The notes under the pieces were generated by a model that was not told where the DNA came from, ran no database searches, and worked only from the letters and a program-made list of their open reading frames with translations. A stretch of 31,906 nucleotides of DNA from Gemmatimonadota bacterium (lineage in GTDB: Bacteria; Gemmatimonadota; Gemmatimonadetes; Gemmatimonadales; GWC2-71-9). This document shows positions 1 through 31,906 of this stretch, piece after piece (positions within the stretch are counted from its first letter, which is position 1; each line of letters begins with the position of its first letter). The translations under genes and the position numbers were made by a program. The stretch is from positions 1-31,906 of the forward strand of contig JBDHCY010000035.1 of assembly GCA_039591795.1 (NCBI GenBank), written 5' to 3'.

Positions 1-1
1 T

Positions 2-382
2 TGGCAGTCGGTCAGCGCTTTCGAGTGGGTGGACGACCGTCGGCTCGGCGCACCGGTCGTTTGGGTCGCCGAAGGGAAGCATGCACACTACGTCTCGTCG
101 GACGCGTGTGACGACGGTGCCAACCGCTTCGACGAGTGCGATTTCAACAACGCTCGCTTTCGCTTCCCCATCGTCTACGGCCAGCAGAATATCGGCAGCC
201 GAAGCCAGCCGCTTCGCGACTGCGTCGGCCCGTTCTGGGGGAGCGATATGACCAATCCCGCGAGCACCGAGTGCCTTTGGAGTACATCGGTTCGCCTCAC
301 CTTCGACGGCTGGCAGGGGTACTCGCACAACGGTGGTGCCCGCCCCTACGGCGACCAACTGGCTCTGTACGCGGGCTTTTGA
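2..382 (+). CDS. C-terminal fragment of a hypothetical Cys-containing protein (5' end lies outside the window)
   Basis: The frame of ORF 29..382 stays open back to window position 2 with no stop. The fragment has several Cys and no recognisable motif. Its stop at 380-382 is followed 12 nt later by the next gene, which has a strong RBS. Confidence 0.35.
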   Translation, partial: WQSVSAFEWVDDRRLGAPVVWVAEGKHAHYVSSDACDDGANRFDECDFNNARFRFPIVYGQQNIGSRSQPLRDCVGPFWGSDMTNPASTECLWSTSVRLTFDGWQGYSHNGGARPYGDQLALYAGF

Positions 383-394
383 GGAGGGTGGCTC

Positions 395-913
395 ATGACT
401 GCTCTGCGCCTGTCGACGATGTTGCCCGTTGTGGCGCTTTCCCTCGTCGCGACACCGTGCGCGGCGCAGCGCGGGGGCCCCCGACTCACGACGGGTCTGC
501 CGGCGGCCCATGCGCGCGTCGGTCCGACCATCCCCCCTCTGCGAGCTCAGGGGTCACTGACGCGTAAGACCACGTTCCTCGAGCGGTTCGCTTACGGGGT
601 CGGCGCCGGGTTCCTGGGAGCGGTCGCCGCCTCGGCGATCGTCGACGGGGATGGCGACGAGTGGCTGGCGTTCCCCCTCATCGGGGTCGCGAGCGCCACC
701 GGTGTCATGCTGGTCACCTCGGCGCACGAGGGCGCCCGCCCCTGGTCCACGCTCCTCGGCACCGCGATCGCCATGACGATCCCTGCCCTCGTGTTCGCCA
801 CCGTGGAGGACGGGGGAGAGGGGCCAACGGGCTTCCAGCTGGGCCTGGGGTTCGCGATACTCCTCTCCGCGCCACTCGGGGCGGCCGCGGGACACGGCCT
901 CGGAGCCAGCTAG
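395..913 (+). CDS. hypothetical secreted/membrane protein (signal peptide plus Gly/Ala-rich hydrophobic segments)
   Basis: ATG at 395 is preceded by GAGGAGG with a 7-nt spacer. The N-terminus MTALRLSTMLPVVALSLVATPCAAQ looks like a signal peptide. Multiple hydrophobic stretches follow. Confidence 0.55.
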   Translation: MTALRLSTMLPVVALSLVATPCAAQRGGPRLTTGLPAAHARVGPTIPPLRAQGSLTRKTTFLERFAYGVGAGFLGAVAASAIVDGDGDEWLAFPLIGVASATGVMLVTSAHEGARPWSTLLGTAIAMTIPALVFATVEDGGEGPTGFQLGLGFAILLSAPLGAAAGHGLGAS

Positions 914-1024
914 CCGGGACGCGCGTGTGGCTGCGAGGCGTGCCTTTGGCCGAGGAATCGAGCGCAGGAATCGCGCTCATCGCCCACGTGTCGGCTCACA
1001 TCCGACTCGCACCCCGTCACTGTG

Positions 1025-3049
1025 TCAGCGGGTGCCCGACGTCCCCGACGGCGCCACGCCCAACTCGCGGTAGATCGCGGCCGGATCGTACAGCACGCCG
1101 CCCTTCATGACGAGCGAGACGCGCCGCACGGCGGAGATGTCCTCCATGGGGTCGCCATCGACGAGGATCAGGTCCGCGAGCATCCCGGTGGCGATGGCGC
1201 CGATCTCCTCGTGGCGCCCCGCCACACGGGCCGCACCGTGCGTTGCCAGCCAGAGCACGTCGCCAGGCGGGATGCCCGCCGCGACGTACAGCTCGAGCTC
1301 TCGGTGTAACGAGAAGCCCGCGAGCGCGTCGGTGCCCGGAACGATCATCACGCCCGCCGCCCAGAGCGCGCCGACGAAGTCCAGCATCTTGCGGAATGAA
1401 GCACGGTAGCGCTCGTCCATTCCATCCGGCACGGGCAACCCACCCCCCAAGAACCCTCTCCCCACCTGGGGCGGAAAGCGCTCTGCCACCATCGCGTACC
1501 CCGGGGCCGGCTCCCCGGGCCGAGCCGTGAACATCGTCTCGAAGATGGCGACGGTTGGATCGACGACGACGTTCTGGCGACGGAGCAGTCGAATGAAGCT
1601 CCTCACGCTGTCGGCACTCAGGTCGAGATCGGCCCCGTAGCGCCCCACAGTCGTGAAGCGGAGCGGAGTGCGCGTGTCGAGCGTGTCGCCGAAGAAATTC
1701 AGGAACAGCATGTTGGCATGCTGGATCTCGTCGAACCCGGCGCGGACGGCTTGCTCAGCCGTCATTCCCTTCGGAATGTGGCCGCTCACGCGCAGGCCCT
1801 TCGCATGCGCGCGCTCGATGATAGGGCGAACCAGAGCAGGATCGAGCGAGCTGTACACCTTGATCTGCTCGTGACCCGTCTCGGCGTACCGGTCCACCGC
1901 CGCCACGGCCTCCTCGGCGGTGGCGACCAATACACGGGTGGGCCCCTGGTACGGCCCGGGCCCGTCCATGAACCCCGCCAACACGACGCGAGGCCCGATC
2001 GCTTCGCCCTCGTCCCACTGCCGTTTTCGCTCGAGCAGCTTCTCGGTGTCGTTCGCGAGATCGCGAACGCTCGTGACGCCGGCGGCGATGTGGAGCATGC
2101 CGTCGACGTCCGAATTGTGGGTGTGCATATCCCACAGACCCGGAAGGAGCGTCTTGCCGCGGCCGTCGATCACACGGGCGCCGACCGGGGTCACCCGAGC
2201 GCCGCCCCCCACCACCGATGCGATCCGACCGTCCTCGACAACGACCGTCGCACCGTGGACCAGGCGTGCCTTCGGCGCATCGAACAGGGTGACGCCCGTG
2301 AAAGCCACAGGGCCTGGCTGGCTGGCGAGACGACTGGCGAGCTCGCGATAGCGCCCCGACTCCGCTGAGTCCTGCGCTGACTCGAGCTCCCCTACCACCG
2401 ACTCCCACCCAGCCCGGACAACCGACACCCAGCCGGTGGCCACCGCGAACAGGCTGCCGTCCTCATCGAGCCAACTGCGGCTCGGCGTGAAGCCCAGCCC
2501 CGTGATGGCATACTGTGTGACCGTCGCCGTGCGCCCACTGGCGCCAACGGTGCGCGTCACCACCTCTTCGATGCTGGCCTCGCCGCCCGGGAGCAGCGCG
2601 AGCTGGCGCCCCGGCGCCGCGAGCAGTGCCCGCGCGAGGACGGCACCGTCTTCGAAGGTCGACTGAAACGGCACGTAGACCGCCGACGCTGCCACCGTCG
2701 CCTCGCCCCGCTCGGTCGTGCTCTCCCACGTCGCGCGACCCCCGGCGAGCGAGAACCGCTCCCGCACGGGGGCCTTGAGGTAGTCGTTCCCCGTGATCTC
2801 GACCTGTATCGGTATGCCGGTGCTATCGACGACGATCCGCTGGTCGAGAACGGGCCCGCGGCCCCGGTCGGTGTACTCGAAGTGGATGCGGATCACGCCG
2901 TCGGCGTCGCGCCAGACGACCTGCGAGCCGGCGACGTTGCCTTGAAGAAGCACAGTGTAGTGCGTGGAATCGCGAGCTGCGTCCGCGGTGGCAATGACCG
3001 GGACGATAGGAGCAGAGAGGGCGAATGCGACGATCACAATAGCCGGCAT
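1025..3049 (-). CDS. amidohydrolase family protein (metal-dependent hydrolase), secreted; N-terminal beta-rich domain plus C-terminal amidohydrolase fold
   Basis: Long ORF 1025..3238. Motifs LWDMHTHN (metal-binding HxH), KVYSSLDP and GHIPKG are typical of PF01979 amidohydrolases. The likely start is the internal ATG at 3049, which gives the signal peptide MPAIVIVAFALSAPIVPVIATADAA. The upstream 60 codons look like translated non-coding DNA. Confidence 0.8.
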   Translation of the reverse strand: MPAIVIVAFALSAPIVPVIATADAARDSTHYTVLLQGNVAGSQVVWRDADGVIRIHFEYTDRGRGPVLDQRIVVDSTGIPIQVEITGNDYLKAPVRERFSLAGGRATWESTTERGEATVAASAVYVPFQSTFEDGAVLARALLAAPGRQLALLPGGEASIEEVVTRTVGASGRTATVTQYAITGLGFTPSRSWLDEDGSLFAVATGWVSVVRAGWESVVGELESAQDSAESGRYRELASRLASQPGPVAFTGVTLFDAPKARLVHGATVVVEDGRIASVVGGGARVTPVGARVIDGRGKTLLPGLWDMHTHNSDVDGMLHIAAGVTSVRDLANDTEKLLERKRQWDEGEAIGPRVVLAGFMDGPGPYQGPTRVLVATAEEAVAAVDRYAETGHEQIKVYSSLDPALVRPIIERAHAKGLRVSGHIPKGMTAEQAVRAGFDEIQHANMLFLNFFGDTLDTRTPLRFTTVGRYGADLDLSADSVRSFIRLLRRQNVVVDPTVAIFETMFTARPGEPAPGYAMVAERFPPQVGRGFLGGGLPVPDGMDERYRASFRKMLDFVGALWAAGVMIVPGTDALAGFSLHRELELYVAAGIPPGDVLWLATHGAARVAGRHEEIGAIATGMLADLILVDGDPMEDISAVRRVSLVMKGGVLYDPAAIYRELGVAPSGTSGTR

Positions 3050-3361
3050 GGCAGATCCATTCGTTCGTAGCGATCCCGCGAAGATGGGGACGGCGCCCTG
3101 TTCAAGCAACAACTGCGCCGTCCCGGACCCGGGAGGAGTACGGGTGAATCCCTCCCCGGAGGCGACCAGCGGCGCCCGCCCCTCTGAAGACGGTAGGCCC
3201 TGCACGTCCCGGGGTTCGACCGGGGCGGATCCGGCCATGGACAGCGTGGGCGGCTTGGGGAGATGCTCCCGCCGGCGCCGGGTGTGGTCGCGGCGGAGGG
3301 ACGGTCTATCGCCAAAACCTGGCGCGATGCCGCCAGGCCCATACCTTGTGCACTTGATCTC

Positions 3362-4261
3362 ATGCGCGTCTCGAGCTCACAATCGGCCGGCCCTCCAGAC
3401 CGCCGCAGTCTCCGAACGGCTGGCACCACCCTTCTCGTAGCAGCGGTGCTGAGCGGAGGCGCTGTGGCGCAATCCGACATCACGCGCTTCGTGCGGTTTG
3501 CCCACGACGGACGCGTGGCGTACGGCATTCTGGACGGCGAGCGCGTGCACGAGCTCAACGGCGACCTCTTCGCCGCTCCCGTCCGTACCGGCCGTACCCT
3601 CCGGCTCGATCGGGTACGGCTCCTCGCTCCCTGCGTTCCTTCGAAAGTCATCGCCGTCGGACTCAACTACCGCAGCCACCTCGGTGACCGACCTCCGGCG
3701 GCGTATCCGGGGCTCTTCGCCAAGTACCCTACCTCGATCGTCGGTCCCGAAGATTCGATCATCATGCCCGCCGACGCCACGAACCTCCACTACGAAGGGG
3801 AGCTCGTGGTCGTGATCGGACGCGAGGCGCGTCATGTGTCGATCGAGGAGGCTCCGCAGTACGTGTTCGGGGTGACGGCCGGCAACGATGTGAGCGAGCG
3901 CGATTGGCAGCGGGACGATCTGCAATGGCTCCGTGCCAAAGCGTCAGACACCTTCGGACCGATCGGTCCCGTCGTCGCGACCGGACTCGACTACGGCGAC
4001 CTGCAGCTCGAGACCCGGGTGAACGGTGACCTACGCCAGTCGGCGCGCACGTCTGACCTGCTCTTCGATGTCGCAATGATCGTGAGCTACGTGAGCCGCT
4101 ACGTCACTCTGCTGCCTGGAGACCTGATCTTTACGGGAACGCCCGGTTCGACAGCCGCGCTCGAGCCTGGAGACGTCGTTGAGATCGAGCTCGAGGGGGT
4201 CGGAATACTGCGCAACACGGTGGTGCGAGCTCCGACGGCCGAGGGAGGCGAGCGTGACTGA
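3362..4261 (+). CDS. fumarylacetoacetate hydrolase (FAH) family protein, apparently with N-terminal signal peptide
   Basis: The core shows FAH-family homology (RFVRFAHDGRVAYGILDG...GLNYRSH...EGELVVVIG...GTPGS). ATG 3362 gives a signal-like N-terminus MRVSSSQSAGPPDRRSLRTAGTTLLVAAVLSGGAVAQ. An alternative start is GTG 3464, directly after GGAGG, which would make a cytoplasmic protein. The stop TGA 4259-4261 overlaps the next gene. Confidence 0.75.
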   Translation: MRVSSSQSAGPPDRRSLRTAGTTLLVAAVLSGGAVAQSDITRFVRFAHDGRVAYGILDGERVHELNGDLFAAPVRTGRTLRLDRVRLLAPCVPSKVIAVGLNYRSHLGDRPPAAYPGLFAKYPTSIVGPEDSIIMPADATNLHYEGELVVVIGREARHVSIEEAPQYVFGVTAGNDVSERDWQRDDLQWLRAKASDTFGPIGPVVATGLDYGDLQLETRVNGDLRQSARTSDLLFDVAMIVSYVSRYVTLLPGDLIFTGTPGSTAALEPGDVVEIELEGVGILRNTVVRAPTAEGGERD

Positions 4262-4835
4262 TCGAGAGGTCTCGCGTCGAGACTTCGTTGGACAGTCCGG
4301 CTCGGTGTTGAGTGCAGCGTGGCTGGCGATCCAGTCGCCGGCGGTGCTTGCCGCCGCGCGCGACGCACGTCGTGCCGCGGACTTGCGATTGCCGTTCGAC
4401 GTCCTCTCAGAGGATGAGGCGACGGAGCTGGAGGCGCTCGCCGCCCAGATCTTCCCAACCGACGAGACTCCCGGTGCACGCGAGGCCGGCGTCATCTACT
4501 TCATGGACAAAGCGCTCGGAAGCTTCGCCGCGAGCCAACTCGCCGGGATCCGCACCGGGCTCGTCGACCTGCGGCAGCGCGTCGCGTCGAAGCACCCCGG
4601 GGCCGACCGCTTTTCTGCCCTCCCCTTCAGCGATCAAACGAGCCTCGTCCGGGACATCGAGCAGACTTCGTTCTTCGCGCGGGTGCAGTCGCTGACCGTC
4701 ATGGGAATGTTCGCCGACCCAGCGTATGGCGGGAACCGGGATCGGATCGGCTGGACGCTCCTGGGCTTCGATCCTCAACCCCAGTATGAACCGCCCTTTG
4801 GGCATTACGACGCCGAGGAGCGCGATAGTCGGTGA
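4254..4835 (+). CDS. gluconate 2-dehydrogenase subunit 3 family protein (Tat-signal small subunit of a GMC dehydrogenase)
   Basis: GTG 4254 is preceded by GAGGGAGG. The twin-arginine motif SRRDFVGQSGSVLSAAWLA is present. It overlaps the upstream stop, and its own stop (4833-4835) overlaps the GMC start (GTGATG). Confidence 0.7.
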   Translation: MTDREVSRRDFVGQSGSVLSAAWLAIQSPAVLAAARDARRAADLRLPFDVLSEDEATELEALAAQIFPTDETPGAREAGVIYFMDKALGSFAASQLAGIRTGLVDLRQRVASKHPGADRFSALPFSDQTSLVRDIEQTSFFARVQSLTVMGMFADPAYGGNRDRIGWTLLGFDPQPQYEPPFGHYDAEERDSR

Positions 4836-6493
4836 TGCAGGAAGCGAGGGGGCGGCACTTCGCCACCCGTGACGAGGTCGACTTCGTCGTCATCGGCTCG
4901 GGCGCGGCGGGCGGAGTCATCGCGAAAGAGCTGTCCACGGCCGGCTTCGACGTGGTGGTGCTGGAGCAGGGCCCCTACCTGCCACCCACCGCGTTCGGGC
5001 ACGACGAGCTCGCCGAGTTCCAGTTCGGGGAGCTGATGGGCTCACCGGCGGACTTCCCGACCACGTTTCGGGCGAACGAGGCCGATGAGGCACACGTGAC
5101 GGGGGGAATCGCGCTGTTCTATGCGCGGTTGGTCGGCGGGAGCAGCGTTCACTTCACGGCCAACTTCTGGCGTTTGCACGAGATCGACTTCATCGAGCGG
5201 AGCCGCTGGGGGCCAATCTCCGGGACGGGGTTCGCCGACTGGCCCATCACGTACGCCGAGCTCGAGCCGTACTACACGAAGGTGGACTGGGAGATTGGCG
5301 TCTCCGGAGCGCCCGGCCCGTTCGACCCACCGCGCTCCAGGCCCTACCCCATGCCACCCCTGCCGGTCAAGTCATCGGGCATCTTGCTGGAGCGCGGTGC
5401 TCGGAAGCTCGGCCTCCGTCCCTTCCCAGCACCGATGGCAATCCTCTCGCAAGCCTTCGCCGGTCGGCCGGCCTGTATCAACTGCGGGTTCTGTCTCGGG
5501 TTCGGCTGCGAGGTGGGAGCGAAGTCGTCTACGCTCGCCGCGATGATACCGCTTGCCGAAGCGACCGGTCGCTGCGAGATCCGAGCCGAGAGTACCGTGT
5601 TCCGCATCGCCCACGATGAGGCCGGCCGCGCGCGTGAGGTGGTCTATTGGGACCGCGACGGTGTCGAACACGCTCAGCGCACCAAGGCCGTCGTGCTGAG
5701 CGCGAACGGAGCGGAATCGGCGCGCCTGCTTCTCGAGTCCGCCTCGAGCATGTACCCGAACGGATTGGCGAACTCCAGCGGCACCGTCGGCAAGTACCTC
5801 ATGTTCAACGGACTCTCGTACGCACACGGGTACTTCGAGCACCCCTTGAACGAGTACAAGAGCGTCCAGGTCACGCGCCTGCTGCACGATTTCTACGACA
5901 GCGACCCACGACGGGGGTTCTACGGCGGCGGTGGGATCGACGGCCGCTGGCAATACTATCCGTTGTGGTTCGCCAACGCGGGTCTGCCACCCGACGCCCC
6001 TCGATGGGGAGCGGCCTACAAGCGGATGCTCAGCGAGTATTTCAACTACACGATGATGACGAACGGGCACACGACGTCGCTGCCGGTGGCCTCCAACAGC
6101 GTCTCACTCGACCCCAGCGTGAAGGACAAGTGGGGACGGCAGGCGATTCGCGTCACCTACCACGATCACGCGGACGACTTGGCGATGATGCAGTTCTTGC
6201 TCGATCGGGGGAAAGAGATTCTCGACGCGGCAGGCGCAAAACGCGTGTGGGAGACACCGGTCGCGCCGCAGACCAATGGCGCGCATCTCCTCGGCACCTG
6301 TCGGATGGGCAACGACTCGCGCGAGTCGGTCGTGGATCGCTACCACCGGGCGCACGACGTGCCCAATCTCTTCGTCTGTGATGGATCGAGCTTCGTCACG
6401 TCCGGCCGCGGTCAGCCGACGATGACGATCATGGCGCTCGCCTTTCGCGCGGCCGACCACATCGCGCGGTTCGCGAGGCGGGGAGAGATCTAG
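4832..6493 (+). CDS. GMC family FAD-dependent oxidoreductase (flavoprotein large subunit)
   Basis: N-terminal FAD (Rossmann) motif DFVVIGSGAAGGVIAKEL is present. The length and C-terminal HxxGTCRMG-like region (HLLGTCRMGND) are typical of GMC oxidoreductases. It is translationally coupled to the Tat small subunit. Confidence 0.9.
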   Translation: MMQEARGRHFATRDEVDFVVIGSGAAGGVIAKELSTAGFDVVVLEQGPYLPPTAFGHDELAEFQFGELMGSPADFPTTFRANEADEAHVTGGIALFYARLVGGSSVHFTANFWRLHEIDFIERSRWGPISGTGFADWPITYAELEPYYTKVDWEIGVSGAPGPFDPPRSRPYPMPPLPVKSSGILLERGARKLGLRPFPAPMAILSQAFAGRPACINCGFCLGFGCEVGAKSSTLAAMIPLAEATGRCEIRAESTVFRIAHDEAGRAREVVYWDRDGVEHAQRTKAVVLSANGAESARLLLESASSMYPNGLANSSGTVGKYLMFNGLSYAHGYFEHPLNEYKSVQVTRLLHDFYDSDPRRGFYGGGGIDGRWQYYPLWFANAGLPPDAPRWGAAYKRMLSEYFNYTMMTNGHTTSLPVASNSVSLDPSVKDKWGRQAIRVTYHDHADDLAMMQFLLDRGKEILDAAGAKRVWETPVAPQTNGAHLLGTCRMGNDSRESVVDRYHRAHDVPNLFVCDGSSFVTSGRGQPTMTIMALAFRAADHIARFARRGEI

Positions 6494-6536
6494 CGCCGCT
6501 GATGTACTCGGGAGAGCAGCCGCATCACGGCAGTGA

Positions 6537-8027
6537 TCACGCGCGGGCCGGGCTCGCCGACAGCCCGGGGGTCCCACCCTCCGCCATGGCAACCAGCTTC
6601 CGGTAGCGTCTGCCGATCGCCACCGCGACCACAAGCCAGCCGGCGATCAGGACGAGATTCACGAGGGCGAGCTGATTGAAGGCGAGGCCCACGAGCTTCG
6701 TGCCCCCGAACCACATCACCGCCGCCATGACATCGCCAGCGCGCTGGAAGAAGGAGTCCACGGCCTGTTTTCCCTTGTACTTCTCCTCCCGTGTCGTCGG
6801 CAGAAAGAGCGCCTGGCGCGCGGTGTTGTTGAGTGAGTAGTCGGTCGAGTTTTCCGCCGTCTTCGCCCAGCGAACGGCGGCGAGCAGCGGAACGAATGCG
6901 ATCAGGCCATAGGCCGCAAACGCGATGAGCGGGAGCACGAGTAGCGACCGGCCGACGCCCAGATACTTGAGTGCACGTGAGACGACGAACAGCTGCAAGA
7001 CCATCCCGATCAGATTCACCACCGTCTGGTACCCAGAGTAGAAGCGGACTGAGACCTGTTCGGCGGCTGCCTCGGTCGCAGCGGCGAGTCGGGCCTGTTC
7101 CACGAAGGCCGCGACGATGTTCTCCCCCGTCGTGTTTACCCAGTTCAAGAGGAGCACCAAGAGTGCGATGAGGAGGAGATACCGGTTCCGAAAGACGAGT
7201 TGAAATGCGCTCCCGGTGGATGCGGGTGCCGCCTCCCTCTCGCGGGCGAGGTCCTCTGGCCGGATCCGCTTGATCGCCGCGTACGATCCCGTTGCCTGTT
7301 GGTAGTCCTCCGTGGGCACCTTGAACTCGCCGGTGGCCATGCGAAGCTGGGCCGTCGCGGCAGGGAGCGAGCCGGTGGTCCCGACGGGAGCGGTCTGGAG
7401 CTCGGTGCGCCGTCGCTCACGGAGGTCCGCGATGTTCGTGATCACGGCGCCCACGATCAACATGGCCGCCGCGATGAGCAGTAATTGACTCAAGCCCACA
7501 AGCGACGTGAGCCAACTCGGAAGCCACGCGCCGACGACCGCTCCCGACGTCGCTCCGAACGCGACGAGCGGGAAGAGCCGCTTTCCCTCGTCCGCTGTGT
7601 AGACGTCGTTGGCAAACGACCAGAACTGCGCGATCACCATGACGTTGAAGATCCCGAGCCAAATGAAGAAGACGATCCCGACCGACACGCCGAGGACCCG
7701 GAGCGCGTAAAACGCAACGAGACACGCAACGAAGAAGCCAGTAACAATGTTGATCAGGCGCCGCCGCGGGACGCGCGCGGCGATGGCCCCATACAGCGGG
7801 ACCGCGCCGAGGAGGAGGAGCGCTTGTGCCGCCGCCGAGACGACGCGAGCGTCGACGCCACCCGCGGCGAGGACGAGCTCTTCACGCAACACCTTCATGA
7901 TCGAGTAGGCCGTGAGGATCAGGAAGATGTTGCTCATGAGGAGGAGCGCCGTGGCGCTCTCTCCCGATCGAATGTCGGTGAAGAGCCGGAGGAACCGCTC
8001 GCCCGGGCCGGCCGGAGGGGACTGCAC
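6537..8027 (-). CDS. AAA-family (TLC/Npt-type) ATP:ADP or nucleotide antiporter-like transporter, ~12 TM
   Basis: 496-aa polytopic membrane protein. The N-terminal region RFLRLFTDIRSGE...LLLMSNIFLILTAYSIMKVLREELV resembles TLC nucleotide translocases. It has a large central cytoplasmic loop. Start is GTG 8027. Confidence 0.55.
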   Translation of the reverse strand: MQSPPAGPGERFLRLFTDIRSGESATALLLMSNIFLILTAYSIMKVLREELVLAAGGVDARVVSAAAQALLLLGAVPLYGAIAARVPRRRLINIVTGFFVACLVAFYALRVLGVSVGIVFFIWLGIFNVMVIAQFWSFANDVYTADEGKRLFPLVAFGATSGAVVGAWLPSWLTSLVGLSQLLLIAAAMLIVGAVITNIADLRERRRTELQTAPVGTTGSLPAATAQLRMATGEFKVPTEDYQQATGSYAAIKRIRPEDLAREREAAPASTGSAFQLVFRNRYLLLIALLVLLLNWVNTTGENIVAAFVEQARLAAATEAAAEQVSVRFYSGYQTVVNLIGMVLQLFVVSRALKYLGVGRSLLVLPLIAFAAYGLIAFVPLLAAVRWAKTAENSTDYSLNNTARQALFLPTTREEKYKGKQAVDSFFQRAGDVMAAVMWFGGTKLVGLAFNQLALVNLVLIAGWLVVAVAIGRRYRKLVAMAEGGTPGLSASPARA

Positions 8028-8115
8028 GCTCTCGCCCTACATCCCGACCTGTGTCGTCACGAACTCGGCCGCCGTGCGGAGGAGTGGCGCATGAGGCGAC
8101 GGAGCCGCGTGGCGA

Positions 8116-9228
8116 TCAGCGCCACGTCTTCGGCACCGCCTCCGGCTTCGTGGCCTCGACTGCGCCGCCGGGAGACAGGGCGCCCTCGAGCCGCTGTCGG
8201 ATTCGCGGAAGGTCACGGAACCGAACGAGCTGTCGCTCGTCTTCGTCCCAGAGGGTCAGACCGAGGGTCTTGACACTCTCCCACAGCGTGAGGGTCGTGA
8301 CCCGCCGGAGTGCCGGATTCTCGTCGAAGCAGCGTTGCAGATGATAGTTCGGGATCCGGCTGGAGACGTGGTGAATGTGGTGGAGGCCGATACTCCCGGT
8401 GAACCATTGAAACACCTTCGGCATGACGAGGTGTGACGCGCCTTCGAGTCCCGCAGCGTGATAGTCCCACGCCTCTCGGTAGCGCCAATAGGTGTCCTCG
8501 TACTGGTGCTGAACGTAGAACAGATAGACGCCAATCGAGCCGGCAAGGAGTGTGATCGGAAGCTGCACGAGGAGAAAGCGCTCGATCCCCACGATCATCC
8601 ACATGAGCGCGACAACCGCAATGAGCCCGACATTCGACCAATGCACGCTCGCCCACTCGCGCCGCCATGAACGCGGGGCGTCCTGCGGCCATCGATGCTT
8701 GACCACGAACTGGTAGGTCGGACCGAGCACGAGCAAGACGGTCGGATGTCGATACAGACGATACAGGAAGCGCTTCAACCGCGAGCGGCTCAGATACTCC
8801 CGCACCGTCAACGTATCGACGTCGCCAAATCCGCGTGCGTCGAGGTTCCCAGACGTCGCGTGGTGCATCGCATGCGTCTTTCGCCAATAGGCGTACGGGA
8901 CCAGCGTGACGATGCCGAGTATCGACCCGAGGACATTGTTGACGCGTTGAGACGAAAAGAATGCGCCATGGCCGCAGTCATGCTGCAAGATGAAGAGGCG
9001 CACGATGAGAAGCGCCGCCGGGACGGCGAGCAACAGTGTCAGGCCGTAGCCGACCTCGAGGCTCCAGAGCATCAGCACCCATACGCCGATGAAGGGAAGC
9101 GTCGTGTTCAGCAATTGGTACAGCGCGCGCCAGGTGACCGGCTGGCGGTACGGCGCGAGAAGTGCGTTCCAGTCCACGCTGTCGGTCGCTGATCGCGTCG
9201 AGGCATCGCGGTGATCGAGTTGCTTCAT
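8116..9228 (-). CDS. membrane fatty acid desaturase (acyl-lipid desaturase family)
   Basis: Three His boxes are present: HDCGHGAFF, HAMHHATSGNLD and HHIHHVSSRIPNY. Hydrophobic segments fit a membrane desaturase. ATG start at 9228. Confidence 0.85.
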   Translation of the reverse strand: MKQLDHRDASTRSATDSVDWNALLAPYRQPVTWRALYQLLNTTLPFIGVWVLMLWSLEVGYGLTLLLAVPAALLIVRLFILQHDCGHGAFFSSQRVNNVLGSILGIVTLVPYAYWRKTHAMHHATSGNLDARGFGDVDTLTVREYLSRSRLKRFLYRLYRHPTVLLVLGPTYQFVVKHRWPQDAPRSWRREWASVHWSNVGLIAVVALMWMIVGIERFLLVQLPITLLAGSIGVYLFYVQHQYEDTYWRYREAWDYHAAGLEGASHLVMPKVFQWFTGSIGLHHIHHVSSRIPNYHLQRCFDENPALRRVTTLTLWESVKTLGLTLWDEDERQLVRFRDLPRIRQRLEGALSPGGAVEATKPEAVPKTWR

Positions 9229-9356
9229 GGTCCGATTTGGTCAGAGAGATGTGTGGGAGACTTGAACGCAGAGACTATCAATGGTAGCGGATCGACCTTG
9301 GCTCGTCCAATCGCGAGCTCGGTCGGACCGCCGGCGCCGGTCGCCTCCAGGAACAG

Positions 9357-9626
9357 CTATTCGAGCGGCCCGGTGCCGTGGAACGCGACCGCCCGGTCGG
9401 CCCCGCCCGCGAAGGTGTTTCGGCGCACGAGGAACTGCCCGGCCCGGCCGTCGTCGAGCACGAGGCGATAGCGCTGCCCCGCCTCCAAGCGTGTGAGGTG
9501 CGTCACCGAGATCGTGCCGTACCACTCGGCGGCCCCTTCGCGGGTCGTCTCCTCGATGTACAGCTTTACGTTTTCGGCAACGAGGGTGCCGTCCTCGTCA
9601 TGAATGGCACACCGATAAAACGCCAT
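9357..9626 (-). CDS. small hypothetical protein (90 aa)
   Basis: Internal ATG at 9626 is preceded by GGGAGAG 8 nt upstream. The upstream part of the long ORF looks non-coding. The product is MAFYRCAIHDEDGTLVAENVKLYIEETTREGAAEWYG..., with no recognised family. Confidence 0.4.
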   Translation of the reverse strand: MAFYRCAIHDEDGTLVAENVKLYIEETTREGAAEWYGTISVTHLTRLEAGQRYRLVLDDGRAGQFLVRRNTFAGGADRAVAFHGTGPLE

Positions 9627-9781
9627 CTTCGGACTCTCCCGGCGGGATGTCAACGCGCTCGGCCTGTAAGCTAAGTTACGGCCCTGCTGAGTGGGAGCAA
9701 TGCACCCGAGCTGCTCCGACCCCGGCGCCAAGCCGACCCTTCCCAATTGACACCCTCCGAGCGGGCACGCCATACTCTCGC

Positions 9782-10718
9782 GTGCACCCGCTCGAGCCCG
9801 TCACGCTCTCGGAGATCGTCGCGGCGCGCGATCGCGTTGCTGGGGCGGTCGTTCGAACGCCCCTCGTTCGACTCAACGTCGAGACCGACACGGCGATCTA
9901 CCTGAAGCTCGAGAACCTGCAGCCAATCGGCTCGTTCAAACTGCGCGGGGCGGGCAACGCCCTGCGCAAGATGGACTCGCGGGCGCTGCAGCGCGGCGTG
10001 TACACGGCGAGCGCGGGCAACATGGCGCAGGGCCTTGCCTGGGCGGCGCGTGAGCTCGGGATTACCTGTCGCGTCGTTGTCCCGGATCGGGCCCCGAAGG
10101 CCAAGCTCGACGCGATTCATCGCGGTGCCGTTCGACGAGTGGTGGCGCGTCATCGTCACGCATGAGTATCCGGGGCTCGACGAGACCTTTGTCCATCCGG
10201 TGAGCAACGCGGATGTCATAGCCGGGAACGGAACCATCGGCCTCGAGATCTTGGAGGATCTCCCCGACATGGCAACCGTCCTGGTGCCGTTCGGCGGTGG
10301 CGGACTCAGTTGCGGGATCGCCTCCGCCATCCGAACGCACGCCCCGGCTGTCCGGGTGTTCGCCTGCGAGATAGCGACTGCGGCACCCCTCAGGGCGTCT
10401 CTGCAGCTCGGGGGGCCGACGGAGGTGAAGCACGAACCGAGCTTCGTCGACGGGATCGGCGGGAAGAGCGTGCTCGACGAGATGTGGCCGCTCGTGCGTG
10501 AGTTGCTCGCCGGGTCGCTCGTGACCTCGGTCGAGGCGGTCGCCGCCGCCGTGCGGACGCTGGTCGAGCGCAATCGTGTTGTGGCCGAGGGCGCTGGTGC
10601 GACCCCGGTAGCGGTAGCGCTTGAGCACGCGCTGGAAGGCCCCGTCGTGTGCATCGTGTCTGGCGGCAACATCGATCCGTCCAAGCTCGCCGACATCCTG
10701 CGCGGCACGGTGCCGTAG
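9782..10718 (+). pseudogene. threonine/serine dehydratase-like PLP-dependent enzyme (fold type II), disrupted by a frameshift near 10115-10145
   Basis: The N-terminal half (frame of ORF 9647..10165) carries the PLP-lysine motif SFKLRGA and ASAGNMAQG. The C-terminal half (frame of ORF 10035..10718) carries FVHPVSNADVIAGNGTIGLEIL, the VPFGGGGLSCGIA glycine loop and a SGGNID C-terminus. The two halves use the same nucleotides in different frames around 10120-10140. The start is GTG 9782, aligned to the TdcB N-terminus. Confidence 0.6.
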
Positions 10719-10806
10719 CGCGTAACGAGAGGTGGCACTGATCCGCGGCCACTTGTCCGCGCACCACCTTCCTGGTAATTGTGTGTGCAGTCATGGGGGA
10801 TTCACG

Positions 10807-11604
10807 ATGAGCTCAACTCCAGTCGACCAGGTCGAAGCGCAAGAGCCGCTCGAAGCCGTGATCAAGGGCGAGGTGCTCCGCATGTATCAGGAGGTGGCGG
10901 ATCACCCCGACGCCGAGTTCCACTTCTTCCATGGCCGCGAGGCGGCAGAAATGCTCGGGTACGATCCTGAGTGGCTGGAGCAGGCCCCAGAAGGCGCCGT
11001 GGTCTCGTTTGCCGGAGTGGGGAACCCGCACGTGCGGAGCGAATTGCGGCCGGGCGAGACGGTGCTCGATCTTGGCAGCGGTGCCGGGCTCGACGGCATC
11101 ATCGCGTCCTGGCAGGTCGGGCCGACCGGTCGAGTCATCGGGGTCGACCTCAATCCGTCGATGTGCATCAAGGCACAGGCCCACGCCGCCGCGTCGGGGA
11201 CTCGGATCGAGTGTCAGGAGGGCCGAATGGAGGAGATCCCCCTCCCCGACGCCAGCGTCGACGTCGTCATCTCGAACGGCGTGATCAACCTGTCGTTCCG
11301 GAAGCGGCTCGTCGTCCGCGAGCTGTTTCGCGTCTTGAAGCCTGGTGGCCGCATCTCGATCACCGACATCGTGAGCGCGAGACAACTGTCACAGTCCATC
11401 GTCAACGACCCCAAACTGTGGGCCAGTTGAATCGGTGGCGCTCTCCCGGAGGGAGAGATGTTCGCGCTGCTCGAGAAGGCCGGGTTCAAGCGAGTGCGCT
11501 CCGCAGCCGTGCCCGGCTTCGCGTTCCGCAAGGACTCGACCAGGGATGCCGCCGAGGCCTACGGGGTGAAGTCTGTGATGATGACCGCTCGCAAGCCCGA
11601 CTGA
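10807..11604 (+). CDS. ArsM/AS3MT-like SAM-dependent methyltransferase with an in-frame UGA (11428-11430) at the conserved Cys position; candidate selenoprotein (265 aa if read through)
   Basis: ATG 10807 is preceded by GGGGGA with a 6-nt spacer. SAM-binding VLDLGSGAG is present, as are IPLPDASVDVVISNGVINLS and FRVLKPGG, which match ArsM. The ORF hits TGA at 11428-11430. The same frame stays open 57 more codons (IGGALPEGEMFALLEKAGFKRV...SVMMTARKPD) to TGA 11602-11604 and continues to align with ArsM/AS3MT. The UGA aligns to Cys in LW(V/G)(G/E)C(L/I)(A/G)GAL. Confidence 0.6.
11441..11457 (+). promoter_or_regulatory. SECIS-like GC-rich hairpin (CUCUCCC-GGA-GGGAGAG) beginning 11 nt downstream of the in-frame UGA
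   Basis: Perfect 7-bp inverted repeat with a G-containing apical loop. The 10-nt spacing from the UGA matches bacterial SECIS placement. The hairpin lies inside the coding frame (encodes LPEGE). Confidence 0.4.
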
Positions 11605-11649
11605 GCGCATCTCGGCAACATCCCAGCTCTTCGTGCGGCCGAGGGCGGC

Positions 11650-12096
11650 TCAGCGCCGCACCGCGATCCCTTGGATCTCAAAATGCCCGCCGCGTAGGAG
11701 CGGGCCCGATCCGATGAAGGCTCGGGCCGGAAACGATTGGCTGAAGTATGTCCGGTAGACGGCGTTGAAGCGGTCGTAGAGAGTGAGATCTGGGCAGAAG
11801 ACCTGCACCGTGACGAGATCGTCCATGGTCATGCCCGCCTCGGACAGCACCGCACGGATTCCATCCAGTGCCAGCCTGATTTCGGCTTCGATCTCAGCGG
11901 GCGGCTGACCGGTTGCCGGATCGACGCCAATCCGGCCGGCGAGGTAGAGTGTGTTGCCGACGAGCACCGCGTTGCTATACGGAAGGTCGTCGCTGCGACC
12001 GGCGACGTTTATCGCCAGTCGAGCGGCAGGTGCATCGCGTGTGCACCCGGACAGGGCGAGCCCTGCGAGCATAGGGAGGATGGCCAAGCTCCTCAT
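11650..12096 (-). CDS. RidA/YjgF family reactive-intermediate deaminase, predicted lipoprotein
   Basis: Internal ATG 12096 is preceded by AAGGAG with a 6-nt spacer. The lipobox MRSLAILPMLAGLALSGC is present. The RidA core reads NAVLVGNTLYLAGRIG...TMDDLVTVQVFC...RAFIG. Confidence 0.75.
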   Translation of the reverse strand: MRSLAILPMLAGLALSGCTRDAPAARLAINVAGRSDDLPYSNAVLVGNTLYLAGRIGVDPATGQPPAEIEAEIRLALDGIRAVLSEAGMTMDDLVTVQVFCPDLTLYDRFNAVYRTYFSQSFPARAFIGSGPLLRGGHFEIQGIAVRR

Positions 12097-12184
12097 CAGG
12101 ATCTCCTTTCGCTGGTGTGGCATGGTCGCGTGCGCGGGTAAGTTGAACGTGGTGCGACGCCGCCGCGAGCCCTCACGCGCCGTG

Positions 12185-12622
12185 ATGAGGGTGGCCGTGG
12201 CCGTGGTGGCCGTTGCGGCGACGCCGGTGCACGCCCTGTCGCAGTTTCGTCCCCCGACGCCCACACGCTCGCTCTCGAGGGGCGAGTACACCAGAGCGCA
12301 GGCGGAACGGGGCGCTCTGGTGTTCCGAGAGACCTGTTCGAGTTGTCACCCGAGGTCGGCCTTCACTGACGGTGGTTTCCGACGGCGCTGGAACGGTCGC
12401 CCGGTCGCTCTGATGTTCACGCTGATCAGCACTGCGATGCCCGAGGACGCGCCCGGCAGCCTTCAACGGGATACCTACGCCGACGTGCTGGCGTACATCT
12501 TTGCACTCAACGGCCTTCCCGCTGGCCCACGTGAGCTGCCGACCGATCTTGGTGCGTTGCGCGAGATCCGCATGGATTTCGTGCCACCTCCGACCCACTT
12601 CCCGCACCGCGAGCAGCGGTGA
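12185..12622 (+). CDS. c-type cytochrome (class I, single CxxCH), secreted
   Basis: Heme-binding motif CSSCHP is present. The N-terminal signal MRVAVAVVAVAATPVHA fits a secreted protein. Start is ATG 12185 (GTG 12182 also possible). Confidence 0.65.
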   Translation: MRVAVAVVAVAATPVHALSQFRPPTPTRSLSRGEYTRAQAERGALVFRETCSSCHPRSAFTDGGFRRRWNGRPVALMFTLISTAMPEDAPGSLQRDTYADVLAYIFALNGLPAGPRELPTDLGALREIRMDFVPPPTHFPHREQR

Positions 12623-12696
12623 GCGGGCGCATGCGGACGGCACCGGGTGCGAATCACGCCGCTTGCTCAGAACGCGCTGCCTCGCGAAGTTTCGAG

Positions 12697-13626
12697 ATGG
12701 ATTTGTACCGGACGAAGCACCGCATGCGCGTTCCCGTCACGCTCGGGGTCGTGGCAGCCCTGGCGTGTGGAGGCGACGCGACCGCGCCCGAGGGTGACGG
12801 CGTGCTCGGAGAGTGGGTGCAGTCCGGCAACCTCCGCCGCAACTACAAGCTCTTCGTCCCATCGTCCTACGACGGATCGACGCCGTTCCCACTCATCATC
12901 GCGTTTCACGGCTTTGCTGGATCTGGCCCAGGGTTCGAGGGGTTCACGGGGCTCGACGCGCCGGCGCAACGACATGGCTTCGTCGTCGCATACCCGAGCG
13001 GCGTTGGCGGCCAATGGGCCACGGGGTGCGACTGCACCGACCCCGATGAAGCAGGGATCGACGACGTGCAATTCGTCTCCACACTGATCGACCATTTGGC
13101 CGAAGGCCTCGCGATCGACCGCGAGCGGGTGTATCTGACTGGGCTCTCGCAAGGTGGATTCATGCTGCTACGCGCGGCGTGCGAGCTTCCCCGTGCCATT
13201 GCCGGCGTCGCGAGTGTCGCCGCCAGTATGTTTCGCGTGACGGGGTTGAGCTGCGCGCCCCGAGGGCCCATTCCGATTCTCTACATTCTCGGCACGATCG
13301 ATGAACTGGTGCCTTGGGGTGGAACCGAGTCTGGCTCGAGCTCGCTCCTTCCCGTCGACGCAGCGGTTGCGCTCTGGACGCGTCTCAACGGATGCCCCGA
13401 CGCACCAGCTGAGCAGAAGGACATCGACGAGATCAATGACGGCACGACGGTCCGCCAGACCACCTACACCCCGTGCGACGACGGCGCAGAGGTCGAGCTG
13501 TACACGGTGTTCGGTGGTGGGCACACCTGGCCAAACTCCCTCCAACTACTGCCGCCGGACCTGGGGCCGATGAGTCGAGACATCGTGGCGAGCGACGTCA
13601 TCGTGGAGTTCTTCTCGCGGCACTGA
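12697..13626 (+). CDS. PHB-depolymerase-like esterase / alpha-beta hydrolase lipoprotein
   Basis: The lipoprotein signal MRVPVTLGVVAALACGG is present. AFHGFAGSG and the nucleophile-elbow-like GLSQGG fit LpqC/PHB depolymerase family esterases. Start is ATG 12697, or ATG 12724. GTG 12619 overlapping the cytochrome stop would place 35 aa before the signal peptide. Confidence 0.7.
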   Translation: MDLYRTKHRMRVPVTLGVVAALACGGDATAPEGDGVLGEWVQSGNLRRNYKLFVPSSYDGSTPFPLIIAFHGFAGSGPGFEGFTGLDAPAQRHGFVVAYPSGVGGQWATGCDCTDPDEAGIDDVQFVSTLIDHLAEGLAIDRERVYLTGLSQGGFMLLRAACELPRAIAGVASVAASMFRVTGLSCAPRGPIPILYILGTIDELVPWGGTESGSSSLLPVDAAVALWTRLNGCPDAPAEQKDIDEINDGTTVRQTTYTPCDDGAEVELYTVFGGGHTWPNSLQLLPPDLGPMSRDIVASDVIVEFFSRH

Positions 13627-13695
13627 GCGTAGGGTACGCGGAAACGCCGGACGGCCAACCTGGCCGCCCGGCGTCCGCTCTCGAGCCCGAACGGA

Positions 13696-14913
13696 TTACC
13701 TTTTGAGCGCCGGCTCACCTGCGAGAACTGCAGCAGCCTCGCCGAGCACCCACTCCAGATCACGCCGCTCGACAACGAGGGGCGGCGCGAACCGCACGAC
13801 TTGTTCGTGCGTCTCCTTCGCGAGGATGCCGCGGTCCATCAGCGCCTCGCAAAAGGCGCGCGCCGGGCCGCTCTCGTTCTTGATCACCACGCCGACGAGG
13901 AGGCCTTTGCCGCGCACTTCCAGGACGTGCGGTGAGTCGATCTGCCTCAGCTCGTCCATGAACCAGTCGCCCAACTCACGAGACCGCTCGGCGAGTTTCT
14001 CGTCCACGATCACCCGAAGTGCCGCGCGACCAATGGCCGCCCCGAGCGGGTTCCCACCGAAGGTCGAACCGTGCTCACCCGGCCCGAACACGCCCATCAC
14101 GTCGTCGTCCGCGAGCATAGCCGACACGGGGTAGAGGCCACCTGAGAGCGCCTTCCCCACGATCATGACGTCGGGACGCACCCCCTCCCAGTCGGAGCAG
14201 AACCGCTTCCCCGTGCGGCCGAGACCGGTCTGGATCTCGTCGGCGGCGAAGAGGATGTTGTGTTGCCTGCAGAGCTCGTAGGTCTCGCTGAGGTAGCCGT
14301 CGGGAGGCACAATCACCCCGCCCTCGCCCTGAATCGGCTCCACGAGGAACGCGCAGGTATTGGGCGTGATCGCCGCCTCGAGCGCAGCAGTATCTCCGTA
14401 GGGAATGACCTTGAAGCCAGGCGTGAACGGCCCAAAGCCGTCGCGATAGCCGGGCTCCGTCGAGAACGAGACGATCGTCGTCGTCCGGCCGTGGAAGTTG
14501 TTCTCGCACACGATGATCTCCGCTTGGTCAGCGGGGATCCCTTTGGCTCGGTAGCCCCAGCGCCGTACAGCCTTGATCGCCGTCTCGACCGCCTCCGCGC
14601 CCGAGTTCATCGGGAGTGCTTTGGCGTAGCCCGCGAACGCGCAGAGCTCCTCGAGGAACGGCCCCATCTGGTCGTTGTGGAAGGCCCGAGAGGTAAGGGT
14701 GAGTCGGCCGAGCTGGGCCTGTGCGGCCGCCACGATGGCTGGGTGGCAGTGTCCCTGGTTCACGGCCGAATAGGACGCGAGACAATCGAGGAACTTGTTG
14801 CCCTCGACGTCCCACACCCAGGCGCCCTCGCCGCGCGTCAGGACGACGGGAAGCGGTTCGTAGTTCTTCGCGCTGAACTGGTCGACCTGGTCGAGAAAGT
14901 CGCTCGTGTTCAT
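13696..14913 (-). CDS. rocD: ornithine--oxo-acid aminotransferase (class III PLP aminotransferase)
   Basis: Start ATG 14913 gives MNTSDFLDQVDQFSAKNYEPLPVV, which aligns with the RocD/OAT N-terminus. ASYSAVNQGHCHP, LTSRAFHND and DEIQTGLGRTGK are class-III aminotransferase motifs. Confidence 0.85.
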   Translation of the reverse strand: MNTSDFLDQVDQFSAKNYEPLPVVLTRGEGAWVWDVEGNKFLDCLASYSAVNQGHCHPAIVAAAQAQLGRLTLTSRAFHNDQMGPFLEELCAFAGYAKALPMNSGAEAVETAIKAVRRWGYRAKGIPADQAEIIVCENNFHGRTTTIVSFSTEPGYRDGFGPFTPGFKVIPYGDTAALEAAITPNTCAFLVEPIQGEGGVIVPPDGYLSETYELCRQHNILFAADEIQTGLGRTGKRFCSDWEGVRPDVMIVGKALSGGLYPVSAMLADDDVMGVFGPGEHGSTFGGNPLGAAIGRAALRVIVDEKLAERSRELGDWFMDELRQIDSPHVLEVRGKGLLVGVVIKNESGPARAFCEALMDRGILAKETHEQVVRFAPPLVVERRDLEWVLGEAAAVLAGEPALKR

Positions 14914-14924
14914 GGTGCCCCATT

Positions 14925-14960
14925 GGTTTGAATATTCATACATGCGAATGCATATTCTAA
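14925..14960. promoter_or_regulatory. AT-rich palindromic elements (TGAATATTCA and GAATGCATATTC) resembling tandem ARG boxes, just upstream of rocD
   Basis: An AT-rich island sits in otherwise GC-rich DNA. It holds the perfect 10-bp palindrome TGAATATTCA at about 14929-14938 and a second half-site-like ATATTC about 14 bp away. The ArgR/AhrC consensus is TnTGAATwwwwATTCAnw. Confidence 0.3.
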
Positions 14961-15235
14961 CATCACCGGTGGGCGGGTGTCCACTCCGCCGGGAGGGCAC
15001 CCCGCTCGGGAAAGATAGTCAGAGGCGAGCCGGTTTCCGATCCCGAGGCGTGCCGCTAGCTTCCGCCCGACTCCTGTCCCGGAGATCGATGCGACTCTGT
15101 GGCACGCCTCGCACGTGCGGCATCTGCCCTCTGTCACACCCCCTCTTCGAGTGCGTGGCCGAAGCTGGTAGGTGCGAATCGCGCCGCTCCCGCTCGACGG
15201 CGGCCCGTCGGGTTGCCAGCGGGACTCACTAAACA

Positions 15236-16477
15236 GTGGACCCACTCACGCACACACTCGTCGGTGCCACGCTCGGCGAGACCCGCCTCAAGCGGCTGAC
15301 GCCGCTCGCCACGCCCACGTTGATCATTGCAGCCAACCTTCCCGATGTGGATGTCGTGAGCTACGCGTGGGGCGAGCACACTGCCCTGGCATTCCGACGT
15401 GGTTGGACACACGGGGCTGTCGCGCTTGTGGTGTTGCCACTGATCCTGACGGCAGTGATGGTGGCATGGGGGCGGTGGCGGCGGTCGGCACGGGACCGAG
15501 GCGGTGGTCGGAGACGATCCGAGACGGTCGAAGACGGTGGAGGACGGTCAAGGACGGTGGAGGGGAATCACGGGCAAGCGAGGGCGGTTGCGGACCGAGA
15601 TGCGGTCCGGCCGCTGGCGATCCTGTCGCTCGCGACGCTTGGCGTCGCGACGCACCCTGCCCTCGACTGGCTCAACACTTACGGAATGCGCTGGTTGATG
15701 CCATTCGACGGACGCTGGTTCTACGGCGACACCTTGTTCATCGTGGACCCCTGGTTGTGGCTGCTCCTGGGCGGTGCGGTGTTCCTCGCGCGATCACGGA
15801 GCCGATGGGCCGTCGGGGGCTGGGCTTTGCTCGCCACCTTCGCCACGATGGTCCTCTTCAGTTGGGCCTTCATCCCTCCCTTGGCCAAAGTGGGGTGGGC
15901 AATCGGCATCGTATCGACCGGCTTCTTCCGGGTCGTGCGAGGACCTCATGCCCGCGCCGACGTGACGCGCCGGCTCGCCACAGCGGCCCTCGTGCTCTCG
16001 CTCACCTATATCGGCGCCATGAGCATCAGCGGTCGGCTCGCCGCGCGCGAGGCCAGCCGTCGTCTGACGCTGGGCGGTGCCGGCCCGATCGCCCGCCTGA
16101 TGGCGGGGCCCCTCCCCGCCGATCCGCTGGGCCGCGATGTCGTCGCCGAGACGCCCGGCGGGTATTGGACCGGAAGCCTCCGCTGGCGTCGCACGCCGCC
16201 CCTCATTGCCGGGCGACCGCCGATCCAACTCGCGCCGGACGATTCCGCTGTGCGTGCGGCCGCTGGCACGCCACAGGTGCGTGCCTTCCTCGGATGGGCA
16301 CGCTTCCCATTCGTCGAGATCGACACGACCCTCCACGGGTTCACCGTCTATTTCCTCGATGCCCGCTACACGCGCACGCGCACCCGCGGGTTCGGCAGTG
16401 CCGTGGTCGACCTCGACGGGACCCTCTCGCCAGTAGCAGCTTCGCTCCCGGGCGAGGCGCTGCCCGCCGCCCGCTGA
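15236..16477 (+). CDS. YdjM-family membrane-bound metal-dependent hydrolase (DUF457) with long C-terminal extension
   Basis: GTG start. MDPLTHTLVGATLGE...LIIAANLPDVD and HPALDWLNTYGMRWLMPF...FIVDPWLW are typical of the YdjM/PF04307 family. A low-complexity repeat insertion is present, plus about 230 extra C-terminal residues. Confidence 0.6.
   Translation: MDPLTHTLVGATLGETRLKRLTPLATPTLIIAANLPDVDVVSYAWGEHTALAFRRGWTHGAVALVVLPLILTAVMVAWGRWRRSARDRGGGRRRSETVEDGGGRSRTVEGNHGQARAVADRDAVRPLAILSLATLGVATHPALDWLNTYGMRWLMPFDGRWFYGDTLFIVDPWLWLLLGGAVFLARSRSRWAVGGWALLATFATMVLFSWAFIPPLAKVGWAIGIVSTGFFRVVRGPHARADVTRRLATAALVLSLTYIGAMSISGRLAAREASRRLTLGGAGPIARLMAGPLPADPLGRDVVAETPGGYWTGSLRWRRTPPLIAGRPPIQLAPDDSAVRAAAGTPQVRAFLGWARFPFVEIDTTLHGFTVYFLDARYTRTRTRGFGSAVVDLDGTLSPVAASLPGEALPAAR
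15511..15560. repeat. five tandem degenerate 10-bp units (RAGACGGTSN) inside the YdjM-like CDS
   Basis: The units are GAGACGATCC, GAGACGGTCG, AAGACGGTGG, AGGACGGTCA and AGGACGGTGG. They encode the Gly/Arg/Glu-rich loop RRRSETVEDGGGRSRTVEGNHG. Confidence 0.5.
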
Positions 16478-16498
16478 GCGTCCCGGCGGCCTCTCGGC

Positions 16499-16544
16499 TT
16501 GACAGGAAAAGAGAAACGTCTTACTGTATCGTAACACCGATACA
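16499..16544 (+). promoter_or_regulatory. sigma70-like promoter (TTGACA-17nt-TACTGT) overlapped by a perfect inverted repeat TGTATCG-N6-CGATACA; likely GntR autoregulatory operator
   Basis: TTGACA lies at 16499-16504 and TACTGT at 16522-16527. The palindrome at 16525-16544 sits about 12 nt upstream of the GntR GTG start. Confidence 0.45.
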
Positions 16545-16555
16545 CTCGAGCGCCA

Positions 16556-16933
16556 GTGTTTGACACGATTGACCCCCGCAGCCCGACGCCGCTCTATGCC
16601 CAGATCGCCCAGCGTATCAGGGTCGCGATTGGTGCCGCAGAGTTGAGACCAGGTGAGGCGTTGCCTTCGGTGCGGGCCCTGGCGGCTCGACTTCGCGTCA
16701 ACCCGGCAACCGTCGTTCAGGCATATCGAGAGCTCGACAGCGATGGTTTCGTGGAAACGCGTCATGGGGCCGGAACGTTCGTCCGCGAGGTCGTGGCGGA
16801 GCGGCGCGCGGACGCGCGGATCGAGCAGGCACGCCGGCTCGTTCGCTCGATGTTGGCCGAAGCCGGGCGGGCGGGGCTCTCGCGGGCTGACCTCGAGATC
16901 GCGCTGACGGACGCACTCGGGGAGTGGTCGTGA
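16556..16933 (+). CDS. GntR family transcriptional regulator, short YtrA-like subfamily
   Basis: 125 aa. The GntR winged HTH reads LPSVRALAARLRVNPATVVQAYRELDSDGFVETRHGAGTFV. The short C-terminal domain is typical of YtrA-type regulators preceding ABC transporters. The stop overlaps the next start (GTGATGA). Confidence 0.85.
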   Translation: MFDTIDPRSPTPLYAQIAQRIRVAIGAAELRPGEALPSVRALAARLRVNPATVVQAYRELDSDGFVETRHGAGTFVREVVAERRADARIEQARRLVRSMLAEAGRAGLSRADLEIALTDALGEWS

Positions 16934-17832
16934 TGAGCAAAGCGATCGAGACACGCGGCCTGGCGTATCGCGCCGGCAAGTCGTTCGAGCTACGGGAGCT
17001 CGACCTGAACGTGCCGGCCGGTTCCATGTACGGCTTCCTGGGCCCGAACGGGTCGGGTAAGACCACGACCATTCGCCTCCTGCTCGGGTTCCTGAAAGCG
17101 CGGGCCGGACGGATCGCGATCCTCGGCCGCCCAATGCCAAGGGGAGCCCCGGCCGTACTCGCGCGCACGGGATACGTGCCGGAGCGCCCGCATCTCTACC
17201 CATCTCTCACCGTGGACGAAGTGTTGCGCTTCCACGCCGCGTTCCACCATGAGTGGGATCGGGCGTGGGCCGACGAGCTCGTGGCTGCGTTCCGACTCGA
17301 TCGCGAGCGGCCCGTGCGTCGGCTTTCGAAGGGTGAGATCGGCAAGCTCATGATGCTCGTCGCCCTCGCCCAGCGACCTGAGCTCCTCGTGCTCGACGAA
17401 CCGACCGACGGCCTCGATCCGGTGGTTCGGCGCGACGTGCTCACGGCGCTCCTCGAGTACGTATCACAGCATCACGCCACGGTCTTTGTCTCGAGCCATC
17501 TCGTCCATGAACTCGAGCGGATCTGCGATTGGGTCGGTGTGCTCGATCGCGGCCGTCTCGTGGCCGAGCTTCCGATGCAGAGTTTCAAGAGCGGCATCAA
17601 ACGACTGCGTGTCGCGCATGCCCCGTCGTTGCTCGGCGATACGCCTTTCGTGCTGCTCGGACGTGAGCCGATCGAGGGCGCCTCCGAGATGTGGATCGTG
17701 CGCGGGTGGCAGCCACCGATGGTGCAGTACTTCGAGGGAATCGGCGCGACGCTCAGGGACGTGGTGGATCTCGATCTCGAAGAGGGCTTCGTGGAGCTGC
17801 TTCGTTCGTTCCGCGACGCCGGGGGGGCATAG
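16933..17832 (+). CDS. ABC transporter ATP-binding protein
   Basis: Walker A GPNGSGKTT, signature-like LSKGEIGKL and Walker B LLVLDEPTDGLD are present. It is translationally coupled to the GntR gene. Confidence 0.85.
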   Translation: MSKAIETRGLAYRAGKSFELRELDLNVPAGSMYGFLGPNGSGKTTTIRLLLGFLKARAGRIAILGRPMPRGAPAVLARTGYVPERPHLYPSLTVDEVLRFHAAFHHEWDRAWADELVAAFRLDRERPVRRLSKGEIGKLMMLVALAQRPELLVLDEPTDGLDPVVRRDVLTALLEYVSQHHATVFVSSHLVHELERICDWVGVLDRGRLVAELPMQSFKSGIKRLRVAHAPSLLGDTPFVLLGREPIEGASEMWIVRGWQPPMVQYFEGIGATLRDVVDLDLEEGFVELLRSFRDAGGA

Positions 17833-17834
17833 CG

Positions 17835-18488
17835 ATGTTCCGAGCCGTCCTGTACACGCAGTGGAAATGGACCCGCGCTGCCCTCCTCGTGGCGTCAATC
17901 GCCCTCTTCGCCCTGCCGGTCACCTCGGTGCGCCAAGCTGGGCATGGTGACCAGGAATGGGAGGCCGCAGAGGTGTTACTCAGCCTCTCGGCGTGGGCGC
18001 CTCTCTATCCCATCACCGCCGCGCTCCTCGGCACGCTCGTCGCGTTCGTCGCGTGGTCGGTGGATCACCAGGGCGAGCACGTGTACGCACTCTCGCTCCC
18101 CGTGCCCCGCTGGCACTTCGTACTGCTCCGATGGTCGGCTGGGGGCGTGCTGTTACTCCTGCCCGTGGTCGCGCTTTGGATCGGACTGCTCCTCGCGACC
18201 GCCACTGCACAAGTCCCCACTGGGCTCAGTGCCTATCCCAACGCGCTCACCCTACGCTACCTCCTCGCCACGTTCGTCTCCTACGCACTCCTGTTCGTGG
18301 TCGGACAGGGCGGGAAACGGCTGGTGGGGTATCTCCTCGTGGCGGTGGGAGCAGTCATCGTCGTTTCCGTGTTCGACGCAATCATGGGCCTCGGCCTGGG
18401 ACCGGCGAACCGTATCGGGGCTTGGCTGATCGGCCCCCTCGGACCGCTGCGCGTCTTCGACGCGCGCTGGCTCCCCATCGATGTGTAG
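17835..18488 (+). CDS. ABC transporter permease-like integral membrane protein (ABC-2/YtrC-D-like)
   Basis: ATG lies 2 nt after the ATPase stop. It encodes about 6 hydrophobic helices, in the position of an ABC-2 permease. Confidence 0.55.
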   Translation: MFRAVLYTQWKWTRAALLVASIALFALPVTSVRQAGHGDQEWEAAEVLLSLSAWAPLYPITAALLGTLVAFVAWSVDHQGEHVYALSLPVPRWHFVLLRWSAGGVLLLLPVVALWIGLLLATATAQVPTGLSAYPNALTLRYLLATFVSYALLFVVGQGGKRLVGYLLVAVGAVIVVSVFDAIMGLGLGPANRIGAWLIGPLGPLRVFDARWLPIDV

Positions 18489-19572
18489 AAGCGTTCTCGG
18501 TTTCGTCGTCATCTGCAGCGCGCTCGCATGGCGAGGGGCACCCCTTGCCGCTCAAGACGTCGACGGTCAGCGCATGCTGGTGGACAGCCTCGCGAGGGAG
18601 CTGACCCGGGCGCAGGCCACGCTCGAGGCAATGGGGCGCCCGACCGCGGGCCGCCATGACACGCTGCGCGTGGGCGCGCTCACCGTCCTCGCCCCATCCG
18701 ATCGCGTCGCGATCGCCGCTGCCGGAATGGAAGAAGCCTGGGCACGCCTCACCGAACACCTTGGCGCCGCCGCCGAGGCGCTCGCTCACGACACGATGGA
18801 AGTCCGCCTGCTGCAGCCCGGCGTCCCGATGCTCGCGGGAGAGCACCGCGCACTCGCGATTCGCAACGATGCCACCGCCGAAGTCATCGTCGCCCGAATC
18901 TATGAGATCGTCACCGATATGATCTTCGACGGTCGCGACGACTCCGTACGGGTGTGGCTCCGTCACCAGGTCCCCTTCGCTCACGAGACGCAGGACTTGG
19001 CGAGCGAGACCTACCGCCAGCTCGCAACATCTTTGTCGGTCGCCGCCGAGCGATGCTACCTGGGAGACCTCTCCTGGTGTCGCGAAGCGCTTGGCCTCGT
19101 GCCAACGGAGAATCCGGCACAACGTTGGTACGACGCAGGTGGTCGGCGCGCGCTGGTCAGTCGGCTCCACCAGGTGCGCTATCGCACGGCTGGGTGGACC
19201 GACCACATGGTCGAGCAATGCACCGAGCGAGGGTCAGACGCTGCATGCTCCGCCTTACTCGCCGACCTACCCCGGTACGTCGCCGTCCCGGAGCCGCTCG
19301 GTTCGGTCGCCCGGCAGCAACTGTTCGTCACCGCACTCGCCCGCGGTGGAGCGGGCGCCATCGACCGATTGCTCGTCGCCGATGGGACGCTCCTGGAGCG
19401 CCTGGCACGAGCCGCCGGAGAACCGTCCGACTCACTCTTGGCCGCCTGGCGCGCCGGGGTGCTCGCCGCGGCACCACCGCCTCCAGTCGTGACGCCCGGC
19501 ACGCGATGGATCGCGCTCGCGTGGATCGGGCTCCTGGTCGCCGTTGCCGTCAGTAGAACACGATGGATCTGA
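18481..19572 (+). CDS. hypothetical exported protein with C-terminal membrane anchor
   Basis: ATG overlaps the permease stop by 8 nt. Signal peptide MCRSVLGFVVICSALAWRGAPLAAQD and C-terminal TM WIALAWIGLLVAVAV are present. Coding-like composition, no known family. Confidence 0.5.
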   Translation: MCRSVLGFVVICSALAWRGAPLAAQDVDGQRMLVDSLARELTRAQATLEAMGRPTAGRHDTLRVGALTVLAPSDRVAIAAAGMEEAWARLTEHLGAAAEALAHDTMEVRLLQPGVPMLAGEHRALAIRNDATAEVIVARIYEIVTDMIFDGRDDSVRVWLRHQVPFAHETQDLASETYRQLATSLSVAAERCYLGDLSWCREALGLVPTENPAQRWYDAGGRRALVSRLHQVRYRTAGWTDHMVEQCTERGSDAACSALLADLPRYVAVPEPLGSVARQQLFVTALARGGAGAIDRLLVADGTLLERLARAAGEPSDSLLAAWRAGVLAAAPPPPVVTPGTRWIALAWIGLLVAVAVSRTRWI

Positions 19573-20780
19573 CGCTCCGTCGCTGGGTCGCGCTCGCGCT
19601 CGCCGGTGTCGTGGCGGTCGCCGCAGCCGTCTTCGGCATCGCCGGACCAAGCGCCACGTTTCACGAGGAGTCCCTGCCTGCTGCTCGCCAGCAGGTGCGC
19701 GAGCTGCGGACAGCACTCCGTGAGGCCGAGACGACGTTGGCTCTTCTCGAGCAACGCGAATGGGCACGCGAAGAGCTCCGGAAGCGGAGGGATGACGGCC
19801 CACCGGGGCTGATTGTGCTGGCCGATCCGGCGTTCGAGCCGTCTGAGCTGCGCTCGGTCACCGCGCTCGCCGACAGTGCCTGGGAACGACTCCCGATGCG
19901 AGACTCGTCTATCGGACTCATCCTCGCGCTGGTGACTGACAGGTCGGGCAGCCGAAGTGGAGACGAACCCCGTCTCTCAGGTCCTCGCCGCGGGCGCACC
20001 TTCTTCGCCCCCACCCTGTTCGGCGAGTCGGCGTGCCTCGCCACGATCATGGTGCCGATGCAAGGTCTCGTCTCGCCGTTCCGAGCCACCGACTCCCGCT
20101 CTGCGCGGGGCCCGCGCCCTCGACTGGCCGTGCTCCGCGACGACCGGTTGATGGGACTCTTTGGCCTGTGCGGGTGGTACGCCGCTTTCGGCAATCCAGG
20201 GCCCGCCATCCAGACTTGGTTGTTCCGCACGCGCCACCGCATGGCGGCGAACGGACCCTGGATGCAGCGACAAGACCCTGATACGGAGCGTCAGATCGCG
20301 CGGGCCGTTCCCTGGAGGCGAATGGTCAACCTCGGAACGCCACTTGCAGCGCTCCGCTACGGATTCGACGCGGTCGCCTGTGCCGGCGATCGACCTTCAC
20401 GCTGCGCCGCGGCGGTCCTGAGCCCCGCCCCGGATACGACCGGGATTCCGGTGACGGGGACTCCGGGGCTCAGCCGCATGCCGGCACAGAGTGGCGCCTT
20501 CCGCGACGTGGCCGGGTCGTGGCTCGCCGATCTGCTCTTGGAAATGGGTCCGGACCGCTTCCGCCGTTTCTGGAAGTCACCGCATCAAGTCGACGTGGCA
20601 TTCGCGGAGACGTTCGGCGTACCGCTCGGAGAATGGACGGTCGGTTGGGCGCGCGGGCGCATCGGAGAGCCGAAGCTGGGGCCGGCGCCGGAACTAGGGG
20701 AGATCGTCACCGCCGCCGGGTGGCTCGTCCTGGCGTTCGCGATGGTCGCCTGGGGACGAGCTCGTCGGCAGGTCCGATAG
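19563..20780 (+). CDS. hypothetical bitopic membrane protein with coiled-coil segment
   Basis: ATG overlaps the previous stop by 10 nt. It has N- and C-terminal TM helices and a coiled-coil RQQVRELRTALREAETTLALLEQREWAREELRKRR. It is last in the GntR-ABC operon. Confidence 0.5.
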   Translation: MDLTLRRWVALALAGVVAVAAAVFGIAGPSATFHEESLPAARQQVRELRTALREAETTLALLEQREWAREELRKRRDDGPPGLIVLADPAFEPSELRSVTALADSAWERLPMRDSSIGLILALVTDRSGSRSGDEPRLSGPRRGRTFFAPTLFGESACLATIMVPMQGLVSPFRATDSRSARGPRPRLAVLRDDRLMGLFGLCGWYAAFGNPGPAIQTWLFRTRHRMAANGPWMQRQDPDTERQIARAVPWRRMVNLGTPLAALRYGFDAVACAGDRPSRCAAAVLSPAPDTTGIPVTGTPGLSRMPAQSGAFRDVAGSWLADLLLEMGPDRFRRFWKSPHQVDVAFAETFGVPLGEWTVGWARGRIGEPKLGPAPELGEIVTAAGWLVLAFAMVAWGRARRQVR

Positions 20781-20842
20781 CGGCCGATTGCCACGCACGG
20801 ACGCCTTCACCGCGATGGTGGGCCGCAGCGCGGTTTCCGCAC

Positions 20843-22519
20843 TCACTCGCGCGCGCGGCGATCGGGCGCCGGGAGTGCCTCCGACAGTCGGTCCAGACAC
20901 TGCTCCGCTGCAGCCGCGCCATCGCGACCGAGCACGAGGCGCACTTCCTGAATCGCAGCCACGCACTGCTCGAGCTCGGCCTCCAACGCGATTCGGCTCG
21001 ATTCCGCCTCCCGCGTCGCCCGGTGCTCCCGGTTCGCGATCGTGCTCCCGAGCTCACGCCCACCCACATCCGCGTCGCCCAGCCCCGGCCCACGCTCGAG
21101 GCGCCGGCGTGCCGCGGCAATGGCGCGATCGAGGGCCTCGACCCGGTCTGCGAGCGAGGCGGCACGGGCGACCGCCCGATCGACGGCCGGGAGCACGTCT
21201 GCGAGCTCGGCTCGCTCCGCTGACGCGACGCGCGCGGCAATAGAGACGATGACGGCCCGCTCGGTGGCTGCCCGCTGTACGAGCGGGCTGTGTGATGACG
21301 TGGCGCTTCGAGCTTCGTCTCCGACTCGGAGGGCGGCTATGACGAGCCCGTACTCGAGGAGCACGAAGAGTATCGCCGCGGCGGCGACGAATGGCGCGAA
21401 ATCGATCTGCTGGTCGAGCATACCATCGAGCGCGAAGGCGCTGAGAGACACGCCGAGCGCGAGGGCGGCCGCCCACCTGAACCGACGGCGGGGATCGACT
21501 TCCGTTGTGGTCGCCACGCCGTGAGCCCTCCGGGCGGCGACGGGGAGACCTCGCTCGCCGCGCTGGGCCGCGGGGGCCTCGCCACTCGTGAGCGCGCCCA
21601 GTAGTGCGCTCGCCGATTCCCAGCGCTCCTCAGGCTCCCGAACGAGACAGCGAGAAACGACGGAGGCGAGATCGGGCGGGCAGTCGGCGCGAAGGTCGCT
21701 GGGCGACGGCGCGTCTTCCCTGAGCTGCTGCGTGAGGAGCCCAAGTACCGAGTCTGACCGGAAAGGCGTGCGTCCGGTCAGCATCTCATACGCGACGACG
21801 CCGAGCGAGTAAATGTCGGATGGCGGACCGATCTCGGGTTCGCCAGCTGCTTGCTCGGGGCTCATGTAGTGCGGCGTCCCGAGCAGCACGCCGGCCATGG
21901 TGAGCGCTCCGCCGACCTCCGCGGTGCGGCGCGCGATGCCGAAGTCGGAGAGGAGAGCTCGTTGCTCGTCGCCCTCGAGGAGCACATTGTCCGGCTTGAG
22001 ATCGCGGTGGATGACGCCCGCCGCATGTGCTGCTTCGAGCGCCGAGGCGAGCTCGCATGAGATGCGGTGCACCTCGATGGCCGGCAGTGGTCCTTCCCGC
22101 GCGATTCGTGCGCGCAGATCCTCGCCCACGATCCTCGGCATGATGAGGTAGGCCAAACCGTGGCCTTCGCCAATCGCGAACACGGGGACGATGTGCGGAT
22201 GCCTCAGCTTTGCCATCGCACGCGCCTCGCGCCGGAAGCGCGTGGCCATCTCGTCCGACCCCACGACCCCGAGGCGGAGAGTCTTGACGGCGACGTCCCG
22301 ATCGAGCTGCAGATCGCGCGCGGCGTACACCTCGCCGAACCCCCCACGCCCGAGGAGCTCACCAAGCCGGTACCCACGCCCCAGGGCGCGTTGAAGCTGC
22401 TCACGCCTCTGGTCGTCGTCCTGCTGCGGCTCGACGGGCCCCGACTGCGCACCGCACGCTGGGCAGAATGCGGCGGACGCGGGGAGCTCGGCTGAACAGC
22501 TGGGGCAGGTCTCGGGCAC
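20843..22519 (-). CDS. serine/threonine protein kinase with N-terminal zinc-ribbon and C-terminal membrane/coiled-coil region
   Basis: Hanks kinase motifs are present: LGRGGFGEVY, VAVK, HRDLKPDNVLL, DFGIAR and GTPHYMSPE. The zinc ribbon CPSCSAELPASAAFCPACG sits at the N-terminus. The proposed start is GTG 22519 (MPETCPSC...). The 104 codons upstream in the ORF look non-coding and would collide with the divergent gene's promoter. Confidence 0.75.
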   Translation of the reverse strand: MPETCPSCSAELPASAAFCPACGAQSGPVEPQQDDDQRREQLQRALGRGYRLGELLGRGGFGEVYAARDLQLDRDVAVKTLRLGVVGSDEMATRFRREARAMAKLRHPHIVPVFAIGEGHGLAYLIMPRIVGEDLRARIAREGPLPAIEVHRISCELASALEAAHAAGVIHRDLKPDNVLLEGDEQRALLSDFGIARRTAEVGGALTMAGVLLGTPHYMSPEQAAGEPEIGPPSDIYSLGVVAYEMLTGRTPFRSDSVLGLLTQQLREDAPSPSDLRADCPPDLASVVSRCLVREPEERWESASALLGALTSGEAPAAQRGERGLPVAARRAHGVATTTEVDPRRRFRWAAALALGVSLSAFALDGMLDQQIDFAPFVAAAAILFVLLEYGLVIAALRVGDEARSATSSHSPLVQRAATERAVIVSIAARVASAERAELADVLPAVDRAVARAASLADRVEALDRAIAAARRRLERGPGLGDADVGGRELGSTIANREHRATREAESSRIALEAELEQCVAAIQEVRLVLGRDGAAAAEQCLDRLSEALPAPDRRARE

Positions 22520-22614
22520 GTCGGCGAAGAGAAGGGACGGCCAAGTATCGCTCCGCTGCCCATCGCCCGGCAAGGGAAGTGGCCGACGCGAAGCCGCGAC
22601 GCTACAATCCCGCC

Positions 22615-23337
22615 ATGATGAACGCACCGACGATGGGGCCGCTCCTGGTGGCACTGGCGGCGATCCTCCTTCCGGCTGCCGGCATCGGACATCGGTTCGG
22701 CCGCTGGCGATTCCGCACGGGGGTCGCGCTGGTGGCACTGGCCGCTGTGCTCGCGGGGCTCGGCACGGCGCTCTGCTTGATCGCGCTCCCCGAGCTGCGC
22801 TCCCGGGAACTCTCGGCCATGTGGCCGGCAATCGTCGGCGCGGTCGTCGGCCTTGCCGTGCTGTCCGTCCCCTTGCGCCGGTTCATCCTGCGCCTCTGGC
22901 TCCCGGCGATCCACGACGTCAGCACCGACCTCGACGATCCGCCGCGCTTCGTTGCCATCCTCGAGCACCGCGCCGGAGCCCCGAATCCACCGGAACACGG
23001 TGGGGTGGCGGTGACAGAGCGACAGCGCCGGGCGTATCCCGAAATCGTCCCCCTCGATCTCGAGCTGCCAACCGATGCGGCGTTCGCGGCCGTTCAGGCC
23101 GCCGCCGAGGAACTCGGGTGGACCGTTGTCGCCCAGGACCCGGCGGCGGGAGACCTCGAGGCGACCGCTACCACCCTCTGGTTTGGTTTCAAGGACGACG
23201 TCGTCGTGCGCGTGCGGGAGCACGAGCACGGCAGCCGAGTTGACGTGCGCTCCGCTTCGCGAGTCGGCACGAGTGATCTTGGCACCAACGCGGCACGGAT
23301 CCGGGCATTCCTCCGGTTGGTCAGCGGCGGCCCGTGA
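22615..23337 (+). CDS. DUF1499-like membrane-associated protein
   Basis: ATGATG start at 22615 is preceded by TACAAT. Two N-terminal TM helices are present. The C-terminal region LEATATTLWFGFKDDVVVRV...VDVRSASRVGTSDLGTNAARIRAF resembles DUF1499. Confidence 0.55.
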   Translation: MMNAPTMGPLLVALAAILLPAAGIGHRFGRWRFRTGVALVALAAVLAGLGTALCLIALPELRSRELSAMWPAIVGAVVGLAVLSVPLRRFILRLWLPAIHDVSTDLDDPPRFVAILEHRAGAPNPPEHGGVAVTERQRRAYPEIVPLDLELPTDAAFAAVQAAAEELGWTVVAQDPAAGDLEATATTLWFGFKDDVVVRVREHEHGSRVDVRSASRVGTSDLGTNAARIRAFLRLVSGGP

Positions 23338-23630
23338 TGGCATTCGTGGCGTTCGCGATCGCCGTGTGGTCGCTGGTCGCCGCCGTCCTACTCAAACTCG
23401 GCCGCGTGCGGCCCGGCGGGACATGGGGCTGGTCGTGGGTTGGGAACCTGCTCCAAGGAACCGGGCTGGCACTCGTGGGCCTCACGATCGCCTTCGATCA
23501 CTGGCTGGCGGGGGGCGTCTTCTGGGGAGCACCAGCTGTCGTGTGGCTCGCGCTTCCCTGGACTCTCGTGCTTGCGGGCGTGGCGCTGCGCGTTCGCGCC
23601 CGTCGCGCGGCGAGAACAGACGGCAGCTAG
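23334..23630 (+). CDS. small hypothetical membrane protein (3 predicted TM)
   Basis: The start overlaps the upstream stop (GTGATGG). Trp/Gly-rich hydrophobic helices are present. Confidence 0.4.
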   Translation: MMAFVAFAIAVWSLVAAVLLKLGRVRPGGTWGWSWVGNLLQGTGLALVGLTIAFDHWLAGGVFWGAPAVVWLALPWTLVLAGVALRVRARRAARTDGS

Positions 23631-23739
23631 ACCCTGGCTCTGCGCCGCCTGCCGGGGATGTCGTAGTCTCTGATGGAGCGGAATCGATATCCCTCGGTGG
23701 AGGAGCGCGGGACGGCTCGGCTTCGTGACCTTCCCTGCC

Positions 23740-24192
23740 TTACCGAGCCGAGAGATCGAGCGCCATCACCGTTGCCGTCGAGGGACACGCCGTCGTGAAC
23801 TCCGCTGAGCTCGTAACGGCGCCCGAGACCGAGGCACGGTCCACGACCGCGAAGCCGAAACGAGGGAAGAACCCGGCGGCGGTCTCGGTCAGCAAGTAGA
23901 CCGTGAGGACACCGCGACCCTCGGCCAGCTCGAGAGCGGCCCGAGTGAGATCGCGCCCGAGTCCGCGGCCGCGCATGCTTTCGTCCACCGCAACTGATCG
24001 CAGAAGTGCCTGTTCCCCGTATACCTCGAGTGCCGCGCATCCCACCACTCGATCACCCTCCCGCGCGACGAGTAGCGAGTCCACGTGCTCGGTGAGCCCT
24101 GCCTCCGGCAGTCGGCTGTGCGTGAGGAGTGCCAATACTGCCGTGAGCTCCTGTTCGCGGGCGGCGCCAATCTGAGGCTCGTGGCGGTTCAT
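23740..24192 (-). CDS. GNAT family N-acetyltransferase
   Basis: The acetyl-CoA binding motif RGRGLGRDL is in the right context (VGCAALEVYGEQALLRSVAVDESMRGRGLGRDLTRAALELAEGRG). Start is internal ATG 24192. The earlier part of the ORF is Gly/Arg-rich junk. Confidence 0.8.
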   Translation of the reverse strand: MNRHEPQIGAAREQELTAVLALLTHSRLPEAGLTEHVDSLLVAREGDRVVGCAALEVYGEQALLRSVAVDESMRGRGLGRDLTRAALELAEGRGVLTVYLLTETAAGFFPRFGFAVVDRASVSGAVTSSAEFTTACPSTATVMALDLSAR

Positions 24193-24232
24193 GCCGTGAT
24201 CGAGATCTCTTGCATGATGCCACGGTAACGGC

Positions 24233-27112
24233 ATGCCGAGTGCCGGTCGAGTGCTTGACGCCCTGCCACCCCACACGCCAACTTCGCCACCGGGCATGCC
24301 CGATCCAGACCTTCCGCTCGACGCTCGCCTCCTCGAGCGCCTTCAACGCGCCCTCGGAGATCGGTACGAGCTGCAGCACCTGCTGGGTGCCGGTGGCATG
24401 GGGGTCGTCTACCTCGCCCGCGACCTGACACTCGACCGCCCGATCGCCGTCAAGGTGGTGCCACCCCACCTTGCGACTGCCGTTGCCGTCGAGCGCTTTC
24501 TGCGCGAAGCGCAAATACTGGCCGATCTGAACCACCCGAACATCGTCAAGGTCTATGATTTCGGTCAGCGCGAGGGACTCCTCTACTATCTGATGGAGTA
24601 CCTCCAAGGCGAGACACTCGCCGCGCGCATTCAACGAGCTCGACTGCCGTCTGCCGACGCGGTCGCCATGGCACCAGAGCTGCTCGCCGCGCTGGAAACA
24701 GCGCACGAGCGTGGCATCGTGCATCGCGACGTCAAGCCAAGCAACGTGATGCTGGTCGGTACCCGCCCGGTACTCACCGACTTCGGCATCGCAAAGCGCG
24801 CCACGCGGCGCGACGAGACCGTCACGGAGCCGGATGCGGTGCCGGGCACCCCAGCCTACATGGCGCCCGAGGCAATTGGCGGCGAGGTGACGGAGCTCGC
24901 GGACCAGTATTCCGCTGCCATGGTCATCTACGAAGCCCTGACCGCGCGACAGTGGGAGGGAGTCGGTGCGCCGGAACGTGCCGACTGGTCCGGCGTACCG
25001 CGTCACCTGTACGGCCCGTTGGCGAGGGCACTCGCCTCCGCGCCGGCGGACCGCTGGCCGGACGTGGCGAGTCTGCGCCACGCGCTGCTGCGGGCGCGGC
25101 CACCGCGGCCACTGTGGGTGCGCGCGGCCGCCGCGGTGGCCGCCGTCGTCGCCCTTGCCGCCGTCGTCTGGGTCAACTCACGGGCTCAGCCAGAATTCGC
25201 GGACGGGCCGAGTCAGCTGAGACTTCATGTCCCCCGCCTGGGCTACGATGGCCCGCCGGCCGGCGCCTGGATCGCCGACTCGATCACGGCCCACGTCCGA
25301 CGGAGCCTCGCCGGCCCCGACGTGACGGTCCTCCCTCGGGAAGGGCGGCGGGCCGGTGCGTCGACGATCGCCGGAACGCTCACGATGAGCGGTGATTCGG
25401 TCGCGGTCACGTTGATCGCCGACGCATTATCGCTTCCGAGAATCTCTCCACGCCCCGAGCCCGAATGGCGAGCGCTGGCCGACAGTGCGGCCCTGCAAAC
25501 CTGGATATGGATCTGGCGATCGCGCGCCGAGCGCGGACCGCTACCGGTGCGTGCTCTGCCCGCGACCCCCGACGCGTTTCCACCGTTCGTGCACGGCGAG
25601 CTGCTTTTTGCGCAGGCACGCTGGCGGGAGGCAGCCCGGGCGTACGCCCAAGCCGAAGCGCTCGATTCGACGTGCCTTCTGTGCTCCTGGCGACTCTTCG
25701 ACGTGGGTCGCTGGCTCTCGCTCACCCCTGACGAGGCACGCTACCGTCGGCTCCTCGCCAACGAAAGCGCGTTCCCGCCGCACTATCGCGCGGTTATCCG
25801 TGCCGCCGTGGCGCCGACCGCGACCCGAGTGGACAGCCTCGCGGCGGCTGTGGAGCTGGCGCGTGACTTCCGCACGGCCTGGTTCCATTGGGCGGAGGAG
25901 TTGTTCCACCGCGGCCCGCTGGTGAGGCACTCGCGGCGCGGTGCCGAGGCAGCGTATGTGCAGGTCACGCAACTCGAGCCCGCATTCGTACCTGCATGGC
26001 ATCACCTCGCCTGGCTCCGCACCGCCGAAGGCGATCGTTCGGGTGCGGAGTCCGCGCTCTTCCACATCCAGTCGGCAGGCGACCCTGCCGACGCCTACTC
26101 TCTGGCATTCAACGGCTATGTTGGGGTGGGGTTTGCCTGGCGTTTCCTGCCGCCGGACTCCGCTCGCGCCTTCACCGAGTCGGTGCTTGCCGATCCACGC
26201 ATCGCGGAGTTCGAAGACCTGGGAGCGGGTGCGCGATTCCTCACGGCGTTCGATGCTCCGCGAGGTGCGATTGCCGTGGCGCGTCTCCTCCGGGAGCGCG
26301 ACCTCACACCGCTCGCCTTGCGTTCGACCCTCCTCGCCGAGGTGTTCGGCAATGTGGCGCTCGGGCGTCCCGACTCGGCCCGCGTCGCTGTGGCGCGGCT
26401 TCAGGAGCAGTTCGACAACCCACAGGTGGCACTGTTCGGGGCGCAGCTCGACGCGGCGTGGGCGCTGTTCGGCTCCGGCACCGACGTGGGGTCCACTATC
26501 GCCCGCCTCGAGGAACACGTCGCGCCGTATCCGGGTGCGGAAGAGCGGATCCGCCGAGCAGCCTATCTCCTGGTGCTGCTCGAGCGAAGCACCAACCGTG
26601 GTGACGCCGCCGCTCGTCACCTGGCGCTGCTCGCGAGTGAGCCAGCGCCCCACCCGTTCACCACGCTGCTCGACGCCGACTCGATCGCCCGGCGCGGGGC
26701 CCTCGCGCGGGCCATTGAGATCTCACTGAATCTCGTCGGGTCGCTGGACTCCAGCCAAACGGTCGACGATCCGTTCTTTCGCACGATGCATCATGTACAC
26801 CGCGCGGCGTGGTATACCGAGCTCGGCAACGTCGAGGAGGCGTTCCGCGAGCTTGGATGGTTCGAGAACGCCGACATTGCGGGTGGCTACCCGACCGACG
26901 ATCCAAAGAACGCCGAGGTGGACTGGGCGTTCGGGACGGAGGCACAGTGGCGCCGTGCGCAGTTGCTCGACCGAGCCGGTCGGCGCACGGCGGATGCCTG
27001 TGCCAGCTACGAGGCCGTGTCGCGCCATTGGATCGACGGCGCTTCGCTCTTCGCCGCTCGGGCGGACACCGCGCGCCGACGCTTCAGGGCATTGGGCTGT
27101 GGTGACGCATGA
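24233..27112 (+). CDS. serine/threonine protein kinase with one TM helix and large extracytoplasmic TPR-like/helical-repeat domain
   Basis: Kinase motifs are present: LGAGGMGVVY, AVKV, HRDVKPSNVML, DFGIAK and GTPAYMAPE. A TM helix WVRAAAAVAAVVALAAVVWV follows. The rest is about 600 aa of Ala/Leu-rich helical repeats. The stop overlaps the next start (ATGA). Confidence 0.85.
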   Translation: MPSAGRVLDALPPHTPTSPPGMPDPDLPLDARLLERLQRALGDRYELQHLLGAGGMGVVYLARDLTLDRPIAVKVVPPHLATAVAVERFLREAQILADLNHPNIVKVYDFGQREGLLYYLMEYLQGETLAARIQRARLPSADAVAMAPELLAALETAHERGIVHRDVKPSNVMLVGTRPVLTDFGIAKRATRRDETVTEPDAVPGTPAYMAPEAIGGEVTELADQYSAAMVIYEALTARQWEGVGAPERADWSGVPRHLYGPLARALASAPADRWPDVASLRHALLRARPPRPLWVRAAAAVAAVVALAAVVWVNSRAQPEFADGPSQLRLHVPRLGYDGPPAGAWIADSITAHVRRSLAGPDVTVLPREGRRAGASTIAGTLTMSGDSVAVTLIADALSLPRISPRPEPEWRALADSAALQTWIWIWRSRAERGPLPVRALPATPDAFPPFVHGELLFAQARWREAARAYAQAEALDSTCLLCSWRLFDVGRWLSLTPDEARYRRLLANESAFPPHYRAVIRAAVAPTATRVDSLAAAVELARDFRTAWFHWAEELFHRGPLVRHSRRGAEAAYVQVTQLEPAFVPAWHHLAWLRTAEGDRSGAESALFHIQSAGDPADAYSLAFNGYVGVGFAWRFLPPDSARAFTESVLADPRIAEFEDLGAGARFLTAFDAPRGAIAVARLLRERDLTPLALRSTLLAEVFGNVALGRPDSARVAVARLQEQFDNPQVALFGAQLDAAWALFGSGTDVGSTIARLEEHVAPYPGAEERIRRAAYLLVLLERSTNRGDAAARHLALLASEPAPHPFTTLLDADSIARRGALARAIEISLNLVGSLDSSQTVDDPFFRTMHHVHRAAWYTELGNVEEAFRELGWFENADIAGGYPTDDPKNAEVDWAFGTEAQWRRAQLLDRAGRRTADACASYEAVSRHWIDGASLFAARADTARRRFRALGCGDA

Positions 27113-29016
27113 TCTTCGTCCGCATGCTGGGCCCGGTGCAGGCGACCGTGGATGGCGAGCCGCCTCCCGCGGAGCTCCTCTGGCGGAAGAACCTTGCGAC
27201 GCTCGTCTACCTCGCGCGCTCCCCCAAGCGAGCGCGCACACGTGAGCACCTCGCGGGACTCCTGTGGCCCGAAAAGCCTGACGCCGCTGCTCGCCACTCG
27301 CTGAACGAAGCCCTTCGGGTGCTGCGGCGCGCCGGCGGCGAGGCGATCATCGATTCTGTCAGCGGCCAGGTCCGCCTAGCAGCTGGCGCCGTGTCACTCG
27401 ACGTCGAGGAGATCGAGCGGCGTGTCGCGGCTCAGGACGTGGCTGGTGCCGCGGCACTGATCACGGGTGAGTTTCTCGAAGGGTTCGCCGTGCCGGGTGC
27501 CGGGGGATTCGAGGACTGGCTGATGGCGGAGCGCGGCGCGTGGCGGGCCCGATCGATCGAAGTGCTCCTCCTCCACCACCGTGCGCTCCTCGACGCGGGG
27601 CGACTCGCCGAAGCCGCAGATGCCGCGGCGCGGGCTGAGGCACTCGACCCCCTGGCAGACTCCGCACTCCGCGCCACCATGCGGTGCCTCGCCCTGGCGG
27701 GAGATCGAGCCGGCGCGCTCGCCCGCTACGATGGGTTCACGGAACGCTTGCGCGAGGCCGTAGGGATCGAGCCGGAGACCGACACGGATGCGTTGGCTGA
27801 GCGCGTGCGCCGAGAGCGCATTTGGCGCCGACCCACACCGATTCCCGGACACGAGTTGCGCGAGCCGCCGCGGCGCGCACCCCTCCTCGGACGCGCGGCC
27901 GAGCTCGCAGCCATTGCGGGCGCCTGGGCTACCTGTCGCCGTGACTCCCAAGCCACCCTGGCGCTGATCGTCGGCGACCCTGGCGCTGGTCGCTCGCGCC
28001 TCGTTGACGAAGTGCTGACCCGTGCCCGACTGGACGGCGCCGCCACCGCACTCGCCCGAGGTGTACCTGCCGATCGGGACGAAGCCGGCAGCGCGACGCT
28101 GGCTCTCGCTCGGGGTGGCCTGCTCGACGCTCCGGGTGCCGCCGCCGCACCGCCTGCCGCGCTCGCTGCGTTCATTGCCCGCATGCCCGAGTGGGGAGAC
28201 CGGTTTCCCGGGAGCCGCCATGTCGAGGAGCCAATGGCACTGGGGCGCGCACTGCGTGAGGTCGTGCGCGCCGTCTCCGACGAGCAGCCGACCATCCTTG
28301 CTCTCGACGACGCGCACCTCGTCGACGGAGAATCACTCGCCTCGCTCGAGGCCGCGGCACGCGACCTCACCGGCTCTCCGATCTTCATTCTGCTCTCGGC
28401 AACAGAGCGGGCCGACCACCCAGAGCTCGAGGTCGTGCGAGCACGCGCCGGGCGCGACGTTGCCGGCATGGTTGTGCGTCTCGAGCCGCTCTCGATGCCC
28501 GCCCTCCGCGAGCTCGCCGCGTGGGCTCTGGGTGGCTGGAGCGACGAATCGCTCGATCGAGTCACTCGGCGGGTCGCCGCAGATTCCGCGGGCCTGCCAC
28601 TCCTGGCTGTGGAGCTAGTGCACGCCGTCGCCGCCGGCCTCGCCCTTCGCGAAACCGAGCGCACGTGGCCCGATCCCGCGCGCACCCTCGACGCCACGCT
28701 ACCGGGAGACCTGCCCGACACCGTCGTGGCAGCGATCCGGACGGGTTTCCGCCTGCTCTCGACCGATGCGCAGCACGTCCTCGCCGCGACCGCCGTCCTC
28801 GGGGGCCGGGCGACGATCCCGCGCCTCGAACGCGCGACCGCAGAGCACGGCGAGCCGCTCGTGACCGCCCTCGACGAGCTGGAGTGGCAACGCTGGCTCA
28901 CATCGGACGAGCGTGGGTATGCCTTTGTCGCTCGTATCGTGGCCGAGGTCGTCGCCCGCGACATGGTGACTCCCGGCCAGCGCCGACGGATTCTCGAGGC
29001 GGCGGGCGCCGGCTGA
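27109..29016 (+). CDS. SARP/AfsR-like regulator: OmpR-type winged-helix DNA-binding domain plus BTAD plus P-loop NTPase domain
   Basis: The N-terminus LGPVQATVDGEPP...NLATLVYLARSPKRARTREHLAGLLWPE...LNEALRVLRR fits a SARP winged helix. A helical BTAD segment follows. Walker A-like LIVGDPGAGRSRL and ILALDDAHLVD (Walker B-like) are present. Confidence 0.8.
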   Translation: MIFVRMLGPVQATVDGEPPPAELLWRKNLATLVYLARSPKRARTREHLAGLLWPEKPDAAARHSLNEALRVLRRAGGEAIIDSVSGQVRLAAGAVSLDVEEIERRVAAQDVAGAAALITGEFLEGFAVPGAGGFEDWLMAERGAWRARSIEVLLLHHRALLDAGRLAEAADAAARAEALDPLADSALRATMRCLALAGDRAGALARYDGFTERLREAVGIEPETDTDALAERVRRERIWRRPTPIPGHELREPPRRAPLLGRAAELAAIAGAWATCRRDSQATLALIVGDPGAGRSRLVDEVLTRARLDGAATALARGVPADRDEAGSATLALARGGLLDAPGAAAAPPAALAAFIARMPEWGDRFPGSRHVEEPMALGRALREVVRAVSDEQPTILALDDAHLVDGESLASLEAAARDLTGSPIFILLSATERADHPELEVVRARAGRDVAGMVVRLEPLSMPALRELAAWALGGWSDESLDRVTRRVAADSAGLPLLAVELVHAVAAGLALRETERTWPDPARTLDATLPGDLPDTVVAAIRTGFRLLSTDAQHVLAATAVLGGRATIPRLERATAEHGEPLVTALDELEWQRWLTSDERGYAFVARIVAEVVARDMVTPGQRRRILEAAGAG

Positions 29017-29030
29017 CCGATGGCTTGCGG

Positions 29031-29050
29031 GTGTCGGGCCGGCCCGACAC
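29031..29050. repeat. perfect 20-bp GC-rich palindrome GTGTCGGGCCGGCCCGACAC between the SARP and NfeD genes (hairpin/terminator or operator)
   Basis: The 10-bp arms have no spacer. It lies 15 nt after the SARP stop and about 14 nt before the NfeD start. No T-tract follows. Confidence 0.5.
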
Positions 29051-29063
29051 CTTCCCCCAAGCC

Positions 29064-29663
29064 ATGCTGGGCATTTACCTCCTCGCCGCCATCGTCGGCG
29101 CTGGCGCACTCGTCTTCTCGCTCCTGGGCGGCGAGCACGACGCTGGCCATGGCGACGCGGGCGATGTGGGGCACGATGCCGACGCGGGGCACGACGCCCA
29201 CGCCGCGCACGGCGGCGGGGGCGAGATCATCTTGGGCCTCTTTCGGCCGCGGAACCTCGTCTTCTTCCTCGCGGCCTTCGGCCTCACGGGCACCGTGCTC
29301 ACCTGGCTCGCCGCACCTGCCTTCGGCACGCTGATGGCCGCACTCGCCATGGGAGCTGGGGCCATGCTCACAACCCACGCGACCTTCACCTGGCTTCGGC
29401 GCAGCGAGAGCGCGAGCGATGTCGTGAGCGACCATGCCTTCGAAGGCCGTACAGCCCGCGTCGTGCTCCCGGTCGAGTCAGGCCAGCGCGGGCGCGTGGC
29501 CTGCGTGCTGGCGGGCCAGGAGCACTACATCACCGCTCGACTCGCTCCCGGCGCGCCTGCGCCGCTTGTCCCCGGCCGCGAGGTCTTGATTCTGCGCATG
29601 GCGGAAGGCGTGGCGGAGGTCGAGCCCTTCGACGCGCTCGAACTCCCTCCCTCAACCGACTGA
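29064..29663 (+). CDS. NfeD-like membrane protein (OB-fold C-terminus) with His/Asp-rich acidic loop
   Basis: The N-terminal TM is MLGIYLLAAIVGAGALVFSLL. The acidic/His-rich stretch reads EHDAGHGDAGDVGHDADAGHDAHAAHGGGG. A second TM pair and a C-terminal beta-rich domain follow. It sits immediately upstream of the flotillin gene, the classic NfeD-SPFH pair. Confidence 0.6.
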   Translation: MLGIYLLAAIVGAGALVFSLLGGEHDAGHGDAGDVGHDADAGHDAHAAHGGGGEIILGLFRPRNLVFFLAAFGLTGTVLTWLAAPAFGTLMAALAMGAGAMLTTHATFTWLRRSESASDVVSDHAFEGRTARVVLPVESGQRGRVACVLAGQEHYITARLAPGAPAPLVPGREVLILRMAEGVAEVEPFDALELPPSTD

Positions 29664-29670
29664 GGCCACC

Positions 29671-30933
<1,263 letters not shown>

Positions 30934-30940
30934 CGCTTCC

Positions 30941-31906
30941 CTAGCGCCGCTGCGCCGCGGCGTACGCACGCTCGCGATCGCGGACCTTGCGCACGTAGTC
31001 CACCGGCTCGTTGCAGCGGCAGTAGCCGTACTTGGTCTGGCGGTGCACCGCCCGGCGCATCAAGAGTGGCGCGACCTCGGCCACGTTACCGAACCAGACG
31101 TTGGGGTCCTTCCCCTCCTGTTCGGCGATCCGCCGCGCATCTTGAATGTGACCATAGCCAGCGTTGTACGACGCCAATGCAAACCACAGCCGCTCCGCTG
31201 AATCGGGGACGTCGTCCAACAGACCGTACACGTGCCGCAGGTAGCGAGACCCTGCATGGATGTTGATCTCCGGAACGTGAAGCGAGTCGAACCCGAATCC
31301 ACGTGCGGTTTGTGGCATGAGCTGCATGAGTCCGACGGCTCCGGCGAACGACACGACATTCGGGTCGAAGCGACTCTCCTGATACATCTGTGACGCGAGC
31401 GTGAGCCAGTCGAAGTCGAATCGCGCGGCGTAGCGCTTGATCGTTTCATCATAGGGGGAGATGGCTCCAGCCCGTGCGGCCCGCCGTGTCGCGTACGCGC
31501 GCGCTGAGCGCGGATTCCCGAAATACTTGCGTGTGGTGAGGTTGTAGAACGTGCCACGGTAGATGCCAGCGAAGTATTGGTCGACGGCCGCAAGCAGCTC
31601 AGGCTCCGAGCGGCGCACCTGCCAGGCGTGCCCCACCGTATCCGAGACCTCGAACGCCCCCGTCACGTCGTCGCGCCACGTCAACTCGACGTCGAGCACG
31701 TGGCTGTCGGCAATCGTGAGATCGTACTCGCCCGTGGCCACCCGTTCGATGATCTCTTCCGTTTCCATCTCCTCGGGGGCGGCGACGAGCTCGAATTCGT
31801 ATCCCTCACGCTGAAGTCGCTCCGCAGTCTTCCAGTAGGCGCTCGTCCGCCGAACGGCGATCGTGCGACCGGAGAGGTCGGCCGGCCCTCGCAGCAGGGA
31901 ATCTCC
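30941..31906 (-). CDS. mltF: membrane-bound lytic murein transglycosylase F-like (periplasmic binding-protein domain plus SLT domain), 5' end outside window
   Basis: SLT catalytic motifs are present: YQESRFDPNVVSFAGAVGLMQLMPQTA and LASYNAGYG. The reading frame stays open upstream of the listed ATG to the window edge (…GRTIAVRRTSAYWKTAERLQREGYEFELVAAPEEMETEE…). This fits the PBP-like N-domain of MltF. Confidence 0.75.
   Translation of the reverse strand, partial: GDSLLRGPADLSGRTIAVRRTSAYWKTAERLQREGYEFELVAAPEEMETEEIIERVATGEYDLTIADSHVLDVELTWRDDVTGAFEVSDTVGHAWQVRRSEPELLAAVDQYFAGIYRGTFYNLTTRKYFGNPRSARAYATRRAARAGAISPYDETIKRYAARFDFDWLTLASQMYQESRFDPNVVSFAGAVGLMQLMPQTARGFGFDSLHVPEINIHAGSRYLRHVYGLLDDVPDSAERLWFALASYNAGYGHIQDARRIAEQEGKDPNVWFGNVAEVAPLLMRRAVHRQTKYGYCRCNEPVDYVRKVRDRERAYAAAQRR

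Follow-up and report, generated by a model that had tools for sequence, protein, structure and literature searches.

A reading frame on the forward strand of a Gemmatimonadota contig raises the question of whether an in-frame TGA ends translation there or is decoded. The window, the whole stretch of DNA analysed here, is 31,906 nt long. The frame opens at ATG 10807, 7 nt downstream of a GGGGG run (10795-10799) that may be a Shine-Dalgarno site, judging by its letters. It runs through 11427 and meets TGA at 11428-11430. Past this codon it continues for 57 sense codons (11431-11601; IGGALPEGEMFALLEKAGF...MMTARKPD) up to another TGA at 11602-11604. A hairpin begins 11 nt after the first TGA, with CTCTCCC (11441-11447) and GGGAGAG (11451-11457) forming a perfect 7-bp stem around a GGA loop (11448-11450). 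An earlier note on this DNA had interpreted the UGA as a selenocysteine (Sec) codon at the conserved cysteine of an ArsM/AS3MT-like methyltransferase, and the hairpin as a SECIS-like element. Its coordinates for the stop, the continued frame and the hairpin were all correct on re-reading.

Public annotation takes the first TGA as the end of the gene. The database entry from this same 31,906-nt contig (P0002) has 207 aa and ends at TGA 11428. More than 100 related protein clusters, with 78-87% identity, all terminate at ...LWAS, and the NCBI and JGI records are 203-207-residue 'methyltransferase domain-containing' fragments. In the sole 'full-length' cluster (P0001), the DNA has TGA and JGI rendered the codon as Trp.

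Orthologues were found at 82 places in 80 species-level genomes, nearly all from Gemmatimonadota and from independent assemblies; 81 of the sequences entered the alignments. TGA occupied the Sec codon in all 82 places and the tail was in frame in every one. Complete Gemmatimonadota genomes with the gene include CP070792.1, CP070666.1 and CP070722.1, and it lies on the complete chromosome CAVQSR010000001.1 as well. Three distant homologues (L082-L084, about 44% identity) again had TGA at this codon. As for the choice between Cys and UGA in relatives, which the earlier note had raised, Cys was found at this column in other homologues (31 single-Cys and 64 canonical representatives). The contig itself is not free of defects. 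The neighboring PALP gene (9647-10718) is split over two frames, which means that the contig holds at least one frameshift or error. It could be argued that TGA 11428 is likewise a sequencing error, a nonsense mutation or the mark of a pseudogene. However, an error or a decayed copy would not recur at the same codon in 82 of 82 places from independent assemblies and in homologues of about 44% identity. The probability left to this explanation is practically nil, and the earlier note, which had named a sequencing error or recent nonsense mutation as what could refute its reading, is already answered on this point.

The tail varies as coding sequence does. Entropies at codon positions 1/2/3 were 0.51/0.35/1.26 in the tail, compared with 0.37/0.26/1.20 in the upstream part. 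This pattern supports protein-level purifying selection on the tail, which also speaks against a pseudogene. The 10 nt that separate the UGA from the hairpin (11431-11440) comprise the Ile-Gly-Gly codons and the first base of Ala, and this spacer is equally long in L082-L084. Its amino acids are invariant, but the third positions of its Gly codons vary freely among all four bases (H3 = 1.8 bits). The spacer is therefore translated and is not under RNA constraint. The orthologues end at the position of the second stop (11602-11604) or within a few codons of it, with TGA in 39, TAG in 31 and TAA in 12 of the 82. Since 39 of them use TGA as the terminal stop, TGA still works as a stop codon in these genomes.

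The homologue search with the read-through protein, which the earlier note had proposed, returned homologues spanning the full length of its 265 residues. The protein matched Methyltransf_31/25/11 in Pfam. The nearest solved sequences were ArsM/AS3MT (phmmer, E 2e-24), and the best fold matches were CmArsM (4FR0 and 6CX6), CrArsM and human AS3MT (Foldseek, E 1e-20, TMq 0.69-0.71). Residues 86-94 (11062-11088) form SAM-binding motif I, VLDLGSGAG, which is invariant or nearly so in the 81 orthologues and aligned with the same motif of CmArsM. The protein thus combines a class I SAM methyltransferase fold and a SAM motif with ArsM as its nearest structure. Codon 11428-11430, residue 208 in the motif U-I-G-G (UxxG), was placed by phmmer at Cys224 of CmArsM (GECLGGAL versus ASxIGGAL; PDB chains 4FR0/4FS8/5EG5), so the UGA does fall on the conserved cysteine, as had been claimed. 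In the established numbering of AS3MT, we take this column to be Cys206. In an AlphaFold2 model of P0001 (pLDDT 93.7), the tail folded as H219-229, E232-238, H248-256 and E259-266, and its two strands joined the core sheet at pLDDT >90. Besides carrying the IGGAL motif, the tail is thereby predicted to add the final two strands to the methyltransferase sheet. As the tail would complete the Rossmann-type sheet, the 207-aa database product is almost certainly an annotation artefact, and the real product should have about 265 residues with Sec in its active site.

Is the hairpin a signal for decoding the UGA? From the single sequence, it is weak evidence and not statistically unusual. In the window alone, the local fold had z = -1.23 against shuffles. 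At 67% G+C, a perfect 7-bp hairpin begins 8-20 nt downstream of 1.4% of positions in the window, and 9 of its 353 TGA triplets have one at that distance. Rfam had no family that matched the hairpin or any other part of the window. The significance of the hairpin comes only from comparison with other genomes. Across 81 sequences, 98.9% of its cells were paired, compared with 52-78% in slid controls. The loop-closing pair was U-A in 41 sequences, C-G in 39 and U-G in one, with at least five independent C-G/U-A switches on an NJ tree. Among 62 conserved codons with four-fold sites, the mean third-position entropy (H3) was 1.43 bits. Only three of them had H3 < 0.2, namely codons +4, +5 and +8 (GCT, CTC and GGA), and all three lie in the stem. 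The hairpin of L082-L084 occurs at the same offset from TGA, with an extra compensated pair (C-G to G-C) that arises through a Gly-to-Ala change together with a synonymous Leu change. These observations show RNA-level selection on the hairpin with compensatory changes.

Codons for conserved residues make up the stem, and one may suppose that the hairpin simply follows from the conserved peptide ALPEGE (or ALLEGE), or that it marks a regulatory pause site, and is no SECIS. The lack of any energetic excess in the single sequence would fit this. However, conservation of the peptide cannot account for fixed third bases at four-fold codons (GCT, CTC and GGA) next to Gly codons that use all four bases. 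The change between Pro and Leu in this peptide was always paired with a synonymous GAG/GAA change on the opposite arm. Moreover, Cys-type homologues have similar peptides (CIGGA...) without the hairpin; it was absent from that position in the two cases examined, L085 (TGC) and L086 (TGT). We consider a by-product or a pause site hardly credible. Bacterial SECIS elements have their loop 16-37 nt from the UGA and a G in the first loop positions. The GGA loop, invariant in the Gemmatimonadota clade, lies at +18 to +20, which agrees with the earlier suggestion that its G-containing loop has the geometry of bacterial SECIS elements; the loop of L082 is CAA, without a G. The hairpin at 11441-11457 is most simply interpreted as a bacterial SECIS-type element.

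The earlier note had also offered a split gene as an alternative. In the form considered here, the first polypeptide would stop at UGA 11428, the tail would be made separately from ATG 11458, which adjoins the 3' end of the hairpin, with the GGAGGGAGAG of the hairpin as ribosome-binding site, and the two polypeptides would assemble. This purine-rich GGAGGGAGAG does precede ATG 11458, and codon +10 is a usual start codon in 78 of the 81 orthologues (ATG 67, GTG 9, TTG 2). In the other three, however, codon +10 is CTG, GCG or CTC, and it is CTC, CTC and CTG in L082-L084. At the protein level, codons +1 to +9 (IGGAL[PL]EGE), upstream of the proposed start, are invariant or nearly so, yet +2 and +3 vary freely at synonymous positions; these nine codons are therefore translated. 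Cys-type homologues are single reading frames. Base pairing accounts for the C-G/U-A covariation, and a ribosome-binding site does not. A restart at ATG 11458 is therefore disfavored, and we regard it as very improbable.

With the gene read as one frame across the UGA, the remaining question is which residue is inserted. A search for the Sec machinery was negative within the sequences available. ARAGORN detected no tRNA-Sec, whether in the window, in 60 loci or across all 82 sequences, and Pfam annotation revealed no selA, selB or selD among 30 ORFs of the window. A tblastn search of 1.2 Mb of related loci for SelA, SelB and SelD, using approximate E. coli queries, gave one generic GTPase match only. 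Other in-frame TGA genes were found in the same lineage. Locus L026, which carries the methyltransferase, also has a rhodanese with in-frame TGA ('LYCTU'), for which the best NCBIfam match, rhodanese_LYCAU, scored 77 bits against a cutoff of 115. Locus L060, which carries it as well, has an AhpC/TSA protein with 'WWUPYC'. In both proteins, TGA stands at the catalytic residue, which fits known selenoprotein families. A GC3-based screen of the window for other read-through TGAs gave only antisense shadow frames besides the target.

The UGA might be read through without selenium, by a near-cognate or suppressor tRNA (Trp, Cys or Gly) or by other recoding, and the hairpin would then merely slow termination. 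Besides the machinery not being seen in the window or in the 1.2 Mb of related loci, some gene callers gave W at this codon, a sign only that the ORF is 'rescued' by alternative codes. On the other side, TGA is a normal stop and ends this same gene in 39 of 82 orthologues. The codon lies at the catalytic Cys of the homologues, as in the classic exchange of Sec and Cys, and the family has documented members with Sec at this motif (PMC13188914). The geometry and G-rich loop of the hairpin fit the bacterial SECIS rules, and the lineage has the in-frame TGA genes of other known Sec families described above. Read-through without selenium is very improbable. We infer the involvement of SelB and tRNA-Sec and the actual incorporation of selenium.

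Taken together, gene 10807-11604 very probably yields a single SAM-dependent methyltransferase of 265 residues from the ArsM/AS3MT superfamily, in which Sec is inserted at residue 208 by means of the UGA and a bacterial SECIS. What sequence comparison shows is that the UGA is conserved, that the tail is translated, that the hairpin is under selection, and where the Sec residue lies by homology. The central claim of the earlier note thus stands, backed by TGA in 82 of 82 places, selection on the tail, covariation in the hairpin and Cys homologues that are without it. A ribosome arriving at UGA 11428-11430 would not terminate. The mRNA hairpin at 11441-11457 would act as SECIS and be bound by SelB with Sec-tRNA(Sec), Sec would be inserted, and translation would proceed to the real stop at 11602-11604, so that the tail could complete the Rossmann-type sheet. 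Sec208 lies where CmArsM has its As(III)-binding Cys224, beside the SAM site, and would most likely be a selenolate that binds the substrate as a soft ligand during methyl transfer.

The resemblance to ArsM has limits. Only one of the four ArsM cysteines (44, 72, 174 and 224 in CmArsM) is kept, that at position 224, as Sec. The equivalent of Cys72 is Val71 (11017-11019; FYGCGS versus FAGVGN in phmmer, with AGVGNP invariant in the clade), and that of Cys174 is Gly158 (11278-11280; VISNCVCN versus VISNGVIN, with SNGV invariant). No cysteine occurs before residue 120. By a working definition, an ArsM has at least three of the four conserved cysteines (PMC5552862), and the window protein falls short of it. 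With Cys substituted for Sec, it scored 208.9 bits with NF008823 (E = 1e-61), below the cutoff of 263. Because the equivalents of Cys72 and Cys174 are lost, As(III) methylation cannot be assumed. Thus, the description as an ArsM/AS3MT-like methyltransferase was right in the earlier note, and the plain label 'ArsM' was overstated. Two other cysteines, C120 and C136, are invariant in the clade and probably buried. They were considered as substitute arsenic ligands and rejected; other homologues have L/I/V/F at these positions.

The window enzyme is part of a widespread 'single Cys/Sec' branch of the ArsM/AS3MT superfamily. The single-Cys ArsM-like group (AG[VT]G / SNGV / LW..C) is a grouping made in this analysis, and we know of no published name for these methyltransferases. 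Among the best 150 representatives, 31 were Cys forms and 25 ended exactly at the Cys/Sec column. Cys-type relatives have as neighbors genes for an ECF sigma factor and a zf-HC2 anti-sigma factor, together with a methyltransferase gene that carries a MerC fusion in one locus, L085. The window gene and its orthologues have no conserved neighborhood of this or another kind within 5 kb: when ORFs within that distance were clustered in 81 loci, the commonest family (PD40-like repeats) was present in 20, and no ars or mer genes and no conserved operon were found. We infer that the substrate may be something other than As(III), that is, another soft metalloid, metal or chalcogen species. A stronger version is that the branch is a functionally distinct family and not an As(III) methyltransferase, in which the lone selenolate or thiolate captures a different soft substrate and the Gemmatimonadota clade is the obligately selenium-dependent member. 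This is hinted at by the loss of Cys72 and Cys174, by the MerC, MerTP-like, DsbA and TusA domains to which relatives are fused, and by the sigma/anti-sigma/MerC-fusion neighborhood. We put it forward tentatively, as somewhat less probable than its negation. Candidate substrates under it, equally tentative, would for example be Hg(II), a selenide or tellurite species, a persulfide or a thiol.

Gemmatimonadota is an abundant phylum of soil and sediment, and it appears to have a conserved selenium requirement. All species examined have Sec at this column, and neither of its two partner cysteines in ArsM is present. This makes the clade a clean natural experiment on what a single selenolate does in an ArsM-type site, and on whether such enzymes methylate arsenic or not. 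The answer bears on the use of arsM-like genes as metagenome markers of arsenic methylation.

It was already known that ArsM-like enzymes can be selenoproteins, and this gene does not change that. The earlier note had held that Sec-containing ArsM-like enzymes were not established, which proved mistaken. According to Table 1 of PMC13188914, 'arsenite S-adenosylmethyltransferase' with motif UxxG is a listed selenoprotein family from Fomenko et al. 2007 (Science 315:387). The family was also found in the GOS selenoproteome by Zhang & Gladyshev 2008 (PMC2398784) and in 39 organisms by Peng et al. 2016 (PMC5029168), and three Sec-specific NCBIfam models exist. Published Sec-containing representatives include WP_011987699.1, WP_391856372.1, WP_272482928.1 and WP_349247334.1. 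The window protein, a PRK11873-type homologue with U-I-G-G, belongs to this family in the sense of Zhang and Gladyshev. Selenocysteine at this site is therefore already known, and the gene is a solid but unsurprising addition. No mention of this clade or of Gemmatimonadota selenoproteins was found in the literature searched. What is new here is modest: a Gemmatimonadota-wide clade that always has Sec and is annotated everywhere as a 207-aa fragment, and its want of the other ArsM cysteines.

Compared with known systems, the protein shares its SAM motif with CmArsM and human AS3MT (PDB 4FR0, 4FS8, 6CX6, 8XT7), in which its Sec column is the As(III) ligand Cys224, but it ends without the additional C-terminal domain that eukaryotic enzymes have. 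The three Sec-specific models, which reportedly come from Haft & Tolstoy 2025, were the top NCBIfam matches of the methyltransferase part. Scores were 216 bits for NF041537 (ArsM/AhpD), 187 for NF041536 (ArsM/DUF2284) and 194.9 for NF047649 (methyltransferase/UXPK-star), far below the respective cutoffs of 510, 575 and 460 bits. The UxxG Sec motif is common to these proteins and to ours (PMC13188914). NF041537 and NF041536 describe fusions to AhpD or DUF2284 with an additional Sec, whereas the window protein ends after the methyltransferase domain and has one Sec; the matches cover only the methyltransferase part of these profiles, and the protein is not a member of either. NF047649 proteins end in U-x-P-K-stop, and the window protein in ARKPD-stop. 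A second Sec of this type at TGA 11602 was rejected because 43 of the 82 orthologues end in TAG or TAA, and the AHLG... that follows this TGA does not fit x-P-K-stop. The E. coli fdhF SECIS has G-U in its loop, which the GGA loop does not. The single-Cys relatives, about 36-48% identical to the window protein, share its three column states (V/T, G, and Cys or Sec). Several of them are fused to MerC, MerTP-like, DsbA/Thioredoxin_5, TusA or DUF2652, whereas the Gemmatimonadota protein is stand-alone and has C120 and C136 as clade-specific cysteines. A further close parallel is the selenoprotein 'arsenite S-adenosylmethyltransferase' (PRK11873/NF008823-like). The window protein scores under the NF008823 cutoff and has no Cys72 and Cys174 equivalents, which may set it apart. 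The two share the fold class, a Sec at U-x-x-G in the column of the C[LIV][AG]G cysteine, and a SECIS-type hairpin inside the coding region just past the UGA.

The methyltransferase ORF starts at ATG 10807 on the forward strand and meets its first stop at TGA 11428-11430, after which 57 sense codons continue in the same frame up to TGA 11602-11604. Direct reading of the sequence confirmed these positions, and those of the downstream hairpin, as the earlier note had placed them. The annotated gene ends at the first TGA, and the public protein from the same 31,906-nt contig, P0002, has 207 aa. The protein search revealed more than 100 clusters with 78-87% identity, every one 203-207 aa long with the C-terminus ...DPKLWAS. 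P0001 was the sole cluster that seemed full-length. It has a W at the Sec column, where its DNA (L087 727-729) has TGA, and this W is evidently a Trp translation of TGA by the JGI gene caller, using an alternative genetic code. Two other public gene calls, P0146 (W) and P0199 (G), may reflect the same artefact.

We surveyed the orthologues with one genome per species and found 80 loci, nearly all in Gemmatimonadota MAGs. Together with the window and one duplicate, TGA occupied the Sec codon in all 82 places, with Cys in none, and the tail IGGAL[PL]EGE.F.L.E..GF... was in frame in each of them. A sequencing error or a recent nonsense mutation, which the earlier note had associated with TGC in relatives, is excluded by this conservation. 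The final stop codon varied (TGA 39, TAG 31, TAA 12); thus, TGA is still a stop in these genomes. The codon-position entropies of the tail (0.51/0.35/1.26 bits) matched those of the upstream part (0.37/0.26/1.20), which argues that the tail is a translated frame. The read-through protein as modelled by AlphaFold2 (pLDDT 93.7, pTM 0.90) has two helices and the final two strands of the methyltransferase sheet in its tail, so that the 207-aa product would have an incomplete core fold. The tail might instead be restarted at ATG 11458, directly after the hairpin, as in a split gene. This alternative is disfavoured because the nine codons ahead of the ATG are kept as protein, and neither three of the orthologues nor the distant Sec-type homologues have a start codon at this position. 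Loci L061 (CP070725.1), L068, L071, L029 and L058/L065/L077 carry genes of 76-80% identity to that of the window, again with the TGA and the hairpin, and come from MAGs labelled Bipolaricaulota, Akkermansiaceae, Acidimicrobiia, Acidobacteriota and Eisenbacteria. Either these contigs belong to Gemmatimonadota and were mis-binned, or the genes moved recently by horizontal transfer.

The perfect 7-bp hairpin (CTCTCCC 11441-11447, loop GGA 11448-11450, GGGAGAG 11451-11457, forward strand) starts at the 11th nucleotide after the TGA. Judged by the window sequence itself, it is unremarkable: relative to shuffled sequences, the local fold scores z = -1.23, and in this window of 67% G+C such a hairpin starts 8-20 nt downstream of 1.4% of positions and of 9 of 353 TGA triplets. 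Among the orthologues, the third-position entropy averaged 1.43 bits over 62 conserved four-fold-degenerate codons of the gene. Three of the 62 were frozen (H < 0.2), all within the stem (Ala GCT, Leu CTC and Gly GGA), and the two spacer Gly codons immediately upstream of the stem used all four third bases. Stem pairing held in 98.9% of cells (81 sequences), compared with 52-78% when the partner arm was slid. U-A closes the loop in 41 sequences, C-G in 39 and U-G in a single one; where Pro and Leu replace each other on one arm, the other arm changes synonymously between GAG and GAA. At least five changes of the closing pair were counted on an NJ tree from which its codons had been left out. 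The TGA recurs in three homologues of about 44% identity (L082-L084), where the tail is again in frame and an 8-bp hairpin occupies the same offset (GCUCUGCC GGA GGCAGAGC in two, GCUCUGCU CAA AGCAGAGC in the remaining one), with one additional compensated pair relative to the window hairpin. No hairpin was found at the corresponding site in two Cys-type homologues, L085 (TGC) and L086 (TGT). These comparisons indicate selection on the hairpin at the RNA level. With its loop 18-20 nt past the UGA and a G in that loop, it agrees in geometry with established bacterial SECIS elements; a search of Rfam gave no matching family.

The invariant TGA, the coding tail and the RNA-level selection support the earlier note's reading of a Sec codon followed by a SECIS-like hairpin, and we predict with high confidence that UGA 11428-11430 is decoded as Sec. 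Read-through without selenium is unlikely, because the UGA lies at a Cys/Sec column, a SECIS-type element follows it and the family has precedent for Sec. The gene belongs to a phylum-wide, apparently obligately Sec clade that is cut short in databases.

None of selA, selB, selD and tRNA-Sec was seen within the window or 1.2 Mb of related loci. We screened the same loci for further in-frame TGAs followed by hairpins, and two genes matched known selenoprotein families at the catalytic residue. One, in locus L026, is a DedA/VTT-rhodanese fusion on the reverse strand (ORF from 9068 down to about 8115). Its TGA at 8264 is followed by a 7-bp hairpin and lies in the rhodanese active-site loop (...VLYCT-U-PNEASSARVA...); the best NCBIfam match was 'rhodanese_LYCAU, rhodanese-related (seleno)protein', at 77 bits and below the cutoff of 115. 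It is likely a selenoprotein, the second in this Gemmatimonadota genome besides the methyltransferase. The other, an AhpC/TSA (peroxiredoxin-like) gene in locus L060 of an uncultured Gemmatimonas genome, has a forward-strand TGA at 6630 in a UxxC motif (FYRGWW-U-PYC) and a 7-bp hairpin with a GGG loop 14 nt downstream, and likely encodes a selenoprotein. Its surroundings include an ArsR-rhodanese gene and a sulfide:quinone-reductase-like gene. Both candidates would indirectly support a Sec-decoding capacity.

Comparison of ORF neighbourhoods among the loci revealed no conserved neighbours of the Gemmatimonadota methyltransferase gene. Ordinary tRNA-Cys(GCA) genes (L064 10814-10886 and L077 9553-9627, reverse strand; L011 4360-4432, forward strand) directly adjoin it in two loci and lie within 6 kb in another, probably as local synteny; their anticodon is unable to read UGA. 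Immediately upstream in the window, a PALP (PLP-dependent, threonine-dehydratase-like) gene (9647-10718, forward strand) is split over two overlapping frames. Positions 3-98 of the Pfam profile were matched by 9647-10165 and positions 129-295 by 10035-10718, which points to a frameshift near 10120-10185, from a pseudogene or an assembly error.

The window protein has class I SAM methyltransferase domains in Pfam, and among solved sequences and folds it matches CmArsM, CrArsM and human AS3MT best. The UGA does fall on a conserved ArsM cysteine, aligning with Cys224 of CmArsM (GECLGGAL). Cys72 and Cys174, both in the As(III) site, are replaced by Val71 and Gly158, and no cysteine precedes residue 120. 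An ArsM has been defined by at least three of Cys44/72/174/224 (PMC5552862); as the As(III)-site cysteines other than the Cys224 position are gone, the window protein is not an ArsM in this sense. It also scored below the NCBIfam cutoffs of NF008823 (208.9 against 263) and of three Sec-specific ArsM-type models (187-216 against 460-575). C120 and C136 are clade-specific, and their columns are hydrophobic in other homologues.

In an exhaustive search of 50%-identity representatives, the entire Gemmatimonadota clade formed one cluster. The best 150 representatives included 64 canonical three-Cys ArsMs, 31 'single-Cys' proteins (AG[VT]G / SNGV / LW..C) and 25 proteins whose sequence stops right before the Cys column; these 25 have Gly at the Cys174 position and are presumably further Sec forms. 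A close relative, the 202-aa representative P0124, 73% identical over the matched stretch and ending in the same ...DPKLWAS, has an intermediate cysteine pattern, with Cys at the Cys72 equivalent (LGCGNP) and Gly kept at that of Cys174. Single-Cys proteins were fused to MerC, a MerTP-like domain, DsbA/Thioredoxin_5, TusA or DUF2652. At L085 1621-3743 and L086 1265-2958, single-Cys homologues of the Cys type lie in divergent orientation beside a conserved trio: genes for an ECF sigma factor and a zf-HC2 anti-sigma factor, together with another methyltransferase gene, the last fused to MerC in L085. The trio suggests a stress-regulated soft-metal or thiol module; the fusions and Cys-type neighbours together hint at, without proving, soft-metal, thiol or chalcogen chemistry.

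That arsenite-methyltransferase-like proteins can contain Sec is already established. PMC13188914 lists the family with the motif UxxG and credits it to Fomenko et al. 2007; the family is also present in the GOS selenoproteome (PMC2398784), and Peng et al. 2016 (PMC5029168) counted 39 organisms that have it. NCBIfam holds three Sec-specific relatives of the window protein. As the window gene shares both the motif (U-I-G-G) and the mechanism with this family, the earlier note's idea of a possible new selenoprotein family is not upheld. What is added to the known family is a clade that, in contrast to ArsM, lacks the partner cysteines equivalent to Cys72 and Cys174, which makes the name 'arsenite' unsafe for it.

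Follow-up and report, generated by a model that had tools for sequence, protein, structure and literature searches.

A predicted selenoprotein methyltransferase of the ArsM fold that keeps one of four ArsM cysteine positions, and the broad clade to which it belongs

The closest described relatives of the gene analysed here are the arsenite methyltransferases ArsM and AS3MT, represented by CmArsM (PDB 4FR0, 6CX6), CrArsM (5EVJ) and human AS3MT (8XT7), whose orthologues have been delimited by the presence of at least three of four conserved cysteines (Chen et al. 2017, PMC5552862). In Thermus thermophilus, the arsenite methyltransferase TtArsM (TTC0109) has been presented as the first to work with only one cysteine in its active site, C77, two histidines (His40 and His179) being proposed to act in place of the missing cysteines (PMC8649762). 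A review (PMC13188914) lists an "arsenite methyltransferase, UxxG" selenoprotein from Fomenko et al. 2007. Sulfide and small thiols are methylated by MddH, MddM1/2 and human TMT1A/B, SAM-dependent H2S/methanethiol S-methyltransferases that need no catalytic cysteine (PMC11445057, PMC12904073), and TPMT/TehB-type selenium and tellurium methyltransferases, such as AzCIB_0135, methylate and volatilise chalcogen species with SAM (PMC10128142).

The gene lies in a window of 31,906 nucleotides, the whole stretch of DNA that was analysed, from a Gemmatimonadota bacterium, and all features given below are on the forward (+) strand. On the evidence of its open reading frame and translation, it is a complete selenoprotein methyltransferase gene (10807..11604) of 265 codons, with an ATG start at 10807 backed by the N-termini of homologues, an in-frame UGA at codon 208 that is read here as selenocysteine (Sec) and a terminal TGA at 11602-11604; a putative Shine-Dalgarno-like GGGGGA (10795..10800) stands 6 nt 5' of the ATG. 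The 265-residue protein has Pfam matches to Methyltransf_31/25/11. Its SAM-binding motif I, LDLGSGAG (11065..11088), with GxGxG at residues 90-94, falls within these matches and aligns with the CmArsM motif, and farther on, where strand 2 ends, comes Asp114 (11146-11148); both are invariant in the alignment of close homologues and in an alignment of 109 sequences. The region 3' of the UGA (11431..11601; 57 codons, IGGAL...ARKPD) encodes the helices and strands with which the methyltransferase fold ends, and its codons are conserved in frame in all loci of the subgroup of close relatives and align to the ArsM residues beyond Cys224. As a structural stand-in for the window protein, we used the AF2 model of P0001, a 79%-identical homologue with Trp at the Sec site (pLDDT 91.9), whose closest PDB folds are 4fr0, 6cx6, 5evj and 8xt7, that is, CmArsM, CrArsM and human AS3MT, with Foldseek E-values of 1e-19 to 1e-17 and query-normalised TM-scores of 0.61-0.72. 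Alignment and model together suggest that the product has the ArsM fold and looks like an active SAM-dependent methyltransferase. At about 30% identity, it has in common with ArsM/AS3MT the N-terminal lid and Rossmann layout, the SAM motifs, the "SNxVxNL" and "WxxCxxGA" sequences and a predicted chalcogenolate at the fourth cysteine position (Cys-D); the eukaryotic enzymes have a C-terminal domain that the window protein lacks.

The original prediction, drawn from the DNA alone, held that two of three arsenite-binding cysteines had been replaced by Val and Gly and that the third was encoded by UGA, and it called for alignment with characterised ArsM sequences as a check. The motifs on which it relied (SFAGVGNP, VVISNGVINLS, LWAS-UGA-IGGAL, PSMCIKA and IECQEG) are all present in the ORF at 10807-11604, and the alignments bear out the two substitutions. 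Pairwise HMMER alignment with CmArsM (PDB 4fr0/4kw7) puts V71 on Cys72, G158 on Cys174 and codon 208 on Cys224, and a family-profile alignment gives the same columns in CrArsM (5evj) and at Cys156/Cys206 of human AS3MT (8xt7). Val71 (11017..11019), in SFAGVGNP, thus occupies the Cys-B position, and Gly158 (11278..11280), in VVISNGVINLS, the Cys-C position (CmArsM Cys174, human AS3MT Cys156); each is invariant in 120/120 close homologues. In a MAFFT alignment of CmArsM (its N-terminus checked against the PDB) with 23 canonical sequences and 13 members of the clade described below, the fourth ArsM cysteine, CmArsM Cys44 (Cys-A), falls on Gly43. This glycine ends the H39-F-F-H42-G43 sequence of the N-terminal lid (10921..10935), at the site of the ArsM Cys-A or "CC" cluster, where H39, F40 and G43 are invariant in the 109-sequence alignment. 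With Gly43 at Cys-A, Val71 at Cys-B, Gly158 at Cys-C and Sec at Cys-D, and with the FHF motif in place of the N-terminal cysteine cluster, one of four ArsM cysteine positions is retained rather than one of three, so that the predicted loss is real but goes further than had been claimed, and the protein has fewer cysteines than the three of four by which ArsM orthologues are recognised.

Two additional cysteines singled out in the same prediction do exist, namely Cys120 (11164..11166), in PSMCIKA, and Cys136 (11212..11214), in IECQEG on strand 3, both invariant in 120/120 close homologues. They are kept only in a close Gemmatimonadota/Eisenbacteria subgroup, and in the wider clade the two columns hold mostly Leu/Ile/Arg and Phe/Val, respectively. 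We rejected them as relocated ligands because they do not extend beyond the subgroup and correspond to Leu and Phe in CmArsM; as residues at otherwise hydrophobic positions, they are unlikely replacements for the lost cysteines.

The proposal that the remaining site is an in-frame selenocysteine codon stands on several observations. The UGA of Sec208 (11428-11430), in LWAS-U-IGGAL, lies at the Cys-D position (CmArsM Cys224, human AS3MT Cys206), the sole ArsM cysteine position kept. A stop at codon 208 is common to 120/120 close homologues: 119/120 database entries terminate there (..LWAS/..LWAA), and the lone full-length entry, P0001, translates the TGA as Trp. TGA was seen in every close homologue inspected as DNA, and, in counts over phylogenetically non-independent loci, the Sec codon is found in 37/72 clade loci from other species, the remaining ones having Cys at the same column, versus 0/8 canonical loci. 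Differences among the subgroup loci 3' of the UGA are distributed over the three codon positions as 789/578/2175, a third-position bias, and 58% of the differing codons are synonymous; to judge by these substitutions, the sequence 3' of the UGA is evolving as coding sequence. Folding and covariation point to a SECIS-like hairpin, CUCUCCC-GGA-GGGAGAG (11441..11457), the stem of which starts 13 nt past the U of the UGA and the apical loop of which opens with GG. Over 42 loci, pairing is maintained in 81.6% of cells versus 39-57% in slid controls, and the covariation score is 0.378 versus at most 0.145 in these controls, a value reached by 0/500 shuffles, with compensatory CG/GC/UA switches at pairs 14-30, 15-29 and 18-26. 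Folded as a single sequence, the hairpin region has an unexceptional energy (z = -0.27), no Rfam SECIS model matches and, at gathering thresholds, Rfam finds nothing in the window; the tRNA scan of the 31.9-kb window returned no tRNA gene, tRNA-Sec included, and none of the 20 ORFs scanned in it matches a family of the Sec machinery (selA/B/C/D). Taken together, these comparative data make it very probable that this is a real selenoprotein gene. The known ArsM-type selenoproteins (UxxG) have Sec in the same context, which reads U-I-G-G here, that is, at Cys-D.

The original prediction had also called for a phylogeny, and a neighbour-joining tree recovers a clade that matches the set of Val/Gly sequences with a Jaccard index of 0.96 (bootstrap mean 0.91); the pattern is clade-wide and not a peculiarity of the window enzyme. 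The combination of Val/Thr and Gly is present in 72/80 loci returned from the genomes of other species by a search that used the pattern "ISNGVINL" and was thereby biased towards the Val/Gly clade. Members are spread over many bacterial phyla and some archaea and are recognisable by the motifs "FHF..G", "SFAG[VT]G" and "SNGVxNL", followed by "LWxx[C/U]IxGA". Against the NCBIfam ArsM model PRK11873, the window protein scores 208.9 bits with a cut-off of 263; the window protein and 10 other clade members lie at 198-229 bits, and six canonical controls at 303-358 bits. Alignments, scores and tree thus argue strongly for a distinct, non-canonical clade that is in all likelihood not ordinary ArsM, and the cysteine loss is the hallmark of an old and broad clade with Cys and Sec forms rather than a recent loss in one enzyme. 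Among the best NCBIfam matches are also NF041537 (ArsM/AhpD; 216 versus a cut-off of 510 bits), NF041536 (ArsM/DUF2284; 187 versus 575) and NF047649 (methyltransferase/UXPK-star; 195 versus 460), yet all three are far below their cut-offs, and the window protein, which has no AhpD or DUF2284 domain and ends in ..ARKPD, is set apart from them by architecture as well as by score. The UXPK-star C-terminus and the second Sec, considered as candidate features, are absent from it.

Use of Sec is concentrated within the clade. A stop occupies the Cys-D codon in 26 of about 58 informative clade representatives versus 2/63 canonical ones, and a second lid histidine, at position 41 or 42, is found in 37/37 Sec-type but 3/35 Cys-type loci, all of these being counts over phylogenetically non-independent sequences. 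The window protein belongs to the Sec-type branch, which always has the second lid histidine and "xNP" after the Cys-B position and which occurs in Gemmatimonadota, Actinomycetota, Chloroflexota, Acidobacteriota and Proteobacteria. Carriers in culture include Pseudonocardia asaccharolytica DSM 44247 (locus L088). No characterised member of the clade was found.

No ars gene (arsR/arsC/acr3/arsB/arsH/arsP) is present in the window or in four homologous loci (L001, L004, L005 and L009), nor among the 104 nearest-neighbour ORFs of 30 Sec-type loci, where the commonest domain is rhodanese. Within the clade, the methyltransferase is found fused to TusA, to a DsbA-like thioredoxin or to a NifS-type cysteine desulfurase, and in locus L009 the gene is directly followed on its 3' side by genes for Trx-like, DsbD_N, TusA, DsrE, Aminotran_5 and rhodanese-MBL proteins. 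Recurrent neighbours encode an MBL protein with two rhodanese domains (14 loci), an ArsR-HTH protein with rhodanese (11) and an MFS transporter (10). The ArsR-type neighbours carry the rhodanese domain and travel with the MBL-rhodanese proteins, and this combination of ArsR-rhodanese and MBL-rhodanese is a sulfide/persulfide-type module. Sulfur-relay neighbours are present in only about 20% of the loci and in 0/13 loci of the subgroup to which the window gene belongs; in these, the gene is surrounded by unrelated genes and has no conserved context, its neighbours differing between the window, L001, L004 and L005. A functional trio of the methyltransferase with the upstream PALP enzyme and the downstream RidA was dropped, since these neighbours are not conserved in the subgroup. 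Some clade members are fused to, or adjacent to, MerTP/MerC/HMA-like metal-handling modules, which points to metal(loid)s and away from sulfur, and DUF2652 is another fusion partner.

The original prediction that this pattern argues against canonical arsenite methylation is upheld by the single remaining cysteine position, the sub-threshold PRK11873 score and the lack of an adjoining ars gene. Its further suggestion, that a lone selenol works on a metabolite of sulfur or selenium, agrees with the fusions and adjacency to TusA, DsrE, rhodanese, NifS-type and DsbA/Trx proteins in the wider clade, but this evidence is circumstantial and none of it comes from the window gene's own subgroup. The explanation that we consider best as a whole, although we hold it with slightly less than even confidence, is that the enzyme uses one selenol to carry sulfane sulfur or selenium and methylates it there. 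Of its parts, a chalcogen (sulfur or selenium) rather than arsenic as substrate is a finely balanced judgement, and the covalent-carrier mechanism is tentative. According to this explanation, the arsenite-binding cysteine cluster would have been stripped down to Sec208, decoded from UGA with the aid of the downstream hairpin, and the lone selenolate would capture a soft atom with a lone pair in a Se-S or Se-Se bond. The likeliest such atom would be sulfane sulfur or selenium from persulfide/perselenide carriers or low-molecular-weight polysulfides. It would be held in line with the SAM methyl group, at the As(III) site of ArsM; where Sec208 lies with respect to this methyl group is presumed from homology to CmArsM Cys224. 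The terminal chalcogen could then attack the methyl group, and methanethiol or methaneselenol, or mixed dichalcogenides, would be freed by thiol exchange. Selenocysteine would offer an advantage because a single-ligand site rests wholly on one residue, which must serve well both as nucleophile and as leaving group. That the Sec-type branch constitutes a previously unrecognised class of selenoenzyme, a protein-bound persulfide/perselenide methyltransferase, is a more speculative and somewhat unlikely extension.

The most serious competitor, in our view unlikely, is that the substrate is arsenic after all: the selenolate would bind As(III), MAs(III) or DMAs(III) as Enz-Se-As(SR)2 or Enz-Se-As(CH3)2, assisted by the lid histidines H39, H42 and H75 and by glutathione-type co-ligands, and methylation by SAM would follow. 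The retained ArsM fold and Cys-D position are in keeping with this, as are the constant presence of the second lid histidine in the Sec-type branch and the recurrence of ArsR-family regulators among the neighbours; DMAs(III), moreover, requires just one protein ligand. Yet the regulators in question bear rhodanese and accompany MBL-rhodanese proteins, no arsC, acr3/arsB, arsH, arsI or arsP adjoins any locus examined, and the protein is excluded from ArsM by both the PRK11873 cut-off and the cysteine count. Both Cys174 and Cys224 bind arsenic in CmArsM, and Huang et al. 2018 reportedly found that ArsM variants need at least these two residues. A precedent is provided by TtArsM, an ArsM-related SAM methyltransferase that likewise has only one conserved cysteine and is reported to methylate As(III) with this residue and two histidines (PMC8649762), so that cysteine loss by itself becomes a weaker argument against arsenic. 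The cysteine is a different one, however: compared by description only, TtArsM keeps C77, near Cys-B, and has His40 and His179, whereas the window protein has Val at Cys-B, Sec at Cys-D and lid histidines conserved in its branch. TtArsM is also no selenoprotein, and an ArsR/SmtB repressor both regulates it and is bound by it.

Quite unlikely, in our estimate, is methylation of a free nucleophile (H2S, methanethiol, selenide or a small thiol) as by MddH, MddM, TMT1 or TPMT, with no covalent bond between enzyme and substrate, in which Sec208 would serve in hydrogen bonding or acid-base chemistry, would be a redox switch or would join the histidines in binding a thiol-activating metal. The sulfur-related gene context speaks for this as much as for the covalent carrier, and a His2-Sec set could bind zinc, as zinc-dependent thiol methyltransferases do. 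The Cys-type branch lacks the second histidine, which makes a shared metal site unlikely; a strict Cys/Sec at one column, with costly Sec in about half of the clade, argues for a direct chemical role, and the TusA and NifS-type fusions suit protein-bound sulfur better than free sulfide. Soluble H2S/methanethiol methyltransferases of the same superfamily do work without a catalytic cysteine (PMC11445057, PMC12904073), and as soluble class I SAM methyltransferases acting on sulfide and small thiols, MddH, MddM and TMT1 are plausible functional analogues. Halomonas species carry both MddH-type and clade proteins, and in Halomonas the gene of a clade member is separated by 2.4 kb from that of a Methyltransf_11 protein which, with 207 residues, has the size of MddH. 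These matches brought up identity with MddH, which is unsupported by published size and residue numbering in a comparison made by description only: the MddH/MddM/TMT1 enzymes are of UbiE/UbiG type, about 205-215 residues long, without the ArsM lid or a reported catalytic Cys/Sec, as opposed to 265 residues here, and MddH has Glu63 after GxGxG where the window protein has Asp114. TPMT and TehB are other methyltransferase families, TPMT being missing from the Pfam/NCBIfam matches and TehB appearing only as a neighbouring gene in L009; identity with the Aromatoleum tellurium/selenium methyltransferase was rejected, as that enzyme is a TPMT.

C-, N- or O-methylation of an unrelated metabolite or macromolecule, with Cys/Sec208 as a covalent nucleophile as in pyrimidine-C5 methyltransferases, is very improbable: it would accommodate the many neighbours that are unrelated metabolic genes and the unexplained DUF2652 and other fusions, but all the proteins closest to the window protein in sequence and fold are metalloid methyltransferases, the conserved residue falls exactly on an ArsM ligand position and Pfam finds no nucleic-acid-binding domain. 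That translation truly stops at the TGA, or that this codon is an error, leaving a 207-residue truncated product or a pseudogene and a meaningless cysteine pattern, is scarcely tenable, for although the public gene calls all end there and the window is without tRNA-Sec, sel genes, an Rfam SECIS match or an unusual fold energy, the TGA and the downstream frame are kept across phyla with coding-type substitutions, relatives have Cys at codon 208, the hairpin covaries and truncation would remove the final strands of the Rossmann fold.

The covalent-carrier explanation, if correct, would have consequences for sulfur, selenium and arsenic cycling. Biology would gain a new way of making methanethiol and methylselenol, volatile sulfur and selenium would have a source of this kind in soils, and a sulfane sulfur or selenium substrate would make the clade a new enzyme family in microbial production of such volatiles. 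Part of the metagenomic "arsM" counts would then be unrelated to arsenic. Gemmatimonadota are listed among the arsM carriers of soil metagenomes (PMC12478174), and an enzyme that falls short of ArsM in all tests specific to ArsM may inflate estimates of arsenic-methylation potential. The clade also amounts to a natural experiment, in which three of four ArsM cysteines are gone and about half of the members use Sec at the last site, as almost no canonical enzyme does, and the covariation of Sec use with the second lid histidine offers a testable handle on the choice of Sec over Cys.

The family is large, unnamed and routinely mis-annotated, and a link to sulfur or selenium chemistry is more probable for it than one to arsenic. 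The public copies that we saw either stop at the UGA, with lengths of 203-208 residues, or result from translation through it under an incorrect genetic code, as a consequence of which a widespread selenoprotein is absent from selenoproteome counts. They bear the name "methyltransferase domain-containing protein" or, in entries from JGI, "arsenite methyltransferase".

The methyltransferase gene begins on the forward strand with an ATG at 10807, preceded 6 nt upstream by GGGGGA, and runs to an in-frame TGA at 11428-11430, after which the frame stays open for 57 further codons up to a second TGA (11602-11604), giving a read-through product of 265 residues. Every motif quoted in the original prediction is found in the translation: SFAGVGNP with Val71 (codon at 11017-11019), VVISNGVINLS with Gly158 (11278-11280), LWAS-UGA-IGGAL with the UGA as codon 208, PSMCIKA with Cys120 and IECQEG with Cys136. 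Pfam matches of the protein are limited to generic class I SAM-methyltransferase domains.

Four lines of evidence indicate that the UGA at 11428-11430 is a selenocysteine (Sec) codon. All 120 of the closest database proteins (~80% identical, mostly from Gemmatimonadota) have a stop at this codon, 119 of the entries ending in ..LWAS or ..LWAA; the sole full-length entry, P0001, has the TGA translated as Trp, and its DNA likewise reads TGA. More distant relatives carry Cys in the same column. Over the 52 codons that follow the UGA in 14 loci of the subgroup, differences fall mainly on third codon positions (789/578/2175 by position), and 58% of the differing codons are synonymous. The hairpin CUCUCCC-GGA-GGGAGAG (11441-11457, forward strand) starts 13 nt after the U of the UGA and has an apical loop that opens with GG at +20, a geometry consistent with bacterial SECIS elements. 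Across 42 loci from several phyla, aligned without gaps, its 9-pair helix has 81.6% of its cells paired, versus 39-57% with a slid partner; three of the pairs alternate among CG, GC and UA, and the covariation score of 0.378 (at most 0.145 for controls) was reached by none of 500 shuffles. The single-sequence folding energy of the region is unremarkable and no Rfam SECIS family matches in the window, but both count for little beside the comparative signal. No selenocysteine machinery genes lie within the 31,906 nt. In public protein sets the close homologues P0002-P0120 end at the UGA with 203-208 residues; these truncated entries, and the one read as Trp, are a systematic mis-annotation of a selenoprotein.

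The replacement of ArsM cysteines by Val and Gly is borne out by alignment. HMMER pairs Cys72, Cys174 and Cys224 of CmArsM (PDB 4fr0/4kw7) with Val71, Gly158 and codon 208, and a profile of 109 family members gives identical columns for Chlamydomonas ArsM (CrArsM, 5evj) and human AS3MT (8xt7; Cys156, Cys206). A MAFFT alignment of 23 canonical and 13 clade sequences, in which the N-terminus of CmArsM was checked residue by residue against the PDB, places Cys44 on the invariant Gly43, so that one of four ArsM cysteines is retained rather than one of three; the surviving position, that of Cys224, is the one originally predicted. Where bacterial ArsM has a cysteine-rich 'C..CC' stretch, the clade has a conserved FHF..G motif. 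The AlphaFold2 model of P0001 (79% identical) is confident (pLDDT 91.9), and among solved structures those of CmArsM, CrArsM and human AS3MT come closest to its fold.

Cysteine loss is the property of a clade, not an isolated event in one enzyme. Of 1.84 billion cluster representatives searched, the best 150 relatives form two groups, one with GCGNP, SNCVxNL and CxxGA and a second with SFAG[V/T]G, SNGVxNL and LWxx[C or stop]IxGA. Placed in a neighbour-joining tree, the second group has a matching clade (Jaccard 0.96; bootstrap mean 0.91), although its exact monophyly is unsupported and identity is no higher within the clade (46%) than between clades (45%). The curated NCBI ArsM model (cut-off 263 bits) divides the two cleanly, with six canonical proteins at 303-358 bits and eleven clade members, the window protein among them, at 198-229 bits. 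The window protein, with one of the four conserved cysteines, also falls short of the at least three expected of an ArsM (PMC5552862), and these results uphold the view that its pattern argues against canonical arsenite methylation. The clade is not captured by any Pfam or NCBIfam family: against NF041537, NF041536 and NF047649, which model ArsM-type selenoproteins, the window protein scores less than half of each cut-off, and it lacks the extra domains and the UXPK C-terminus of such proteins. Database names of clade members include 'methyltransferase domain-containing protein', 'UbiE' and 'arsenite methyltransferase', the last being the JGI label for several truncated close homologues (the gene in locus L007 lies at 93-908). 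The cluster representative P0124, 73% identical to the window protein, has GCGNP with the Cys72 equivalent, Gly at the Cys174 position and an end at the Sec codon, and is either a natural intermediate between both clades or a chimeric assembly.

Among 80 loci from GTDB species genomes, sampled with a search pattern that favours clade members, 72 have the Val/Thr plus Gly pattern, in three types. Type A, that of the window (Gemmatimonadota, Eisenbacteria), has EFHF[F/Y]HG, GNP[H/L] (GNPH in 8 of 9 loci) and LWAS-U; type B (Actinomycetota, Chloroflexota, Proteobacteria, Acidobacteria) has HFHTG, GNPF and DLW[T/S][G/A]-U; and type C (e.g. Halomonas-related Aquisalimonas, Aromatoleum, haloarchaea and Actinomycetota) has FHFE[M/T]G, G[Y/H][Y/F/H][F/L] and LWA[A/S]-C. 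Sec use is concentrated in the Val/Gly clade: a stop occupies the Cys224 codon in 26 of ~58 informative clade representatives versus 2 of 63 canonical ones, and TGA does so in 37 of 72 clade loci versus none of 8 canonical loci of the pattern-biased sample, both counts ignoring kinship. In the 72 clade loci (L010-L088), a second His at position 41 or 42 together with xNP after the Cys72 position is found in all 37 TGA loci and in 3 of 35 Cys loci, both features being missing in the other 32 (Fisher p = 2e-17, uncorrected for phylogeny); this Sec-linked His may pair with Sec in a dyad or belong to a set of ligands. A Sec-type gene is also present in the cultured actinomycete Pseudonocardia asaccharolytica DSM 44247 (locus L088, 2479-3252, TGA at 3079), a dimethyl-disulfide degrader and a possible experimental host.

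Clade members are fused to TusA, DsbA-like thioredoxin, DUF2652, a NifS/IscS-type cysteine desulfurase, a MerTP-like module and a weak HMA match. On one 614-kb contig the genes directly after the clade member encode a peroxiredoxin/thioredoxin-like protein, DsbD_N, TusA and DsrE, with Aminotran_5 and a rhodanese-MBL protein farther along. When all ORFs of the collected loci were clustered, three kinds of neighbour recurred in types B and C, several of them adjoining the clade gene on the same strand: a protein that combines an MBL fold with two rhodanese domains in 14 loci, a rhodanese fusion of an ArsR-type HTH in 11 and an MFS transporter in 10. Rhodanese is also the commonest Pfam domain in the 104 ORFs that lie nearest to the clade gene in 30 type B loci, and none of these ORFs is an ars gene. 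The sulfur-relay association is real but partial (~20% of loci); type A shows none of it, the gene having unrelated neighbours both in the window and in three other loci of this type. In Halomonas sp. HK25 (CP181044.1; L008 3939-7795), the genes next to a Cys-type member encode an ECF sigma/anti-sigma pair and another methyltransferase, this one carrying a fused MerC-like membrane domain; also nearby is a Methyltransf_11 protein whose 207 residues match the size of MddH, which methylates H2S and MeSH.

The enzyme thus combines an ArsM fold and intact SAM motifs with one chalcogenolate at an ArsM ligand position, Sec decoding signals and separation from canonical ArsM. Such a one-ligand site would not chelate As(III) as Cys174 and Cys224 do in ArsM, but could bind a monovalent partner by one Se-X bond; sulfane sulfur or selenium, supplied by TusA, rhodanese or desulfurase-type carriers, would match the fusions and neighbours. 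On these grounds we tentatively favour a covalent carrier mechanism, in which Sec208 would become Enz-Se-S(-) or Enz-Se-Se(-), the terminal atom would attack the SAM methyl group, and methanethiol or methaneselenol would be set free by thiol exchange. Sec would be advantageous at a lone site because one atom is both nucleophile and leaving group, and Sec may be tuned by the lid histidine that co-varies with it. The original proposal of a single selenol acting on sulfur or selenium agrees with the lone chalcogenolate and with the sulfur-relay loci, but finds no such context in type A. It is doubtful that the enzyme instead handles arsenic with a single selenolate, possibly on MAs(III)/DMAs(III) or with thiol co-ligands, although the MerTP/HMA fusions make this more credible, as does TtArsM, for which As(III) methylation by means of one cysteine and two histidines has been reported (PMC8649762). 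Non-covalent methylation of sulfide or thiols, as by MddH, MddM or TMT1, is unlikely; TtArsM, MddH and MddM were compared with the clade by published description. A pseudogene or a product ending at the TGA is very unlikely, as the comparative data count against both.

Sec in an ArsM-like protein is not new, since the occurrence of Sec at the UxxG (Cys224) site of an 'arsenite methyltransferase' dates back to Fomenko et al. 2007, and NCBIfam includes curated families of ArsM-type selenoproteins (reviewed in PMC13188914). What appears undescribed in the literature searched is that most Sec use falls in a clade without the other three cysteines, that this Sec-rich clade fails ArsM membership tests, and that it is tied to sulfur-relay modules, not ars genes.

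The window gene is flanked by two others. Just upstream (9647-10718, forward strand), a pyridoxal-phosphate enzyme gene (PF00291, threonine-dehydratase-like) is split over two frames, ORF 9647-10165 covering Pfam positions 3-98 and ORF 10035-10718 positions 129-295, a frameshift that marks a pseudogene or an assembly error. A RidA/L-PSP family gene (11650-12291, reverse strand) converges on the methyltransferase gene; the N-terminal part of its ORF resembles a lipoprotein signal peptide (MRSLAILPMLAGLALSGC), and its true start therefore probably lies inside the ORF. Farther along, and unrelated to the methyltransferase, are two Ser/Thr protein kinase genes (20843-22831, reverse strand; 24233-27112, forward strand) and a BTAD plus AAA_16 transcriptional regulator (27109-29016, forward strand).
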